Source: Clostridia bacterium (lineage in GTDB: Bacteria; Bacillota; Clostridia; Christensenellales; Aristaeellaceae). From it: DNA of 49,150 bases. Position numbers and translations under genes: made by a program. Below, piece by piece: positions 1 to 49,150 of this stretch. Positions within the stretch are counted from its first letter, which is position 1, and the number at the start of each line of letters is the position of its first letter. The notes under the pieces are model-generated. The model made no database searches. It worked only from the letters and a program-made list of their open reading frames with translations, and had not been told where the DNA came from. The stretch covers positions 1-49,150 of the forward strand of contig JAUNNK010000002.1 in the NCBI GenBank assembly GCA_030537335.1, given 5' to 3'.

Positions 1-49
1 CTGATGGTACTTGGCTGGCAACGGCCCGGGAGAGTAGGTCGTCGCCGGA
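1..49 (+). rRNA. rrf: 5S rRNA, 3'-terminal fragment (gene continues left of the window)
   Basis: CTGATGGTACTTGG...CCGGGAGAGTAGGTCGTCGCCGG matches the conserved 3' half of Firmicutes-type 5S rRNA (GATGGTA...GAGAGTAGG.CG.CGCC). A tRNA follows 8 nt later, as at rrn operon tails. Confidence 0.75.
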
Positions 50-57
50 TTCAATAA

Positions 58-132
<75 letters not shown>

Positions 133-136
133 ACTC

Positions 137-175
137 TGCACAGCAATTTTGACAAAAAGTTGCTGTGCATTTTCT
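137..175 (+). terminator. Rho-independent terminator closing the rrn/tRNA unit
   Basis: Perfect 10-bp stem TGCACAGCAA (137-146) / TTGCTGTGCA (160-169), 13-nt loop, then TTTTCT. Confidence 0.7.
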
Positions 176-503
176 ATTGCCTATTTATGCAGAATCAAGG
201 GACAAATGGGCATCAAAGTGTACATTTTTGCGTCATTGATGCCAGATTATGCAAAACTTATAGTTCAGTGAAGAAAATTGGACATTTCCCAATGAACTGA
301 AATCGCCTCAATTTGCCACGGATGGAGTAATTTGGCCACGTTTAATGAAAGCTTTGTAATACCAGAATATACAATATAGTCATATTACCATAAAAAGAGC
401 CAAAAACAGGCCGTTCAAACCCAAAACACAAGTGAAACAAGACTGTGGCACAAGTTAATTTAAATATAAGTTGAGTGTTAATAGGCATGGTTAGATCGAT
501 TTT

Positions 504-900
504 GTGTGTAACCAGGATGCTCCGGCTCCGGAAAAGCATTGCTATCGTATTGGTATTTCTACAAAGCACGAAGAAGATGAAGTAGCAGTCATTCGTAATA
601 TGCGTACTGCGGTAAAAGAAGCGTCAAATAGAGAGGTAAAGCTAATTCTTGTTTTTGATGAGATCGAGTGTATATCCTTTATCGCTACTATGGATGAGCA
701 TTGGAAGAACGGATTTAACGATTTTGGCAAACCATTTGGACAAAACCAAAATCTGACATTTATAGTTTCAGGAGTAAATGAAAGCATTTTATGAGGTGGA
801 TTCAATACATAATATGGCCAGAAGAATCCAGAATCCTCTGTTTGGCATCGCGCAATCTGAAAAGTTGAAATGATTGACAGATGAAGAGAGTACCCAGATG
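504..900 (+). pseudogene. AAA/Arch-ATPase-like gene fragment in AT-rich DNA
   Basis: ORF 504-794 carries a Walker-B-like LILVFDEIE. After the stop, other frames still read ATPase-like text (NPLFGIAQSEKLK). There is no N-terminal P-loop region, and local GC is far below the window average. Confidence 0.35.
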
Positions 901-1052
901 GCCGGCTTCTGACCGCGGTCGATGGCACGACAGTGGAAATGCCCTGGGATAACCCATCAAGGGCTGTAAGTTGGACGCCGGAAATGCAGGCGCAGGCGGC
1001 ATTGGACGTTGGAAAGCGCTATCAGGAATAAACAGGCCAGGGAGGAAAGAGC

Positions 1053-2214
1053 ATGGCAGAGAAGATTATCACGAAGATTACCCAGCGCATCAAGCCGCTG
1101 TCGGGTGTGCCGCTTCAGGGGAGAACCCGCCGTAAGGTTGCCGGGTACGCGCGCGTCAGCATGGATTCGTAAGAACAGGAAAACAGCTACGAGGCCCAGG
1201 CGGGGTACTTCACGGATTACATCAGGAACAACCCCGAGTGGGAATTTGTGAAGATCTACACGGATGAGGGCATCAGCGGCCTGAACACGAAGCACCGCGA
1301 GGGGTTCAATGCGATGATCCGCGACGCGCTTGCGGTGAAGATCGGCCTGATCGTGACCAAGAGCGTGAGCCGCTTCTCCAGCAACACCGTGGATACCCTG
1401 ACCGCCATCCGTGAGCTGAAGGCGCACGGAGTGGAGGTCTACTTCCAGAAAGAGAACATATACACCTTCGACGGCAAGGGTGAGTTGATCCCGCCATCGT
1501 CTCTCCCGAGGTATGGGAGCTGGTGCAGATCGAGATCGAGGACCGGAAGATTCACGGGAACCGGTACAGCGGGAAGGGCGCATTCGCCAGCAAGGTGATC
1601 TGTGGAGAATGCGGCTGCTACTTCGGCGCAAAGGTGTGGCACAGCACGGCCCCCTACAGAACCGTGATGCAAGTACGAGGGGCGCAGCGGTGCCATTCGA
1701 CCCATGTCAGGGAGGACGACATCAAGGAGGGGGTTCTGCGGGTCATGATGGAGATTATCCCCAGAAAGTCCGCCGACATTGCTACCTGCCAGCACGTTCT
1801 GAATGAGACGATGGAAACGGAGTCCGTTGAGAGAAAGCTGGAAGCCCTAAAAAAACAGGAAGAATCGCTTCACCGCCAGATTGAGGGCATCGTCGGGGAA
1901 TTCGCCCGCGCCACCATTGAAAAGGCTGTCTATGACCGCGAATACGGAGAATTGCACGGACAGTACGAAGCGGTCGTCGCGAAGATTACGAAGATGGAAG
2001 GCGAGCTGTCGGACGAGTGCCAGCGCCGGAGGAGAGTGGAGCTTTTATCCGGATGCTGGCCGGGGAGCACCAACCGCTGGTGTATGACGGAGGCCTGTTC
2101 ACCGCATATGTGGACAGGGTCATCGTCAGAGGAATCAAGGGGAACGCCAAACTTGAGTACATCCTGCGGGACGGCACTTCGCATACCGTCAAAGTGAGCC
2201 GGCGGAGAGGATAA
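1053..2214 (+). pseudogene. Large serine recombinase, inactivated by a stop, an internal deletion and a frameshift
   Basis: ATG 1053 sits behind GGAGGAAAGA. The N-terminus reads RKVAGYARVSMDS*EQENSYEAQ..YTDEGISGLNTKHREGFNAMI..LIVTKSVSRF..TVDTL..IRELKAHGVEVYFQKENI (resolvase domain) with an in-frame TAA at 1170-1172. At about 1487 the frame changes and about 170 codons (the recombinase domain) are missing. The reading resumes at PAIVSPEVWELVQ..CGECGCYFGAKVWHS (zinc ribbon) and a coiled coil. A further frameshift lies near 2030 ahead of the usual tail (..VDRVIVRG..LEYILRDGTSHTV). Confidence 0.85.
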
Positions 2215-2290
2215 CTGATCTCAAAGAAATGTTTTTCCTATAATTAAATGTTTTTCCCATAATTGTATTTTGCAATATCTATATTCTCTA

Positions 2291-2319
2291 TTGACTTTAA
2301 CACGGTACTGTGTTATAAT
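2291..2319 (+). promoter_or_regulatory. SigA-type promoter of the T-box operon
   Basis: TTGACT (2291-2296), a 17-nt spacer, then TATAAT (2314-2319) with a TGT extended -10. It lies in an AT-rich island. Confidence 0.6.
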
Positions 2320-2326
2320 GTGCAAA

Positions 2327-2584
2327 ACCTTTGATGGGAGATTTGTACATCCAAGCGGCATCAAGAGAGCTCGGGATGGTGGAAGCCGGGCTGCGTCAGC
2401 GGATATACGTGGGTCCCTGAGGGCGAGATGAACGGAGCGATCCCAGTAGTTGAGACGATTGATCCCCGTTACAGGATCGGGAATGTGATGGCATTTCCGT
2501 TGAGGCGGGCGCACACGCGCCAAGCAAGGTGGTACCGCAGGATTATCCCTGTCCTTGAACAAGCAAGGACAGGGTTTTTGTTTT
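2327..2584 (+). promoter_or_regulatory. T-box riboswitch leader (Stem I through terminator)
   Basis: K-turn CC-UUU-GA-U-GGGA (2328-2339) pairs with UCCC-U-GA-GG (2414-2422). AG bulge AAGAGA at 2363-2368. Distal hairpin GCUCGG-GAUGGUGGAAG-CCGGGC at 2369-2391. T-box sequence AAGGUGGUACCGCAG at 2526-2540. Terminator CCCTGTCCTTG/CAAGGACAGGG plus TTTTTGTTTT at 2547-2584. Confidence 0.8.
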
Positions 2585-2597
2585 GGGAGGGAACGCG

Positions 2598-2945
2598 ATG
2601 AACGACAGCTTTGAACTCTATGATCTAAAGGTCGAGGTGGTGGCCACAGATCGTCCGATGGTATGCGGCCATCACGCTGGAGATTACTTCCTGGCGCAGG
2701 GCGAAGACTTGGTTTTCCCGGATACCAACCGGTTTTCGATGTACGCGCTCGCGGCGCTGCTGCCGCTTCTGCCCGCAAAGCAGAGGCCGCTTCATCCAAA
2801 TGATTGGATGCGCTCCGACGCGCTGATCGCCTGTCCGGACCCCAACTGCGGGGCGCAATTCCGCATCACGCGCACGGGAGTGCGCACATTCAGACACGGG
2901 GAATGCACGGTTGTTCCCATACAGGAGGGTGAGAACCATGATTGA
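2598..2945 (+). CDS. Small Cys/His protein, TIGR04076-like (recalled family, unverified)
   Basis: ATG 2598 lies 6 nt after GGGAGGG. The 115-aa product reads FELYDLKVEVV..VCGHHAGDYF..ACPDPNCGAQFRITR. Its stop overlaps the next start. Confidence 0.6.
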   Translation: MNDSFELYDLKVEVVATDRPMVCGHHAGDYFLAQGEDLVFPDTNRFSMYALAALLPLLPAKQRPLHPNDWMRSDALIACPDPNCGAQFRITRTGVRTFRHGECTVVPIQEGENHD

Positions 2946-4005
2946 CAGGATCGACGCGGCGAGGATTACGCTGGACAACGGCTACAGCTTCAGCCGGGTG
3001 ATCAACGGCTGCTGGCAGCTTTCGGCGGAGCATTGCCTGCAGGGCAGGCTGGACATCGACGATGCCATTCACGCCTTTCACATGCTGAAGGAGCGGGGGC
3101 TGACCACCTTCGATTGCGCGGACATCTACACCGGCGTGGAGGAGATACTGGGCCGGTTCGTGTCAGAACTGAAGGCCATGGGCGGCTACAGCCACGACGA
3201 CATACAGATCCACACCAAATTCGTGCCGGACCTGAACCTGCTGGACCAGGTGAACTTCGCCTATACTGAAAAAGTGGTGGACCGCAGCCTGATGCGCATG
3301 GGCCGCGACTGCCTGGATCTGGTGCAGTTCCACTGGTGGGATTATGAGGTGCCGGGCATGATGGAGACCGCGTTTGATCTGGTGAAGCTCCAGCAGAAGG
3401 GCAAGATCCGCAACATCGCCATGTGCAATTACGATACGCCCCACCTGAAGCAGATGCTGGACGCGGGCATAAACATCGTGTCCAATCAGACCCAGTATTC
3501 CCTGTTCGATCGGCGGCCGGAGCGCGCGTTGCTGCAATTCTCCCGCGAGAACGACGTCTACTGCTTCTGCTACGGCACGCTGTCCGGCGGCCTGCTGGCG
3601 GAGCGGTGGATCGGTGCGAAGCAGGCGGATTTCGTGCCGGAGACCCGGTCCCATGTGAAGTATTTGCAGATCGTGGAGGATTCGCTGGGCTGGGATGGCT
3701 TCCAGAAGCTGCTGCTGCTGTTGAAGGACATCGCCGACGCCCACGGAGTGAGCATCTCCAACGTGGCGGCGAAATACATTCTGAACCAGCCTGGAGTGGG
3801 CGCTATCATGCTGGGATGCCGCAACAGCCGCCATGTGGAAGACAACGCCCGGGTAGCGGCGCTGCAATTGACCGACGCCGAAATGGACGCCATCCGCGGC
3901 TTTGTGTCCGCCTATCCCACCCCGGAGGGCGAGCCCTTCACCCTGGAGCGCACGCCAGGTTCCCGCTACCGCAATATCATGAAGATGAATCTCAACAAGG
4001 CGTGA
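2938..4005 (+). CDS. Aldo/keto reductase
   Basis: RBS AGGAGGGTGAG. AKR tetrad context is present: FDCADIYTG (D,Y), IHTKF (K), LVQFHWWD (H). Length is typical at 355 aa. Confidence 0.85.
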   Translation: MIDRIDAARITLDNGYSFSRVINGCWQLSAEHCLQGRLDIDDAIHAFHMLKERGLTTFDCADIYTGVEEILGRFVSELKAMGGYSHDDIQIHTKFVPDLNLLDQVNFAYTEKVVDRSLMRMGRDCLDLVQFHWWDYEVPGMMETAFDLVKLQQKGKIRNIAMCNYDTPHLKQMLDAGINIVSNQTQYSLFDRRPERALLQFSRENDVYCFCYGTLSGGLLAERWIGAKQADFVPETRSHVKYLQIVEDSLGWDGFQKLLLLLKDIADAHGVSISNVAAKYILNQPGVGAIMLGCRNSRHVEDNARVAALQLTDAEMDAIRGFVSAYPTPEGEPFTLERTPGSRYRNIMKMNLNKA

Positions 4006-4080
4006 GCCGCTGAACATCTTCGGCCCGCGGCCCTGTTTTGACCACAAAACCCAATGAACCCATGGAACAGGAGGATTATT

Positions 4081-5376
4081 ATGGCAACTCTGAGTCTTAT
4101 CGGCATTATCGTCGCCATCGCGGTCATGGTCTATGGCTGCATCAAGTCCGTCAACCTCGTGGTGCTCACCCCGATCTGCGCGCTCATCGTGGCGCTGACC
4201 GGCGGTATGTCCATCGTAGAGGGCTACGGCACCACTTACATGAACGGCATGGGCAGTTTCATTATCTCCCAATTCCCCGTGTTCCTGACCGGCGCGCTGT
4301 TCAGCAAGTTCCTGGAGGTCTCGGGTCTGAGCAAATCCATCGCGCTGTCGCTGTTCAAAAAGCTGGGCCGCAACAACATCGTGCTGGCCATGATCGTGTG
4401 CAACATCGTGCTGGCGGTGGCGGGCGTGAACACCTTTGTCATCATCTTCACCATCTTCCCCATTGCGCTGGCGCTGTTCAAGGAGGCTGATCTGCCCCGC
4501 AAGCTGATTCCGGCCTGCATACTGGGTCCCACGGTAGCGGCGTGCATGATCCCCGGCCTGCCCACCCTAAACAACACCATTCCCAGCTCGGCCTTCAATG
4601 TCACGGTGCTTGCGGCGCCGGTGCTGGGTTTCCTGGGCTTCATCCTGATGGCGGTGGGATCGATCCTGTACCTGAACCACGAGGCGAACAAGTGCCGGGC
4701 CCGGGGCGAGCACTTCGAGTCCATCCCTGGCGACGAGCGCTACCTGAGCGAATCGCTGGATGACGGCAACCTGCCCAACCCGCTGTTGGTGCTGATCCCG
4801 CTGGTGTTTGTCATCATCACGCTGAATGTATTCAAGTTCCCCGCCTGGGGCTCCCTGTTCTGCGGCAGTGTGATACTCGTTTGTATCTTCTACAAGAGCG
4901 TTCTGGGCAAGCTGAACACGAGCCTGACCGAGGCAGTGAAAAACTCCCAGGTCATCATCACCACTGCGGCCCTCAGCGGCTTCGGCACGGTGGTGGCGGC
5001 GGTGCCCGGCTATCAGCTGATCGCCGAGGGCCTGACGAAGGTCAGCTTCGGCAACCCCTACCTGTACACCATCATCGCCGTGGCGGTCATCGCAGCCATC
5101 TCCGGCTCGGCCTACGGCAGCATGCGCATCGCTTCCACGGCCATCGGCGAAAAGGTGCTGGCCCTGGGTGGCAACCCGCAGACCATCTCCCGCCTGATGA
5201 CAATGTCCTCCCTGTCCTTCGATTCGCTGCCCCACAACAGCGCCATCGTGCTGGTGCTGAACTACTGCGGCGTGTCCCACAAGGACGGCTATAAGTATCT
5301 GGGCGTCACCACGGTGCTGATGCCGCTGCTGGTGTCCATCCTTGGCGTCATACTGGGCACACTGGGCCTGTGCTGA
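4081..5376 (+). CDS. GntP-family (gluconate/acid-sugar type) permease
   Basis: RBS AGGAGG. The 431-aa polytopic membrane protein has a GntP-like N-terminus and a C-terminal SGSAYGSM..SLPHNSA region. Confidence 0.7.
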   Translation: MATLSLIGIIVAIAVMVYGCIKSVNLVVLTPICALIVALTGGMSIVEGYGTTYMNGMGSFIISQFPVFLTGALFSKFLEVSGLSKSIALSLFKKLGRNNIVLAMIVCNIVLAVAGVNTFVIIFTIFPIALALFKEADLPRKLIPACILGPTVAACMIPGLPTLNNTIPSSAFNVTVLAAPVLGFLGFILMAVGSILYLNHEANKCRARGEHFESIPGDERYLSESLDDGNLPNPLLVLIPLVFVIITLNVFKFPAWGSLFCGSVILVCIFYKSVLGKLNTSLTEAVKNSQVIITTAALSGFGTVVAAVPGYQLIAEGLTKVSFGNPYLYTIIAVAVIAAISGSAYGSMRIASTAIGEKVLALGGNPQTISRLMTMSSLSFDSLPHNSAIVLVLNYCGVSHKDGYKYLGVTTVLMPLLVSILGVILGTLGLC

Positions 5377-5389
5377 CGGGAGGGATTCC

Positions 5390-6163
5390 ATGCTGATCGA
5401 CATGCACGGTCACATCTTCCCGTCCAATCTGCAAAATGACAAGCGGGAGGTGCTGGAGACCATCGAACGCTATGGCATCGACCAAGTGTACCTGTCGGCC
5501 ATAGAGCTGACAAATCAGACCCCCAATGAGCGCGAGCTGGACGAGTGGAACGCCTGCCAATACGCCTTCGAGGCGGAACATCCGGACTGCATCCGCAGCT
5601 ACTGTCGGGTGTGCGTGCTGAACCGCAACGCCCGGGATGTGGCCCGGCGGGGCATATGGGACCACAACGCCGCGGGGCTCAAGCTGCTCAGCGAGGTGAC
5701 CTTTGACAGCCATCTGGCCGACCCCGTGATCGAGGAGGCCATCGCCGCCAATGTGCCGGTGCTGATCCACGCCTCCCACAAGGCGCCGGGTTCGCCCATG
5801 TATCCCAACGAATCCCACAGCGGCCACATTGCCGCGCTGGCGGCGCGGTATCCGGAGGCCAAGATCATCATGGCTCACACCGGCGGCAACGCCTACCGGG
5901 CCGTCAAGACGGTCAGGCCTTATCCCAACGTGGCCATCGACATCTCCGGCTCCCTGCTGCGCGCGGGCACGCTGGAGTACACCGTCGACCTGCTGGGGGT
6001 GGACCGGGTGGTGTTCGGCAGCGACTTCCCCTATGTGCCCCACGCCATCTGCATCGGCAAGGTGCAGGAGGCAAACATCACCGACGCGACCCGCGAGAAG
6101 ATCCTCGCCGGCAACGCACTGCGCCTCTTTGACCGGGGCTGGAAGGTGGGTGATCCGACGTGA
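5390..6163 (+). CDS. Amidohydrolase_2-type metal-dependent hydrolase (TIM barrel)
   Basis: RBS GGGAGGG. Contains N-terminal IDMHGH (HxH), internal IHASH and AHTGG, and VVFGSDFP Asp motifs. Confidence 0.75.
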   Translation: MLIDMHGHIFPSNLQNDKREVLETIERYGIDQVYLSAIELTNQTPNERELDEWNACQYAFEAEHPDCIRSYCRVCVLNRNARDVARRGIWDHNAAGLKLLSEVTFDSHLADPVIEEAIAANVPVLIHASHKAPGSPMYPNESHSGHIAALAARYPEAKIIMAHTGGNAYRAVKTVRPYPNVAIDISGSLLRAGTLEYTVDLLGVDRVVFGSDFPYVPHAICIGKVQEANITDATREKILAGNALRLFDRGWKVGDPT

Positions 6164-6939
6164 GCATCATCGATACCAATGTGTTCTATGGCAGGTGGCC
6201 CTTCCGAAACGCGGGCTTCGACGATATGGACCGCATCCGCGCCGTGTGTGACAAGAACGGTGTGGACGGCATGCTGGTGGCCAGCGTCCAGTCGATCTTC
6301 TACGAGGACCCCTTCGAGGCGGAGCTGGAGCTCCACCGACAGCTGGCGGGCAGGCGGGACGCCTGGCAGGTCTACACCGTCAACCCCCTGGCCGCCGGCT
6401 GGCGGGCGGACCTGGATGCCGCAGTGGACGCGTTCGGAATCAAGGCGGTCAAGATCTATCCGGGCTACCATCCCTACAGCCTGCAGGGCCCGGAGATCGC
6501 GAAGGTGTGCGAGGCGGCGGGGGAGCACAGCCTGCCGCTGATCGTGGCCGGCTGCGTGGAGGACGTGCGCGTCACCCACATGCTGCGCCAGGCGCCCCTG
6601 CCCGCGGACAGGCTGGGGGTGTTCTTGGGCACCTGGCGGGATGTGGACATCGTTCTGTCCAACCTGAGCTTCGGGGAAATCATGGCGCTCAAGCCGAATC
6701 TGCTGTCCCGGGACCGGGTGTATGTGGACATGGCGGGGCTCAAGTTCATCTCCTTCGCGGTGGAAAAGCTGTTGAAGGTCTATCCCGTGGAGATGCTGAT
6801 GTTCGGTTCACAGTGTCCGTTGTACGTGCAGCGCGGTATTCTCAACGAAGTCATCATGGAGGGACTTCCCGGTGCTGTGCAACAGGCTATCCTATACGAT
6901 AATGCATGCAGAGTATTCAATTTGAAGCACGATTGTTGA
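6160..6939 (+). CDS. Amidohydrolase-related protein with degenerate metal ligands
   Basis: The GTG start overlaps the previous stop (GTGA). The fold-level pattern matches the upstream gene, but HxH is replaced by IDTNVF and GSDFP by GSQCP. Confidence 0.6.
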   Translation: MSIIDTNVFYGRWPFRNAGFDDMDRIRAVCDKNGVDGMLVASVQSIFYEDPFEAELELHRQLAGRRDAWQVYTVNPLAAGWRADLDAAVDAFGIKAVKIYPGYHPYSLQGPEIAKVCEAAGEHSLPLIVAGCVEDVRVTHMLRQAPLPADRLGVFLGTWRDVDIVLSNLSFGEIMALKPNLLSRDRVYVDMAGLKFISFAVEKLLKVYPVEMLMFGSQCPLYVQRGILNEVIMEGLPGAVQQAILYDNACRVFNLKHDC

Positions 6940-7041
6940 TGAGGTGGTTGTTGCCAGTCTTCATGTTTGTTTTGCATTCGCTCTTCTTTCCATAGCAAGG
7001 AGGGAACGATGCCATCTGCCCCTGGAACACGTCCAAAGGCG

Positions 7042-7081
7042 CCCTGTCACTCGGCGAAAAACCGAGGGCAGGGTGTTTCTT
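7042..7081 (+). terminator. Probable terminator of the T-box operon
   Basis: Interrupted hairpin CCCTG..CTCGG-CGAAAAA-CCGAG..CAGGG followed by TGTTTCTT. Confidence 0.45.
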
Positions 7082-7090
7082 ATAAAAGGA

Positions 7091-7530
7091 TTATCGCACC
7101 TCCCTGATACGGGTGGGCAGTTCCCTTTTCCAGTCCATCCCTATGGGCAACGGCGGAATCCAGTGGATGACCATTTCACGGTTCTTTGAGGTTTGCGGGC
7201 CCGTCCAGTACCGGTGCCAGTGGGCGGAGCGGACGTGGAGCGGGATGAGGCGTGCTGCGTCCTACCCACCGTGCTTGCGGTGTATTTCCCTGCTTTGAAC
7301 GAACGGATTGCCCTGGGAACCCTCACGCCAACGTCTCAGACGTGCGGTTCCGAGGGCCCTCTGTATCCCCCGCTGACCCGACGGACGCTTCGCACAGGTC
7401 TTTCCATATCCGGCTCGTCGCTGCAGAGGTAAAGCAGAAGCTGCATCATTGACCCCACGGTGTAGCCATGTGTGAGGAGCTCGGTGACCTTCTGGGTGTA
7501 GGTGCGGCGGATGTCCTGCTTCTTCATGCT
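7091..7530 (-). pseudogene. Frameshifted mobile-element (ICE/phage-type) hypothetical gene
   Basis: Starts MKKQDIRRTYTQKVTELL..LLLYLCSDEPDM. Coherent protein text then continues in two other frames (..PRAIRSFKAG.. and ..HVRSAHWHRYWTGPQ..VIHWIPPLPIG..), ending at TAA 7091-7093. At least two frameshifts are needed. Confidence 0.5.
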
Positions 7531-7674
7531 GTGTTTCCTTTCCGGCCTGTAGGCCTGTCCGATTTGAAAGATTGTGTGCGGCTTCCCGCGACCCCTTTCG
7601 GGGTTTCGGCCCGGCGCCAAGGCGACAAGCCTGAGGCTTGTCGGTCTGCCTTTGGCAGACTACCGACGGCTCAA

Positions 7675-7821
7675 TCAGGGAATTGAGGCGCGGCACTCGA
7701 TGGTGCCCTTCTGCCACACCGCGTGGAGGTTGAGCAGGCGATGGCGGCTGCCGTCGTAGTTCTGGCTGGCGTGCCACTGCCAGTTGCTGGAGTCGTACCA
7801 AAGTCTCGCGAGGGCTTCCAT
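7675..7821 (-). other. Small 48-aa ORF of mobile-element flavour (MEALARLWYDSSNWQWHASQNYDG..)
   Basis: Protein-like composition lies inside the relic region, upstream of the frameshifted gene on the same strand. I recognise no family. Confidence 0.25.
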
Positions 7822-7855
7822 GGTCTGGGACTTGGTGAGGTTCAGCCGGGTGAGG

Positions 7856-8095
7856 AAGATCGAAATGCATCCGGGAAACCGGGTGCTGTTTGTTTTCCGG
7901 GATGGCCATGCGGAGGAGAACTTCTGGAAGGATCGCTCTCGCAGGGACAGCTGGGATGCAGAGAAGCGCAAAAGGGCCGCTGAAAAAACGAGGGCACAGC
8001 GCCAGAGAGGAAAGGAGAACCCAGAACAATGCGTGAAGGGAGCTGAACAACGCGGAGATCCCGTGCCCCTCCCGAAAGGGTCTTTGTCGGCGTGA
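7856..8095 (+). pseudogene. Serine-recombinase C-terminal tail fragment
   Basis: KIEMHPGNRVLFVFRDGHAEENFWKDRSRRDSWDAEKRKRAAEK resembles the extreme C-terminus of clostridial large serine recombinases. No upstream catalytic part is present. Confidence 0.5.
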
Positions 8096-8529
8096 TGCAG
8101 AGGATATTGCAGGAGAAGAATGAAATCCTGGTAGCCTGCCGCGCGGCACTGGATGCGGTATTCGATACCATTGAACTAGACCGGGCTGCAAAGCGGCTGG
8201 AGGAACAGGCGCTGGGAATTGCGGAGCGCGTGCGAAAGCTGGTGGAGGAAAACATGCGGGTGCAGATGAATCAGGAGGAATATCATCAGGAATACAATGC
8301 GCTGGCTGAAGATTATGAAAAAGCCAGCGAGAAGCGCCGGAGGCTTGCAGAGCAAAAGCAGGATAAGGCGGATCGCAGGCGAAAGATTGAGATTTTCCTC
8401 CGGATGCTGGAGCAGCAGGATGAATGCCTGGAGTTCGATCCATACACCTTTGTGGAGCTGGTGGATAAAGTGGACGTTGGGAAGGACAAGAAGCTGGTGT
8501 TTTATTCCAGGGGTGGGATGAATTATTGA
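8092..8529 (+). pseudogene. Serine-recombinase C-terminal (coiled-coil plus tail) fragment
   Basis: ..NQEEYHQEYNALAEDYEKASEKRRRLAEQKQDKADRRRKIEIFLRMLEQQDECLEFDPYTFVELVDKVDVGKDKKLVFYSRGG is the typical coiled-coil/terminal beta region. The resolvase, recombinase and zinc-ribbon domains are absent. Confidence 0.7.
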
Positions 8530-8640
8530 TGCAATGTTTCTAACCCTTCTGATTCGGTAAACGAATATAAACACAAATAGATCGTCCCGTGAAATGGTTG
8601 CAATGTACAGTCACATCGATGGCAACCTGGTACAATTCCA

Positions 8641-8691
8641 TCCTCACAGAATCCTCACACGCAGCGCCATACTTCTCACACCATCCTCACA
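8641..8691 (+). repeat. Four helically phased direct repeats T(C/T)CTCACA
   Basis: Copies start at 8641, 8652, 8673 and 8684 (spacings 11, 21, 11 bp). CCATCCTCACAG is identical at 8638-8649 and 8681-8692. The last copy sits where a -35 would be, ahead of TATATA/TATACT at 8705-8714. Confidence 0.55.
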
Positions 8692-8750
8692 GGAAAGGTG
8701 ATAGTATATATACTGTTCCAGAGGAACAGGAGAAACCGGAGGTACGGATT

Positions 8751-9116
8751 ATGTACGATCAGAAGCAGATGCAAGCGCTGACGGCGCAGGTGCGCGCGCT
8801 GGTTAAGGAAAATCACATGTGCGAGGCGGAGGCTGCGGCGGCGAAGGCCATGGCCGACGCGCCTCACGAGGCGCAGCCCCACAACCTGATGGGCATCATC
8901 ATGGAGCGGGAAAACGATCCCATACAGGCCATGAAGCACTTCCGCGCGGCCTGGGCGCTGGATCCCACGTTCGTTCCGGCGCGGATCAACATGGAGCGCT
9001 ACGGCAGTTTCAGTTTCACCATGCCGCGTCCGGCCTACGATGAAGCGGACTGTCCGGAGGAAAGCGATGCACAGAAGCGCAGGATTGAAACCGACGCGCG
9101 CGGCATTCGGGGGTGA
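8751..9116 (+). CDS. Hypothetical protein, TPR-like helical repeat
   Basis: ATG 8751 follows CCGGAGG. The text AEAAAAKAMADAP..PHNLMGIIMERENDPIQAMKHFRAAWALDP is TPR-like. The gene ends 4 nt before the first trkA-like gene. Confidence 0.5.
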   Translation: MYDQKQMQALTAQVRALVKENHMCEAEAAAAKAMADAPHEAQPHNLMGIIMERENDPIQAMKHFRAAWALDPTFVPARINMERYGSFSFTMPRPAYDEADCPEESDAQKRRIETDARGIRG

Positions 9117-9120
9117 GCAT

Positions 9121-9555
9121 ATGCGCAAGGATGAAAAGTATACGGTGATCGTGGGATGCGGACGGCTGGGTGCGAGTCTGGCCAACGCGATTTCGGACGC
9201 GGAGGGCAGCGTGATGATGGTGGATCGGGACGAGCACGCCTTCCGAAAGCTGGATGCGGCCTACGGCGGGCTCACGCTGGTGGGCGACGCGACGGACGTT
9301 GCCGTGCTGCGCAGCGCGCAGATCGAGCGCGCCGACACGGTGGTCTCGGTCACCAACGACGACAACACCAACATCATGGTGGCGCAGATCGCGCGCAACC
9401 TCTACCACATTCCCAACGTGGTCTGCCGACTGTACGACCCGGAGCGCGAGGTAGTCTACCGGGAGTTTGGCATCGACACCATCTGTCCGACGGTGCTCTC
9501 CACCCGGGAGATCGATAGGTTGCTGGGACACGAGAAGGAGGCGACGGTGCGATGA
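9121..9555 (+). CDS. trkA: TrkA-N (RCK N-terminal, NAD-binding) domain protein
   Basis: VIVGCGRLGASLANAI carries an intact GxGxxG Rossmann motif. The 144-aa product has no RCK_C domain. The stop overlaps the next start. Confidence 0.8.
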   Translation: MRKDEKYTVIVGCGRLGASLANAISDAEGSVMMVDRDEHAFRKLDAAYGGLTLVGDATDVAVLRSAQIERADTVVSVTNDDNTNIMVAQIARNLYHIPNVVCRLYDPEREVVYREFGIDTICPTVLSTREIDRLLGHEKEATVR

Positions 9556-10217
9556 AGATGCAGGTATTGCTGATCGGCGGCTTCGACATGGCCAAGGCCC
9601 TGGCTGCGTCGCTGATTCAGAAGAAGTACAGGGTCACGGCCATCCATCCCAACGATGCATGCTGCGAGGCGCTGTCCGAAATCAAGGATCTGCTGGTGAT
9701 CCAAGGCGACGGCTCCAAGCCCTACATACTGGATGAAGCGGGCGCTGGACGTGCGGACGTGGCCATCGCGCTGACGGACAACGACGCGGACAATCTGGTG
9801 ATCTGCGAGTTGTGCAAGAAGCGCTTCGGCGTGCCCCGGACGGTCAGCCTCGTCAAAAATGCCGAAAACACGGCATTCTTCCGGCAGATGGGCGTGGATG
9901 CGGTGGTCTGCGCCACCAATACCATCACCGGCATCCTCGAACAGCTCAGCTTCATCAACGACATGACCACCCTGATTCCCGTGGGAGACGGTCGGCTGAG
10001 CGTCGCCGAGGTCACCATCCCGGAGGGCGCGCCCGCGGCGGACAAAAAGCTGTGGGAGATCAACCTGCCCGGGGAGGTCATCGTGGGGTGTATCCTGCGC
10101 AAGGATCAGACGATCATCCCGCGCGGCGATACCCGGATTCTGGCGGGCGACACGCTGGTACTGCTGTCCTCGGCCCATCAGGAGACAGATGCGATTCATG
10201 AACTGACAGGACGGTAA
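9552..10217 (+). CDS. trkA: TrkA/KtrA-type K+ uptake regulatory protein (RCK_N plus RCK_C)
   Basis: VLLIGGFDMAKALAASL shows a degenerate glycine motif. The C-terminal RCK_C region reads EVTIPEGAPAADKKLWEINLP..ILAGDTLVLL. Confidence 0.8.
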   Translation: MKMQVLLIGGFDMAKALAASLIQKKYRVTAIHPNDACCEALSEIKDLLVIQGDGSKPYILDEAGAGRADVAIALTDNDADNLVICELCKKRFGVPRTVSLVKNAENTAFFRQMGVDAVVCATNTITGILEQLSFINDMTTLIPVGDGRLSVAEVTIPEGAPAADKKLWEINLPGEVIVGCILRKDQTIIPRGDTRILAGDTLVLLSSAHQETDAIHELTGR

Positions 10218-10223
10218 GAAGTC

Positions 10224-11681
10224 ATGAAACTTATGTTGACCCGCGCGAGCAATGCGGGCAAGCTGACCCTGCTGATCGGTCTGCTGCTGCTCGCGCCCTT
10301 GCTGGTGCTTCCATTTTATCCCGAGGATGCGCGCTTCGCCGCCGCGTTCCTGCTTCCGGGCGGAGCGTCCATACTGCTGGGCGCGTTGATGTGCGCAAAA
10401 AAAAGCGCCGCGACGGACTCCGCATTGGAAGCGGCGCATCGCGGCAATCTGTTGGTGCTGTACATCTGGGCGTATGGCTGTATCGCGGGCGCGCTGCCCT
10501 TCGTTCTCGGCGACCGACTGAGCTTCGTGCAGGGATTGTTCGAGGCGGTCAGTGGCTGGACGACCACGGGCCTGTCCGTGATGGACGTGAGCGTCACGCC
10601 CCACATCTTCCTGTTCTATCGGAGCTTCATGCAGTTCTGCGGCGGATTGGGCTTCGTGATGATCATGATGGCCTTCGTGCAGGGAAGGATGGGCATGGTT
10701 CTCTACAGCGCCGAGGGGCATCCGGACAAGCTCATGCCCACGCTGCGGCAGACGGTGCGCGCAATCGTGCTGATGTACCTGAGCTTCCTCGTCGCAGGCG
10801 TCGCGGCCTACGTCGTCTGCGGCATGCCGCTGTTCGACGCGATCCTGCACGCCATGGGCGCACTGTCCACGGGCGGCTTCTCCAACCGGGTGGACAGCAT
10901 CAGCGCGTATCACAGCGTGGCCATCGAGGGCGTGAGCATCTTCCTGATGCTTGTGGGCACCACGAACTTCGCCATCCTGCTGCTCATGGTGCGGCGCAGG
11001 TGGCGGGATGCGCTGCGCTGCGGCGAAGTGCGCTTTCTGGGCGCGCTGCTGGCCATCTTTGTGCCGCTGACGGCCATTTCGCTGGCGACGGGACTCTATC
11101 TGACGGCTGGGGAAGCGCTGCGGCAGGCGCTGTTCAACATCGTCTCCGCGCTGTCCACCACCGGCTACGCCACCATGAGCTATGCCGGGTGGCCCCAGAC
11201 AGCCATCGGCGTCATGATCCTGATGATGCTCATCGGCGGCGGCACGGGCTCCACGGCGGGCGGCGTCAAGCTGTCCCGGGCGCTGATTCTGACCAAGTGC
11301 GCTGCCGGTCAGCTGCGCAGCCGCCTTTCCCCGGAGCATGCGGTGCGTGCGCCCTACTACTTTCGCGCGCAGGGCCGGACGGCCATCGATCACAGGTTGC
11401 TCAACGCTACGGCGGGTTTCGTGGTAACGTACCTGACTGTATTCGTGGCGGGCACGCTGCTGCTGACGGTCACATCGGGCGCGACGCTCACCGAGGCCAT
11501 GTTTGAATTTGCGTCCTCTCTGGGCACGGTGGGGCTGTCCATCGGTCTGACCGGCCCGGCGACCAACGCCGCGACGCTGCTTGTGGAGATCGCGGGCATG
11601 CTGCTGGGCAGGCTGGAAATCTTCATCGTGTTCACGGGCGTCGGCTCCGCACTGCTTCTGCTGCGGCGCAAAACGCGCTGA
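10224..11681 (+). CDS. trkH: TrkH/KtrB-family K+ transporter membrane subunit
   Basis: 485-aa polytopic protein with repeated selectivity-filter-like motifs (SGWTTTGLS, LSTGGFS, LSTTGYA, GSTAGGVKL). Confidence 0.9.
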   Translation: MKLMLTRASNAGKLTLLIGLLLLAPLLVLPFYPEDARFAAAFLLPGGASILLGALMCAKKSAATDSALEAAHRGNLLVLYIWAYGCIAGALPFVLGDRLSFVQGLFEAVSGWTTTGLSVMDVSVTPHIFLFYRSFMQFCGGLGFVMIMMAFVQGRMGMVLYSAEGHPDKLMPTLRQTVRAIVLMYLSFLVAGVAAYVVCGMPLFDAILHAMGALSTGGFSNRVDSISAYHSVAIEGVSIFLMLVGTTNFAILLLMVRRRWRDALRCGEVRFLGALLAIFVPLTAISLATGLYLTAGEALRQALFNIVSALSTTGYATMSYAGWPQTAIGVMILMMLIGGGTGSTAGGVKLSRALILTKCAAGQLRSRLSPEHAVRAPYYFRAQGRTAIDHRLLNATAGFVVTYLTVFVAGTLLLTVTSGATLTEAMFEFASSLGTVGLSIGLTGPATNAATLLVEIAGMLLGRLEIFIVFTGVGSALLLLRRKTR

Positions 11682-11692
11682 AGGGCGGCCGA

Positions 11693-11902
11693 TCAACCGA
11701 AGACCCACGCAGCGAAGCGGGCAAGCAGAATGATGGCTGCGCAGGGGATCGAGGCGACCCAGAGCGTGCTGGCGATCAGGCGCAGTCCGGGACTTCTGCG
11801 CAGCCATAGATCTGCATCGATCCAATCGCGTGCAGAGGCGGACGATTCGTTCAGGACAGTATCTGTGCGGCGAACCGGGCAACGATTCCAATGGTTCTTC
11901 AT
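11693..11902 (-). CDS. Possible small membrane protein (69 aa)
   Basis: Weak RBS AAAGAGGG and a hydrophobic C-terminus (LIASTLWVASIPCAAIILLARFAAWVF). Lies 100 bp downstream of corA on the same strand. No homology recognised. Confidence 0.25.
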   Translation of the reverse strand: MKNHWNRCPVRRTDTVLNESSASARDWIDADLWLRRSPGLRLIASTLWVASIPCAAIILLARFAAWVFG

Positions 11903-12001
11903 ACTGGGCCCTCTTTTCCCGGGTACGCATTCATTCTATCACAATGCGCATGTAGATGGGATGAAGGTTTCGCCTGGCCCGATGGTTTTCCATTAAAATG
12001 C

Positions 12002-12928
12002 TCACCAGAGATGCTTTTTCCTGAAGTACAGTATGGAGCCGCCCACCACCAGCGCGCTCAGCGCGATTACCGATGGATAGCCGTATTCCCAGCTGAGCTC
12101 CGGCATGCCGATAAAGTTCATGCCGTACCATCCGGCGATCAGCGAAAGCGGCATGCAGACCGTGGTCACGACGGTCAGGATCTTCATGATGCGGTTCTGG
12201 GCGATGTCTACCTGTGCCTGATACTCGCTGCTCACCTGGCTGGCATACTCCCGCAGCATCTCCGCCTCCTCGCACAGGCTGTCCAGACGGCGCAGCACAT
12301 ATTGCAGCCGACTCTGGCTGCATCCGTCCAGAAGGTCGCCCGCATTTTCCTGCAAGGTGTTGGTCAGGTTGCGCAGCTGGGCATAGTAGCGGCTTCGCTG
12401 GTTCAACTCTCTGCGTAGCATGCTCATCTGGTTGATGAACCTCTCCGTTTTGTTGTCCAGCACCGCCTGCTCGAGGCCAAAGATGCGCTCTTCCAACTGC
12501 TGGATGGTTGCAGGCTCCTCCAGAATCAGCGCCAGAAAGAAGTCCATCAGCAGATCGTCCGCGCCGTCGGCATGGTGCGGGCGCATGGCCAGCACCCGAT
12601 CCACGCACTTCCCGGCGACGCCGTCCGGATCGACGAACAGCAGGCAGTCCTTCCACCAGACGAAGATCACATGCCGCGCCGCGTGCTGCGGACGGGCCGG
12701 AATGTGCAGCTCGCCGAGGATGCGGCTTCGCTCCAGCGTGAGATGACAGCTGCGGATATTCTCTATCTTCTGCATGTTCTCCGGCGGCAGCAGCTCCGGC
12801 GGTAGCGTTGCTTCCATCAGATCCTCGGGGCGCAGAACCGCGGCGATGGCGCTCCAACCCGCAATTTCCTCACGCTCCACCGGCGCGAGGGTCTCTCCAA
12901 TTCGATAGTACACGTTTAACGCCTCCAA
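12002..12928 (-). CDS. corA: CorA-family Mg2+/Co2+ transporter
   Basis: C-terminal signature is present: two TM helices with YGMNF (GMN motif) and a ..FRKKHLW tail. Confidence 0.9.
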   Translation of the reverse strand: MEALNVYYRIGETLAPVEREEIAGWSAIAAVLRPEDLMEATLPPELLPPENMQKIENIRSCHLTLERSRILGELHIPARPQHAARHVIFVWWKDCLLFVDPDGVAGKCVDRVLAMRPHHADGADDLLMDFFLALILEEPATIQQLEERIFGLEQAVLDNKTERFINQMSMLRRELNQRSRYYAQLRNLTNTLQENAGDLLDGCSQSRLQYVLRRLDSLCEEAEMLREYASQVSSEYQAQVDIAQNRIMKILTVVTTVCMPLSLIAGWYGMNFIGMPELSWEYGYPSVIALSALVVGGSILYFRKKHLW

Positions 12929-13071
12929 TCCCTGTGATTATACATCCGCTCATCACGGCCTTCAATCACATGGTTCAGGAAGTTTCTGCTGAACCTGTTA
13001 AATCGCCCTAAAGATGCTTGCGGAATGCACACACCGTGCTTATACTGATTGCGAAAACGGGAAAACAGGAG

Positions 13072-14595
13072 ATGAACGACATGATGCACATGGGATGCAA
13101 GGCCCTCCGATGGCAGGATCTGTTGGTGATTCCGCTGTTCATGCTGGCAGCGACCGGCATCGGGGTTCTCTTTGATGCGATCGGATTCCCGGAGACCAAC
13201 ATCGTGCTGGTGTATGTGGCGGCGGTGCTGCTGGTGGCCCGCTTCACCCGCGGGCTCTACTATGGCCTGGCGGCCTCGGTGATCGCCACCTTCGCCTTCA
13301 ACTACTTCTTCACCGATCCGCGCTTTACCTTTGCGGTCGACGACACCAGCTATCTGATCACCTTCGCCATCATGATGTTCACCTCGCTGATCACCAGCGC
13401 GCTGACCGCCCGCGTGAAAAAGAGCGCCCGCGAGGCCACGGAGCGCGCGCAGGAGACGCAGGCGCTCTACGAGCTGACCAACCGCCTGTCCGATGCGCAG
13501 AGTCTGGAGGAGATCGATGCGGTGGCCGTGGAGAGCGTCAGCCGAACCTTCTCCTGCCAGGCGGCCTTCCTCGCCTTCGTCCGGGGCGTGCCGGAAAAGA
13601 CCTTTTTGCAGTATGCGCCGGGCGGCGTGGTGCATCGGGAGCTGGACCCCCGCGACGAGGTAGCGCACCGGCTGGAATACCTGCGGGGCGACCATGTGGA
13701 GTCGGCGGAGTTTATCGATTGGCCGGTGTACGGGCGCGAACAGATTCTGGGTGTGGTCAGATTGCCCCGGGAGGGCGCGCCGCTGAGTGATCACCAGCAG
13801 CAGCTGCTGCGCTCCATGCTGGAATCGGTGGCCATGGCCATCGACCGTCTCAACGCGGCGCAGGCCCAGCAGCGCTACCGGGAGGAGAGCCGTCAGGAGC
13901 GCTACCGCAGCAACCTTCTGCGCGCCATCTCCCACGATCTGCGCACGCCGCTGTCTGGCATCATGGGCACCAGCGAGATGATTCGGGATCTGTCGGAGCC
14001 CTCAGATCGGCGCTACACCCTGGCAAAGGAGATCTGGAGCGACGCGGACTGGCTGCGCGCGCTTGTGGAGAACATACTGAGCCTGACCCGGCTGGAGGAC
14101 GGCAGTCTGCACATCCACAAGCAGCCCGAGGCCGTGGAGGAGATCGTCGGCAGCGCCCTCGGGCAGATGGAGCGCCGAGCACCGGAATATGAAATTGGAG
14201 CGGAACTGCCGGATGCGCTGATGCTGGCGCCCATGGACGCAAAGCTCATCGAGCAGATGCTCATCAACCTGCTGGACAACGCCGTCAAGCACACGCCGGT
14301 GGGCGGAGAGATCAAAATCTGCGTGGAGGAGAAGGAGGGCTTTGCCGTGTTCCGTGTGCTGGATCGGGGAGAAGGCATCCGCGCGGAGGATCTGCCGCAC
14401 CTGTTCGAGCGCTTCTACACGTCCCAGAGCCGCCGCGCGGATGCAAAGCGGGGCATTGGACTGGGACTTTCCATCTGCGATGCCATCGCAAAGGCCCACG
14501 GCGGAAGCATCAGCGCGAAGAATCGGGAGGGCGGCGGCGCGGAATTCACGTTTACCCTGCCCATGGAGGACAAGAAGAATGAACAATCTGCATGA
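13072..14595 (+). CDS. kdpD: KdpD-like sensor histidine kinase lacking the N-terminal KdpD/Usp sensor half (DUF4118-GAF-HisKA-HATPase)
   Basis: Contains the DUF4118-type TM block (NIVLVYVAAVLLVA..FNYFFTDPRFTF), H-box AISHDLRTPLSGI, N-box LLDNAVKHTP, and G-boxes DRGEGI and GIGLGLSI. The start is uncertain (ATG 13072 or 13081; GGAG at 13067). Confidence 0.85.
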   Translation: MNDMMHMGCKALRWQDLLVIPLFMLAATGIGVLFDAIGFPETNIVLVYVAAVLLVARFTRGLYYGLAASVIATFAFNYFFTDPRFTFAVDDTSYLITFAIMMFTSLITSALTARVKKSAREATERAQETQALYELTNRLSDAQSLEEIDAVAVESVSRTFSCQAAFLAFVRGVPEKTFLQYAPGGVVHRELDPRDEVAHRLEYLRGDHVESAEFIDWPVYGREQILGVVRLPREGAPLSDHQQQLLRSMLESVAMAIDRLNAAQAQQRYREESRQERYRSNLLRAISHDLRTPLSGIMGTSEMIRDLSEPSDRRYTLAKEIWSDADWLRALVENILSLTRLEDGSLHIHKQPEAVEEIVGSALGQMERRAPEYEIGAELPDALMLAPMDAKLIEQMLINLLDNAVKHTPVGGEIKICVEEKEGFAVFRVLDRGEGIRAEDLPHLFERFYTSQSRRADAKRGIGLGLSICDAIAKAHGGSISAKNREGGGAEFTFTLPMEDKKNEQSA

Positions 14596-15283
14596 GACGA
14601 TCCTGGTGGTGGAGGACGATGCGCAGATCCGCAACTTCATCTGCTTTGCTTTGCAGGGCGATGGCTACGCCTGCCGCACGGCGGACACCGCTGCGGAGGC
14701 CATGCGCCTGCTGGCAGTCGAGCCGGTGGATCTGATGCTGCTGGACCTGGGCCTGCCCGACCTGGATGGCACGGAGGTGCTGCGGCGGCTGCGGTCGTGG
14801 TCGGAGCTGCCGGTGATCGTGGTCTCCGCGCGTGATCAGGATCGGGAGAAGGTGTCGCTGCTGGACATCGGCGCGGACGACTACCTGACCAAGCCCTTTT
14901 CCGCCAACGAGCTGCTGGCGCGCATCCGGGTGGCGCTGCGTCACATGTACCGTCAGGGTGGAGCGAAGGAAAAGACGGTGTATCAGTCCGGCGCGCTGAA
15001 GCTGGACGCAGAAAGACACATGGCGTTTCTGGATCAGCAGGAGATTCACCTGACGCCCATGGAGTACAACCTGCTCCTGTACCTGTTCAAGCATCAGGGC
15101 AAGGTGGTCACCACCAACGAGCTATTGCGCCAGCTCTGGGGCGCAAATTACGGCCAGGACACCCAGGCGCTGCGCACGCTGACGGCGGGTCTGCGCCGCA
15201 AGATCGAAAAGAGCCCTGCGCGGCCCCGCTATATCCTCACCGAGGTGGGCGTGGGTTACCGCCTGGCGGACGATGTGGAATGA
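14579..15283 (+). CDS. kdpE: OmpR-family response regulator, KdpE-like
   Basis: The receiver domain reads ILVVEDD..DLMLLDLGLPDLDG..KPF. The winged-helix tail reads LTPMEYNLL..VGVGYRL. The gene overlaps the kinase stop by 17 nt. Confidence 0.9.
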   Translation: MNNLHETILVVEDDAQIRNFICFALQGDGYACRTADTAAEAMRLLAVEPVDLMLLDLGLPDLDGTEVLRRLRSWSELPVIVVSARDQDREKVSLLDIGADDYLTKPFSANELLARIRVALRHMYRQGGAKEKTVYQSGALKLDAERHMAFLDQQEIHLTPMEYNLLLYLFKHQGKVVTTNELLRQLWGANYGQDTQALRTLTAGLRRKIEKSPARPRYILTEVGVGYRLADDVE

Positions 15284-15486
15284 ATTGTCGTGGTGATTTC
15301 CGATTGGACGCGTGAAATCATGGACGACGCACCTCATAGATAAATATGGGCACATGCCTTTTCCCCGGGAAGCCTGCATCGCAAAAGTCTGTGATGCGGG
15401 CTTCCGCCATCTGGAGCGTATAGCGAGGCGCAGAGGTTAAGATTTCCCGTATTAGCGGCATCTTAATACGCTACAGGCGGCTTTAA

Positions 15487-16482
15487 GAGCACATTTATAA
15501 GATCTGCGCTACAATAAGCCTGGTCTATGTTTCCGCCATCCTGACGAGCATTCTGTTCGTCTGCGCGCTGTTCGGCGTGAAGGATGCGGGGCTGAGCGCG
15601 GCCTTCATCCTGGCCATCGCGGTCATACTGTGGTTCACCTGCCTGTTTGCCAACTTCGCCGAGGCCATCGCCGAGGGACGCGGCAAGGCCCAGGCCGACG
15701 CGCTGCGCGCAGCCAAGCGCGACGTGGAGGCCCACAAGATTCCTTCCATCAACGAAAAGGACAAGATCACGACGGTTGCCTCGGCGCTGCTGAAGAAGGG
15801 CGACATCGTGATCGTGAAGGCCGGAGAGCAGATTCCCGCCGACGGCGAGGTCATCGAAGGCGTGGCCAGCGTGGATGAGAGCGCCATCACCGGCGAATCC
15901 GCGCCGGTCATCCGCGAAAGCGGCGGAGATCGCAGCGCCGTCACCGGCGGCACCACCGTGGTGTCCGACTGGCTGGTGGTCAAGGTGACCTGCGACACCG
16001 GCGAGAGCTTTCTGGACAAGATGATCGCCATGGTCGAGGGTGCGTCCCGCAAAAAGACCCCGAACGAAATCGCGCTTCAGATTCTGCTGGTGGCGCTGAC
16101 CATCATCTTCCTGCTGGTCACCGTCTCGCTGTACGCCTTCTCCGACTTTGACGCGAAGCAGTACTTCATGGCGAATCCGTCCAGCGTGACCGCGCTGGTG
16201 GCGCTGCTGGTCTGCCTGGCTCCGACCACCATCGGCGCGCTGCTGTCCGCCATCGGCATCGCGGGCATGGGCAAGGTGTTGACCCACGACATGATTGTTC
16301 GCGCCATTTGGGGCAGTGCACGGGTGGGCATGGATGAGGTCACAAACCTGCGCGTATTCATGACTTCACTTCGCAAAAAGTTGTGCGCCAACAGTAACGG
16401 TGAAAAATATATCCAGACGCACATCGGCGTGGGTTACAGAATGATTCAAATCCCGAATGAGGGTTCTGGCAGGGAACACTGA
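15487..16482 (+). pseudogene. kdpB: kdpB remnant (5'- and 3'-truncated) fused in frame to the 3' end of a second kdpE
   Basis: The KdpB text is unmistakable: FANFAEAIAEGRGKAQADALR, GDIVIVKAGEQIPADGEVIEG, VDESAITGESAPVIRESGGD, LVCLAPTTIGALLSAIGIAGM. The first ~30 codons and everything from the DKTGT site onward are missing. At about 16270 the frame runs into GKVLTHDMIVRAIWG..LRVFMTSLRKKL..THIGVGYRM, an OmpR/KdpE winged-helix C-terminus. Confidence 0.8.
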
Positions 16483-16877
16483 ATGATTATTGTATGGAAT
16501 AGTGCTCTACTCAATAATGCATACAAAATGCAATTATGATCTGCGGTACTCCATAGGGATGTTGGATGACACCATTCCCCATCCTCCGTTTCTCTGACAT
16601 TCTTCAATGCCTGAATTATTGCTTCAACAACCTGTAAGTCCTTTTCGTCCAGCGAGTTCAACATGGTGTCGATCCGCTTTCTGCAACTGCAGTCCGAATT
16701 CTGTGCAGGATAGAAGTATTGGTCTACGGATATATCGAACATCGTGACCATCTGATAAAAAGTATTGAGTCCGGGATGCTGGCCGTCGTTTTTTCGTCTA
16801 TCCAAAACCACTGCGGCATACAGGAGGTGATAATGTACAATTGCTGCAGGTTCAAGGCCGATGCGCTTTCCGGGCAT
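16446..16877 (-). pseudogene. XRE-family HTH regulator, probably degraded
   Basis: RRKNDGQHPGLNTFYQMVTMFDISVDQYFYP resembles helix 3-5 of XRE repressors, and SLDEKDLQVVEAIIQALK is a typical C-terminal helix. The N-terminal part is scrambled and the tail reads through into non-protein-like text. Lies in a low-GC patch. Confidence 0.35.
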
Positions 16878-17127
16878 TGCAGTTTGTCACGCCGCCGCAC
16901 ATGGCGTTCTGTATCGACTTCACGCCTCTGAAGGTATTGCGGTCATTCCAGGGCGTATTTCGGGCTCCAGCGCGGCAGGAGACAGTCTTACTATAAAGGC
17001 TATCACCAGAGACCATACCCTTTCTCAGGGGCATTCAGAAGGTTTTGCGAAGGCTTTACCCGCGTATACTACAGCATTCCAGCAAAGATGACTGTCAGCC
17101 CGCTGCTGCTGCAACGGATAGATGAGG

Positions 17128-17152
17128 AAAGGCTCCGGCGCTTGCCGGAGCC
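17128..17152 (-). terminator. Orphan copy of the terminator hairpin
   Basis: GGCTCCGG-CGCTTG-CCGGAGCC with flanking GAAA. It is near-identical to the hairpin at 17261-17288, but no gene ends here. Confidence 0.4.
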
Positions 17153-17260
17153 TCAGACCACTGACAAAGCCCACAACTGAAAAATGCCAACTGATCAGAT
17201 GGAATCGATGTCACTGTCGCTTACTGCGTCAGCTGCAAATTGATGTCGCTTACGATAAGG

Positions 17261-17288
17261 AAAGGCTCCGGTGTTTGCCGGAGCCTTT
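17261..17288 (-). terminator. Terminator of the SH3b-repeat protein gene
   Basis: AAAGGCTCCGG-TGTTTG-CCGGAGCCTTT lies 17 nt past the stop. On the minus strand it is followed by a T-rich tract. Confidence 0.7.
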
Positions 17289-17304
17289 GTGATGTCTGTG
17301 AATC

Positions 17305-19314
17305 TTACTGCAGGCGGGAGTACATGGAGGAGATCCAGCCCTTGGTGCCGTTGTAGCTGATGTAGTACCACTGCACGCCGCGGGAGTCCGTGGAGGTCTT
17401 GCCCAGGTAGGTAGCGACCTTGCCCTCGGCGATGTAGCCCAGCTTGGCGCTTGTCTTGTCAGCCTTGGAGCGGATGGTGACGTCGCCGCCGACCACCTTC
17501 ACGGTGTCGCTGGAGCCGCCGGAGGAGGAGTCCTTGCTGTTCGTGATCTTGGAATAGCGGGAGGAGACCCAGCCGGTCACGCCGTTGTACTTCACCTTGT
17601 ACCACACCACGCCGCGGGTGTCCTTGGCGGCGGTGCCCAGGCAGCTGCCGTAAGCGCCGCTGGGCATGGAGCCAACGACCTTGTAGCTGGTGCCGGCCTT
17701 GGAACGGATGTTCACGCTGCCGCCCACTACCTTGACATACTTGCCATCGATGTCGTAGGTCTTGACCACGGTGCTGTCGGACTGGGAGTCGGAGTCGTCG
17801 GAGGAGGAGCTGTACTTCTCGGCGTAGGCGGAGTAGATCCAGCCGGTGGTGCCGTTATACTTCACCTGATACCACACGGAGCCGCCGCTGGTCTTGGCCG
17901 CAGTACCGGTGCAGCTGACGATCTTGCCCGCCGGGATGGAGGTGTAGATTGTGCTGCTGGTGAGCGGCTTGGAGCGCAGGTTCACTGCGCTGGTGATGCG
18001 CAGGGACTTGACGCTCGTGGAGTAGGTGGAGTAGGTGGTCTTGCTGGTGGTAGAGGACGAGCCGGGGGCGTTGGAGGAATCCGTGCCGGGCGTGCTCACC
18101 GGAACGGCCGTCGCAGTGGGAACCGGCGTGGGCGTCACACCGATGGGCGTAGCCTTGGGCGCGGTGGAGCCGGTGCTGCCGTTGGCGGCGTCGACATTGT
18201 TCATGAAGTCGGTGAACCAGTCGCTGTTCGCCTGGGTAGCCTCGTCGGTTCCGGGGGTGGCGGAGGGATCAATGGTGGGGGTGGTCTCGGGCAGCAGCGC
18301 TGCGGTGACCGCCTGGGTCAGATCGCCACTGTAGAGGACGGTCTGGCTGCCGTCGGTGCGCACCTCGGTCAGGGTCAGCTTCGTGGGCTCCCACACGTAG
18401 AGGGCCTCGCCGTCGAAGGTGACGCTGGAGCCGTTCTCGGGGGCGTAGAGGCTGGTCTCGCCCAGGTTCAGCGCGCTGTTGTACCAGGCAACCACGCCCG
18501 CACGGGTGGGCCAGAAGCCGCTGTCCGGCTCGGCGCACGCGCTGTTCAGCGTCTTGAGCTGGGTGTCCAGGCTGTATACGCGGCCGCGCAGCTCCGCGCT
18601 CTCACCAGTGCGCACGGCGTAGGCGTCCGCCAGGTTGTGGAAGTAGACCAGATTGTCCAGAATCTTCAGATCCTCGCCGCCGCTCTTGAGCAGCAGGTCG
18701 GTCTCGCCGTTGTTCAGATTCAGGCGATAGATGCAGCCCGCCTGGGTAGTGGCGGTCTCATCGTCGCTCAGCTGGGCGGTGTATTCCATCTTGTCGCCGT
18801 CGGCCAGGTAGTAGGCGTAGCCGTCGCCCAGCACATAGTCCAGCATCTGTGCGCCGGAGAGCTTCAGGCACACGCCGGTGTCCGGCTCGATGGAGTGCAG
18901 CAGACCGTTCATCAGAACCAGCAGCTTGCCGCCGAACATCGTCATGTGCTCTGCGGTGGACACGCCGAAGGAATACAGCGTGCTCTGCTGGTTGCCCACG
19001 CAGCTGATGATGGCGGAGGCGCCGTCGGTGGTTTTGAGGTAGGCCGCGCCCGCACCGTAGTTCATCAGACTCTCGATGCTGTCCGCGCGATCCATGCAGA
19101 CCGGCTGCGAGCCGTCCAGCGGCAGGCGAACCAGCATGTCGCCCTCGCCCGAGGGCAGGATCAGGTAGATTTCGGAAGCCGTGCGGGCGGCGTCCAGGCC
19201 ATTGACGGCCTCCACGGCTGCGTTGGGAGCGGCGGCGTCAACCGTCGGCTCGGCAAGTGCCAGGCCCTGAAGCGCCATCAGCGCGATCAGCAGCCACAAA
19301 ATAGCTTTGCGCAT
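17305..19314 (-). CDS. Secreted DUF5050-like beta-propeller protein with three C-terminal SH3b domains
   Basis: ATG 19314 follows AAAGGAGGAA. Signal peptide MRKAILWLLIALMALQGLALA. The middle has propeller-like repeats (..YRLNLNNGETDLLL..LVYFHN..), followed by a P/T/S linker. Three SH3_3 repeats each end in ..WY.V.YNG..GW..S.Y. Confidence 0.8.
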   Translation of the reverse strand: MRKAILWLLIALMALQGLALAEPTVDAAAPNAAVEAVNGLDAARTASEIYLILPSGEGDMLVRLPLDGSQPVCMDRADSIESLMNYGAGAAYLKTTDGASAIISCVGNQQSTLYSFGVSTAEHMTMFGGKLLVLMNGLLHSIEPDTGVCLKLSGAQMLDYVLGDGYAYYLADGDKMEYTAQLSDDETATTQAGCIYRLNLNNGETDLLLKSGGEDLKILDNLVYFHNLADAYAVRTGESAELRGRVYSLDTQLKTLNSACAEPDSGFWPTRAGVVAWYNSALNLGETSLYAPENGSSVTFDGEALYVWEPTKLTLTEVRTDGSQTVLYSGDLTQAVTAALLPETTPTIDPSATPGTDEATQANSDWFTDFMNNVDAANGSTGSTAPKATPIGVTPTPVPTATAVPVSTPGTDSSNAPGSSSTTSKTTYSTYSTSVKSLRITSAVNLRSKPLTSSTIYTSIPAGKIVSCTGTAAKTSGGSVWYQVKYNGTTGWIYSAYAEKYSSSSDDSDSQSDSTVVKTYDIDGKYVKVVGGSVNIRSKAGTSYKVVGSMPSGAYGSCLGTAAKDTRGVVWYKVKYNGVTGWVSSRYSKITNSKDSSSGGSSDTVKVVGGDVTIRSKADKTSAKLGYIAEGKVATYLGKTSTDSRGVQWYYISYNGTKGWISSMYSRLQ

Positions 19315-19442
19315 ATGTATTCCTCCTTTGTTTACCCGTAAATTATACCATAGGATCGGTCGAAACTCAACCATTGGGGATTAGACGAAAAAAAGTCGGA
19401 TTTTGATCCATATTCACATGAAATTGCATGGGGAAAATAACG

Positions 19443-19471
19443 TTGCAAAAGGCCGCATCTTTTGCTATAAT
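19443..19471 (+). promoter_or_regulatory. SigA-type promoter
   Basis: TTGCAA (19443-19448), 17 nt, then TATAAT (19466-19471), about 35 nt upstream of the 19507 start. Confidence 0.55.
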
Positions 19472-19506
19472 GGACGAAATCAATACCTGCACAAGGAGGG
19501 CGAAGC

Positions 19507-20049
19507 ATGCCTTTGTTTGATTCGAGCGCGGAGAAGCTGCGCAAGGAAAATCTGAAGAGTTTGGAGGACCGGCGGCTGCACTTTGCCGAAGAGCTCCAGC
19601 AGAGGGGCTTCAAGCCGGAAAAGATGCTGTTCTGCTCCACTGAGGGCGGCCAGTTCGTCGCGCTGGCGCGCTGCGATGGCAAGATCGCCGTGGTGGTTTC
19701 CCCCATCTTCGGCCAGGAGGGCGACTTCCTGTTTGAGTGCCACGATGCGCTCCAGTGGGAGAAGGAGGACATCTTCGAGAAGGGCACCGGCCTGAACGGC
19801 GCCTTCGGCTTCGGCAAGAAGGGCGCGAAGGGCTTCATCCTTCACATCATGCTCAGCGACGGCAGCGTGGCGCACCTGCACGTGGTGGCCGGCCGCACCT
19901 CCTATCTGGAGACGGACTACAAGCACAATCCGCTGCTCAAGACCAAGCGCCGCAGGGGCGACGCCAACATCATCTGGGATCTCGTGCCCATCGAGCCGGG
20001 TCACCTGGACAAGATCGAGGATGTGCTGTTCAACTATTACCTTACCTGA
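19507..20049 (+). CDS. Hypothetical protein (180 aa)
   Basis: RBS AAGGAGGG and coding-like composition. No family recognised. Confidence 0.6.
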   Translation: MPLFDSSAEKLRKENLKSLEDRRLHFAEELQQRGFKPEKMLFCSTEGGQFVALARCDGKIAVVVSPIFGQEGDFLFECHDALQWEKEDIFEKGTGLNGAFGFGKKGAKGFILHIMLSDGSVAHLHVVAGRTSYLETDYKHNPLLKTKRRRGDANIIWDLVPIEPGHLDKIEDVLFNYYLT

Positions 20050-20060
20050 AGATTCAATGC

Positions 20061-20093
20061 AAAACCCAACCGATTCGCGTCGGTTGGGTTTTT
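20061..20093. terminator. Bidirectional terminator between convergent genes
   Basis: AAAA-CCCAACCGA-TTCGCG-TCGGTTGGG-TTTTT lies between the stops at 20049 (+) and 20106 (-). Confidence 0.75.
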
Positions 20094-20105
20094 GCGTGGA
20101 ATGGA

Positions 20106-21512
20106 TTATTCCTTCCCGTTCCAGCAGTAGGTGCACAGCTTGCAGGGGGACACGCCCGTGGAGGCCATCATGTCGTCCAGACGCTGGAACTTCAGCGTGG
20201 TGAATTTCAGCTCCTTGCGGATTTCCTCCACCATGGCGGCGTACTCCGGCGCGTCGGGATCGGCGTAGCGCGCAAGCTTCTCCCTGGACGGCTCGCCGCC
20301 CTCCAGCCGGACGATCACCCGGCGGGCGATCAGGTCGTACTCCGAGGTGGAACGGGAGAAGTTCAGATACTTGCAGCCGAAGAGGATTGGCGGGCAGGCC
20401 GTGCGGATGTGCACCTCCTCTGCGCCGCTGTTGTAGAGGAACTCGGCGGTCTCGCCCAGCTGGGTGCCGCGCACGATGGAATCGTCGATCATGATCAGCT
20501 TCTTGCCGCGGATCAGCGAATCCACGGGGATCAGCTTCATGTGGGCGATCAGGTTGCGCTTCTTCTGGTTGGAGGGCATGAAGGAACGCGGCCAGGTGGG
20601 CGTGTACTTCACGAAGGGCCGGGTGAAGGGGATGCCGGAGCGGTTGGCGTAGCCCACGGCGTGGGCGGTGCCGGAGTCCGGAACGCCGGCCACGGTGTCG
20701 GCCTGGATATCGTCGCGCCGGGCCAGCATGTCGCCGCAGCGGCAGCGCATCTCCTCCACGTTCATGCCCTCGTAGCAGGAGGACGGATAGCCGAAGTACA
20801 CCCACAGGAAGGTGCAGATCTTCATCTCGGGCAGGGGAGGCAGCAGCGTCTCGTCGCTGTCCGCCGTCAGGAACACCACCTCGCCCGGACCCAGCTCCCG
20901 CAGGTTCTCGTAGCCCAGATTTAAATAGGAAAAGGATTCAAAGCAGGCGCAGCGCGCACCGTCCTTCTGACCCAGGATCACCGGCGTGCGGCCCAGGCGG
21001 TCGCGGGCGGCATAGATGCCCTCCGAGGTGAGAATCAGGATGGACATGGAGCCGTCGATCACGCTCTGGGCATAGCGGATGCCCTCCGCGATGGAGCCCT
21101 TGCGGTTGATCAGCGCTGCGGTCAGCTCGGTGGGGTTGATGCTGCCGCCGCTCATCTCCAGAAAGTGAATCGTGCCCTTGCCGAAGGCCTCGCGCACCAG
21201 CGCGTCCACGTTGTTGATGCGGCCCACGGTGGTGATGGCGAAGTTGCCCAAGTGGGAGCGCACGATCAGCGGCTGGGGCTCGGTGTCGGAGATGCAGCCG
21301 ATGCCGGAGTTGCCCGCCATCTGCTCCACGTCGCGCTCGAACTTCGTGCGGAACGGCGAATTCTCGATGTTGTGAATCGCACGCTCGAAGCCGTTCTTGC
21401 CGTAAACCACCATGCCCGCGCGCTTCGTGCCCAGGTGGGAGTGGTAGTCGGTTCCGAAGAAGAGGTCAAATACGCAGTCTGATTTGGAAATCACACCGAA
21501 AAATCCGCCCAT
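20106..21512 (-). CDS. purF: Amidophosphoribosyltransferase (PurF) homologue without the N-terminal nucleophile Cys
   Basis: ATG 21512 lies 8 nt after AAAGGAG. The product starts MGGFFGV.. where PurF has (M)CG(I/V)FG. The PRPP loop LIMIDDSIVRGTQ and PurF-like CPPILFGCKYLNF are present, with a Cys-rich C-terminus CKLCTYCW. Confidence 0.8.
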   Translation of the reverse strand: MGGFFGVISKSDCVFDLFFGTDYHSHLGTKRAGMVVYGKNGFERAIHNIENSPFRTKFERDVEQMAGNSGIGCISDTEPQPLIVRSHLGNFAITTVGRINNVDALVREAFGKGTIHFLEMSGGSINPTELTAALINRKGSIAEGIRYAQSVIDGSMSILILTSEGIYAARDRLGRTPVILGQKDGARCACFESFSYLNLGYENLRELGPGEVVFLTADSDETLLPPLPEMKICTFLWVYFGYPSSCYEGMNVEEMRCRCGDMLARRDDIQADTVAGVPDSGTAHAVGYANRSGIPFTRPFVKYTPTWPRSFMPSNQKKRNLIAHMKLIPVDSLIRGKKLIMIDDSIVRGTQLGETAEFLYNSGAEEVHIRTACPPILFGCKYLNFSRSTSEYDLIARRVIVRLEGGEPSREKLARYADPDAPEYAAMVEEIRKELKFTTLKFQRLDDMMASTGVSPCKLCTYCWNGKE

Positions 21513-21654
21513 GTTTGCTTCTCCTTTGCAGCAGTCTCCGTCGTCGCGGCGTTCTTGCCGCGCGCTCTCTGGTTTGATTTGATAACAAGCATTATAGCAT
21601 TCTTTTCCGCCCACTTCCGCATGGATGTGTAAACTTTGCGTGAGCTGCGGGTCA

Positions 21655-21686
21655 TTTTTCCGAACTTTCCGAACGTTCGGATTCGG
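21655..21686 (-). promoter_or_regulatory. PurBox-like operator (candidate PurR site) upstream of purF
   Basis: TTTTTCCGAACTTTCCGAACGTTCGGATTCGG holds three CCGAAC cores (B. subtilis PurBox AWWWCCGAACWWT), including the perfect palindrome CCGAACGTTCGG at 21669-21680. It lies about 60 bp upstream of an extended -10 (TGCTATAAT, complement of 21591-21599). Confidence 0.5.
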
Positions 21687-22120
21687 ATGTGCGGCAATTT
21701 ACCCGCGCAATTCTGCGGGATTCGGGAAAAATGTGCGGAAAACGCGCGCCGGAGGGACGATGCGCGAGGAAATCGCCGCGTTTTGCGCGCAAAAAGGGCA
21801 TTCTGGAGTATTTGCATATTTATGCATAAAGGAATCACGATGAATCCGAATATAGCAAACACTTGTATTTGCTATATGGACGGATATGCGGCGAAACGGC
21901 AGTAAAAATTAACATTCCGCGATTCACGGACAGATGTGCGATGATTTCAGCGCAAATTATGCAAATAAATGGAAAAGAACCGCCGTATAACGGCGAATAA
22001 GCCCCGGAAATGGATGTATTTGCCAATTGAGATGCATAAATCGGGGCAAAACTGGCCGCGAATTGCGGATTTCTCCGGTGGAAACGAAGCTTTCTGTTTC
22101 AAAAAATTGCAAAATGGGGC

Positions 22121-22149
22121 TTGCAATTGTTGGAATTCTTCTGTATAAT
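22121..22149 (+). promoter_or_regulatory. SigA-type promoter of the ABC transporter operon
   Basis: TTGCAA (22121-22126), 17 nt, then TATAAT (22144-22149) with an extended-10 TG. Confidence 0.6.
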
Positions 22150-22179
22150 ACCCCCATGATGCAAAGGAGGCATACCACA

Positions 22180-23355
22180 ATGAAAAAGATTCTCGCATTG
22201 GTTCTTGTTCTCATGCTGTCCGTTTCCGCAGTTGCAATGGCGGAGACCATCAAGATCGGCGTTTTCGAGCCCGCATCTGGCGACAATGGCGCTGGCGGTA
22301 AGCAGGAAGTCATCGGTATCGAGTACGCCAATTCTCTGGTTCCCACCGTCGAGATCGGCGGCGTGACCTATGACGTCGAGCTGGTCGAGGTGGACAACCA
22401 GTCCGCCACCGATAAGGCCGTCTCCGCAGCTCAGGAGCTGGTTGACGCAGGCGTGAGCATCGTGCTCGGCTCCTACGGCTCCGGCGTGTCCATGGCGGGC
22501 GGCGAGGTCTTCGCGGCTGCTGAGATCCCGGCGATCGGCTGCTCCTGCACCAACCCGGGCGTCACTTCCCTGTGCGATTACTACTGGCGCGTCTGCTTCC
22601 TGGATCCCTTCCAGGGCACCGTCATGGCGAACTTCGCCATGGATGAGTTCGGCGCGAAGACCGCTTACGTGCTGAGCCAGCTGGGCGATGACTACACCAC
22701 CGGCCTGGCCACCTACTTCGCCAAGGCCTTCGAGGGCATGGGCGGCACCGTCATCAACGAGCAGTTCACCGAGGGCACCTCGGACTACACCGCCTATCTG
22801 ACCAACGCCATCAACGGCGGCGCAGACGTCATCTTCTGCCCCACCAGCACCACCGTTGCGGCCCTGCTGATCAACCAGGCCGCTTCCATGAACATCGAGC
22901 TGCCGCTGCTGGCTGGCGACACCTGGGAGTCCTCCGTCATTCTGGACGCCGCCAAGGGCACCAACCTGACCATCTGCTGCTCCACCTTCTTCGATGAGAA
23001 CGACGAGTCCTCCACCCAGGCGGCCGAGTTCGTCCAGGGCTTCAAGGCCTGGCTGAACGCCAACCCGGACAAGATGACCAACAACGGCGGCAACGACATC
23101 GTCGCGGCAGTCTCTGCTCTGGGCTTCGACGCCTACATGACCGCCATCGAGGCCATCAAGGCTGCGGATTCCGCCGTCGGCGCGGACATCGCCGCTGCAA
23201 TGCCTGGCGTGACCCTGACCGGCGTGACCGGCTCCATCTCCTTCGATGAGATCGGCGACGCCAACAAGGATATGGCTTACATCAAGCAGGCCAACACCGA
23301 GACCGGCGCATTCGACTTCGTCAAGACCCAGACCGTCGCGGAGCTCGAGGGCTGA
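22180..23355 (+). CDS. ABC transporter substrate-binding lipoprotein/secreted protein, LivJ/Peripla_BP_6 type (branched-chain amino acids or related)
   Basis: RBS AAAGGAGG. Signal peptide MKKILALVLVLMLSVSAVAMA. The text IKIGVFEPASG..GSYGSG.. is typical of family-6 binding proteins. Confidence 0.8.
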   Translation: MKKILALVLVLMLSVSAVAMAETIKIGVFEPASGDNGAGGKQEVIGIEYANSLVPTVEIGGVTYDVELVEVDNQSATDKAVSAAQELVDAGVSIVLGSYGSGVSMAGGEVFAAAEIPAIGCSCTNPGVTSLCDYYWRVCFLDPFQGTVMANFAMDEFGAKTAYVLSQLGDDYTTGLATYFAKAFEGMGGTVINEQFTEGTSDYTAYLTNAINGGADVIFCPTSTTVAALLINQAASMNIELPLLAGDTWESSVILDAAKGTNLTICCSTFFDENDESSTQAAEFVQGFKAWLNANPDKMTNNGGNDIVAAVSALGFDAYMTAIEAIKAADSAVGADIAAAMPGVTLTGVTGSISFDEIGDANKDMAYIKQANTETGAFDFVKTQTVAELEG

Positions 23356-23395
23356 TCCACTCACATTGCTTTCAGTCCTGACTGACTGAACGACG

Positions 23396-23424
23396 CCGAA
23401 CCCGCGCCCCAAACGCGGGTTCGG
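23396..23424 (+). promoter_or_regulatory. Intra-operon hairpin after the binding-protein gene
   Basis: CCGAACCCGCG-CCCCAAA-CGCGGGTTCGG (11-bp stem) without a clean T tract. It lies between the SBP and permease genes. Confidence 0.5.
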
Positions 23425-23560
23425 TATGTTCATGTTTGGAGGAAATCATTTTGCGCTCCGGATCGGGCTTCGATCCGCACGCGGAGCGCCGTGCAATCCA
23501 TCCGAAACCCTGCGCCGGGCGCCGCTTCCTCGCGTCCAATACAAAACGGAGGCTTTTCAA

Positions 23561-24439
23561 ATGTTTGACAAAATCCTGCCTTACCTGCTATCGGGCATCT
23601 CGGTGGGCGGACAGTACGCGCTGATCGCCGTGGGCTACACGATGGTGTACGGCATCCTGCGCCTGATCAACTTCGCGCACGGCGACATCTTCACCGCCGC
23701 AGGCTTCTTCATGGTCTACATCGCCGCCACGCTGCCGGTGCAGATCGCCATGCCGCTGGTGGTGGTGCTCACGGTGATTCTGGGCTTCGCGGTGGAGCGC
23801 GTGGCCTACAAGCCGCTCAGGTCTGCCCCGCGCATGTCCGTCATGATCTCGGCCATTGGCGTTTCCTATCTTTTGCAGAACCTGATGTGGTATGTCACCG
23901 GCGGCCTGGCCAAGCAGTATCCCACCATCCCCTGGATCTCCAATTCCATCACCATCGGCCCCGCCACCACCAAGGTCGTGACCATCGTCACCCCGATCCT
24001 GACCATCCTGCTAGTGATTGCCCTGGTGACCATCATCCAGAAGACCAAGATCGGCATGGCCATGCGCGCGGTGTCCAAGGACTTCGAGACCGCGCAGCTC
24101 ATGGGCATCAAGATCGACTCCGTCATCTCCACCACGTTCATCATCGGCTCCCTGCTGGCGGCCATCGGCTCGGTGCTGTACTTCACCAACTACACCTCCG
24201 TCACTCCCACGGTGGGCGCAATGCCGGGTCTTAAGGCATTCGTGGCGGCGGTGTTTGGCGGCATCGGCTCCATTCCGGGCGCGGTCATCGGCGCGTTCAT
24301 CATCGGCATCTGTGAAAACCTGATCAAGGCGCTGGGCTACACCACGTTCTCCGACGCCTTCACCTTCGCGCTGCTGATCGTCATCCTGCTGTTCAAGCCC
24401 ACCGGCCTGTTCGGCGAGAAAATTTCCGAGAAGGTGTAG
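23561..24439 (+). CDS. livH: Branched-chain amino acid ABC transporter permease (LivH type)
   Basis: RBS ACGGAGG. Signature GGQYALIAVGYTMVYGILRLINFAHGD. Confidence 0.85.
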   Translation: MFDKILPYLLSGISVGGQYALIAVGYTMVYGILRLINFAHGDIFTAAGFFMVYIAATLPVQIAMPLVVVLTVILGFAVERVAYKPLRSAPRMSVMISAIGVSYLLQNLMWYVTGGLAKQYPTIPWISNSITIGPATTKVVTIVTPILTILLVIALVTIIQKTKIGMAMRAVSKDFETAQLMGIKIDSVISTTFIIGSLLAAIGSVLYFTNYTSVTPTVGAMPGLKAFVAAVFGGIGSIPGAVIGAFIIGICENLIKALGYTTFSDAFTFALLIVILLFKPTGLFGEKISEKV

Positions 24440-24449
24440 GTGAAGCGGC

Positions 24450-25520
24450 ATGAAGAAATCGACGAAAAACCTCATCAACATCGGCCTTCTGATTCTGATG
24501 TTCGTGGCGCTGTACTTCATCGAGAAGGTCGCGGGCACGCGGTCGATGCTGATCACGGTGCTCAAGAAGGGCGCGATCTACGCCCTGATCGCAGTTTCCA
24601 TGAACCTGCTCAACGGCTTCACCGGCCTGTTCTCCCTAGGTCAGGCGGGCTTCATGCTGGTGGGCGCGTACACCTACGCCGTGCTGACCATCCCCATGGC
24701 AAAGCGCATGGCGGTGTACCAGTACTATGACGGCGGCATCATCGGCTTTACCGTGCCCGCCATCGTGGGCATCCTGGCGGCGGGCGCGCTGGCGGCGATT
24801 CTCGCGGCGCTGATCGGCCTTCCGGTGCTGCGCCTGAAGAGCGACTATCTGGCCATCGCAACCCTGGGCTTCGCGGAGATCATCCGCGCCATCATCCAGT
24901 GGGACGCCCTGGGCCCGGTGACCAACGGCTCCAACCTGCTCAAGACCTATCCCACCTTCACCACGGTGCTCCAGCCCTTCCTTGCGGCGACGATCTGCAT
25001 CGGGATCATCGTGCTACTGATCAACTCAACCTACGGGCGCGCCTTCAAGGCCATCCGCGACGATGAAATCGCTGCCGAGGCCATGGGCATCAACCTGTTC
25101 CATCACAAGCAGATGTCCTTCGTCATCTCCTCGTTCTTCGCGGGGGTGGGCGGCGCGCTGCTGGCGATGTATCAGGCAAGCCTGCAGGCCAACGCCTTCA
25201 AGTCCTCCATGACCTATGAGATCCTCCTGATCGTGGTCATCGGCGGCATGGGCTCCGTCACCGGCTCCGTGCTGGCGAGCTTTTTGTTCATCGCCTGCAG
25301 CGAGTGGTGGCTGCGCTTCCTGGATACGGAGATGTTCCTCTTCGGCGGAACCTTCAAGGTGCCGCTGCTGCGCTCGGGCTTCCGCATGGTGGTGTTCTCC
25401 ATCGTCATCATGATCGTGGTGCTGTTCTTCCGCAAGGGCATCATGGGTGAGCGCGAGCTCTGGGATCTGTTCAAGCCGAGGAAGAAGAAAAATAAGACGA
25501 CGGAGGGTGCGAAGGGATGA
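24450..25520 (+). CDS. livM: Branched-chain amino acid ABC transporter permease (LivM type)
   Basis: Contains NLLNGFTGLFSLGQAGFMLVGAYT and a C-terminal basic tail. The stop overlaps the livG start. Confidence 0.85.
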   Translation: MKKSTKNLINIGLLILMFVALYFIEKVAGTRSMLITVLKKGAIYALIAVSMNLLNGFTGLFSLGQAGFMLVGAYTYAVLTIPMAKRMAVYQYYDGGIIGFTVPAIVGILAAGALAAILAALIGLPVLRLKSDYLAIATLGFAEIIRAIIQWDALGPVTNGSNLLKTYPTFTTVLQPFLAATICIGIIVLLINSTYGRAFKAIRDDEIAAEAMGINLFHHKQMSFVISSFFAGVGGALLAMYQASLQANAFKSSMTYEILLIVVIGGMGSVTGSVLASFLFIACSEWWLRFLDTEMFLFGGTFKVPLLRSGFRMVVFSIVIMIVVLFFRKGIMGERELWDLFKPRKKKNKTTEGAKG

Positions 25521-26356
25521 GCCAGAACGTATTGCATGTGGAAAACGTGACGATGCAGTTTGGCGGCGTCGTCGCAGTGAACAACCTCTCCATGGACATC
25601 AACGAGGGCGAAATCGTGGCCCTGATCGGCCCCAACGGCGCCGGCAAGACCACCGCCTTCAACTGCATCACCGGCGTGTATGAGCCCACCAACGGCCGCG
25701 TGGATTACATGGGCAAGACCATCGTGGAAAACTATCCCACGGGCAAAATGAAGCGCGCCTACGCCGGGGAAAACAACGGCATGTACACCAAAAAGATCGT
25801 GCGCACGCCGGACAAGATCACCCAGCTGGGCATCGCCCGCACCTTCCAGAACATCCGCCTGTTCAAGAGCCAGTCGGTGTTCAACAACGTGCTGATCGCC
25901 ATGCACATGCGCCGCACCAGCAACGTGTTCACCGCCACCTTCCGGCTCAACCTGAAGGAGGAGCACCGGATGCGCGAGGAGGCCATGGAGCTGCTCAAAA
26001 TTGTGGGTCTGGACGGCGTGGCCGACGAGCTGGCCACCTCGCTGCCCTACGGTCAGCAGCGCCGCCTGGAGATCGTGCGCGCGCTGGCGACCCATCCCAA
26101 GCTCCTGCTGCTGGATGAGCCCGCTGCGGGCATGAACCCCCAGGAGACCGAGGAGCTGGGCCGCTTCATTCAGGAGATCAAGGAAAAGTTCAAACTCACC
26201 GTGTTCATGATCGAGCATCACATGAATCTGGTCATGGGCATCTCCGACCGCATCTACGTGATCGACTTCGGCAAGCAGATTGCCGAGGGCACGCCCAAAG
26301 AGGTGCGCGACAATCCCGCCGTCATCGCGGCGTATCTGGGGGTGGATGAAGAATGA
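25517..26356 (+). CDS. livG: ABC transporter ATP-binding protein (LivG type)
   Basis: Walker A GPNGAGKTT, signature LPYGQQRRLEI, Walker B LLLLDEPAAG, C-terminal NPAVIAAYLG. Confidence 0.9.
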   Translation: MSQNVLHVENVTMQFGGVVAVNNLSMDINEGEIVALIGPNGAGKTTAFNCITGVYEPTNGRVDYMGKTIVENYPTGKMKRAYAGENNGMYTKKIVRTPDKITQLGIARTFQNIRLFKSQSVFNNVLIAMHMRRTSNVFTATFRLNLKEEHRMREEAMELLKIVGLDGVADELATSLPYGQQRRLEIVRALATHPKLLLLDEPAAGMNPQETEELGRFIQEIKEKFKLTVFMIEHHMNLVMGISDRIYVIDFGKQIAEGTPKEVRDNPAVIAAYLGVDEE

Positions 26357-27066
26357 TTATGCTCAAAGTTACCGATCTGAGCGTGCACTACGGCGGCATC
26401 GAGGCCCTCAAGGGCATCAGCTTCGAGGTCGGCCAGGGCCAGATCGTCACCCTCATCGGCGCAAACGGCGCGGGCAAGTCCACCACGCTGCGCGCGATCT
26501 CTGGTCTGGTGCGTCCCTCCGCGGGCAGCATCAACTTCATGGGCCGGGACATCACCGCGCTGAACTCCCAGAAGATCGTGGCCGAGGGCATCGCCATGGT
26601 TCCCGAGGGACGCCGCGTGTTCGCCAACCTCACCGTGAAGGAGAATTTGAAGATCGGCGCGTATTTGCGCAAGGACCGCGACGAGATCGAGGAGGGCATC
26701 AAGGACATCTACCGCCGCTTCCCCCGCCTGAAGGAGCGCGAGTGGCAGCTGGCGGGAACCCTGTCCGGCGGCGAACAGCAGATGCTGGCCGTGGGCCGCG
26801 CCATGATGGCCAAGCCCAAGCTGATGATGATGGACGAGCCATCGCTGGGCCTGGCCCCGCTGGTGGTGAAGGACATCTTCTCCATCATCCGGGATCTCAA
26901 GAGCGAGGGCATCACCATCCTGCTGATCGAGCAGAATGCCAACGCGGCGCTGAGATGTGCGGACGTGGGCTTCGTGTTGGAGACCGGCAGCATTACCATG
27001 ACCGGCAGCGGTCAGGAGCTGCTGACCAACGAGGATGTGAAGGTCGCGTATCTGGGTTCCAACTGA
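26353..27066 (+). CDS. livF: ABC transporter ATP-binding protein (LivF type)
   Basis: Walker A GANGAGKST, signature LSGGEQQML, Walker B LMMMDEPSLGL, tail VKVAYLG. ATGA overlap with livG. Confidence 0.9.
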   Translation: MIMLKVTDLSVHYGGIEALKGISFEVGQGQIVTLIGANGAGKSTTLRAISGLVRPSAGSINFMGRDITALNSQKIVAEGIAMVPEGRRVFANLTVKENLKIGAYLRKDRDEIEEGIKDIYRRFPRLKEREWQLAGTLSGGEQQMLAVGRAMMAKPKLMMMDEPSLGLAPLVVKDIFSIIRDLKSEGITILLIEQNANAALRCADVGFVLETGSITMTGSGQELLTNEDVKVAYLGSN

Positions 27067-27105
27067 TGTGGACGGGGGAGTAAACTCCGGGCCCTGCTGA
27101 TTTTA

Positions 27106-27141
27106 AAAAACGAACCCGCTGTTCAATCTGACAGCGGGTTC
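27106..27141. terminator. Bidirectional terminator
   Basis: AAAAAA-C-GAACCCGCTGT-TCAATCTG-ACAGCGGGTTC. The A tract gives a T tract on the minus strand. Confidence 0.6.
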
Positions 27142-27148
27142 AGTATTA

Positions 27149-27197
27149 CACCTCCTCCGGCGCAAAAGCGCCACCTCCCCCTACACAGGGGAGGCGA
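27149..27197 (-). repeat. Hairpin module downstream of the DUF559 gene (copy 1)
   Basis: CCTCC..GGCGC-AAAA-GCGCC..CCTCCCC-CTACACA-GGGGAGG. It has the same architecture and orientation as 27741-27806. Confidence 0.6.
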
Positions 27198-27235
27198 CAA
27201 TCCCGCCGACATGTCTGCGTCGTGCCACACCTCAG

Positions 27236-27256
27236 GCTCCCTTGTGTAAAGGGAGC
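27236..27256 (+). repeat. Inverted copy of the core hairpin (copy 2)
   Basis: GCTCCCTTGTGTAAAGGGAGC. Its reverse complement shares 19 central nt with copy 3. Confidence 0.6.
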
Positions 27257-27369
27257 TGTCAGCGATAGCAGTCGCTTCCCGCGAAGCGGGTTGCGACCAG
27301 CCGCCGGGAAATTTTTCAATTTCCTCGGCGCGCTGCTGGCCGCTGCGTAAAACGCAGTGCGGCCAGTGC

Positions 27370-27735
27370 TTAAAGCTGACTGAGGGATTGTCTGACCATC
27401 TCATCAATATACGTACATACGCTTTGAAAATTTCTGTTGACATCACAATTTGCAATACGAATCACTTTTAGCCCGTACGCTTTCAGAAATGCAGTCCGTT
27501 CTTCATCCTTCTGTATGTCGCTGTCTTCATAGTGCTGTGAACCGTCCAGTTCGATCACCAGCTGGGCCTTCGCACAGTAAAAGTCCGCAATATACCTTCC
27601 AAGGACCTTTTGTCTTGAAAAACGGATCGGATAGTCGCGAAGAAAATCGTACCACAGGTGCCGTTCTTCCCTTGTCATTTCCTTTCTAAGCTGTTTTGCA
27701 AAAGGAACCAATTGCCGGTTATGCTTTCTCTGCAT
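27370..27735 (-). CDS. DUF559 / Vsr-like endonuclease-domain protein
   Basis: ATG 27735 follows ACGGAGGAC. The text MTREERHLWYDFLR..FSRQKVLGRYIADFYCAKAQLVIELDGSQH..DEERTAFLKAYGLKVIRI is the canonical DUF559 pattern. Confidence 0.85.
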   Translation of the reverse strand: MQRKHNRQLVPFAKQLRKEMTREERHLWYDFLRDYPIRFSRQKVLGRYIADFYCAKAQLVIELDGSQHYEDSDIQKDEERTAFLKAYGLKVIRIANCDVNRNFQSVCTYIDEMVRQSLSQL

Positions 27736-27740
27736 GATAG

Positions 27741-27806
27741 TCCTCCGTTTACAATCCCTCCGACACGGCTGCGCCGTGCCACCTCCCTTTACACAAGGGA
27801 GGCAGA
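27741..27806 (-). repeat. Hairpin module upstream of the DUF559 gene (copy 3)
   Basis: TCCTCCG..CACGGC-TGC-GCCGTG..CCTCCCTT-TACACA-AGGGAGG. The 26-nt core is 23/26 identical to copy 1, with a compensatory C-G to T-A stem change. Confidence 0.6.
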
Positions 27807-27858
27807 AACGAAGGGCCTGCCTCAAAGCGAAAATCTTTGAGACAGGCCCATTTTGCAT

Positions 27859-29220
27859 TCAGACCTTCATAATCGTGGAGGCGAAGGTGAACAGCACGGT
27901 CAGGGAGGCCGCGTCCACCAGGGTGGTGATGATGGGGCTGGCCATCAGGGCCGGGTCGAGGTGAATCGCCTTGGCCAGCAGCGGCAGCGTGCAGCCGATG
28001 GACTTGGCGATGATGATGGTGAAAAACATCGCCAGCGACACGATGAAGGCCACGGTCTTGTCATAGGGTGTGAAGAACCAGATACGCAGGAAATTTACCA
28101 GCGCCAGCACCACGCCCAGGATCAGCGCCACGCGAACCTCCTTCCAGAGCACCTTGCCGATGTCCTTCAGCTCGATCTCGCCCAGCGCCAGGCCGCGGAT
28201 GGCCAGCGTAGAGGCCTGCGCGCCGCAGTTGCCGCCGGTGTCCATCAGCATCGGGATGCAGGCGGTGAGCGCCACGCCTATGCCCGCCGCGCTGGAGAGC
28301 ACGGTCTCGAAGTGGGTGATGATCATGCCCGTGAAGGTGGCCGAGATCATCAGAATCAGCAGCCAGGGCAGGCGGTTCTTGGCCAGGGTGAACACGCTGG
28401 TCTTGAGGTACTCGTCGTCGGAGGGCAGCATTGCGGCCATCTTTTCAAAGTCCTCGGTGTTCTCCTCTTCGATGACGTCCACGATGTCGTCGACGGTGAT
28501 GATGCCCACCAGGCGATCCTCGTGATCGACCACCGGGATGGACAGCAGGTCGTACTTGCGCACGGTGTCGGCGACGACCTCCTGGTCGTCGGTGGTGTGC
28601 ACGGAGATGACCTGGGTGTTCATCAGATCCTCCACCACCCGGTCGTCCGTGGCCAGCAGCAGCTTGCGCAAGCCCACCGTGCCCAGCAGCTTGCGGCTGT
28701 CATCCAGAATGTACAGGGTGTTGATGGTCTCCTTGTCCACGCCCGTGCGGCGAATCTCGGCCATGGCCTGGCCCACCGTGGTGCCCAGGTGGAACTCCAT
28801 GTACTCGATGGTCATGATCGAGCCGGCGCTGTTCTCGGGATAGCGCAGGAACTGGTTGATCAGCTGGCGCTTCTTCTCGTCGCAGCCCTGCAGCATGCGC
28901 TTGACCACGCCCGCGGGCAGCTCCTCGAGGAAGTCCACCGCGTCGTCGATGAACATGTCGTCAATCAGCTTGATGGCCTCGGAATCGTCCATGGCCTCCA
29001 TGATGCGGGTGCGCTGGTCGTTGTCCATGTAGGAAAAGACCTCCGCGGAGATGTCCTTCGGCAGCAGCCGGAACACCACCAGCATCTTTTCGTTGTCCAG
29101 CGTCTCCAGATATTCCGCAATGTCAACTTCGTTGAGCATGTTGAGCGCGCCGCGCAGCTCGGCCTTCTTGCCGGCAGAGAGCAGCGCGTCCAAACGGGAT
29201 TTGATGCGATCGAAATCCAT
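27859..29220 (-). CDS. mgtE: MgtE-family magnesium transporter
   Basis: The N-domain reads ..LNEVDIAEYLE..LLPKDISAEVFSYMD, followed by a CBS pair and the membrane domain GNCGAQASTLAIRGLALGE. The start is set at ATG 29220 (9 nt after GGGAGG) because ATG 29229 abuts the RBS. Confidence 0.9.
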   Translation of the reverse strand: MDFDRIKSRLDALLSAGKKAELRGALNMLNEVDIAEYLETLDNEKMLVVFRLLPKDISAEVFSYMDNDQRTRIMEAMDDSEAIKLIDDMFIDDAVDFLEELPAGVVKRMLQGCDEKKRQLINQFLRYPENSAGSIMTIEYMEFHLGTTVGQAMAEIRRTGVDKETINTLYILDDSRKLLGTVGLRKLLLATDDRVVEDLMNTQVISVHTTDDQEVVADTVRKYDLLSIPVVDHEDRLVGIITVDDIVDVIEEENTEDFEKMAAMLPSDDEYLKTSVFTLAKNRLPWLLILMISATFTGMIITHFETVLSSAAGIGVALTACIPMLMDTGGNCGAQASTLAIRGLALGEIELKDIGKVLWKEVRVALILGVVLALVNFLRIWFFTPYDKTVAFIVSLAMFFTIIIAKSIGCTLPLLAKAIHLDPALMASPIITTLVDAASLTVLFTFASTIMKV

Positions 29221-29399
29221 TGGCTTCATCCTCCCTTTCAGTTTGTATTCCCGGATTGGAACCAACTGTGCGTTCCACACAGAAAAGCGGCGAAAACGCG
29301 CCCTGGGATCGCACTGCGCGCCAAAAATGCGCATGACAAGCCATCCCCGAGCATAACTCGCCTATCGGTGTGACGTTCGGATTTTGTGTGAAGAATGAA

Positions 29400-29630
29400 G
29401 GCATACCCGAAACGGTGCTTTCAGCGCCCACCGGCCGCATGGACAGCTGGCGCTGCGGGAATCATCGCCGCGGGAGAACATCCTGCGCCGTGCGATCGGC
29501 ATGAACTGTCGCACGATTCCGGCACGGGTGAAATGTCAGCGGCACAGCGATGAACGCATGCTTCGAGGCACGCCATCAGCCGACATACTTCTTCCGCCGT
29601 CGTCCATGCTTTGCCACCTCCCATAACAAA
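29400..29630 (-). promoter_or_regulatory. Probable M-box (ykoK-type Mg2+) riboswitch in the mgtE leader
   Basis: The minus-strand leader starts AAAUUUGUUAUGGGAGGUGGC (cf. consensus aaauuucgUUAGGUGAGGCU). A long-range helix joins GCAUGGAC and GUCCAUGC. The 3' element GGUGGGCGCUGAAAGCACCG resembles CAGUGC.AAAGCU. It sits upstream of mgtE, the classic M-box context. Similarity is partial and the element is about 50 nt longer than usual. Confidence 0.5.
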
Positions 29631-29682
29631 TTTGGTAAAATGGATTGCTTCGGGTTCACAAGAGAACAGGTACCCTAATATT

Positions 29683-29711
29683 ATGATAGTCCGAAATCGG
29701 TTTTCCGTCAA
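29683..29711 (-). promoter_or_regulatory. Promoter of the mgtE leader
   Basis: On the minus strand: TTGACG (29711-29706), 17 nt, then TATCAT (29688-29683). Confidence 0.5.
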
Positions 29712-29727
29712 GCCATCCGCGAAATTT

Positions 29728-30303
29728 TTACGCCATTTTTTTCGGCCAGTCCCAGTCGGTGAGGCGGTCGCCCTTCACCATCACGGCGCGCTCCGCGAGA
29801 GATGCCAGCGGGTCGTCGGAGTGGGAGTCGGAGTAGAAGGTTTCGATCTTCCCGTCGGGAAAGACCTCGCGGAAGCGGCGCACCTTCTCCTGTCCGTGAC
29901 AGTTCAGGCCGTGAAACACGCCGGTATGCCTGTCCACCGGGGAGCCCATGGCGCAGGAGACCCCCAGTTTATCGCAGGCGGGCTGAATCAGGAAGATGGG
30001 GGAGGCGGAGATCACCACGTCGTCCGCTCTCCGGGTTTCGGCGTAGAAGGGCTTGATGCGCTTAAAATTCTTCCGCCAGAAGTCCTCCACCGCCGCGTCA
30101 ACGTCGCCGATGCAACGCAAAAAGCCCAGCATGCGCTGCTTGAAATCCTGCTTTTTGCGGATTTTCAGGAGGAACAGCAGGCCGTTGACCGCCTGTGCGG
30201 GAATATCCATCCACATCTTGGGGTAGTGGCCCAGGCAATAGGCGAAGAAGCGCGCCGTGCTGTCGCCCCGAAGAATGGTGTTGTCAAAGTCGTACACGTT
30301 CAT
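29728..30303 (-). CDS. HAD-IB-like hydrolase
   Basis: The product starts MNVYDFDNTILRGDS (DxDxT motif I) and has a late YSDSHSDDP (motif IV-like). 191 aa. Confidence 0.75.
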   Translation of the reverse strand: MNVYDFDNTILRGDSTARFFAYCLGHYPKMWMDIPAQAVNGLLFLLKIRKKQDFKQRMLGFLRCIGDVDAAVEDFWRKNFKRIKPFYAETRRADDVVISASPIFLIQPACDKLGVSCAMGSPVDRHTGVFHGLNCHGQEKVRRFREVFPDGKIETFYSDSHSDDPLASLAERAVMVKGDRLTDWDWPKKMA

Positions 30304-30420
30304 AGTCTTCCCCCGATTCGCTGTCTGGAATGCTTCCAATGTATCACAGCCGACGGCGGGTGTCAAGATGACAGAAAAGCGCCCCGCCGCTTGGCGAGGC
30401 GCTCTGATCACTGTCAAATT

Positions 30421-31962
30421 TTATTCCAGTCCCTTGATGGTCTCCACGTTGGCCATCTCGATGCTGTTCAGGCAGTTGTAGTCGAAGTTCGGGTCGGCGG
30501 TGTACCAGCTCTTGCTGCCGAAGTAGGTCTGATACTGTTCCTTCTTGAAGGGGTAGCCGTGGCGGGCGAGGATTTCGTTGCGCATCAGCGCCAGGGTATC
30601 CTTGTCGTACTGCTTCAGCTCATCCTTGCTGTACAGGCGGGTATCGCTGTCGGGCAGCAGGTACTCGCTCTCCTCAACGACCTCCTCCTCCGGTTCGGGG
30701 GTGGTCAGCACCAGCTGGGGCATGGAGGCGTAGGCGGGGTCGCAGGCGGCGCACACGGCAAACTCCGTGCCGTTGAACTCGTCCACGTCGCCGTTTGCCA
30801 GGTTGATGCGCAGCAGGTGCTCGCCGGTGCGCAGGTAGACCATGTCATCCAGCAGGGCGGTGGTCATGCGGTAATTCTGATAGGCGGCGGGCAGGTAGGC
30901 CAGCACCGTCTCATTGCCCGCAGCGTCACGGCGGATCAGGCGGGTGGTGGTCTCCATGCACTCGTCCCAGAAGGTGGTCTCCGCGTCGGAGCCGACGTAG
31001 ATCAGCTCGTCGCCGTACCACAGCGCGGGCGTGTACCAGGCCTCGATGAGGATGTCCTCGTTGATGTTCTCCACGTTCACCAGGCGAGAGCTGGCGAAGT
31101 CGCCCTCGCTGTCGCTCAGGGAGGCGTAGATGTTCTCACCGTCGGTACGGATGGAATCGACGATCACCGTGAAGGCCTGACCCTCCATGTGCAGGTTGAG
31201 CGCATTGCCGACGGGATTCGATACGACCTTGATCAGCTTGCCGTCCATGTCGTAGAGCATGAAGTTGGAGAAGTCGTAGGCGTAAATGGAGTTGCGGAAG
31301 CAGGAGCTGACGGCGATGCGGTCGCCCGAGATGGCCATGTGGGCGTAGGAATTGCCCAGGCCGGAGATCAGCTCGATTTTGTTGCTACCATCCAGATCCA
31401 TGCGGTACACGCTCTGGCCGTGTTCGTAGCGGGTGGTGTAGGCGGTTTCGCCCGCATTGCCGCCCCAGTCTTCGGCGAGGGTCTGGTATTCGCCGGCCTG
31501 ATCGCTGTTACCGATGTAGTAGATGTGGCCCTTGTACACCGTCATCTCCTGATAGCCGGTGTAGGTGTCGCAGGAAAGCAGGCAGGCGTCGCCGTAGTCG
31601 GAGTCGTAGCCCCTGCGCAGCGGCGTGCCGATGGCGGTGATGCTGCCGTCCGCGTCCATGCGATAGGGGGTCTCCATGGCCTCGTCGCCGTACTCGCCCG
31701 TGGTCTCGCTGCCCACGAAGTACAGCGTGCCGTCCACATACTGCAGGTAGCTGACCTCACCCTCGAACAGGGTTTCCACGCCGCCCTCGGCATTCATGCG
31801 CTGCAGGCCGTTCAGGGAGAAGTACAATTCGCCCTCCGCGCCGATTGCGGCGACGCCGCCCGCGCTGATATTCTGGGCGAGGGGTTCCATTTCGGCTTCA
31901 GCCACGGCCGCACCGCAGAGCACGAGCGCCGCGGCGAGGATGGATGCAAGAATCTTCTTCAT
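30421..31962 (-). CDS. Secreted DUF5050-like propeller protein with C-terminal YARHG domain
   Basis: Signal peptide MKKILASILAAALVLCGAAVAEA. Repeats read ..DGTLYFVGSE.., YRMDADGS, GHIYYIGNSD, VYRMDLDGSNKIELI. The C-terminus reads LMRNEILARHGYPFKK..YF..KSWY (YARHG motif). Confidence 0.8.
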   Translation of the reverse strand: MKKILASILAAALVLCGAAVAEAEMEPLAQNISAGGVAAIGAEGELYFSLNGLQRMNAEGGVETLFEGEVSYLQYVDGTLYFVGSETTGEYGDEAMETPYRMDADGSITAIGTPLRRGYDSDYGDACLLSCDTYTGYQEMTVYKGHIYYIGNSDQAGEYQTLAEDWGGNAGETAYTTRYEHGQSVYRMDLDGSNKIELISGLGNSYAHMAISGDRIAVSSCFRNSIYAYDFSNFMLYDMDGKLIKVVSNPVGNALNLHMEGQAFTVIVDSIRTDGENIYASLSDSEGDFASSRLVNVENINEDILIEAWYTPALWYGDELIYVGSDAETTFWDECMETTTRLIRRDAAGNETVLAYLPAAYQNYRMTTALLDDMVYLRTGEHLLRINLANGDVDEFNGTEFAVCAACDPAYASMPQLVLTTPEPEEEVVEESEYLLPDSDTRLYSKDELKQYDKDTLALMRNEILARHGYPFKKEQYQTYFGSKSWYTADPNFDYNCLNSIEMANVETIKGLE

Positions 31963-32042
31963 ATTATTCTCTCCATTTCTATCTGTCAGGATACGCAGTT
32001 TGGACGCAGACGTCGGAAAAAAGTTCCGAATTCTGCCAAAGC

Positions 32043-32951
32043 TTACCAGAGCTTTTCGGGGTAGACGTTATTTTGCCGCATTTCGGCCATGGCGGTTTGC
32101 ACCTTCACCAGATCCTCGCGGTAGGTCACGCCGTACCAGCGCTCGCCGGTCTCCAGCACGCGCACGCGGGCCTTGCCCTCGCGGATCAGCGCGTCGGGCA
32201 CGCTGGGCAGGTAGAACTCCGCCTTCAGCGGGTTCTCCACCGCATTGGTGTGCAAAAACTGCACGAAGCGCTGCTTCATCTCGTCCAGGATGCCGTGGTT
32301 GAAGGCCCACAGGTTCATGGAGACCCGCGTGCCCGCAGGGATGAAGCTATAGTTCTCGCCGTCCTCGGTGTATGCCGCACCGCCCTCGCGGGGTTCGATG
32401 CGCAGGCGCTCATCGATGGAGCGCAGTATGCCGCTTTCGTCCACGCTGCAAACGCCCCGGGACACGTAGCCGTTCTCGGTGAGCGTGTTCTCGATGCGGT
32501 AGCCCACCATGGCGTGGTCGCTGGGGTCGTGGGGGGAGGTGAGGAAGTCGCAGGCCAGCTGGAACGCGCCGGGGCCGTAGTAGTCGTCGGCGTTGATGGC
32601 GGCGAAGTCGCCCTCGATAGCGTCGGCGGCGCAGAGCACGGCGTGGGCGGTGCCCCAGGGCTTCACGCGGCCCTCCGGCACATCAAAGCCCTCTGGAAGG
32701 CGGTCCAGGGTCTGATAGGCGTACACGATGTCGGCGTGCTGCGCAATGCGGTCGCCGATGGCGGCGCGGAAGTCGGCCTCCATTTCCGGCTTGATGACGC
32801 ACACGATGCGGCCGAAGCCTGCGCGCAGCGCGTCGTAGATGGAGTAATCGATGATGACGTGGCCGCGGTCATCCACCGGAGTGATCTGCTTGCAGCCGCC
32901 GAACCGGCTGCCCAGTCCGGCAGCCATGATGACCAGCGTGGGTTTGTTCAT
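32043..32951 (-). CDS. Sugar-phosphate nucleotidyltransferase family protein
   Basis: N-terminal LVIMAAGLGSRFG (G-rich NTP loop), plus ..KPWGTAHAV.. and ..INADDYYG... Confidence 0.75.
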   Translation of the reverse strand: MNKPTLVIMAAGLGSRFGGCKQITPVDDRGHVIIDYSIYDALRAGFGRIVCVIKPEMEADFRAAIGDRIAQHADIVYAYQTLDRLPEGFDVPEGRVKPWGTAHAVLCAADAIEGDFAAINADDYYGPGAFQLACDFLTSPHDPSDHAMVGYRIENTLTENGYVSRGVCSVDESGILRSIDERLRIEPREGGAAYTEDGENYSFIPAGTRVSMNLWAFNHGILDEMKQRFVQFLHTNAVENPLKAEFYLPSVPDALIREGKARVRVLETGERWYGVTYREDLVKVQTAMAEMRQNNVYPEKLW

Positions 32952-33028
32952 GAGATTCGTTCCTTTCTGTTGCAGGGCGCAACAACGGCAGCGCGCGTTC
33001 GCTCGCCGCCGTTGGAGTTGATGAACCG

Positions 33029-33571
33029 TCAGGCCTTGCGCTTGCGGTCAAAGAAGGGGGATTTTCCGCTGACGGACAGCGGCAGGCCGAACACCTGGCC
33101 CACGTTCTCGCCCAGCAGGCCCATCTCCCTGGCAGCGCGTCCGGCGGAGAACAGGATGCGGCTGTCCATGCGCAGGTCGGCTGCGGTGGCGGCGGCGCTG
33201 CCCAGGGCGATGCCCACGTCGATGGGGTCGTAGGCGCACACGCCCTTGTTTTCCCGGCACTCGGCGCAGTCCTTGAAGTGGCAGTAGCCGCAGATCTCGC
33301 CCAGGCCGCGCTGGCCCTCCTCGATGCCGATCAGCACCAGCGCCTGTGCGGTGCGCACGTTGCCCGCGTCGCGCAGGAAGAAGTCCGCGCCTGTCGCATT
33401 GCCCATGCGCTCCATGGTCTCGGCCACGGCGTCCTTGTCCGCGTCGGTGAGCACGGCGGTGTGGATGTTGTCAATGCCCCGGGCCTTGGGCGCGGTGCGC
33501 GCAGCGGCACAGATGCGGGCGGCTGCGTCCAGCACGGCGCGCCGCTCCATTTCCTCGGAATTGTAGAACAT
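33029..33571 (-). CDS. DUF2148-type ferredoxin-domain protein
   Basis: AAARTAPKARGID..VLIG and the Cys cluster CGYCHFKDCAEC fit that family as I recall it. Confidence 0.6.
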   Translation of the reverse strand: MFYNSEEMERRAVLDAAARICAAARTAPKARGIDNIHTAVLTDADKDAVAETMERMGNATGADFFLRDAGNVRTAQALVLIGIEEGQRGLGEICGYCHFKDCAECRENKGVCAYDPIDVGIALGSAAATAADLRMDSRILFSAGRAAREMGLLGENVGQVFGLPLSVSGKSPFFDRKRKA

Positions 33572-33589
33572 GGCAAAGCCTCCTTGATG

Positions 33590-34069
33590 TCAGTCGGGGT
33601 AGCTCAAGCGATCCTGCACGGGATGGTCGAGCACCTCGCGGATGTATTTTTCGGCGTGATAGCGCGCCATGGGCAGGTTCATGTCCAGGTAGTTGCCGCA
33701 GTCCTTCGCGGATGCGCCGGGGATCTCGCCCTCGTAGCCTGCGATGAAGCGGAACATGCCGTCCACCAGCGGCAGAATGTCGCTGCTTGCATATTCGCCT
33801 GCCAGCAGCAGATAGAAGCCCGTGCGGCAGCCCATGGGGCCGAAGTACAGCACGCGATCCTTCCACTGGGGATCGTTGCGCAGCCAGGTTGCGCCCAGAT
33901 GCTCAATGGCGTGCACGGCGGCGGTGTCCATCACCGGCTCCAGGTTGGGGCGGGTCATGCGGATGTCAAAGGTGGTGATCTTCTCCTGTCCGGCGCAGTC
34001 CACTCGGGAGACGTAGAGCCCGGTTTGCAGGCGGAGATGGTCGATGGTGAAGCTGGCGATCTTATCCAT
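33590..34069 (-). CDS. luxS: S-ribosylhomocysteine lyase
   Basis: HAIEHL metal motif, GPMGCRTGFY catalytic Cys context, 159 aa. Confidence 0.9.
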   Translation of the reverse strand: MDKIASFTIDHLRLQTGLYVSRVDCAGQEKITTFDIRMTRPNLEPVMDTAAVHAIEHLGATWLRNDPQWKDRVLYFGPMGCRTGFYLLLAGEYASSDILPLVDGMFRFIAGYEGEIPGASAKDCGNYLDMNLPMARYHAEKYIREVLDHPVQDRLSYPD

Positions 34070-34270
34070 GGTTTGCCTCCCGGTTGCAGATATATATTCA
34101 TATTAAATTATATGTAAGGCTGCATGGAAGTCAAGCGCGGCAGGAATAATTTTTGCGGAAGCTGTATGTGCGGGCAAGTTGTGAAAAACTTTTGAAATAT
34201 GCGCGTGGGGTATATTTATGGAACATGAAGTGCATACTCTTAATCAACGACGCTTTTGGAGGATGCGAAA

Positions 34271-35014
34271 ATGGAGCAGGCAATTTCCAAAACGGGAAGA
34301 AGAACGGGGTGGAGCGAGCGCGAAAACCAGCTCCTGTGGGAGACCGCCGACGAAGCACAGCAGCAGGGCCTGCCTTTGAAGGCCGTATTTGAGCAGATCG
34401 CACAGGCCACGGGCCGTCGGCCCAACAGCATTCGCAACTACTATTACGCCCAGGTGCGCAACCGGGAGGACGGCCATCCCCACGCCGCCCGCTTCGTGCC
34501 CTTCACCCAGGAGGAGGTGGACTGGCTGATGGAGCAGGTGCTCACCGCCCGCGCGGCGGGGCAGAGCGTGCGCAGCTGCCTGCAGAAGCTCTCCGGCGGC
34601 GACCACAGCCTGATGCTGCGCTACCAGAACAAGTACCGCGCCGTCATCAAGAGCCGCCCGGACTACGTGCGCGCGTTGGTGGAGAAGCTCAACGGCGAGG
34701 GCGTGATGTGCGACGCGCCCCAGGTGAACCACCGCAGCCGCAGCGACCTGAACGCGTCCTGCGTCCAGCTGGTGGACGAGGCCCAGCGCAGCGGCGATGC
34801 GGAGCTGGCCCGGGCCTGCGATGTGATCACCAAGTACCTGCGCCAACGCAGGGTGACGGACGCGGGAGAGAAGCCGGGCAGCGCGGCGGCGGAGCTGATC
34901 GCGCCCATCAAGGACTTCCTGGCCCTGCCTTACGAGGAGCGTGCCCGGGAGCTGGAGCCCTTCTGCGAGGATCTGGCCCAGCGCATCGGCGCAGTGGAGG
35001 CCGAGCTGGACTGA
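34271..35014 (+). CDS. Myb/SANT-like HTH protein, RsfA-family-like regulator
   Basis: ATG 34271 lies 8 nt after GGAGG. The text RTGWSERENQLLWETADEAQQQG..LKAVFEQIAQATGRRPNSIRNYYY parallels the RsfA N-terminal repeat, and a second repeat reads FTQEEVDWLMEQV. Confidence 0.6.
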   Translation: MEQAISKTGRRTGWSERENQLLWETADEAQQQGLPLKAVFEQIAQATGRRPNSIRNYYYAQVRNREDGHPHAARFVPFTQEEVDWLMEQVLTARAAGQSVRSCLQKLSGGDHSLMLRYQNKYRAVIKSRPDYVRALVEKLNGEGVMCDAPQVNHRSRSDLNASCVQLVDEAQRSGDAELARACDVITKYLRQRRVTDAGEKPGSAAAELIAPIKDFLALPYEERARELEPFCEDLAQRIGAVEAELD

Positions 35015-35079
35015 GCATGACCGGCACAGAGTAAAGCGGAGCGATTCCCAATGGAACCGCTCCGCTGTGCGTTTGTATG

Positions 35080-37050
35080 TCAGAATTGCAGGGTGGTGAG
35101 GAAGGACTCGACCTCCTCCCGGGCAAAGCCGTAGAAGGAGAAGGAGCACATGCCGGTCGGCACGCCCACGTCCGCGCTGAACGAGGTGTTTTCCTCATCC
35201 AGAACGTCGATGTTTATGACTGCGCCCGCAGGAACCAGCGCGCCGTCCTCCAGAACGTAGAATTCGCCGTGGGAATAGCCGTAATCAAAGCAGCTCAGGT
35301 CGAGGTACCGCTCGCCGTCGGCGGAGCTGTAATAGGCGTCCAGATAGGCTTCGGACACGTAGATTTCATCCAGCTCCAGACCCTCGGGTACGGTGAATGC
35401 GGGCAGCGCGCCCGCGTAAATCGCCGCGGCCTCGTCCATGCTGTACACGGTGACGGTATCGTCGTCTCCAAGGTAGATCTCCTCGGATTCGTCATCGCCG
35501 TCCTCGGACACGGTAACGTCAGCGGGCATTTCATCCGGCTCGATCTCCAGCAGCTCCAGCATCGCAAGCACGCTCTCGTCTGCGCACAGTGCGGTCGCGT
35601 CCGCACTCAGCTTGAGTGCGTCGGAGGCCAGCGCGATGGAAGCGGCGCTGTCCTCGTCCTCGCGGATAATCTCCGCCAGATCGACGGTCTTGGTTTCATC
35701 AAAGGCCGGAACGGGCATGCCCTCAGCGCGGTTCAGCTCCCAGGAGATCTGCATGCTTTCGCCGTCGGCCTCCACGTCCATCGCCACGGCGGCGGTCACG
35801 CTGCCGTCGGCCTCGCTGCGGTCGTCGGAGCTGATGTGCGCGCTCAGGCCGCTTTCGTCGGAATTCACGTCCCCGTCGTAGTCGTAGCTGCTGCTCTGGG
35901 AGGCGGTGAGATCGATGGTCGCGTGCTCCAGGCCGTCCACAACGGCGGCGTTCACGTCCAGCGCAAGGTTCATGGCGCTGCTGGACACGTAGCTGTGCGC
36001 CACGGCCTCCGCACCTTCCTCCGAATATTCGCTCTTCCAGTCGTTCTGCGAGGAGGCGACGAGGTGCAGCTCCACGTTCTCCGGCGCGTTCAGCGGGCCG
36101 TCCACGCACTCGGTCATGTGGAAATCCATCTGGTTGGTGTTGCCCATGCCGTCGTCCATGGCGAAGCCCAGGGTCATGTCCAGGTCGGTTCTTTCGTCGG
36201 CGGAGGTGCTGGTGACGGACAGCTGCATGGCGCTGGTGTCGTCCACGTCGAAGTCCATCGCGATTTCGATGTGCGCCGGATCCTCCGTCGTCCAGGTCAG
36301 CTCCATGGGGAAGGAGATTTCGTCCGCCATGCCCTCCTCGGCGAGCTGCGCGCGCAGATCGGCGGTGAGGTCGCTCAGGCTGGCGTAATCCTCGCCCATT
36401 GTGGAGGCAAGCAGCAGCATGTAGCTGTTCAGCATGTCCTCGATCTCCGTCACGCCGCAGCTGGCGAGTCCGTCCAGCAGATCCAGCGACGCCTCGGGAG
36501 TGAGCTCCAGCTGTGCGCGCTGGGCGGGAATCTCCGCGCCGTCAAGCTCCACGGTGACCGGCTCTGCACTGCCGCCGCAGGTGCTGACCAGCAGCTCGAT
36601 CATCGTCCGGCTGATCTCCTGCTGGAAGGAAGCGTCGGTCATCGTGCGGCTCAACAGGGCGCTGTAGCTGTTCAGGTAGTCGACCATCCACGCCATGAGC
36701 TGCGCATCCGCATCGTCTGCCTCCATCAGCTCCAGCAGCGCGTCGTTGGTCAGGCTGTACACGCTGCCGCCGTCGCACAAGCGGAAGCGCACGCCGTCCC
36801 CGGTCAGCTCGCCCGCCATGGGCAGAAGCACGTCGTCGCCGTTGACGACCTCGAATTGCATAAGCGCCGCCTCGCTGCCGATGGCGGTGGTCAGGCGCAG
36901 CTCCGGGGTCAGCGTCACGCTGTCCTCGTCGGTGGTGACGCTCAGGTTGCGCAGCGTCCGCACGGTGGCGGTCTCCGGCTGGGCTGGGAGCGTCGCGCCG
37001 CCGCTGAACAGCATGGCGATGCACACGAGAATGGATAAGAATGCATTCAT
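35080..37050 (-). CDS. Secreted, very acidic hypothetical protein (656 aa)
   Basis: ATG 37050 follows CAGGAGGG. Signal-like MNAFLSILVCIAMLFSGGATLPA. D/E-rich throughout. No family recognised. Confidence 0.65.
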   Translation of the reverse strand: MNAFLSILVCIAMLFSGGATLPAQPETATVRTLRNLSVTTDEDSVTLTPELRLTTAIGSEAALMQFEVVNGDDVLLPMAGELTGDGVRFRLCDGGSVYSLTNDALLELMEADDADAQLMAWMVDYLNSYSALLSRTMTDASFQQEISRTMIELLVSTCGGSAEPVTVELDGAEIPAQRAQLELTPEASLDLLDGLASCGVTEIEDMLNSYMLLLASTMGEDYASLSDLTADLRAQLAEEGMADEISFPMELTWTTEDPAHIEIAMDFDVDDTSAMQLSVTSTSADERTDLDMTLGFAMDDGMGNTNQMDFHMTECVDGPLNAPENVELHLVASSQNDWKSEYSEEGAEAVAHSYVSSSAMNLALDVNAAVVDGLEHATIDLTASQSSSYDYDGDVNSDESGLSAHISSDDRSEADGSVTAAVAMDVEADGESMQISWELNRAEGMPVPAFDETKTVDLAEIIREDEDSAASIALASDALKLSADATALCADESVLAMLELLEIEPDEMPADVTVSEDGDDESEEIYLGDDDTVTVYSMDEAAAIYAGALPAFTVPEGLELDEIYVSEAYLDAYYSSADGERYLDLSCFDYGYSHGEFYVLEDGALVPAGAVINIDVLDEENTSFSADVGVPTGMCSFSFYGFAREEVESFLTTLQF

Positions 37051-37269
37051 TTGTAGTACCCTCCTGATTGTTTTTTCTGCTTCCATTATGCGGGAAGCAC
37101 CGCCAAAAGTAAATCAACCCGTAGTTGAATGCGGCTTTTCCATATTTTGACGCAGCGCCGCGCTTCCCAGTTCCCCGCACGGCATCTTTCTTTTTTTCTT
37201 TCTCCATGCTATAATGGAATATGACTGCGCGCGGAACAAGCCTCCGCAGCGGCAGTCGGGAGGTAAGAT

Positions 37270-39414
37270 ATGGAAGAGCTGAAGGATTTCCGCCAGGAAC
37301 AGGAATACACTGCGCGGGTGCAGCAGCTGATGCTGGCGATCATTGAGCAGGCGGACAAAATCTCGGGCAGCCATCTGGAGTCCATTCAGGCGATCATCGC
37401 CGACGCCTGGGAGGAGCTGCGCGTGCGCCCGACCCAGCTCTCGGTGCAGGATCTGGAGCAGCTGTCCGTGGAGGTGGACCGCTTCGCCGCACGGCGGGAG
37501 TTCACCAAGGGCCTGGCCGAGCGCTACCGCAGGATGCTGATGAACCCCTTCTTTGCCCGCGTGGACTTCGTGGAGCAGGGCGAGACGGAGATCGAGAAGA
37601 TCGTCATCGGCCTGTACAGCCTGGAGGATGAGAAGGGCCATCTGCTGGTGCACGACTGGCGCGCGCCGGTGTGCAGCCTGTACTATGATTCCATGCCCGG
37701 CGAGGTGTCCTACGACAGTCCCAGCGGCAAGATTCTGGGCCGAATGACGCTCAAGCGCCAGTACCGCATGGAAAACGGTCAGCTCAAATATTATGTGGAC
37801 ACCCAGCTGTCCATCGACGACGACATGCTGCTGGACATCCTCTCCGGGGCCAGTAACCACCACATGCGGCAGATCGTGGCCACCATCCAGGCGGAGCAGA
37901 ACGCCGCCATCCGCCACGACGATGCGCCGGTGGTGTGCGTGGTGGGCGGCGCGGGCAGCGGCAAGACCAGCGTGGCCATGCACCGCGCGGCCTTCCTGAT
38001 GTACCGCCGCCGGGATCTGCTGGACGCCAGCAAGATCCAGATCATCTCCCCCAGCACCGCTTTCTCGGAGTACGTGTCCAAGGTGCTTCCGGAGCTGGGC
38101 GAGGAGAACATCCGCGCCCGCACCATGCGCGAAATCGTGGAGTTGGTGCTGGACCGCAAGGTGGAGCCGCTGGTGCGCCAGATGGAGAACACCTTGCCGG
38201 AGAATTTGGAGACGCGCAACAAGTCCGTGGCCTACAAGACGGGCGTGGAGTTTCTGCGCAAGCTGAAGGCCACCGCCGAGAGCTTCGCCACCTTCGGCCC
38301 GAACTTCGGAAGCGTGCGCATGGACGATCAGATACTCATTCGCCGCGAGGAGCTGCGGCGCATGTATAAAAATGAATTTTCGCTCCTGACCCCGGCCCAG
38401 CGCATCGAGCGCATGAAGACCACGCTGGAGAGCCGGCTGTCCAGTTGGGAGGAGAAGCTGATCCGCCAGTACGAGCAGAGCTTCTCCGGCAAGTACAGCG
38501 GTCGGGAGCTGAGCTTTGTCTCCAAGATGGCGGCGGCCCAGCGGCTGCAGAGCGTGCGCGCCCAGCTGCGCACCTACACCAACGTCACCGGCTGGAACCT
38601 GCTGCAGGAGGCCCTGCGCGACGCGCCCCGGGAAATGCGCAACCTGTTCTTCGAGAACCGGGACGCGAATCTGCTCTGGTGGGAGGATGCGGCGGCGCAG
38701 GCCTATCTTCTGGTGAAGCTGGGCTTCGTGCAGCCGGACAAGACGGTGTATCACCTGCTGGTGGACGAGGCGCAGGACTACTCCGAGACCGAGCTTGCGC
38801 TGCTGCACGCCTACTTCCCCAACGCTCGCGTGACCCTGCTGGGCGATCCCATGCAGCGCACCTGCCCGGGCATGGGCGCGTGCGTGCCGGAGAACTGGGG
38901 CGAGTGCTTCGACGCCAAGGACGCGCCGTTGTTCCGCCTGACCCGCTGCTACCGCTCCACCCTGCCCATCACCCGGCTGTGCAACGCGCTGCTGCCCGGC
39001 AACGAGGATCGTCTGAACCCCTTCGAGCGCGCGGGCGAGATGCCCCTGGTGGCCCAGTACAGCGAGCAGCTGCTCAAGGATACGCTGAAGCGCCTGCGGG
39101 ACGCGGGCTACGCATCCATCGCCGTGATCACCCGCAGCCAGAGTCAGGCGGATTCGCTGTCGGCGAAGCTCGAAAACGTCTATCGCCTGGACGGCGGCGA
39201 GGCCGATCTGAACTATGAGAGCACGGACAACGTGGTGGGTTGCTATCACCAGGTCAAGGGCATGGAATTCGACGCGGTGATCGTGGTCTGGCCCGACGTG
39301 GAACTGGACGACGGCGAGCGCCGCAGGCTCTATACCGCCTGCTCCCGCGCGCTACATTCCGTGGCGCTGCTGGGCGGCGGCAAGCTGATCAAGGAGCTGA
39401 ACATTCAGCTATGA
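37270..39414 (+). CDS. helD: HelD-type UvrD-family helicase (RNA polymerase recycling factor)
   Basis: HelD N-terminal region (..FFARVDF..GLYSLED..HDWRAPVCSLYYD), Walker A VVGGAGSGKTSVAMHRAAFL, LLVDEAQDYS, and C-terminal VKGMEFDAVIV. Confidence 0.85.
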   Translation: MEELKDFRQEQEYTARVQQLMLAIIEQADKISGSHLESIQAIIADAWEELRVRPTQLSVQDLEQLSVEVDRFAARREFTKGLAERYRRMLMNPFFARVDFVEQGETEIEKIVIGLYSLEDEKGHLLVHDWRAPVCSLYYDSMPGEVSYDSPSGKILGRMTLKRQYRMENGQLKYYVDTQLSIDDDMLLDILSGASNHHMRQIVATIQAEQNAAIRHDDAPVVCVVGGAGSGKTSVAMHRAAFLMYRRRDLLDASKIQIISPSTAFSEYVSKVLPELGEENIRARTMREIVELVLDRKVEPLVRQMENTLPENLETRNKSVAYKTGVEFLRKLKATAESFATFGPNFGSVRMDDQILIRREELRRMYKNEFSLLTPAQRIERMKTTLESRLSSWEEKLIRQYEQSFSGKYSGRELSFVSKMAAAQRLQSVRAQLRTYTNVTGWNLLQEALRDAPREMRNLFFENRDANLLWWEDAAAQAYLLVKLGFVQPDKTVYHLLVDEAQDYSETELALLHAYFPNARVTLLGDPMQRTCPGMGACVPENWGECFDAKDAPLFRLTRCYRSTLPITRLCNALLPGNEDRLNPFERAGEMPLVAQYSEQLLKDTLKRLRDAGYASIAVITRSQSQADSLSAKLENVYRLDGGEADLNYESTDNVVGCYHQVKGMEFDAVIVVWPDVELDDGERRRLYTACSRALHSVALLGGGKLIKELNIQL

Positions 39415-40631
39415 GGAATATGCGCATTGCAATCATCGGCGGCGGCGCTGCGGGGCTGATGGCCGCGTGCCTGCTGGCCCGGCAGGGGCTGCGGCCCACG
39501 CTGCTGGAAAAGCAGAGCCGGGTGGGCCGGAAGCTGCTCTCCACCGGAAACGGCCGCTGCAATCTGACGAACCTGAACGCCTCGGAGAAGGACTACCACG
39601 GCGATGAGCGCTATGTGAAGGCCGCGCTGACTGCCTTCACCCCCTGGGACGCGATGGACTTCTTTGCCTCCATCGGCGTGGCGTGCGCACCCGATGGCGA
39701 AGGCCGGGTCTATCCCCTGAGCAACGCTGCGGCAGGGGTGCTGGACGGCCTGCGGCTGTATGCCGCGGAGCACGGCTGCGAGATCGTGCCCGAATTCGAG
39801 GTCGCGTCCGTGCGGAAGCGCGGTTGCTTTGAAATCGCCGCGAAGGATGGCCGCAAGGTGCAGGCGGACTGCGTGCTGGTGGCCTGCGGCGGCATGGCTG
39901 CGCCCAAGCTGGGCGGTTGCGCCGACGGCTACCGCATTCTGGAGGGCTTCGGCCACAGAATTACACCGCGCCTGCCCGCCATCGCGGCGCTCAAGACCGA
40001 CCCCGAGGCCGTGCGGGCGCTCAAGGGCGTCCGCATGCACGGGGAATTGGAGCTGTACTGCGGCGAGCGGCTGCTGCGCCGGGAGGCGGGGGAGATCCTC
40101 TTCGGCGAGGGCAGCGTGTCCGGCATCGCGGCGATGCAGCTGGCACGCGCTGTCAATCTGCAAAAGGGAAAGCCCTGCGCGCTGAAATTGAACTTCTGGC
40201 CGGATGCGCCGGAAGACGCCATCGACCGCCGCGCCGAGCTGCTGCCCGAGCGTCCTCTGGACGACTTCCTCAGCGGAATCGTGCCCAAGCGGCTGGGTCA
40301 GGTGCTCATCAAGGTCGCCGGAGTGGGGCCGCTGTCGGGGCTGGCCGGGGAGCTGGACGCGAAACAGAGAACCGCCATCCAGCGCAGTCTCACCGCTTGG
40401 ACGCTTCCGGTGAAGTCCACGCTGGGCTTCGATCAAGCGCAGGTGACCTGCGGCGGCGCGGAGCTGAAGGGCTTTGAGCCCGATACCCTGGAATCCCGCC
40501 ATGAGAGCGGCCTGTTCGCTGCCGGAGAGCTGCTGGACGTGGACGGCGACTGCGGCGGCTTCAACCTGCACTGGGCCTGGGCCTCGGCGGCGCTGGTTGC
40601 CCGGGAGATCATCCGCCGAACGAAGAACTGA
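39411..40631 (+). CDS. HI0933/BaiN-like NAD(P)/FAD-dependent oxidoreductase
   Basis: IAIIGGGAAGLMAA..LLEK..GRKLLSTGNGRCNLTN and C-terminal GELLDVDGDCGGFNL. The start overlaps the helD stop. Confidence 0.8.
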   Translation: MRNMRIAIIGGGAAGLMAACLLARQGLRPTLLEKQSRVGRKLLSTGNGRCNLTNLNASEKDYHGDERYVKAALTAFTPWDAMDFFASIGVACAPDGEGRVYPLSNAAAGVLDGLRLYAAEHGCEIVPEFEVASVRKRGCFEIAAKDGRKVQADCVLVACGGMAAPKLGGCADGYRILEGFGHRITPRLPAIAALKTDPEAVRALKGVRMHGELELYCGERLLRREAGEILFGEGSVSGIAAMQLARAVNLQKGKPCALKLNFWPDAPEDAIDRRAELLPERPLDDFLSGIVPKRLGQVLIKVAGVGPLSGLAGELDAKQRTAIQRSLTAWTLPVKSTLGFDQAQVTCGGAELKGFEPDTLESRHESGLFAAGELLDVDGDCGGFNLHWAWASAALVAREIIRRTKN

Positions 40632-40642
40632 AGGAGAACCAT

Positions 40643-42226
40643 ATGATACGCCTGTCTCAGCTTCGCGTAAATCTGAATGATGCAAAGAGAGCGCCGGTGG
40701 AGCTCGCCGCGCGGGCGCTGAAGCTGCGCCCGGAGGAGATCGTCTCCGCGCGCATCTTCAAAAAGTCGGTGGACGCCCGGGACAAGCGGGACGTGCACTT
40801 CTCCCTCACGCTGGACGTGGAGGTCAGGCGCGTGCCCGCCCACCTGCCGAGGAACGCCCAGCTCCTGCCCGAACCGGAGCCTGCGCAGCCCACGCCCATC
40901 GTCAAACCCGGCGCGCATCGTCCGATTGTTGTGGGCATGGGCCCGGCGGGGCTGTTCGCGGCGCTGCATCTGGCTCAGGCGGGGCTGAAGCCGCTGGTGA
41001 TCGAGCGCGGCCGGGACGTGGATGCGCGTGCGAAGGACGTGGAGCGCTTCTGGTCGGGCGGAGCTTTCGATCCGATCAGCAACGTGCAGTTCGGCGAGGG
41101 CGGCGCGGGCACGTTCTCGGACGGCAAGCTCAACTCGGGCATCAAGGATCCCCGCTGCCGGGAGGTGCTGGAGACCTTCGTGCGCATGGGCGCGCCGGAG
41201 GAGATTCTCTATCAGGCCAAGCCCCACATCGGCACGGATCACCTGCGCGCGGTGGTGAAGAACCTGCGCCTGGAGATATTGCGTCTGGGCGGCGAGGTGC
41301 GCTTTGAGACGAAGCTCACGGGCCTGCGCTTCGAGGGCGGCAGACTCACCGGCGCGGAGATCGGCGGCGAGCTGGAGCCTGCGGACGAGCTGGTGCTGGC
41401 CATCGGCCACAGCGCCCGGGATACCTTCGGGATGCTGAACACGGCGGGCGTGTCCATGGAGCAGAAGCCCTTCTCCATCGGCGCGCGCATCGAGCACAGG
41501 CAAAAACTGGTGAATCGCGCCCAGTACGGCGCGGCGGCGGAGCACCCATCCCTCGGCGCGGCGGACTACAAGCTCAGCTGTCACCTCCCTGACGGGCGCG
41601 CGGCCTACACCTTCTGCATGTGCCCCGGCGGTCAGGTGGTCGCGGCGGCCAGCGAGGAAGGCGGCGTGGCAGTCAACGGAATGAGCCTCTTTGCCCGGGA
41701 CGGCGAGAACGCCAACAGCGCGCTGCTGGTGTCGGTGGGCCCCGGCGACTACGGCGGGGACGATCCGCTGGCGGGCGTGCGCTTTCAGCGCAAGTGGGAG
41801 CAGGCGGCCTTCGAGGCGGGCGGCGGCGACTACCGTGCTCCGGCCCAGCGCGTGGGCGACTTCCTCGCGGGCAAGCCCTCCGCAAGCGGCGGAGCGGTGC
41901 GACCCAGCTACCGCCCCGGCGTGAACTGGACGACGCTGGAAAGCTGCCTTCCCGATTATGTCATCGCGGATATGCGCGCGGCCATCGGCCTGTTCGACCG
42001 CAAGCTGCGCGGCTTTGCCGATCCCGACGCGGTGCTCACCGGGGTGGAGACCCGCTCCTCGTCTCCGGTGCGGGTGCTGCGGGGCGAGGATCTGTGCGCA
42101 ATCGACATCGACGGCCTGTATCCCTGCGGCGAGGGCTGCGGTTACGCGGGCGGCATCCTGTCCGCAGCGGTGGACGGCCTGCGCTGCGCCCACGCCATAC
42201 GAAAGCGCCATGAGGAGGACATATGA
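40643..42226 (+). CDS. FAD-dependent protein (COG2509-type dehydrogenase)
   Basis: N-terminal ..IFKKSVDARDKRDVHF.., dinucleotide motif IVVGMGPAGLFAAL, FSDGKLNSG, and C-terminal GLYPCGEGCGYAGGI. Confidence 0.8.
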   Translation: MIRLSQLRVNLNDAKRAPVELAARALKLRPEEIVSARIFKKSVDARDKRDVHFSLTLDVEVRRVPAHLPRNAQLLPEPEPAQPTPIVKPGAHRPIVVGMGPAGLFAALHLAQAGLKPLVIERGRDVDARAKDVERFWSGGAFDPISNVQFGEGGAGTFSDGKLNSGIKDPRCREVLETFVRMGAPEEILYQAKPHIGTDHLRAVVKNLRLEILRLGGEVRFETKLTGLRFEGGRLTGAEIGGELEPADELVLAIGHSARDTFGMLNTAGVSMEQKPFSIGARIEHRQKLVNRAQYGAAAEHPSLGAADYKLSCHLPDGRAAYTFCMCPGGQVVAAASEEGGVAVNGMSLFARDGENANSALLVSVGPGDYGGDDPLAGVRFQRKWEQAAFEAGGGDYRAPAQRVGDFLAGKPSASGGAVRPSYRPGVNWTTLESCLPDYVIADMRAAIGLFDRKLRGFADPDAVLTGVETRSSSPVRVLRGEDLCAIDIDGLYPCGEGCGYAGGILSAAVDGLRCAHAIRKRHEEDI

Positions 42227-43509
42227 AGCCGAAATTTCCCTTTGACGCGGCCATCTTCGATCTGGACGGCACGCTGCTGGACAGCATGTATGTGTGGAAG
42301 CGCGTGGACGAGATCTTCTTCGAAAACATGGGCATGGAGTGCCCGGCGGACTACGGCCCAGCGCTTGCGGGCAAGAGCTACCGGGAGAGCGCGGAGTACA
42401 CCATCGAGCGCTTCGGACTCACGGACAGCTGGGAGGAGATCGTGCGCGGCTGGACGGAGCTTGCCCACCATGAGTATGCCGAGAACGTGGGCCTGAAGCC
42501 GGGCGCGCGGGCGTATCTGACTCTGCTGCGCCGCAGCGGCGTGAAGCTGGCTGTGGCGACGGCGCTGCCGGAGTACCTGTATCGGCCCTGCCTGGAACAC
42601 TTGGGCATCCTCGACTGGTTCGACGCGCTGTGCTCCACCGACGACACCGGCGGCCGGGGCAAGTCCCGGGGCGAGGTGTTCCTGCTGGCGGCGGAGCGTC
42701 TTGGCGTGGCTCCCGAGAAGTGCGTGGTGTTCGAGGACGTGCTGGAGGGCGTGCGGGGCGCGCGCTGCGCCGGAATGGGCGCTTGCTGCGTGCTGGATGA
42801 ATCCTCCCGCCACGCCCACCCCGAGATCGCGCCCATCGCCCACCGGATGATCGCGGACTTCACCGAGCTTTTGCCGAAGCGCCGCTGTGTGATCTTCACC
42901 GCACGCTGCGAGAGTGAGGTGGACGCGGCCTATTCTGACCGCCGCGCGGACGATCTGATCCTCTGCGCCGACGCGGGCTACGCGCTGGCCCGGCGCGCGG
43001 GCGTGGAGCCGGACTGGATCATCGGCGACTTCGACTCCGCCGGGAAGCCCGACGGGGACAATATACTCATCCATCCGGTGATCAAGGACGACACCGACAC
43101 CATCCTCTGCGCGCGCTTCGGGCTGGAGGAGGGCATCCGCAACTTCCTGATCGTCGGCGGCGTGGGCGGACGGCTGGATCACACGCTGGCGAACCTCCAG
43201 ACCCTGGCCTTCCTCACCGAACAGGGCGCGCATGCGGAGCTGTGCGACGGCAACATCCACCTGGTGATGCTGGAAAGCGGCAGCCTGCGCATTCCCCGCA
43301 CACCGGGCAAGCTCTCGGCCTTCGCCTTCGGCGGCCCATGCAGCGGCGTGTCCATCTCCGGCGCGAAGTACAACATCGAGAATGCCACCCTGACCCCCAG
43401 CTTCCCGCTGGGCATGGGCAACGATTTCGCGGATGATTTCGCGGAGGTCTCTGTAAAAGAGGGAAAGCTGCTGGTGATGTGGGAATTAAAACCCACTGAG
43501 AAACCTTGA
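42223..43509 (+). CDS. Fusion protein: HAD-family phosphatase (N) plus thiamine pyrophosphokinase (C)
   Basis: The N half reads AIFDLDGTLLDS (motif I), ..LAVATA.. and VVFEDVLEGVRGA. The C half reads IGDFDS, VIKDDTD and VGGVGGRLDHTLANL (TPK catalytic motifs), followed by a thiamin-binding tail. It is a single uninterrupted 428-aa ORF. Confidence 0.8.
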   Translation: MKPKFPFDAAIFDLDGTLLDSMYVWKRVDEIFFENMGMECPADYGPALAGKSYRESAEYTIERFGLTDSWEEIVRGWTELAHHEYAENVGLKPGARAYLTLLRRSGVKLAVATALPEYLYRPCLEHLGILDWFDALCSTDDTGGRGKSRGEVFLLAAERLGVAPEKCVVFEDVLEGVRGARCAGMGACCVLDESSRHAHPEIAPIAHRMIADFTELLPKRRCVIFTARCESEVDAAYSDRRADDLILCADAGYALARRAGVEPDWIIGDFDSAGKPDGDNILIHPVIKDDTDTILCARFGLEEGIRNFLIVGGVGGRLDHTLANLQTLAFLTEQGAHAELCDGNIHLVMLESGSLRIPRTPGKLSAFAFGGPCSGVSISGAKYNIENATLTPSFPLGMGNDFADDFAEVSVKEGKLLVMWELKPTEKP

Positions 43510-43572
43510 ATTGCATAGAACAAGCGCCCCATATACCGGCTTCCATTTCCGGCATATGGGGCGCATTCTGTT

Positions 43573-43776
43573 CTATTTCAAATCCAGCTCCGGCGGCACG
43601 TCGATCTCATCGGAGACGTACCTGCCGTTCTTCTTGCGCTGGCGCACGCACTCGGTCAGCAGATACTCGATCTGGCCGTTCACCGAGCGGAAGTCGTCTT
43701 CGGCCCAGGCTGCGATGGCGGCGTAGAGCTTGGGCGAGAGCCGCAGCGGCACCTGCTTCTTCTGCTTGTCGTCCAT
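43573..43776 (-). CDS. Arc/MetJ-type ribbon-helix-helix protein (67 aa)
   Basis: [36 protein letters not shown] gives a beta-strand plus two helices of an RHH. The gene starts 1 nt after the SPFH stop. Confidence 0.7.
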
Positions 43777-43777
43777 G

Positions 43778-44773
43778 TCAGTAGAGGCTGCCTGTGTTCA
43801 CGATGGGCTGGGCGTCGTGGTTGCCGCAGAGCACCACCAGCAGATTGGAGACCATCGCCGCCTTGCGCTCCTCGTCCAGCTGCACCACGCCGTTGTCGTT
43901 CAGACGCTCCAGGGCCAGCTCCACCATGCCCACCGCGCCATCCACGATCATCTTGCGCGCGTCGATGATGGCGGAGGCCTGCTGGCGCTGCAGCATCACC
44001 GCGGCGATTTCCGTGGCGTAGGCCAGGTAGGTGATGCGGGCCTCGATGATCTCGATGCCGGCCTCCTCCACGCGCTGCTGGATCTCGTCCCGGATGCGCC
44101 CGGCCACGATCTCGCTGGAGCCGCGCAGGCTGCCGTCGTCGGCCACGCCGTCGCCGGTGGTGTCCACGTTGGGGGCCACATCATAGGGATACATCCGCAC
44201 GATGTTGCGCAGCGCGCTGTCGCACTGCAGCGACAGGTACTCCTTGTAGTTGTCCACGTTGAACACCGCCTTGGCCGTGTCCACGATGCGCCAGGTGACC
44301 GCGATGCCGATCTCCACCGGGTTGCCCAGGCAGTCGTTGATCTTCTGGCGGTTGTTGTTCAGGGTCATGATCTTCAGCGACAGCTTTCGGCTGGGAACCT
44401 CCGTGCTGCTGCCCGTGGTGCTCACGTTGGCCGATACGTCGCCGCTTTGGTTCAGGCGGGTCTTGGCCGCCGGGTTCACCGCCGTGCAGAAGGGGTTCAC
44501 GAAGTAGAAGCCGTCGCCCTTCAGCGTGCCGATGTAGCGGCCGAACAGCGTCAGCACCAGCGCCTCCTGGGGCTTGAGCACCTTCAAGCCCGGCAGCGGC
44601 AGCCAGCATAGGCACAGCACCACGATGCTGACGATCATCAGCGCCGGACTTCCGCCCTCGTCCAGAATCAGTCCGCCGAACACGCAGCCCAGAATGGACA
44701 GCGCGAACAGCAGCATGGTCAACAGCAGCACAGGAAGGCCCAGCTTCCTTGTGGTCAGAATCTTCTCCTTCAT
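43778..44773 (-). CDS. SPFH/Band-7 domain membrane protein
   Basis: Two N-terminal TM helices are followed by an SPFH core (..[19 protein letters not shown]..) and the coiled C-terminal region [13 protein letters not shown]. Confidence 0.8.
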
Positions 44774-44805
44774 CGCTTTATCCTCCGTTTCATTGTGATA
44801 TCAAA

Positions 44806-44834
44806 ATCATATCATTATGAATGCGTGCTGTCAA
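44806..44834 (-). promoter_or_regulatory. Promoter of the SPFH-RHH operon
   Basis: On the minus strand: TTGACA (44834-44829), 17 nt, then TATGAT (44811-44806). Confidence 0.55.
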
Positions 44835-44883
44835 GCGGGCGGCGTCGATTTTACAATTCTGCCCAGAATTGCGCGAAAAAGGC

Positions 44884-44900
44884 CCGCGCGAGGATTGCGC
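44884..44900 (+). repeat. Left copy of a perfect 17-bp direct repeat CCGCGCGAGGATTGCGC
   Basis: Identical to 45256-45272. It forms a CCGCGC-GAGGATT-GCGCGG hairpin with the first two bases of the insert. Confidence 0.8.
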
Positions 44901-45255
44901 GGACTCAGACTGTCGAAAAACCCCAAGAGAGCGCGAGAGGGCCGCAGCCCTCTTGCATTTCAATTGTGGTCGGCGGCATGTACGGCGACCACGGTGCTGA
45001 TTTTGCCTTGCAAAATCGCTTCTTTGCAGTTTTTGCGACCGGAATTGCTTGCAATTCAAGCAAAAACTGGAAAGCAGTCGCACCTATGCGCGAAGTGCAG
45101 GTGCGACCAGCCCGCCTGAATCCTTTGGATTCCAAGGCGGTGCTGCCGGGAACTCCGCTTCGCGGAGGTTCCGGTGCGTTGTAGGGGTGGTAGTGGCGGG
45201 GGAGCTTGCTCCCCCGTCCACCAGGTTGTCAAAAATCTTTTTTGACAACCTGAGT
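44901..45255. mobile_element. MITE-like 355-bp non-coding insert with terminal inverted repeats
   Basis: The left end is GGACTCAGACTGTCGAAAAA. The reverse complement of the right end (45238-45257) is GGACTCAGGTTGTCAAAAAA, 17/20 identical; its last two bases overlap the right repeat. The insert is flanked by the 17-bp direct repeat. Its interior is a chain of GC-rich hairpins with no credible ORF. Confidence 0.45.
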
Positions 45256-45272
45256 CCGCGCGAGGATTGCGC
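45256..45272 (+). repeat. Right copy of the 17-bp direct repeat
   Basis: CCGCGCGAGGATTGCGC, identical to 44884-44900. Confidence 0.8.
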
Positions 45273-45298
45273 AGGCGTTCGTTCGCAGGGATGGGGCG

Positions 45299-46645
45299 CT
45301 ACTTCACCACGTCGGGCAGGAAAACGCTGACGGACATGGTCTTGTCGTCTGCGCCGGGGCGGAAGAACAGTTCGCCGCCATAGTTTTTCACGATGCGGCG
45401 CATGGATTTGAGGCCCATGCCGCCGGGGCCGTTGCGCTTCTGGCTGAACGTGTGCATGCTCTGCGCCAGCGCATGCGCGTCGCGGCAGCTGTTCACCACC
45501 CGCAGCAGCAGGGCGCGCTCCACGATGCGCAGGGAAACCTCGATCTCCCGCTTTTCTCCCGCATCCAGGCGCTCGCAGGCCTCGATGGCGTTGTCCAGCA
45601 GGTTGCCCACCAGCGCGCAGAGATCCAGGTCGCTGATGGCCAGCTTTTCCGGCGCGGGGTGTAGGTTCCAGCAAACCTCGACGCCGGAATCGCGCATGCG
45701 CAGCTGCTTTGCGTCCAGCAGGCTATCGATCAGCGGGTGGCCGCAGTAGGTCTGCGCGCGGGTCTGGGCGAAGGCGGCGTTCAGGGAGGCGAGGTATTCA
45801 TGCTGGCGCTCGTATTCGCCCTTCTGACCCAGCGCGTCGATGGCCAGCAGATGGTTGCAGATGTCGTGGCGCAGCTGGCGGTAGCGGGATGCGCCGTCCA
45901 GCACGGTCTGCATCTGGCGCAGCTCGGCGCGGGCCTGCTGCTCCATGAGGCGGGCCTCCTCGGATTCGTGGATGCTGCCGTTGAGCTGGTGGATCAGGGA
46001 GAACAGGCCCAGCAGGGAGATCAGTGGCAGGAAGATGGCGACGGCGCTGAGCGTGGAGATGTGTTGGTCGATCCAGGGGGAGATTTCCAGGCCCCGCTGG
46101 GTGTAGGAGATGAAGGACAGCGCGGCCGATGTTCCCACCATCGCCAAGGCGGTGACGGTCAGCTTGCACCACAGTCGGCGATCCAGACGATCCTCGATGA
46201 TGCGCATGGTGCAGCGCAGCACCAGGTAGAGCAGCCATGTAATGAGGGCGGCGAGGCTGTCGAGCATCAACTGCTGAACGGGCGAAAGGTTCGCGACGGG
46301 CAGGTCCAGGGCGGGCGCGAGCAGTATGCAGAGCATTTCGGCGCTGGGGAAGAGAACCAGCCACAGCGCAAAAACCAGCAGGCGGGTGGCGATGCGGCCG
46401 CGATAGCAGGCGAGGGGCAGCAGCAGGTACACCGCCGCGCACAGCGGTGCGCGTCGGATCGAGGGCAGGCGCAGCCCCGGCAGAATGATCACCACCGCCA
46501 GAACTGCGGCGGTCAGCAGGCGGTGCAGGCGGAAGCGGAAGCGCGGCTGGAGCAGCGCCTCCACCAGAGAGACGTAGCAGTACTGGGTGCAGAGCCCGAT
46601 GAGAAGAAAGACGGGCGTGAGCCGGGTCAGAGTCAAGGAAGTCAC
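45299..46645 (-). CDS. AgrC/ComD-like (HPK10, GHKL) sensor histidine kinase with about 6 TM helices
   Basis: The N-terminal half is polytopic. The H-box reads YRQLRHDICNHLLAI, the N-box LVGNLLDNAIEA, and the G-box GPGGMGLKSMRRIVKNYGG. Confidence 0.8.
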   Translation of the reverse strand: MTSLTLTRLTPVFLLIGLCTQYCYVSLVEALLQPRFRFRLHRLLTAAVLAVVIILPGLRLPSIRRAPLCAAVYLLLPLACYRGRIATRLLVFALWLVLFPSAEMLCILLAPALDLPVANLSPVQQLMLDSLAALITWLLYLVLRCTMRIIEDRLDRRLWCKLTVTALAMVGTSAALSFISYTQRGLEISPWIDQHISTLSAVAIFLPLISLLGLFSLIHQLNGSIHESEEARLMEQQARAELRQMQTVLDGASRYRQLRHDICNHLLAIDALGQKGEYERQHEYLASLNAAFAQTRAQTYCGHPLIDSLLDAKQLRMRDSGVEVCWNLHPAPEKLAISDLDLCALVGNLLDNAIEACERLDAGEKREIEVSLRIVERALLLRVVNSCRDAHALAQSMHTFSQKRNGPGGMGLKSMRRIVKNYGGELFFRPGADDKTMSVSVFLPDVVK

Positions 46646-47358
46646 CTCAGCTGATAGTGTATGAACTGTTCCAACGCCTGCGCATAGTAGCCGCGGCTGA
46701 CGGGCAAGTTGGTTCCGTTCTTCAGGAGGATGCGCAGCTTTGTGCGGTCGATGTGGGAGATGGCGTCCGCGCGCACCAGGAAGCTTTTGTGGATGCGGAT
46801 GAAGGGGTGATCCTGCAATTCCAGGGCGATTTCGTCCAGGCGGCGGGTCTGCATGAGCAGCTCGGCTTGGGATTCCAGATGGATGAGTACCTTGTGGGCG
46901 CTGCTTTCAAAGTAGAGGATGTCTCGCAGCGGGATCTGCTGGTTGTGCTCCCGGCTGCGGATGCAGTAACAGGCGTCTGCAATCCAGTAGAACAGCAGAA
47001 AGCGGTTGATCGCGTCGTCGATGTCCTGTGCGGAGACGGGCTTGGAGATGAAGCCGATGGGCCGGTAGGAGAAGGCGTCCGGCATGCGCTCCGGGTGGCT
47101 GGTCACGAAAACGATTTCTGATTTCAACCGGCGCGCGCGGATCTCCCCGGCAAGCCGGTATCCGTCCGCATCCCGCAGGGAGAGATCCAGAAAGACCAGA
47201 TCCGGAGAAGCTTCGTTCAGCAGATTGAGCAGTTCCGCGCCACTGTTGCAGATCTGGATGCGCGCGGCGATGTCCCGGGACGCAAAGCAGGCTTCCGCAC
47301 GCAGGCGCAAATCCTCGGCGAGCGGCGCATCATCGTCGCAAATCAGAACACAGACCAT
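46642..47358 (-). CDS. LytTR-family response regulator
   Basis: The receiver reads VLICDDD..DLVFLDLSLRDADG. The C-terminal LytTR domain reads ..ILYFESSAHKVLIHL..FIRIHKSFLV... The stop overlaps the kinase start. Confidence 0.85.
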   Translation of the reverse strand: MVCVLICDDDAPLAEDLRLRAEACFASRDIAARIQICNSGAELLNLLNEASPDLVFLDLSLRDADGYRLAGEIRARRLKSEIVFVTSHPERMPDAFSYRPIGFISKPVSAQDIDDAINRFLLFYWIADACYCIRSREHNQQIPLRDILYFESSAHKVLIHLESQAELLMQTRRLDEIALELQDHPFIRIHKSFLVRADAISHIDRTKLRILLKNGTNLPVSRGYYAQALEQFIHYQLR

Positions 47359-47387
47359 GCAACCACTCCTTCCATATTAGTACATTA

Positions 47388-47416
47388 AATATAACATATT
47401 CATAATGCGATTGCAA
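47388..47416 (-). promoter_or_regulatory. Promoter of the LytTR-HK operon
   Basis: On the minus strand: TTGCAA (47416-47411), 17 nt, then TATATT (47393-47388). An 18-nt TGCATA direct-repeat motif lies 4 nt upstream (47421-47438). Confidence 0.5.
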
Positions 47417-47439
47417 GCTGTTTATGCAAAAATATGCAG

Positions 47440-47472
47440 GAGAAAGCGCCTGCCGATGCATCGGACAGGCGC
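47440..47472 (-). terminator. Terminator of the AraC-family gene
   Basis: On the minus strand: GCGCCTGTCCGATGCATCGGCAGGCGC followed by TTTCTC. Confidence 0.65.
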
Positions 47473-47533
47473 GACGGGGACGTATTGCGGAGAAAATGCA
47501 GAATTGGAGGGCGCGTTGCTGCATGTCGGGGGA

Positions 47534-48406
47534 TCAAGCCCTGCTTCCGGCCTCCAGGATGTGCAGCTTGTACTGCTTGGGCGTGGTGCCCTTGTACTTG
47601 CGGAACTGCTTGATGAAGGCGCTGGAATCGGCGAAGCCGCAGTGCACGGCGACCTCGGCCACGTTCATGTCGGTGGTGGCGAGGAAGTGGGCGGCGCATT
47701 CGATGCGGTAGTAGTTCAGGTAGTCGATGGGGGAACGGTGCACGATGGTGCGGAAGTAGCGGCAGAAGTACTTCGGCGAGAAGCCGGTAAGCCGGGCCAG
47801 GGTCTCCAGGGAGATGTGTTGGCCGTAGTGCTGCTCGATGTACTCCAGCGCGGGCTTGAGCTGCTCCGCCTTCTGCCAGGTGCGCTCGGACACGGTGTGC
47901 AGCTGGGCCGCGCCGATGTTGTGTAGCTGGCCGCCCAGAAAGGCGAACACCGCGCCCAGCATGTCGATGCTGCACGCGCTGAAGTCCGTGGCGGCGAGGT
48001 CGAATAGGCGCGTCACTGCGCCCTGAAATTGGGGATCGGCTTCAATCGAACCACTTTTTAGGAAGATGTTGTTGCGTAGCAGCGGCCGCAGCGCCTGGCG
48101 GCAGGATTCGATGCCCGGCGAGAGCGCCTGGGGGTCGAACACGATGCACTCGTAGACGCAGTTTTCCGGTTCGCCGCCGTGAATCACGCCGCCGCCCACG
48201 GTCAGCAGATCGCCCGCCTCGGCCAGCAGCTCGCCGTCGTCAAGAAACAGGCGCATCTGTCCGCTGCGCACGCGAATGATCTCGGTCTCCTTGTGCCAGT
48301 GCATCGTCATGCGGTAGCGGGGGAAGTTTTCGTCCACATAGTAGTAATCCAGCGGGAAGTCGCCCGTGCGGTGCGGAATCTGCTCGTGATAATCCAGGTA
48401 GTGCAT
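47534..48406 (-). CDS. AraC-family transcriptional regulator (cupin plus HTH)
   Basis: The N-terminal cupin reads MTMHWHKETEIIRVRSG. The C-terminal double HTH reads ..LETLARLTGFSPKYFCRYFR..CGFADSSAFIKQFRKYKGTTP. It is divergent from fucI. Confidence 0.85.
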   Translation of the reverse strand: MHYLDYHEQIPHRTGDFPLDYYYVDENFPRYRMTMHWHKETEIIRVRSGQMRLFLDDGELLAEAGDLLTVGGGVIHGGEPENCVYECIVFDPQALSPGIESCRQALRPLLRNNIFLKSGSIEADPQFQGAVTRLFDLAATDFSACSIDMLGAVFAFLGGQLHNIGAAQLHTVSERTWQKAEQLKPALEYIEQHYGQHISLETLARLTGFSPKYFCRYFRTIVHRSPIDYLNYYRIECAAHFLATTDMNVAEVAVHCGFADSSAFIKQFRKYKGTTPKQYKLHILEAGSRA

Positions 48407-48558
48407 GGAAAAGCTGCCCCCTTCGTTATGGTGAATATGTGACTACTTTCTGTGATTATACCACAATACAGCCCTGGAAATCAATGTTATATTGTGATTA
48501 AATTGGTACACTGGATTTAATCTAAACCATACAACATATTTTCAGGAGGTAGATTACT

Positions 48559-49150
48559 ATGGCACAGAACAGATACGTTGGCGATTATCCGGTCATCGGC
48601 ATCCGTCCCACCATCGACGGTCGCCGCGGCGCGCTGAAGGTCCGCGAATCCCTCGAGGAGCAGACCATGAACATGGCGCTCTCCGCAAAGAAGCTCTTTG
48701 AGGAGAACCTGCGCTACTCCAACGGCGAGCCGGTGAAGGTCATCATCGCCGACACCACCATCGGCCGCGTGGCCGAGGCCGCCGCCTGCGAGGACAAGTT
48801 CCGCAAGAACAACGTCGCCATCACCCTGACCGTGACTCCCTGCTGGTGCTATGGCTCCGAGACCATGGACCAGGATCGCCACACCATCAAGGGCGTGTGG
48901 GGCTTCAACGGCACCGAGCGTCCCGGCGCGGTGTATCTGGCCTCCGTGCTGGCCACCCATGCCCAGAAGGGCCTGCCGGCCTTCGGCATCTATGGCCATG
49001 ACGTGCAGGATGCAGACGACACCTCCATCCCCGCCGACGTCGAGGAGAAGCTGCTTCGCTTCGCCCGCGCCGCAGTTGCAGTCGCCACCATGCGCGGCAA
49101 GAGCTATCTGCAGATCGGCTCCATCTGCATGGGCATCGGCGGCTCCATCA
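48559..49150 (+). CDS. fucI: L-fucose isomerase, N-terminal 197 codons (runs off the window)
   Basis: ATG 48559 follows CAGGAGG. The text [86 protein letters not shown] is near-identical in pattern to E. coli FucI. Confidence 0.9.

Follow-up and report, generated by a model that had tools for sequence, protein, structure and literature searches.

T-box leaders that respond to tryptophan are known from the experimentally tested transcriptional T-box of Streptococcus suis trpXYZ (PMC9382623) and from Bacillus subtilis trpS and rtpA-ycbK. Their Stem I, K-turn, UGG specifier with its purine, AG bulge, distal loop, Stem II, IIA/B pseudoknot, Stem III, UGGN antiterminator bulge and competing terminator were all found again in a leader within the window, the 49,150-nucleotide stretch of a Clostridia bacterium contig analysed here, and induction by uncharged tRNA-Trp is expected for both. 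Unlike the known Trp T-boxes, the leader of the window was without the canonical GAA S-turn, had one more conserved hairpin, placed after IIA/B and before Stem III, and scored below the Rfam threshold. Its cargo is also not in the complete RegPrecise Trp list, which consists of trpS, trp biosynthesis, trpXYZ, trpP, yhdH and rtpA-ycbK. T-box-controlled amino-acid transporter operons (Wels et al. 2008, PMC2494555) include some in which an NhaC-family secondary carrier stands behind the T-box, as in the common form of the operon described below, and both follow the logic that uncharged cognate tRNA raises uptake. In that study NhaC carriers were reported under Tyr T-boxes only, and unlike in those operons the carrier here always comes with two soluble proteins and, in the window, also with a two-subunit amidohydrolase. 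The promoter and leader contained the following elements.

2291-2319, + strand: sigma-70-type promoter, TTGACT, 17-nt spacer, TG-extended TATAAT (11/12 consensus matches)
2322-2584, + strand: complete transcriptional T-box leader (RF00230 match, full model)
2325-2424, + strand: Stem I (Rfam alignment; covariance model R1, 95 bits)
2328-2339 / 2414-2422, + strand: K-turn halves CC-UUU-GA-U-GGGA / UCCC-U-GA-GG (sequence)
2363-2368, + strand: AG bulge AAGAGA (sequence)
2369-2391, + strand: distal hairpin, helix and loop, GCUCGG / GAUGGUGGAAG / CCGGGC (sequence)
2410-2412, + strand: specifier UGG (Trp codon), 2410-2413 with purine G2413, directly 5' of the closing helix UCCC
2425-2521, + strand: Stem II region (Rfam and family alignments)
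2455-2458 / 2466-2469, + strand: Stem IIA (Rfam and family alignments)
2461-2464 / 2475-2478, + strand: IIB pseudoknot (4/4 pairs covary)
2480-2485 / 2492-2497, + strand: extra, subfamily-specific hairpin (5/6 pairs covary)
2508-2512 / 2517-2521, + strand: Stem III (4/5 pairs covary)
2526-2540, + strand: T-box sequence AAGGUGGUACCGCAG (sequence)
2526-2556, + strand: antiterminator, helices 2526-2529 / 2553-2556 and 2537-2541 / 2548-2552 (Rfam alignment)
2530-2536, + strand: 7-nt T-box bulge UGGUACC within the antiterminator
2547-2584, + strand: intrinsic terminator, 11-bp stem 2547-2557 / 2564-2574 and U tract (sequence scan)
2586-2592, + strand: ribosome-binding site GGGAGGG, with ATG at 2598 (sequence)

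The window leader is a genuine transcriptional T-box. Every sequence feature listed in the original prediction was present at the coordinates given there, namely the consensus promoter, both halves of the K-turn at the base of Stem I, the AG bulge, the distal hairpin, the T-box sequence, the 11-bp terminator with its T tract, and the ribosome-binding site of the first gene. In a sequence scan of 2000-7400 the promoter was the sole promoter-like site on the + strand, and the leader terminator was the sole terminator-like site flagged by a simple scanner in the same interval. Because the 5' arm of the terminator shares nucleotides with the 3' half of the antiterminator, only one of the two can form at a time. 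Among 30 homologous leaders, 89.3% of the Stem I cells were paired (32-48% in slid controls) and 19 of 23 pairs showed compensatory change, a level reached by 0 of 500 shuffles. The Stem II region through Stem III was 97.4% paired overall (slid controls 30-43%), and across 25 leaders the antiterminator was paired in 100% of cells and the terminator in 98.2% (29-56% in slid controls). These alignments indicate family-wide support, mostly by covariation, for Stem I, the IIA/B pseudoknot, Stem III, the antiterminator and the terminator.

The RF00230 match extended from 2322 to 2559 over the full model (1-219) with 68.6 bits (E=6.6e-15, Rfam alignment), below the curated gathering score of 93, so that a default Rfam scan omits it. 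The original prediction had staked the T-box on a match above threshold; the match covers the whole model, but its score falls short. Three related leaders (L092, L094, L079) likewise scored 67-69 bits, and homologous leaders of Gracilibacillus (133 bits) and Paenibacillus (96 bits) passed the cut-off. The sub-threshold score is a property of the whole Clostridial subfamily and not of the window leader alone, and is largely due to the conserved inserted hairpin.

At the level of sequence, the tryptophan specificity of the leader is well established. The position rule of TBDB (PMC7778990) locates the specifier at UGG, which predicts that the switch reads tRNA-Trp. The three UGG columns were invariant in 30/30 aligned leaders, and UGG plus purine was found in 41 of 43 model matches, including canonical GAA-UGG-G leaders that pass the gathering score; GAA-UGG-G occurs in leaders of Gracilibacillus and Radiobacillus. 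The fourth base of the UGGN bulge was U or C across the family, a variation typical of Trp T-boxes (TBDB, PMC7778990). The specifier loop of the window, without the canonical AGUA/GAA S-turn, is shorter than in canonical leaders and has only G-UGG-G on its 3' side, as in L092 and L094. The original prediction had not named a specifier codon; its identification as UGG comes from the present analysis.

Downstream of the leader, the operon contained five genes and a probable terminator.

2598-2945, + strand: TIGR04076-family small Cys/His protein, 115 aa (NCBIfam 67 bits, cut-off 33)
2938-4005, + strand: aldo-keto reductase (AKR), 355 aa (PF00248 Aldo_ket_red, 209 bits)
4054-5376, + strand: GntP-like permease, ion-transporter superfamily (PF02447 GntP_permease, 37 bits, N-terminal half only)
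5390-6163, + strand: Amidohydro_2 enzyme, subunit A (80 bits; metal ligands intact)
6160-6939, + strand: Amidohydro_2 paralogue, subunit B (46 bits; without HxH and the Asp of GSDFP)
7042-7083, + strand: probable operon terminator, 12-bp GC-rich hairpin CCCUGUCACUCGG...CCGAGGGCAGGG then UGUUUCUUAU

These matches confirmed all five protein assignments proposed earlier, and the start/stop overlaps at 2938-2945 and 6160-6163 and the loss of ligands from the second amidohydrolase, which is conserved in all relatives, proved real. The invariant residues of the TIGR04076 protein, which is 62-88% identical to relatives in several phyla, include C23, H25, C79, C84, and H100. Its AlphaFold model had a pLDDT of 82; Foldseek gave no PDB match better than E=0.5, and no sequence relative was found in the PDB. 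D59, Y64, K94, and H132 of the AKR were read directly from its sequence, without structural comparison, and its best solved relative reached only 81 bits. An alternative start of the permease at 4081 would give 431 aa. The five co-oriented genes are tightly spaced, with the overlaps and a 13-nt gap; the AKR-permease gap is 48-75 nt, and a sequence scan detected no internal promoter or terminator within the operon. The hairpin at 7042-7083 was not flagged by the simple terminator scanner. The whole 4.6 kb was kept in L092 at 83.4% nucleotide identity with different flanks. The operon is continuous, and all five genes are likely to be co-transcribed. Recombinase genes in decay flank the locus in the window, as does a tRNA gene, a setting typical of a recombination hot spot.

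Comparison with other genomes assigned the T-box to the TIGR04076-AKR pair, which is widespread, conserved as a module and usually followed by an NhaC transporter. As the original prediction had suggested looking for, the T-box co-occurs with the pair: a Trp T-box lay upstream in 35 of 80 GTDB reference-genome loci, across Bacilli and Clostridia, and, besides these, in the window, L092, L093, and L094. An AKR match adjoined the TIGR04076 gene in 77/80 loci. The NhaC carrier, present in 44/80, was the usual companion of T-box and pair, and its gene comes next after the closest AKRs (81-85% identity). In other lineages the carrier position was held by NhaC, NSS or EamA, and peptidases or hydrolases (M20, M24, M32, beta-lactamase fold) adjoined the pair. 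Two observations count against the explanation preferred below: about half of the pair loci, including several in Firmicutes, had no detectable T-box, and in no locus did trp biosynthesis genes adjoin the pair.

The pair was also connected to tryptophan independently of this T-box. In L041 (Coriobacteriaceae), it was preceded by a second Trp-sensing device, an attenuator in which a promoter precedes a short ORF containing three Trp codons in tandem (WWW), alternative hairpins (1:2 / 2:3 / 3:4) and a terminator with a U8 tract. This leader resembles the trp leader-peptide attenuators of the E. coli trpL type and the actinobacterial WWW leaders; such attenuation is absent from the window and matters only as independent evidence of the pair's Trp response, and L041 was a single, unreplicated case, which weakens it. 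In L087 a neighbouring Trp T-box drives an ABC transporter with a binding protein of PF04392, which we take to be the TrpX family, and in L062 a Trp T-box precedes an OppA-like binding protein. The NSS partner of the pair matched PDB 4us3 with 274 bits, presumably MhsT solved with L-Trp. The pair is a widespread, undescribed tryptophan-regulated unit and offers a clear lead to function.

The permease and the two amidohydrolases form a separate module, which stands in for the NhaC gene in the window and in one other contig (L092). Elsewhere, at 76-81% identity, the module occurs without a T-box, together with RidA, an aminotransferase, and a PAS_6/HTH_22 regulator. The window permease was 81% identical to that of such loci (L002-L005) and 41% identical to the permease in the L079 Trp T-box operon. 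In L079, an Amidohydro_1 enzyme and a GntP-like permease lie between TIGR04076 and AKR, an independent insertion parallel to the module swap in the window. Comparative genomics points firmly to a composite origin of the operon, rather than the one ancestral unit first assumed. Orthologous operons with a different regulator and a well-characterised function had been named as counter-evidence; the different regulator was found for the permease-amidohydrolase part, the well-characterised function was not.

We consider it probable that a single transcription unit runs from 2291 to about 7083 under a class-I transcriptional tRNA-Trp T-box, with a composite cargo for uptake and conversion in Trp starvation. 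Transcription would start at the near-consensus promoter, and Stem I would capture tRNA-Trp by pairing of UGG (2410-2412) with the anticodon CCA and by the distal-loop platform. With uncharged tRNA, the free 3' NCCA would pair with UGGU (2530-2533) in the antiterminator bulge, stabilise the antiterminator and block the 2547-2574 terminator, so that polymerase reads into the genes; with charged tRNA, the terminator would form and transcription end at the U tract. Induction by Trp starvation would thus be expected in vivo. The cargo would combine TIGR04076 and AKR, which are the ancestral T-box partner in Bacilli and Clostridia and usually precede an NhaC-type carrier, with the GntP-like permease and a two-subunit Amidohydro_2 (catalytic A, degenerate B) in place of NhaC. 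We infer, as the best reading of these data, that a tryptophan-related compound is imported and converted in Trp starvation. The amidohydrolase may release or convert it, and TIGR04076/AKR may carry out a conserved step that lets the cell use it as tryptophan or as a substitute for tryptophan; both the pathway direction and the whole chemistry are proposed in this sense. Of the original prediction, the T-box and a cargo unlike the common T-box targets (aminoacyl-tRNA synthetases, biosynthesis genes, lone transporters) are supported, and the import-plus-conversion idea fits the comparative evidence, with tryptophan as the amino acid yielded or spared. The acidic precursor of that prediction derived from the GntP match; given the weakness of that match and NhaC, NSS or EamA at the same position elsewhere, an acidic substrate is no more than a possibility. 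As the prediction had claimed, no described pathway with this gene set under tRNA control was found in the literature, and the five-gene operon was missing from the published Trp T-box regulons accessible to the search.

That the leader is decayed, leaving the genes constitutive or silent, is very improbable: its low Rfam score, missing S-turn and shortened specifier loop would fit decay, but every helix is intact, terminator and antiterminator are fully complementary, L092 and L094 keep the same architecture with compensatory changes, and the score largely reflects the hairpin common to the subfamily. The T-box might instead govern TIGR04076-AKR only, the rest being an unrelated catabolic module with its own unrecognised promoter and no common function. 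The T-box-free occurrence of the module, its RidA, aminotransferase and tautomerase context, which looks catabolic and counts against a supply role, the AKR-permease gap, and the recombinase remnants and tRNA gene beside the locus favour this. We nevertheless regard it as unlikely, since that gap contains no promoter-like or terminator-like site, the junction and gene order are kept in L092 (83% identity) in another neighbourhood without recombinases, the module sits exactly at the NhaC position of the closest relatives, and L079 acquired a comparable insertion inside its T-box operon.

A stress or detoxification response to Trp starvation, instead of supply, also seems improbable. AKRs are typical carbonyl-detoxifying enzymes, and reactive aldehydes or 2-oxo compounds that accumulate when Trp metabolism is perturbed could be substrates for reduction by the AKR here, or Trp analogues that block tRNA-Trp charging could be inactivated. 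The nearest NCBIfam models of the AKR, methylglyoxal reductase and L-glyceraldehyde-3-phosphate reductase, neither of which came anywhere near its cut-off, and the replacement of the carrier by EamA, often an exporter, in L040 and L044 agree with this; we know of no AKR-dependent step in the synthesis or salvage of Trp, and the reductase has no obvious place in known routes to tryptophan. The pair, however, recurs with uptake-type carriers (the 4us3-matching NSS, NhaC, and ABC transporters that have a binding protein) as well as peptidases or amidohydrolases, and known T-box regulons overwhelmingly have supply functions (PMC3766115 Table S2).

Subunit A belongs to a rare family (26 clusters) and shares the TIM-barrel metal-dependent fold family of PF04909 (ACMSD, LigW, IDCase, gamma-resorcylate decarboxylase). 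It retains the HxH...H...H...D ligand pattern of these enzymes in the motifs HxH, HASH, AHTGG, and GSDFP, and its nearest solved structures were ACMSD-type decarboxylases, at only 32 bits over the C-terminal 64 residues. Unlike the characterised PF04909 enzymes, it occurs only together with a paralogue that has lost the ligands, and we know of no such arrangement among characterised Amidohydro_2 members. The A and B genes were adjacent in every context examined, and subunit B was degenerate in every relative, down to 35% A-subunit identity.

The leader in front of the five genes was a T-box in every structural respect tested, with the exception of its curated score and its S-turn. All of the leader elements proposed in the original prediction were found in 2291-2597 where it had placed them.

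Features of the leader and operon in the window (forward strand)
2291-2319: promoter TTGACT-17-TATAAT, TG-extended, 11/12 matches in the consensus scan
2322-2559: match to RF00230, the Rfam T-box leader
2410-2412: specifier UGG, followed by G2413
2480-2497: extra hairpin between the IIA/B pseudoknot and Stem III, stem GGAAUG/CAUUUC, loop UGAUGG
2526-2540: T-box sequence AAGGUGGUACCGCAG with the UGGN bulge, in an antiterminator competing with the intrinsic terminator
2547-2574: 11-bp terminator stem, followed by TTTTTGTTTT
2598-6939: genes for the TIGR04076 protein, aldo-keto reductase (AKR), GntP-like permease, amidohydrolase A and amidohydrolase B, in this order
7042-7083 (approximately): 12-bp GC-rich hairpin and U-rich tail, about 100 nt past the last stop codon

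In scans of 2000-7400, the promoter was the sole promoter-like site on the forward strand and the terminator was the only terminator-like site. The 5' arm of the terminator (2547-2557) overlapped the 3' strand of the antiterminator (2548-2556), an arrangement of the classical kind in which the two structures exclude each other.

The Rfam scan of the whole window at the curated threshold reported tRNA only, with no T-box listed, while the sensitive scan of 2200-2650 gave a full-length match to RF00230 (model 1-219; 68.6 bits, E=6.6e-15). The original prediction had tied its T-box to an above-threshold hit; the match was obtained but its score fell short of the gathering score of 93 bits, which on paper goes against the prediction. 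The T-box nevertheless stands, because the sub-threshold score was a trait of the family and the helices were supported by homologues. The sister leaders of L092, L094 and L079 also scored 67-69 bits, and the low score was thus a subfamily trait and not a sign of decay; homologous leaders reached 133 and 96 bits. The conserved inserted hairpin at 2480-2497, which was present at equivalent positions in about 25 homologous leaders and is not part of the Rfam T-box consensus, contributes to the shortfall. So does the tightened specifier loop of the window, L092 and L094: the S-turn (AGUA / GAA) was missing from the window, with GAUUU at the 5' side of the loop and G-UGG-G at the 3' side, and the specifier helix of all three leaders was lengthened by a G-C pair where GA was expected. 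Most relatives carried AGUU / GAG in this loop, and the Gracilibacillus type carried the canonical GAA. Only two of eight T-box-bearing loci were reported in a scan at the gathering threshold. Because its score lies below that threshold, the Clostridial Trp T-box subfamily is missed by routine Rfam annotation and by the regulon reconstructions built on Rfam.

The T-box architecture was mapped onto two alignments of 30 and 25 leaders, and the pairs were counted against slid controls. Stem I of the window contained the GA/K-turn motif, the specifier loop, the AG bulge and the distal loop.

Pairing and compensatory change across homologous leaders
Stem I, 30 leaders: 89.3% of cells paired; compensatory change in 19/23 pairs (0/500 shuffles as high); slid controls 32-48%
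3' domain overall, 25 leaders: 97.4% paired; compensatory change 16/28; slid controls 30-43%
IIB pseudoknot helix: 93.9% paired; compensatory change 4/4; controls as for the 3' domain
Extra hairpin: 95.3% paired; compensatory change 5/6; controls as for the 3' domain
Stem III: 99.2% paired; compensatory change 4/5; controls as for the 3' domain
Antiterminator: 100% paired; compensatory change 2/9; controls as for the 3' domain
Terminator, 25 leaders: 98.2% paired; compensatory change 4/11; slid controls 29-56%

Among predictors of function for unknown bacterial genes, T-box specificity is one of the most reliable, as the amino acid served can be read from the specifier codon. The original prediction had left the specifier unnamed. 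The Rfam alignment placed UACGUGGG on the 3' side of the specifier loop, just before the closing helix UCCC. Under the TBDB rule, which takes nucleotides 2-4 counted from the 3' end of the bulge (PMC7778990), UGG (2410-2412) with G2413 was read, and the codon is therefore that of Trp. The three columns of UGG were invariant in 30/30 aligned homologous Stem I sequences, and UGG plus a purine was found in 41 of the 43 hits of the model-based alignment, which included the Gracilibacillus and Radiobacillus leaders with a textbook GAA-UGG-G and scores above the Rfam threshold. The frames GUG, GGG and CGU were ruled out, as UGG alone was invariant across the family. The fourth base of the UGGN bulge was U or C across the leader family, as is typical of Trp T-boxes in TBDB, 46% of which show the UGGU wobble with the G73 discriminator (PMC7778990). 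The UGGU of the window would form a pair with A73 of tRNA-Trp, or a wobble pair if the base is G73. The window contained no tRNA-Trp gene, its only tRNA being that at 58-129 with the anticodon GUU. Both the identity of the element as a T-box and its specificity for Trp are highly probable.

The riboswitch belongs to a well-known class, and its interest lies in its cargo, a conserved uncharacterised pair. Profile matches agreed with the five protein assignments of the original prediction, namely TIGR04076, AKR, a GntP-type permease (weakly) and two Amidohydro_2 proteins. The first protein scored 67.1 bits in NCBIfam against a cut-off of 33 (model positions 2-90 of 91), and the AKR scored 209 bits with PF00248 (profile positions 2-288 of 291). 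The AKR tetrad D59, Y64, K94 and H132 was recognized from sequence alone, with the motifs FDCADIY, HTKF and QFHWWD. TIGR04076 had 4,842 database clusters at E<=1e-5, the best 120 of which were all at least 70% identical, and its identity across phyla was 62-88%. The residues C23, H25, C79, C84 and H100 were invariant, suggesting a metal site. A sequence search of the PDB returned chance-level matches only. XdhC-like proteins were considered as fold relatives of the confident AlphaFold model (pLDDT 82) and rejected, since the best Foldseek match in the PDB (E=0.5, TM ~0.44) was not significant.

A scan in which each GTDB species was represented by one genome yielded 80 loci with TIGR04076, from Bacilli, Clostridia, Erysipelotrichia, Coriobacteriaceae, Proteobacteria, Acidobacteriota, Gemmatimonadota and a few bins labelled Bacteroidales. 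An AKR match adjoined the TIGR04076 gene in 77/80 loci and was directly downstream in nearly all of them; clustering of the neighbouring ORFs gave an NhaC-family carrier (PF03553) as the third recurrent gene, in 44/80 loci. A strict T-box pattern missed the element of the window, and a looser core pattern followed by a Stem I covariance model was used. The core AAnnAAGGUGG(U/C)ACCGCAGG was found upstream of the operon in 35 of the 80 loci, with the gene order TIGR04076-AKR-NhaC or NhaC-TIGR04076-AKR behind it, and the covariance model recovered the same elements. These loci belonged to Bacilli (Neobacillus, Paenibacillus, Gracilibacillus and Radiobacillus) as well as Clostridia, and the T-box is therefore a long-standing partner of the TIGR04076-AKR(-NhaC) operon. 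The T-box finding of the original prediction was thus real and more general than had been thought, and there is strong support for a T-box of the terminator type that is specific for Trp and whose linkage to TIGR04076-AKR is conserved. No trp biosynthesis genes were found near the pair at the loci examined. In Bacillus niameyensis (NZ_LN831197.1, ~1.88-1.90 Mb; L022 / L024), the TIGR04076-AKR region consisted of segments repeated in tandem; the array included truncated AKR copies, and the flanking genes (clusters c5, c10, c11 and c12) were likewise repeated. No T-box was detected in it.

The remaining three genes of the window form a module of different origin. The permease matched PF02447 with 37 bits (cut-off 22.5) in its N-terminal part, at profile positions 2-237 of 440 only, and scored 28.5 bits with NCBIfam gntP (TIGR00791; cut-off 293); the most fitting description is that of a GntP-like protein within the ion-transporter superfamily. 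Amidohydrolase A (PF04909, Amidohydro_2, 80 bits) contained the metal-ligand pattern HxH...H...H...D, while amidohydrolase B (46 bits), without HxH and Asp, is by sequence a member of PF04909 that is probably not catalytic. The loss of metal ligands proposed for the second amidohydrolase was borne out by sequence comparison: in all relatives examined, A kept HxH and the catalytic Asp and B lacked both, and A and B therefore look like an enzyme of one catalytic and one non-catalytic chain. The family of A was rare (26 clusters). Its close relatives (76% identity; 81% for the permease) were located in operons of the order RidA-permease-A-B-class I aminotransferase, near which a PAS_6/HTH_22 regulator and a tautomerase gene were found, and which seem to serve the breakdown of an amino-acid derivative. 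The covariance model and the Rfam scan detected no T-box or other Rfam element in these operons. Two of them, L002:8219-13230 and L006:8254-13520, were hosted by a Clostridia-like metagenome bin and a Treponema genome and had a degenerate B and a YheO-like regulator; the tautomerase near L002 was of the 4-oxalocrotonate family. In more distant relatives, A and B were beside sugar-type enzymes.

The permease-A/B module was beside TIGR04076-AKR in 0/80 GTDB loci. In the metagenomic contig L092, an alignment with 2288-6861 of the window covered the leader and the full set of five genes at 83.4% nucleotide identity. The flanks of L092 differed: a KDPG-aldolase gene preceded the operon, a STAS-domain gene followed it, and recombinases were absent. 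Conservation of the composite five-gene unit in at least two lineages is strongly supported. The AKRs nearest to that of the window (81-85% identity) were followed by an NhaC gene, and replacement of this gene by the permease and A/B would be the simplest history. A parallel event was observed in the Oscillospiraceae locus L079, with the order Trp T-box-TIGR04076-Amidohydro_1 enzyme-GntP-like permease-AKR, in which the Amidohydro_1 enzyme resembled Xaa-Pro dipeptidase and the permease was 41% identical to that of the window. L079 had a second T-box near the pair (2721-2966, 90 bits in Rfam), whose GAA-GAC-C, read by eye, would suggest Asp; at L093:1764-1863, a non-Trp T-box near the pair, with an ambiguous specifier (GAG or AGG), was seen only by the Stem I model, with 41 bits.

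The Trp T-box targets in RegPrecise are trpS, trpEGDCFBA, trpB2, trpP, trpXYZ, rtpA-ycbK, yhdH, oppA and mtnN-trpS (PMC3766115 Table S2), and the cargo of the window is outside that list. In the transporter survey of Wels et al. (PMC2494555), NhaC carriers occurred only under Tyr T-boxes, and the operon type of the window is outside the survey. The literature searched mentioned TIGR04076 without functional data and contained nothing relevant on a Trp T-box with AKR and NhaC; earlier T-box surveys or a TBDB listing may include the operon.

Other loci also connected the pair with tryptophan. In L087, the pair was beside a second canonical Trp T-box driving an ABC transporter with a binding protein of PF04392, the TrpX family. 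In L062, the genes after the pair encoded an M32 carboxypeptidase and an Amidohydro_1 enzyme, and then came a Trp T-box in front of an OppA-like binding protein; trpXYZ and oppA are both Trp T-box targets in RegPrecise (PMC3766115 Table S2). The carrier varied among loci, being an NSS protein in three proteobacterial loci (match to PDB 4us3, 274 bits) and an EamA protein in L040 and L044. The entry 4us3 is MhsT, which transports hydrophobic amino acids and whose structure was solved with L-Trp. In L020 and L031, the neighbours of the pair included M20 and M24 peptidases and an ABC system, and a beta-lactamase-fold hydrolase followed the AKR in L027.

In the Coriobacteriaceae locus L041 (MAG contig CACZRK010000173.1), no T-box was upstream of the pair, and a classical Trp leader-peptide attenuator was found there at 43-321. 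It consisted of a promoter (TTGACA-16-CATAAT), a ribosome-binding site, a 27-codon ORF MVRTQGWWWRDA... with TGG TGG TGG at 194-202, and a terminator with a GC-rich hairpin followed by U8. RNA folding gave 1:2 / 2:3 / 3:4 logic: the Trp-codon segment paired with GUCCGG, and when this segment was masked, GUCCGG paired with CCGGAC in the 5' arm of the terminator. The chance expectation of TGGTGGTGG in the whole contig was 0.02. A metagenome scan seeded on the L041 protein gave relatives of 62-82% only, none with a comparable tandem-Trp attenuator, and one short ORF with WW (L166). Although it is a single instance, the presence of another kind of Trp attenuator before the pair, in a second phylum, supports the connection between the pair and Trp, and the two different Trp-sensing RNA devices point to the pair as part of tryptophan acquisition.

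Two further upstream regions drew attention. In the betaproteobacterium Sutterella seckii (L078:5284-5420), a short ORF containing ...SYWWRPS... precedes the NhaC-TIGR04076-AKR operon and may belong to a Trp attenuator, although no clear attenuator, terminator or antiterminator structure was resolved; E. coli trpL ends in ...GWWRTS. In Leminorella grimontii (L045, 5500-5520), GTACTAGTT was located between a divergent gene and the NhaC-TIGR04076-AKR operon and has the same sequence as one half of the consensus TrpR operator of E. coli. The second half-site was mismatched, and a TrpR operator was rejected as evidence.

The specifier ties TIGR04076, a family with thousands of members and no detectable fold relative in the PDB, and its dedicated reductase to Trp supply, which provides a lead to their function. 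Within 2598-6939, the scan found no promoter- or terminator-like sites, and the successive gene junctions were an overlap of 8 nt, gaps of 48-75 nt and 13 nt, and an overlap of 4 nt, the two overlaps being as originally predicted. Co-regulation of all five genes is likely. In the mechanism we propose, uncharged tRNA-Trp would stabilise the antiterminator and allow transcription of all five genes, the permease would import a Trp-related compound, amidohydrolase A/B would hydrolyse or decarboxylate it, and TIGR04076/AKR would carry out a conserved redox step. The chances that the operon has a supply or salvage role are about even, and any specific chemistry is doubtful. More tentatively, at somewhat short of even chances, TIGR04076 and AKR may be the core of an unrecognised and widespread pathway of Trp salvage or acquisition in Bacilli, Clostridia, Coriobacteriia, Proteobacteria, Acidobacteriota and Gemmatimonadota, with carriers and hydrolases varying by lineage and two unrelated Trp-sensing RNA devices, the T-box in Firmicutes and the WWW leader peptide in Coriobacteriaceae; the window would then be a rare version with a GntP-like permease and a catalytic/degenerate amidohydrolase. 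This would be a possible new route to tryptophan, and many of the pair-carrying genomes came from gut and rumen samples. In the gut, competition for tryptophan and for indole derivatives may be of importance to the host.

The operon lies in a recombination-scarred region of the window. The gene of a large serine recombinase upstream of it (1248-2214) was frameshifted, with the Resolvase and Zn_ribbon_recom domains split over three frames. Downstream, 1.15 kb without a convincing gene (6940-8090) was followed by a C-terminal recombinase fragment (8092-8529) and then TrkA/TrkH genes. The two remnants were only 24.5% identical and therefore derive from different genes, which ruled out insertion of the operon into one recombinase gene. 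The GC content of the operon (0.60-0.63) was that of the rest of the window. L092 was free of recombinase scars, and the operon as such is therefore not bound to a mobile element. The tRNA-Asn gene (58-129) was located in a low-GC stretch (1-900, GC 0.40 against ~0.60 in the rest of the window), which is possibly the integration site of a decayed element marked by the recombinase remnants.
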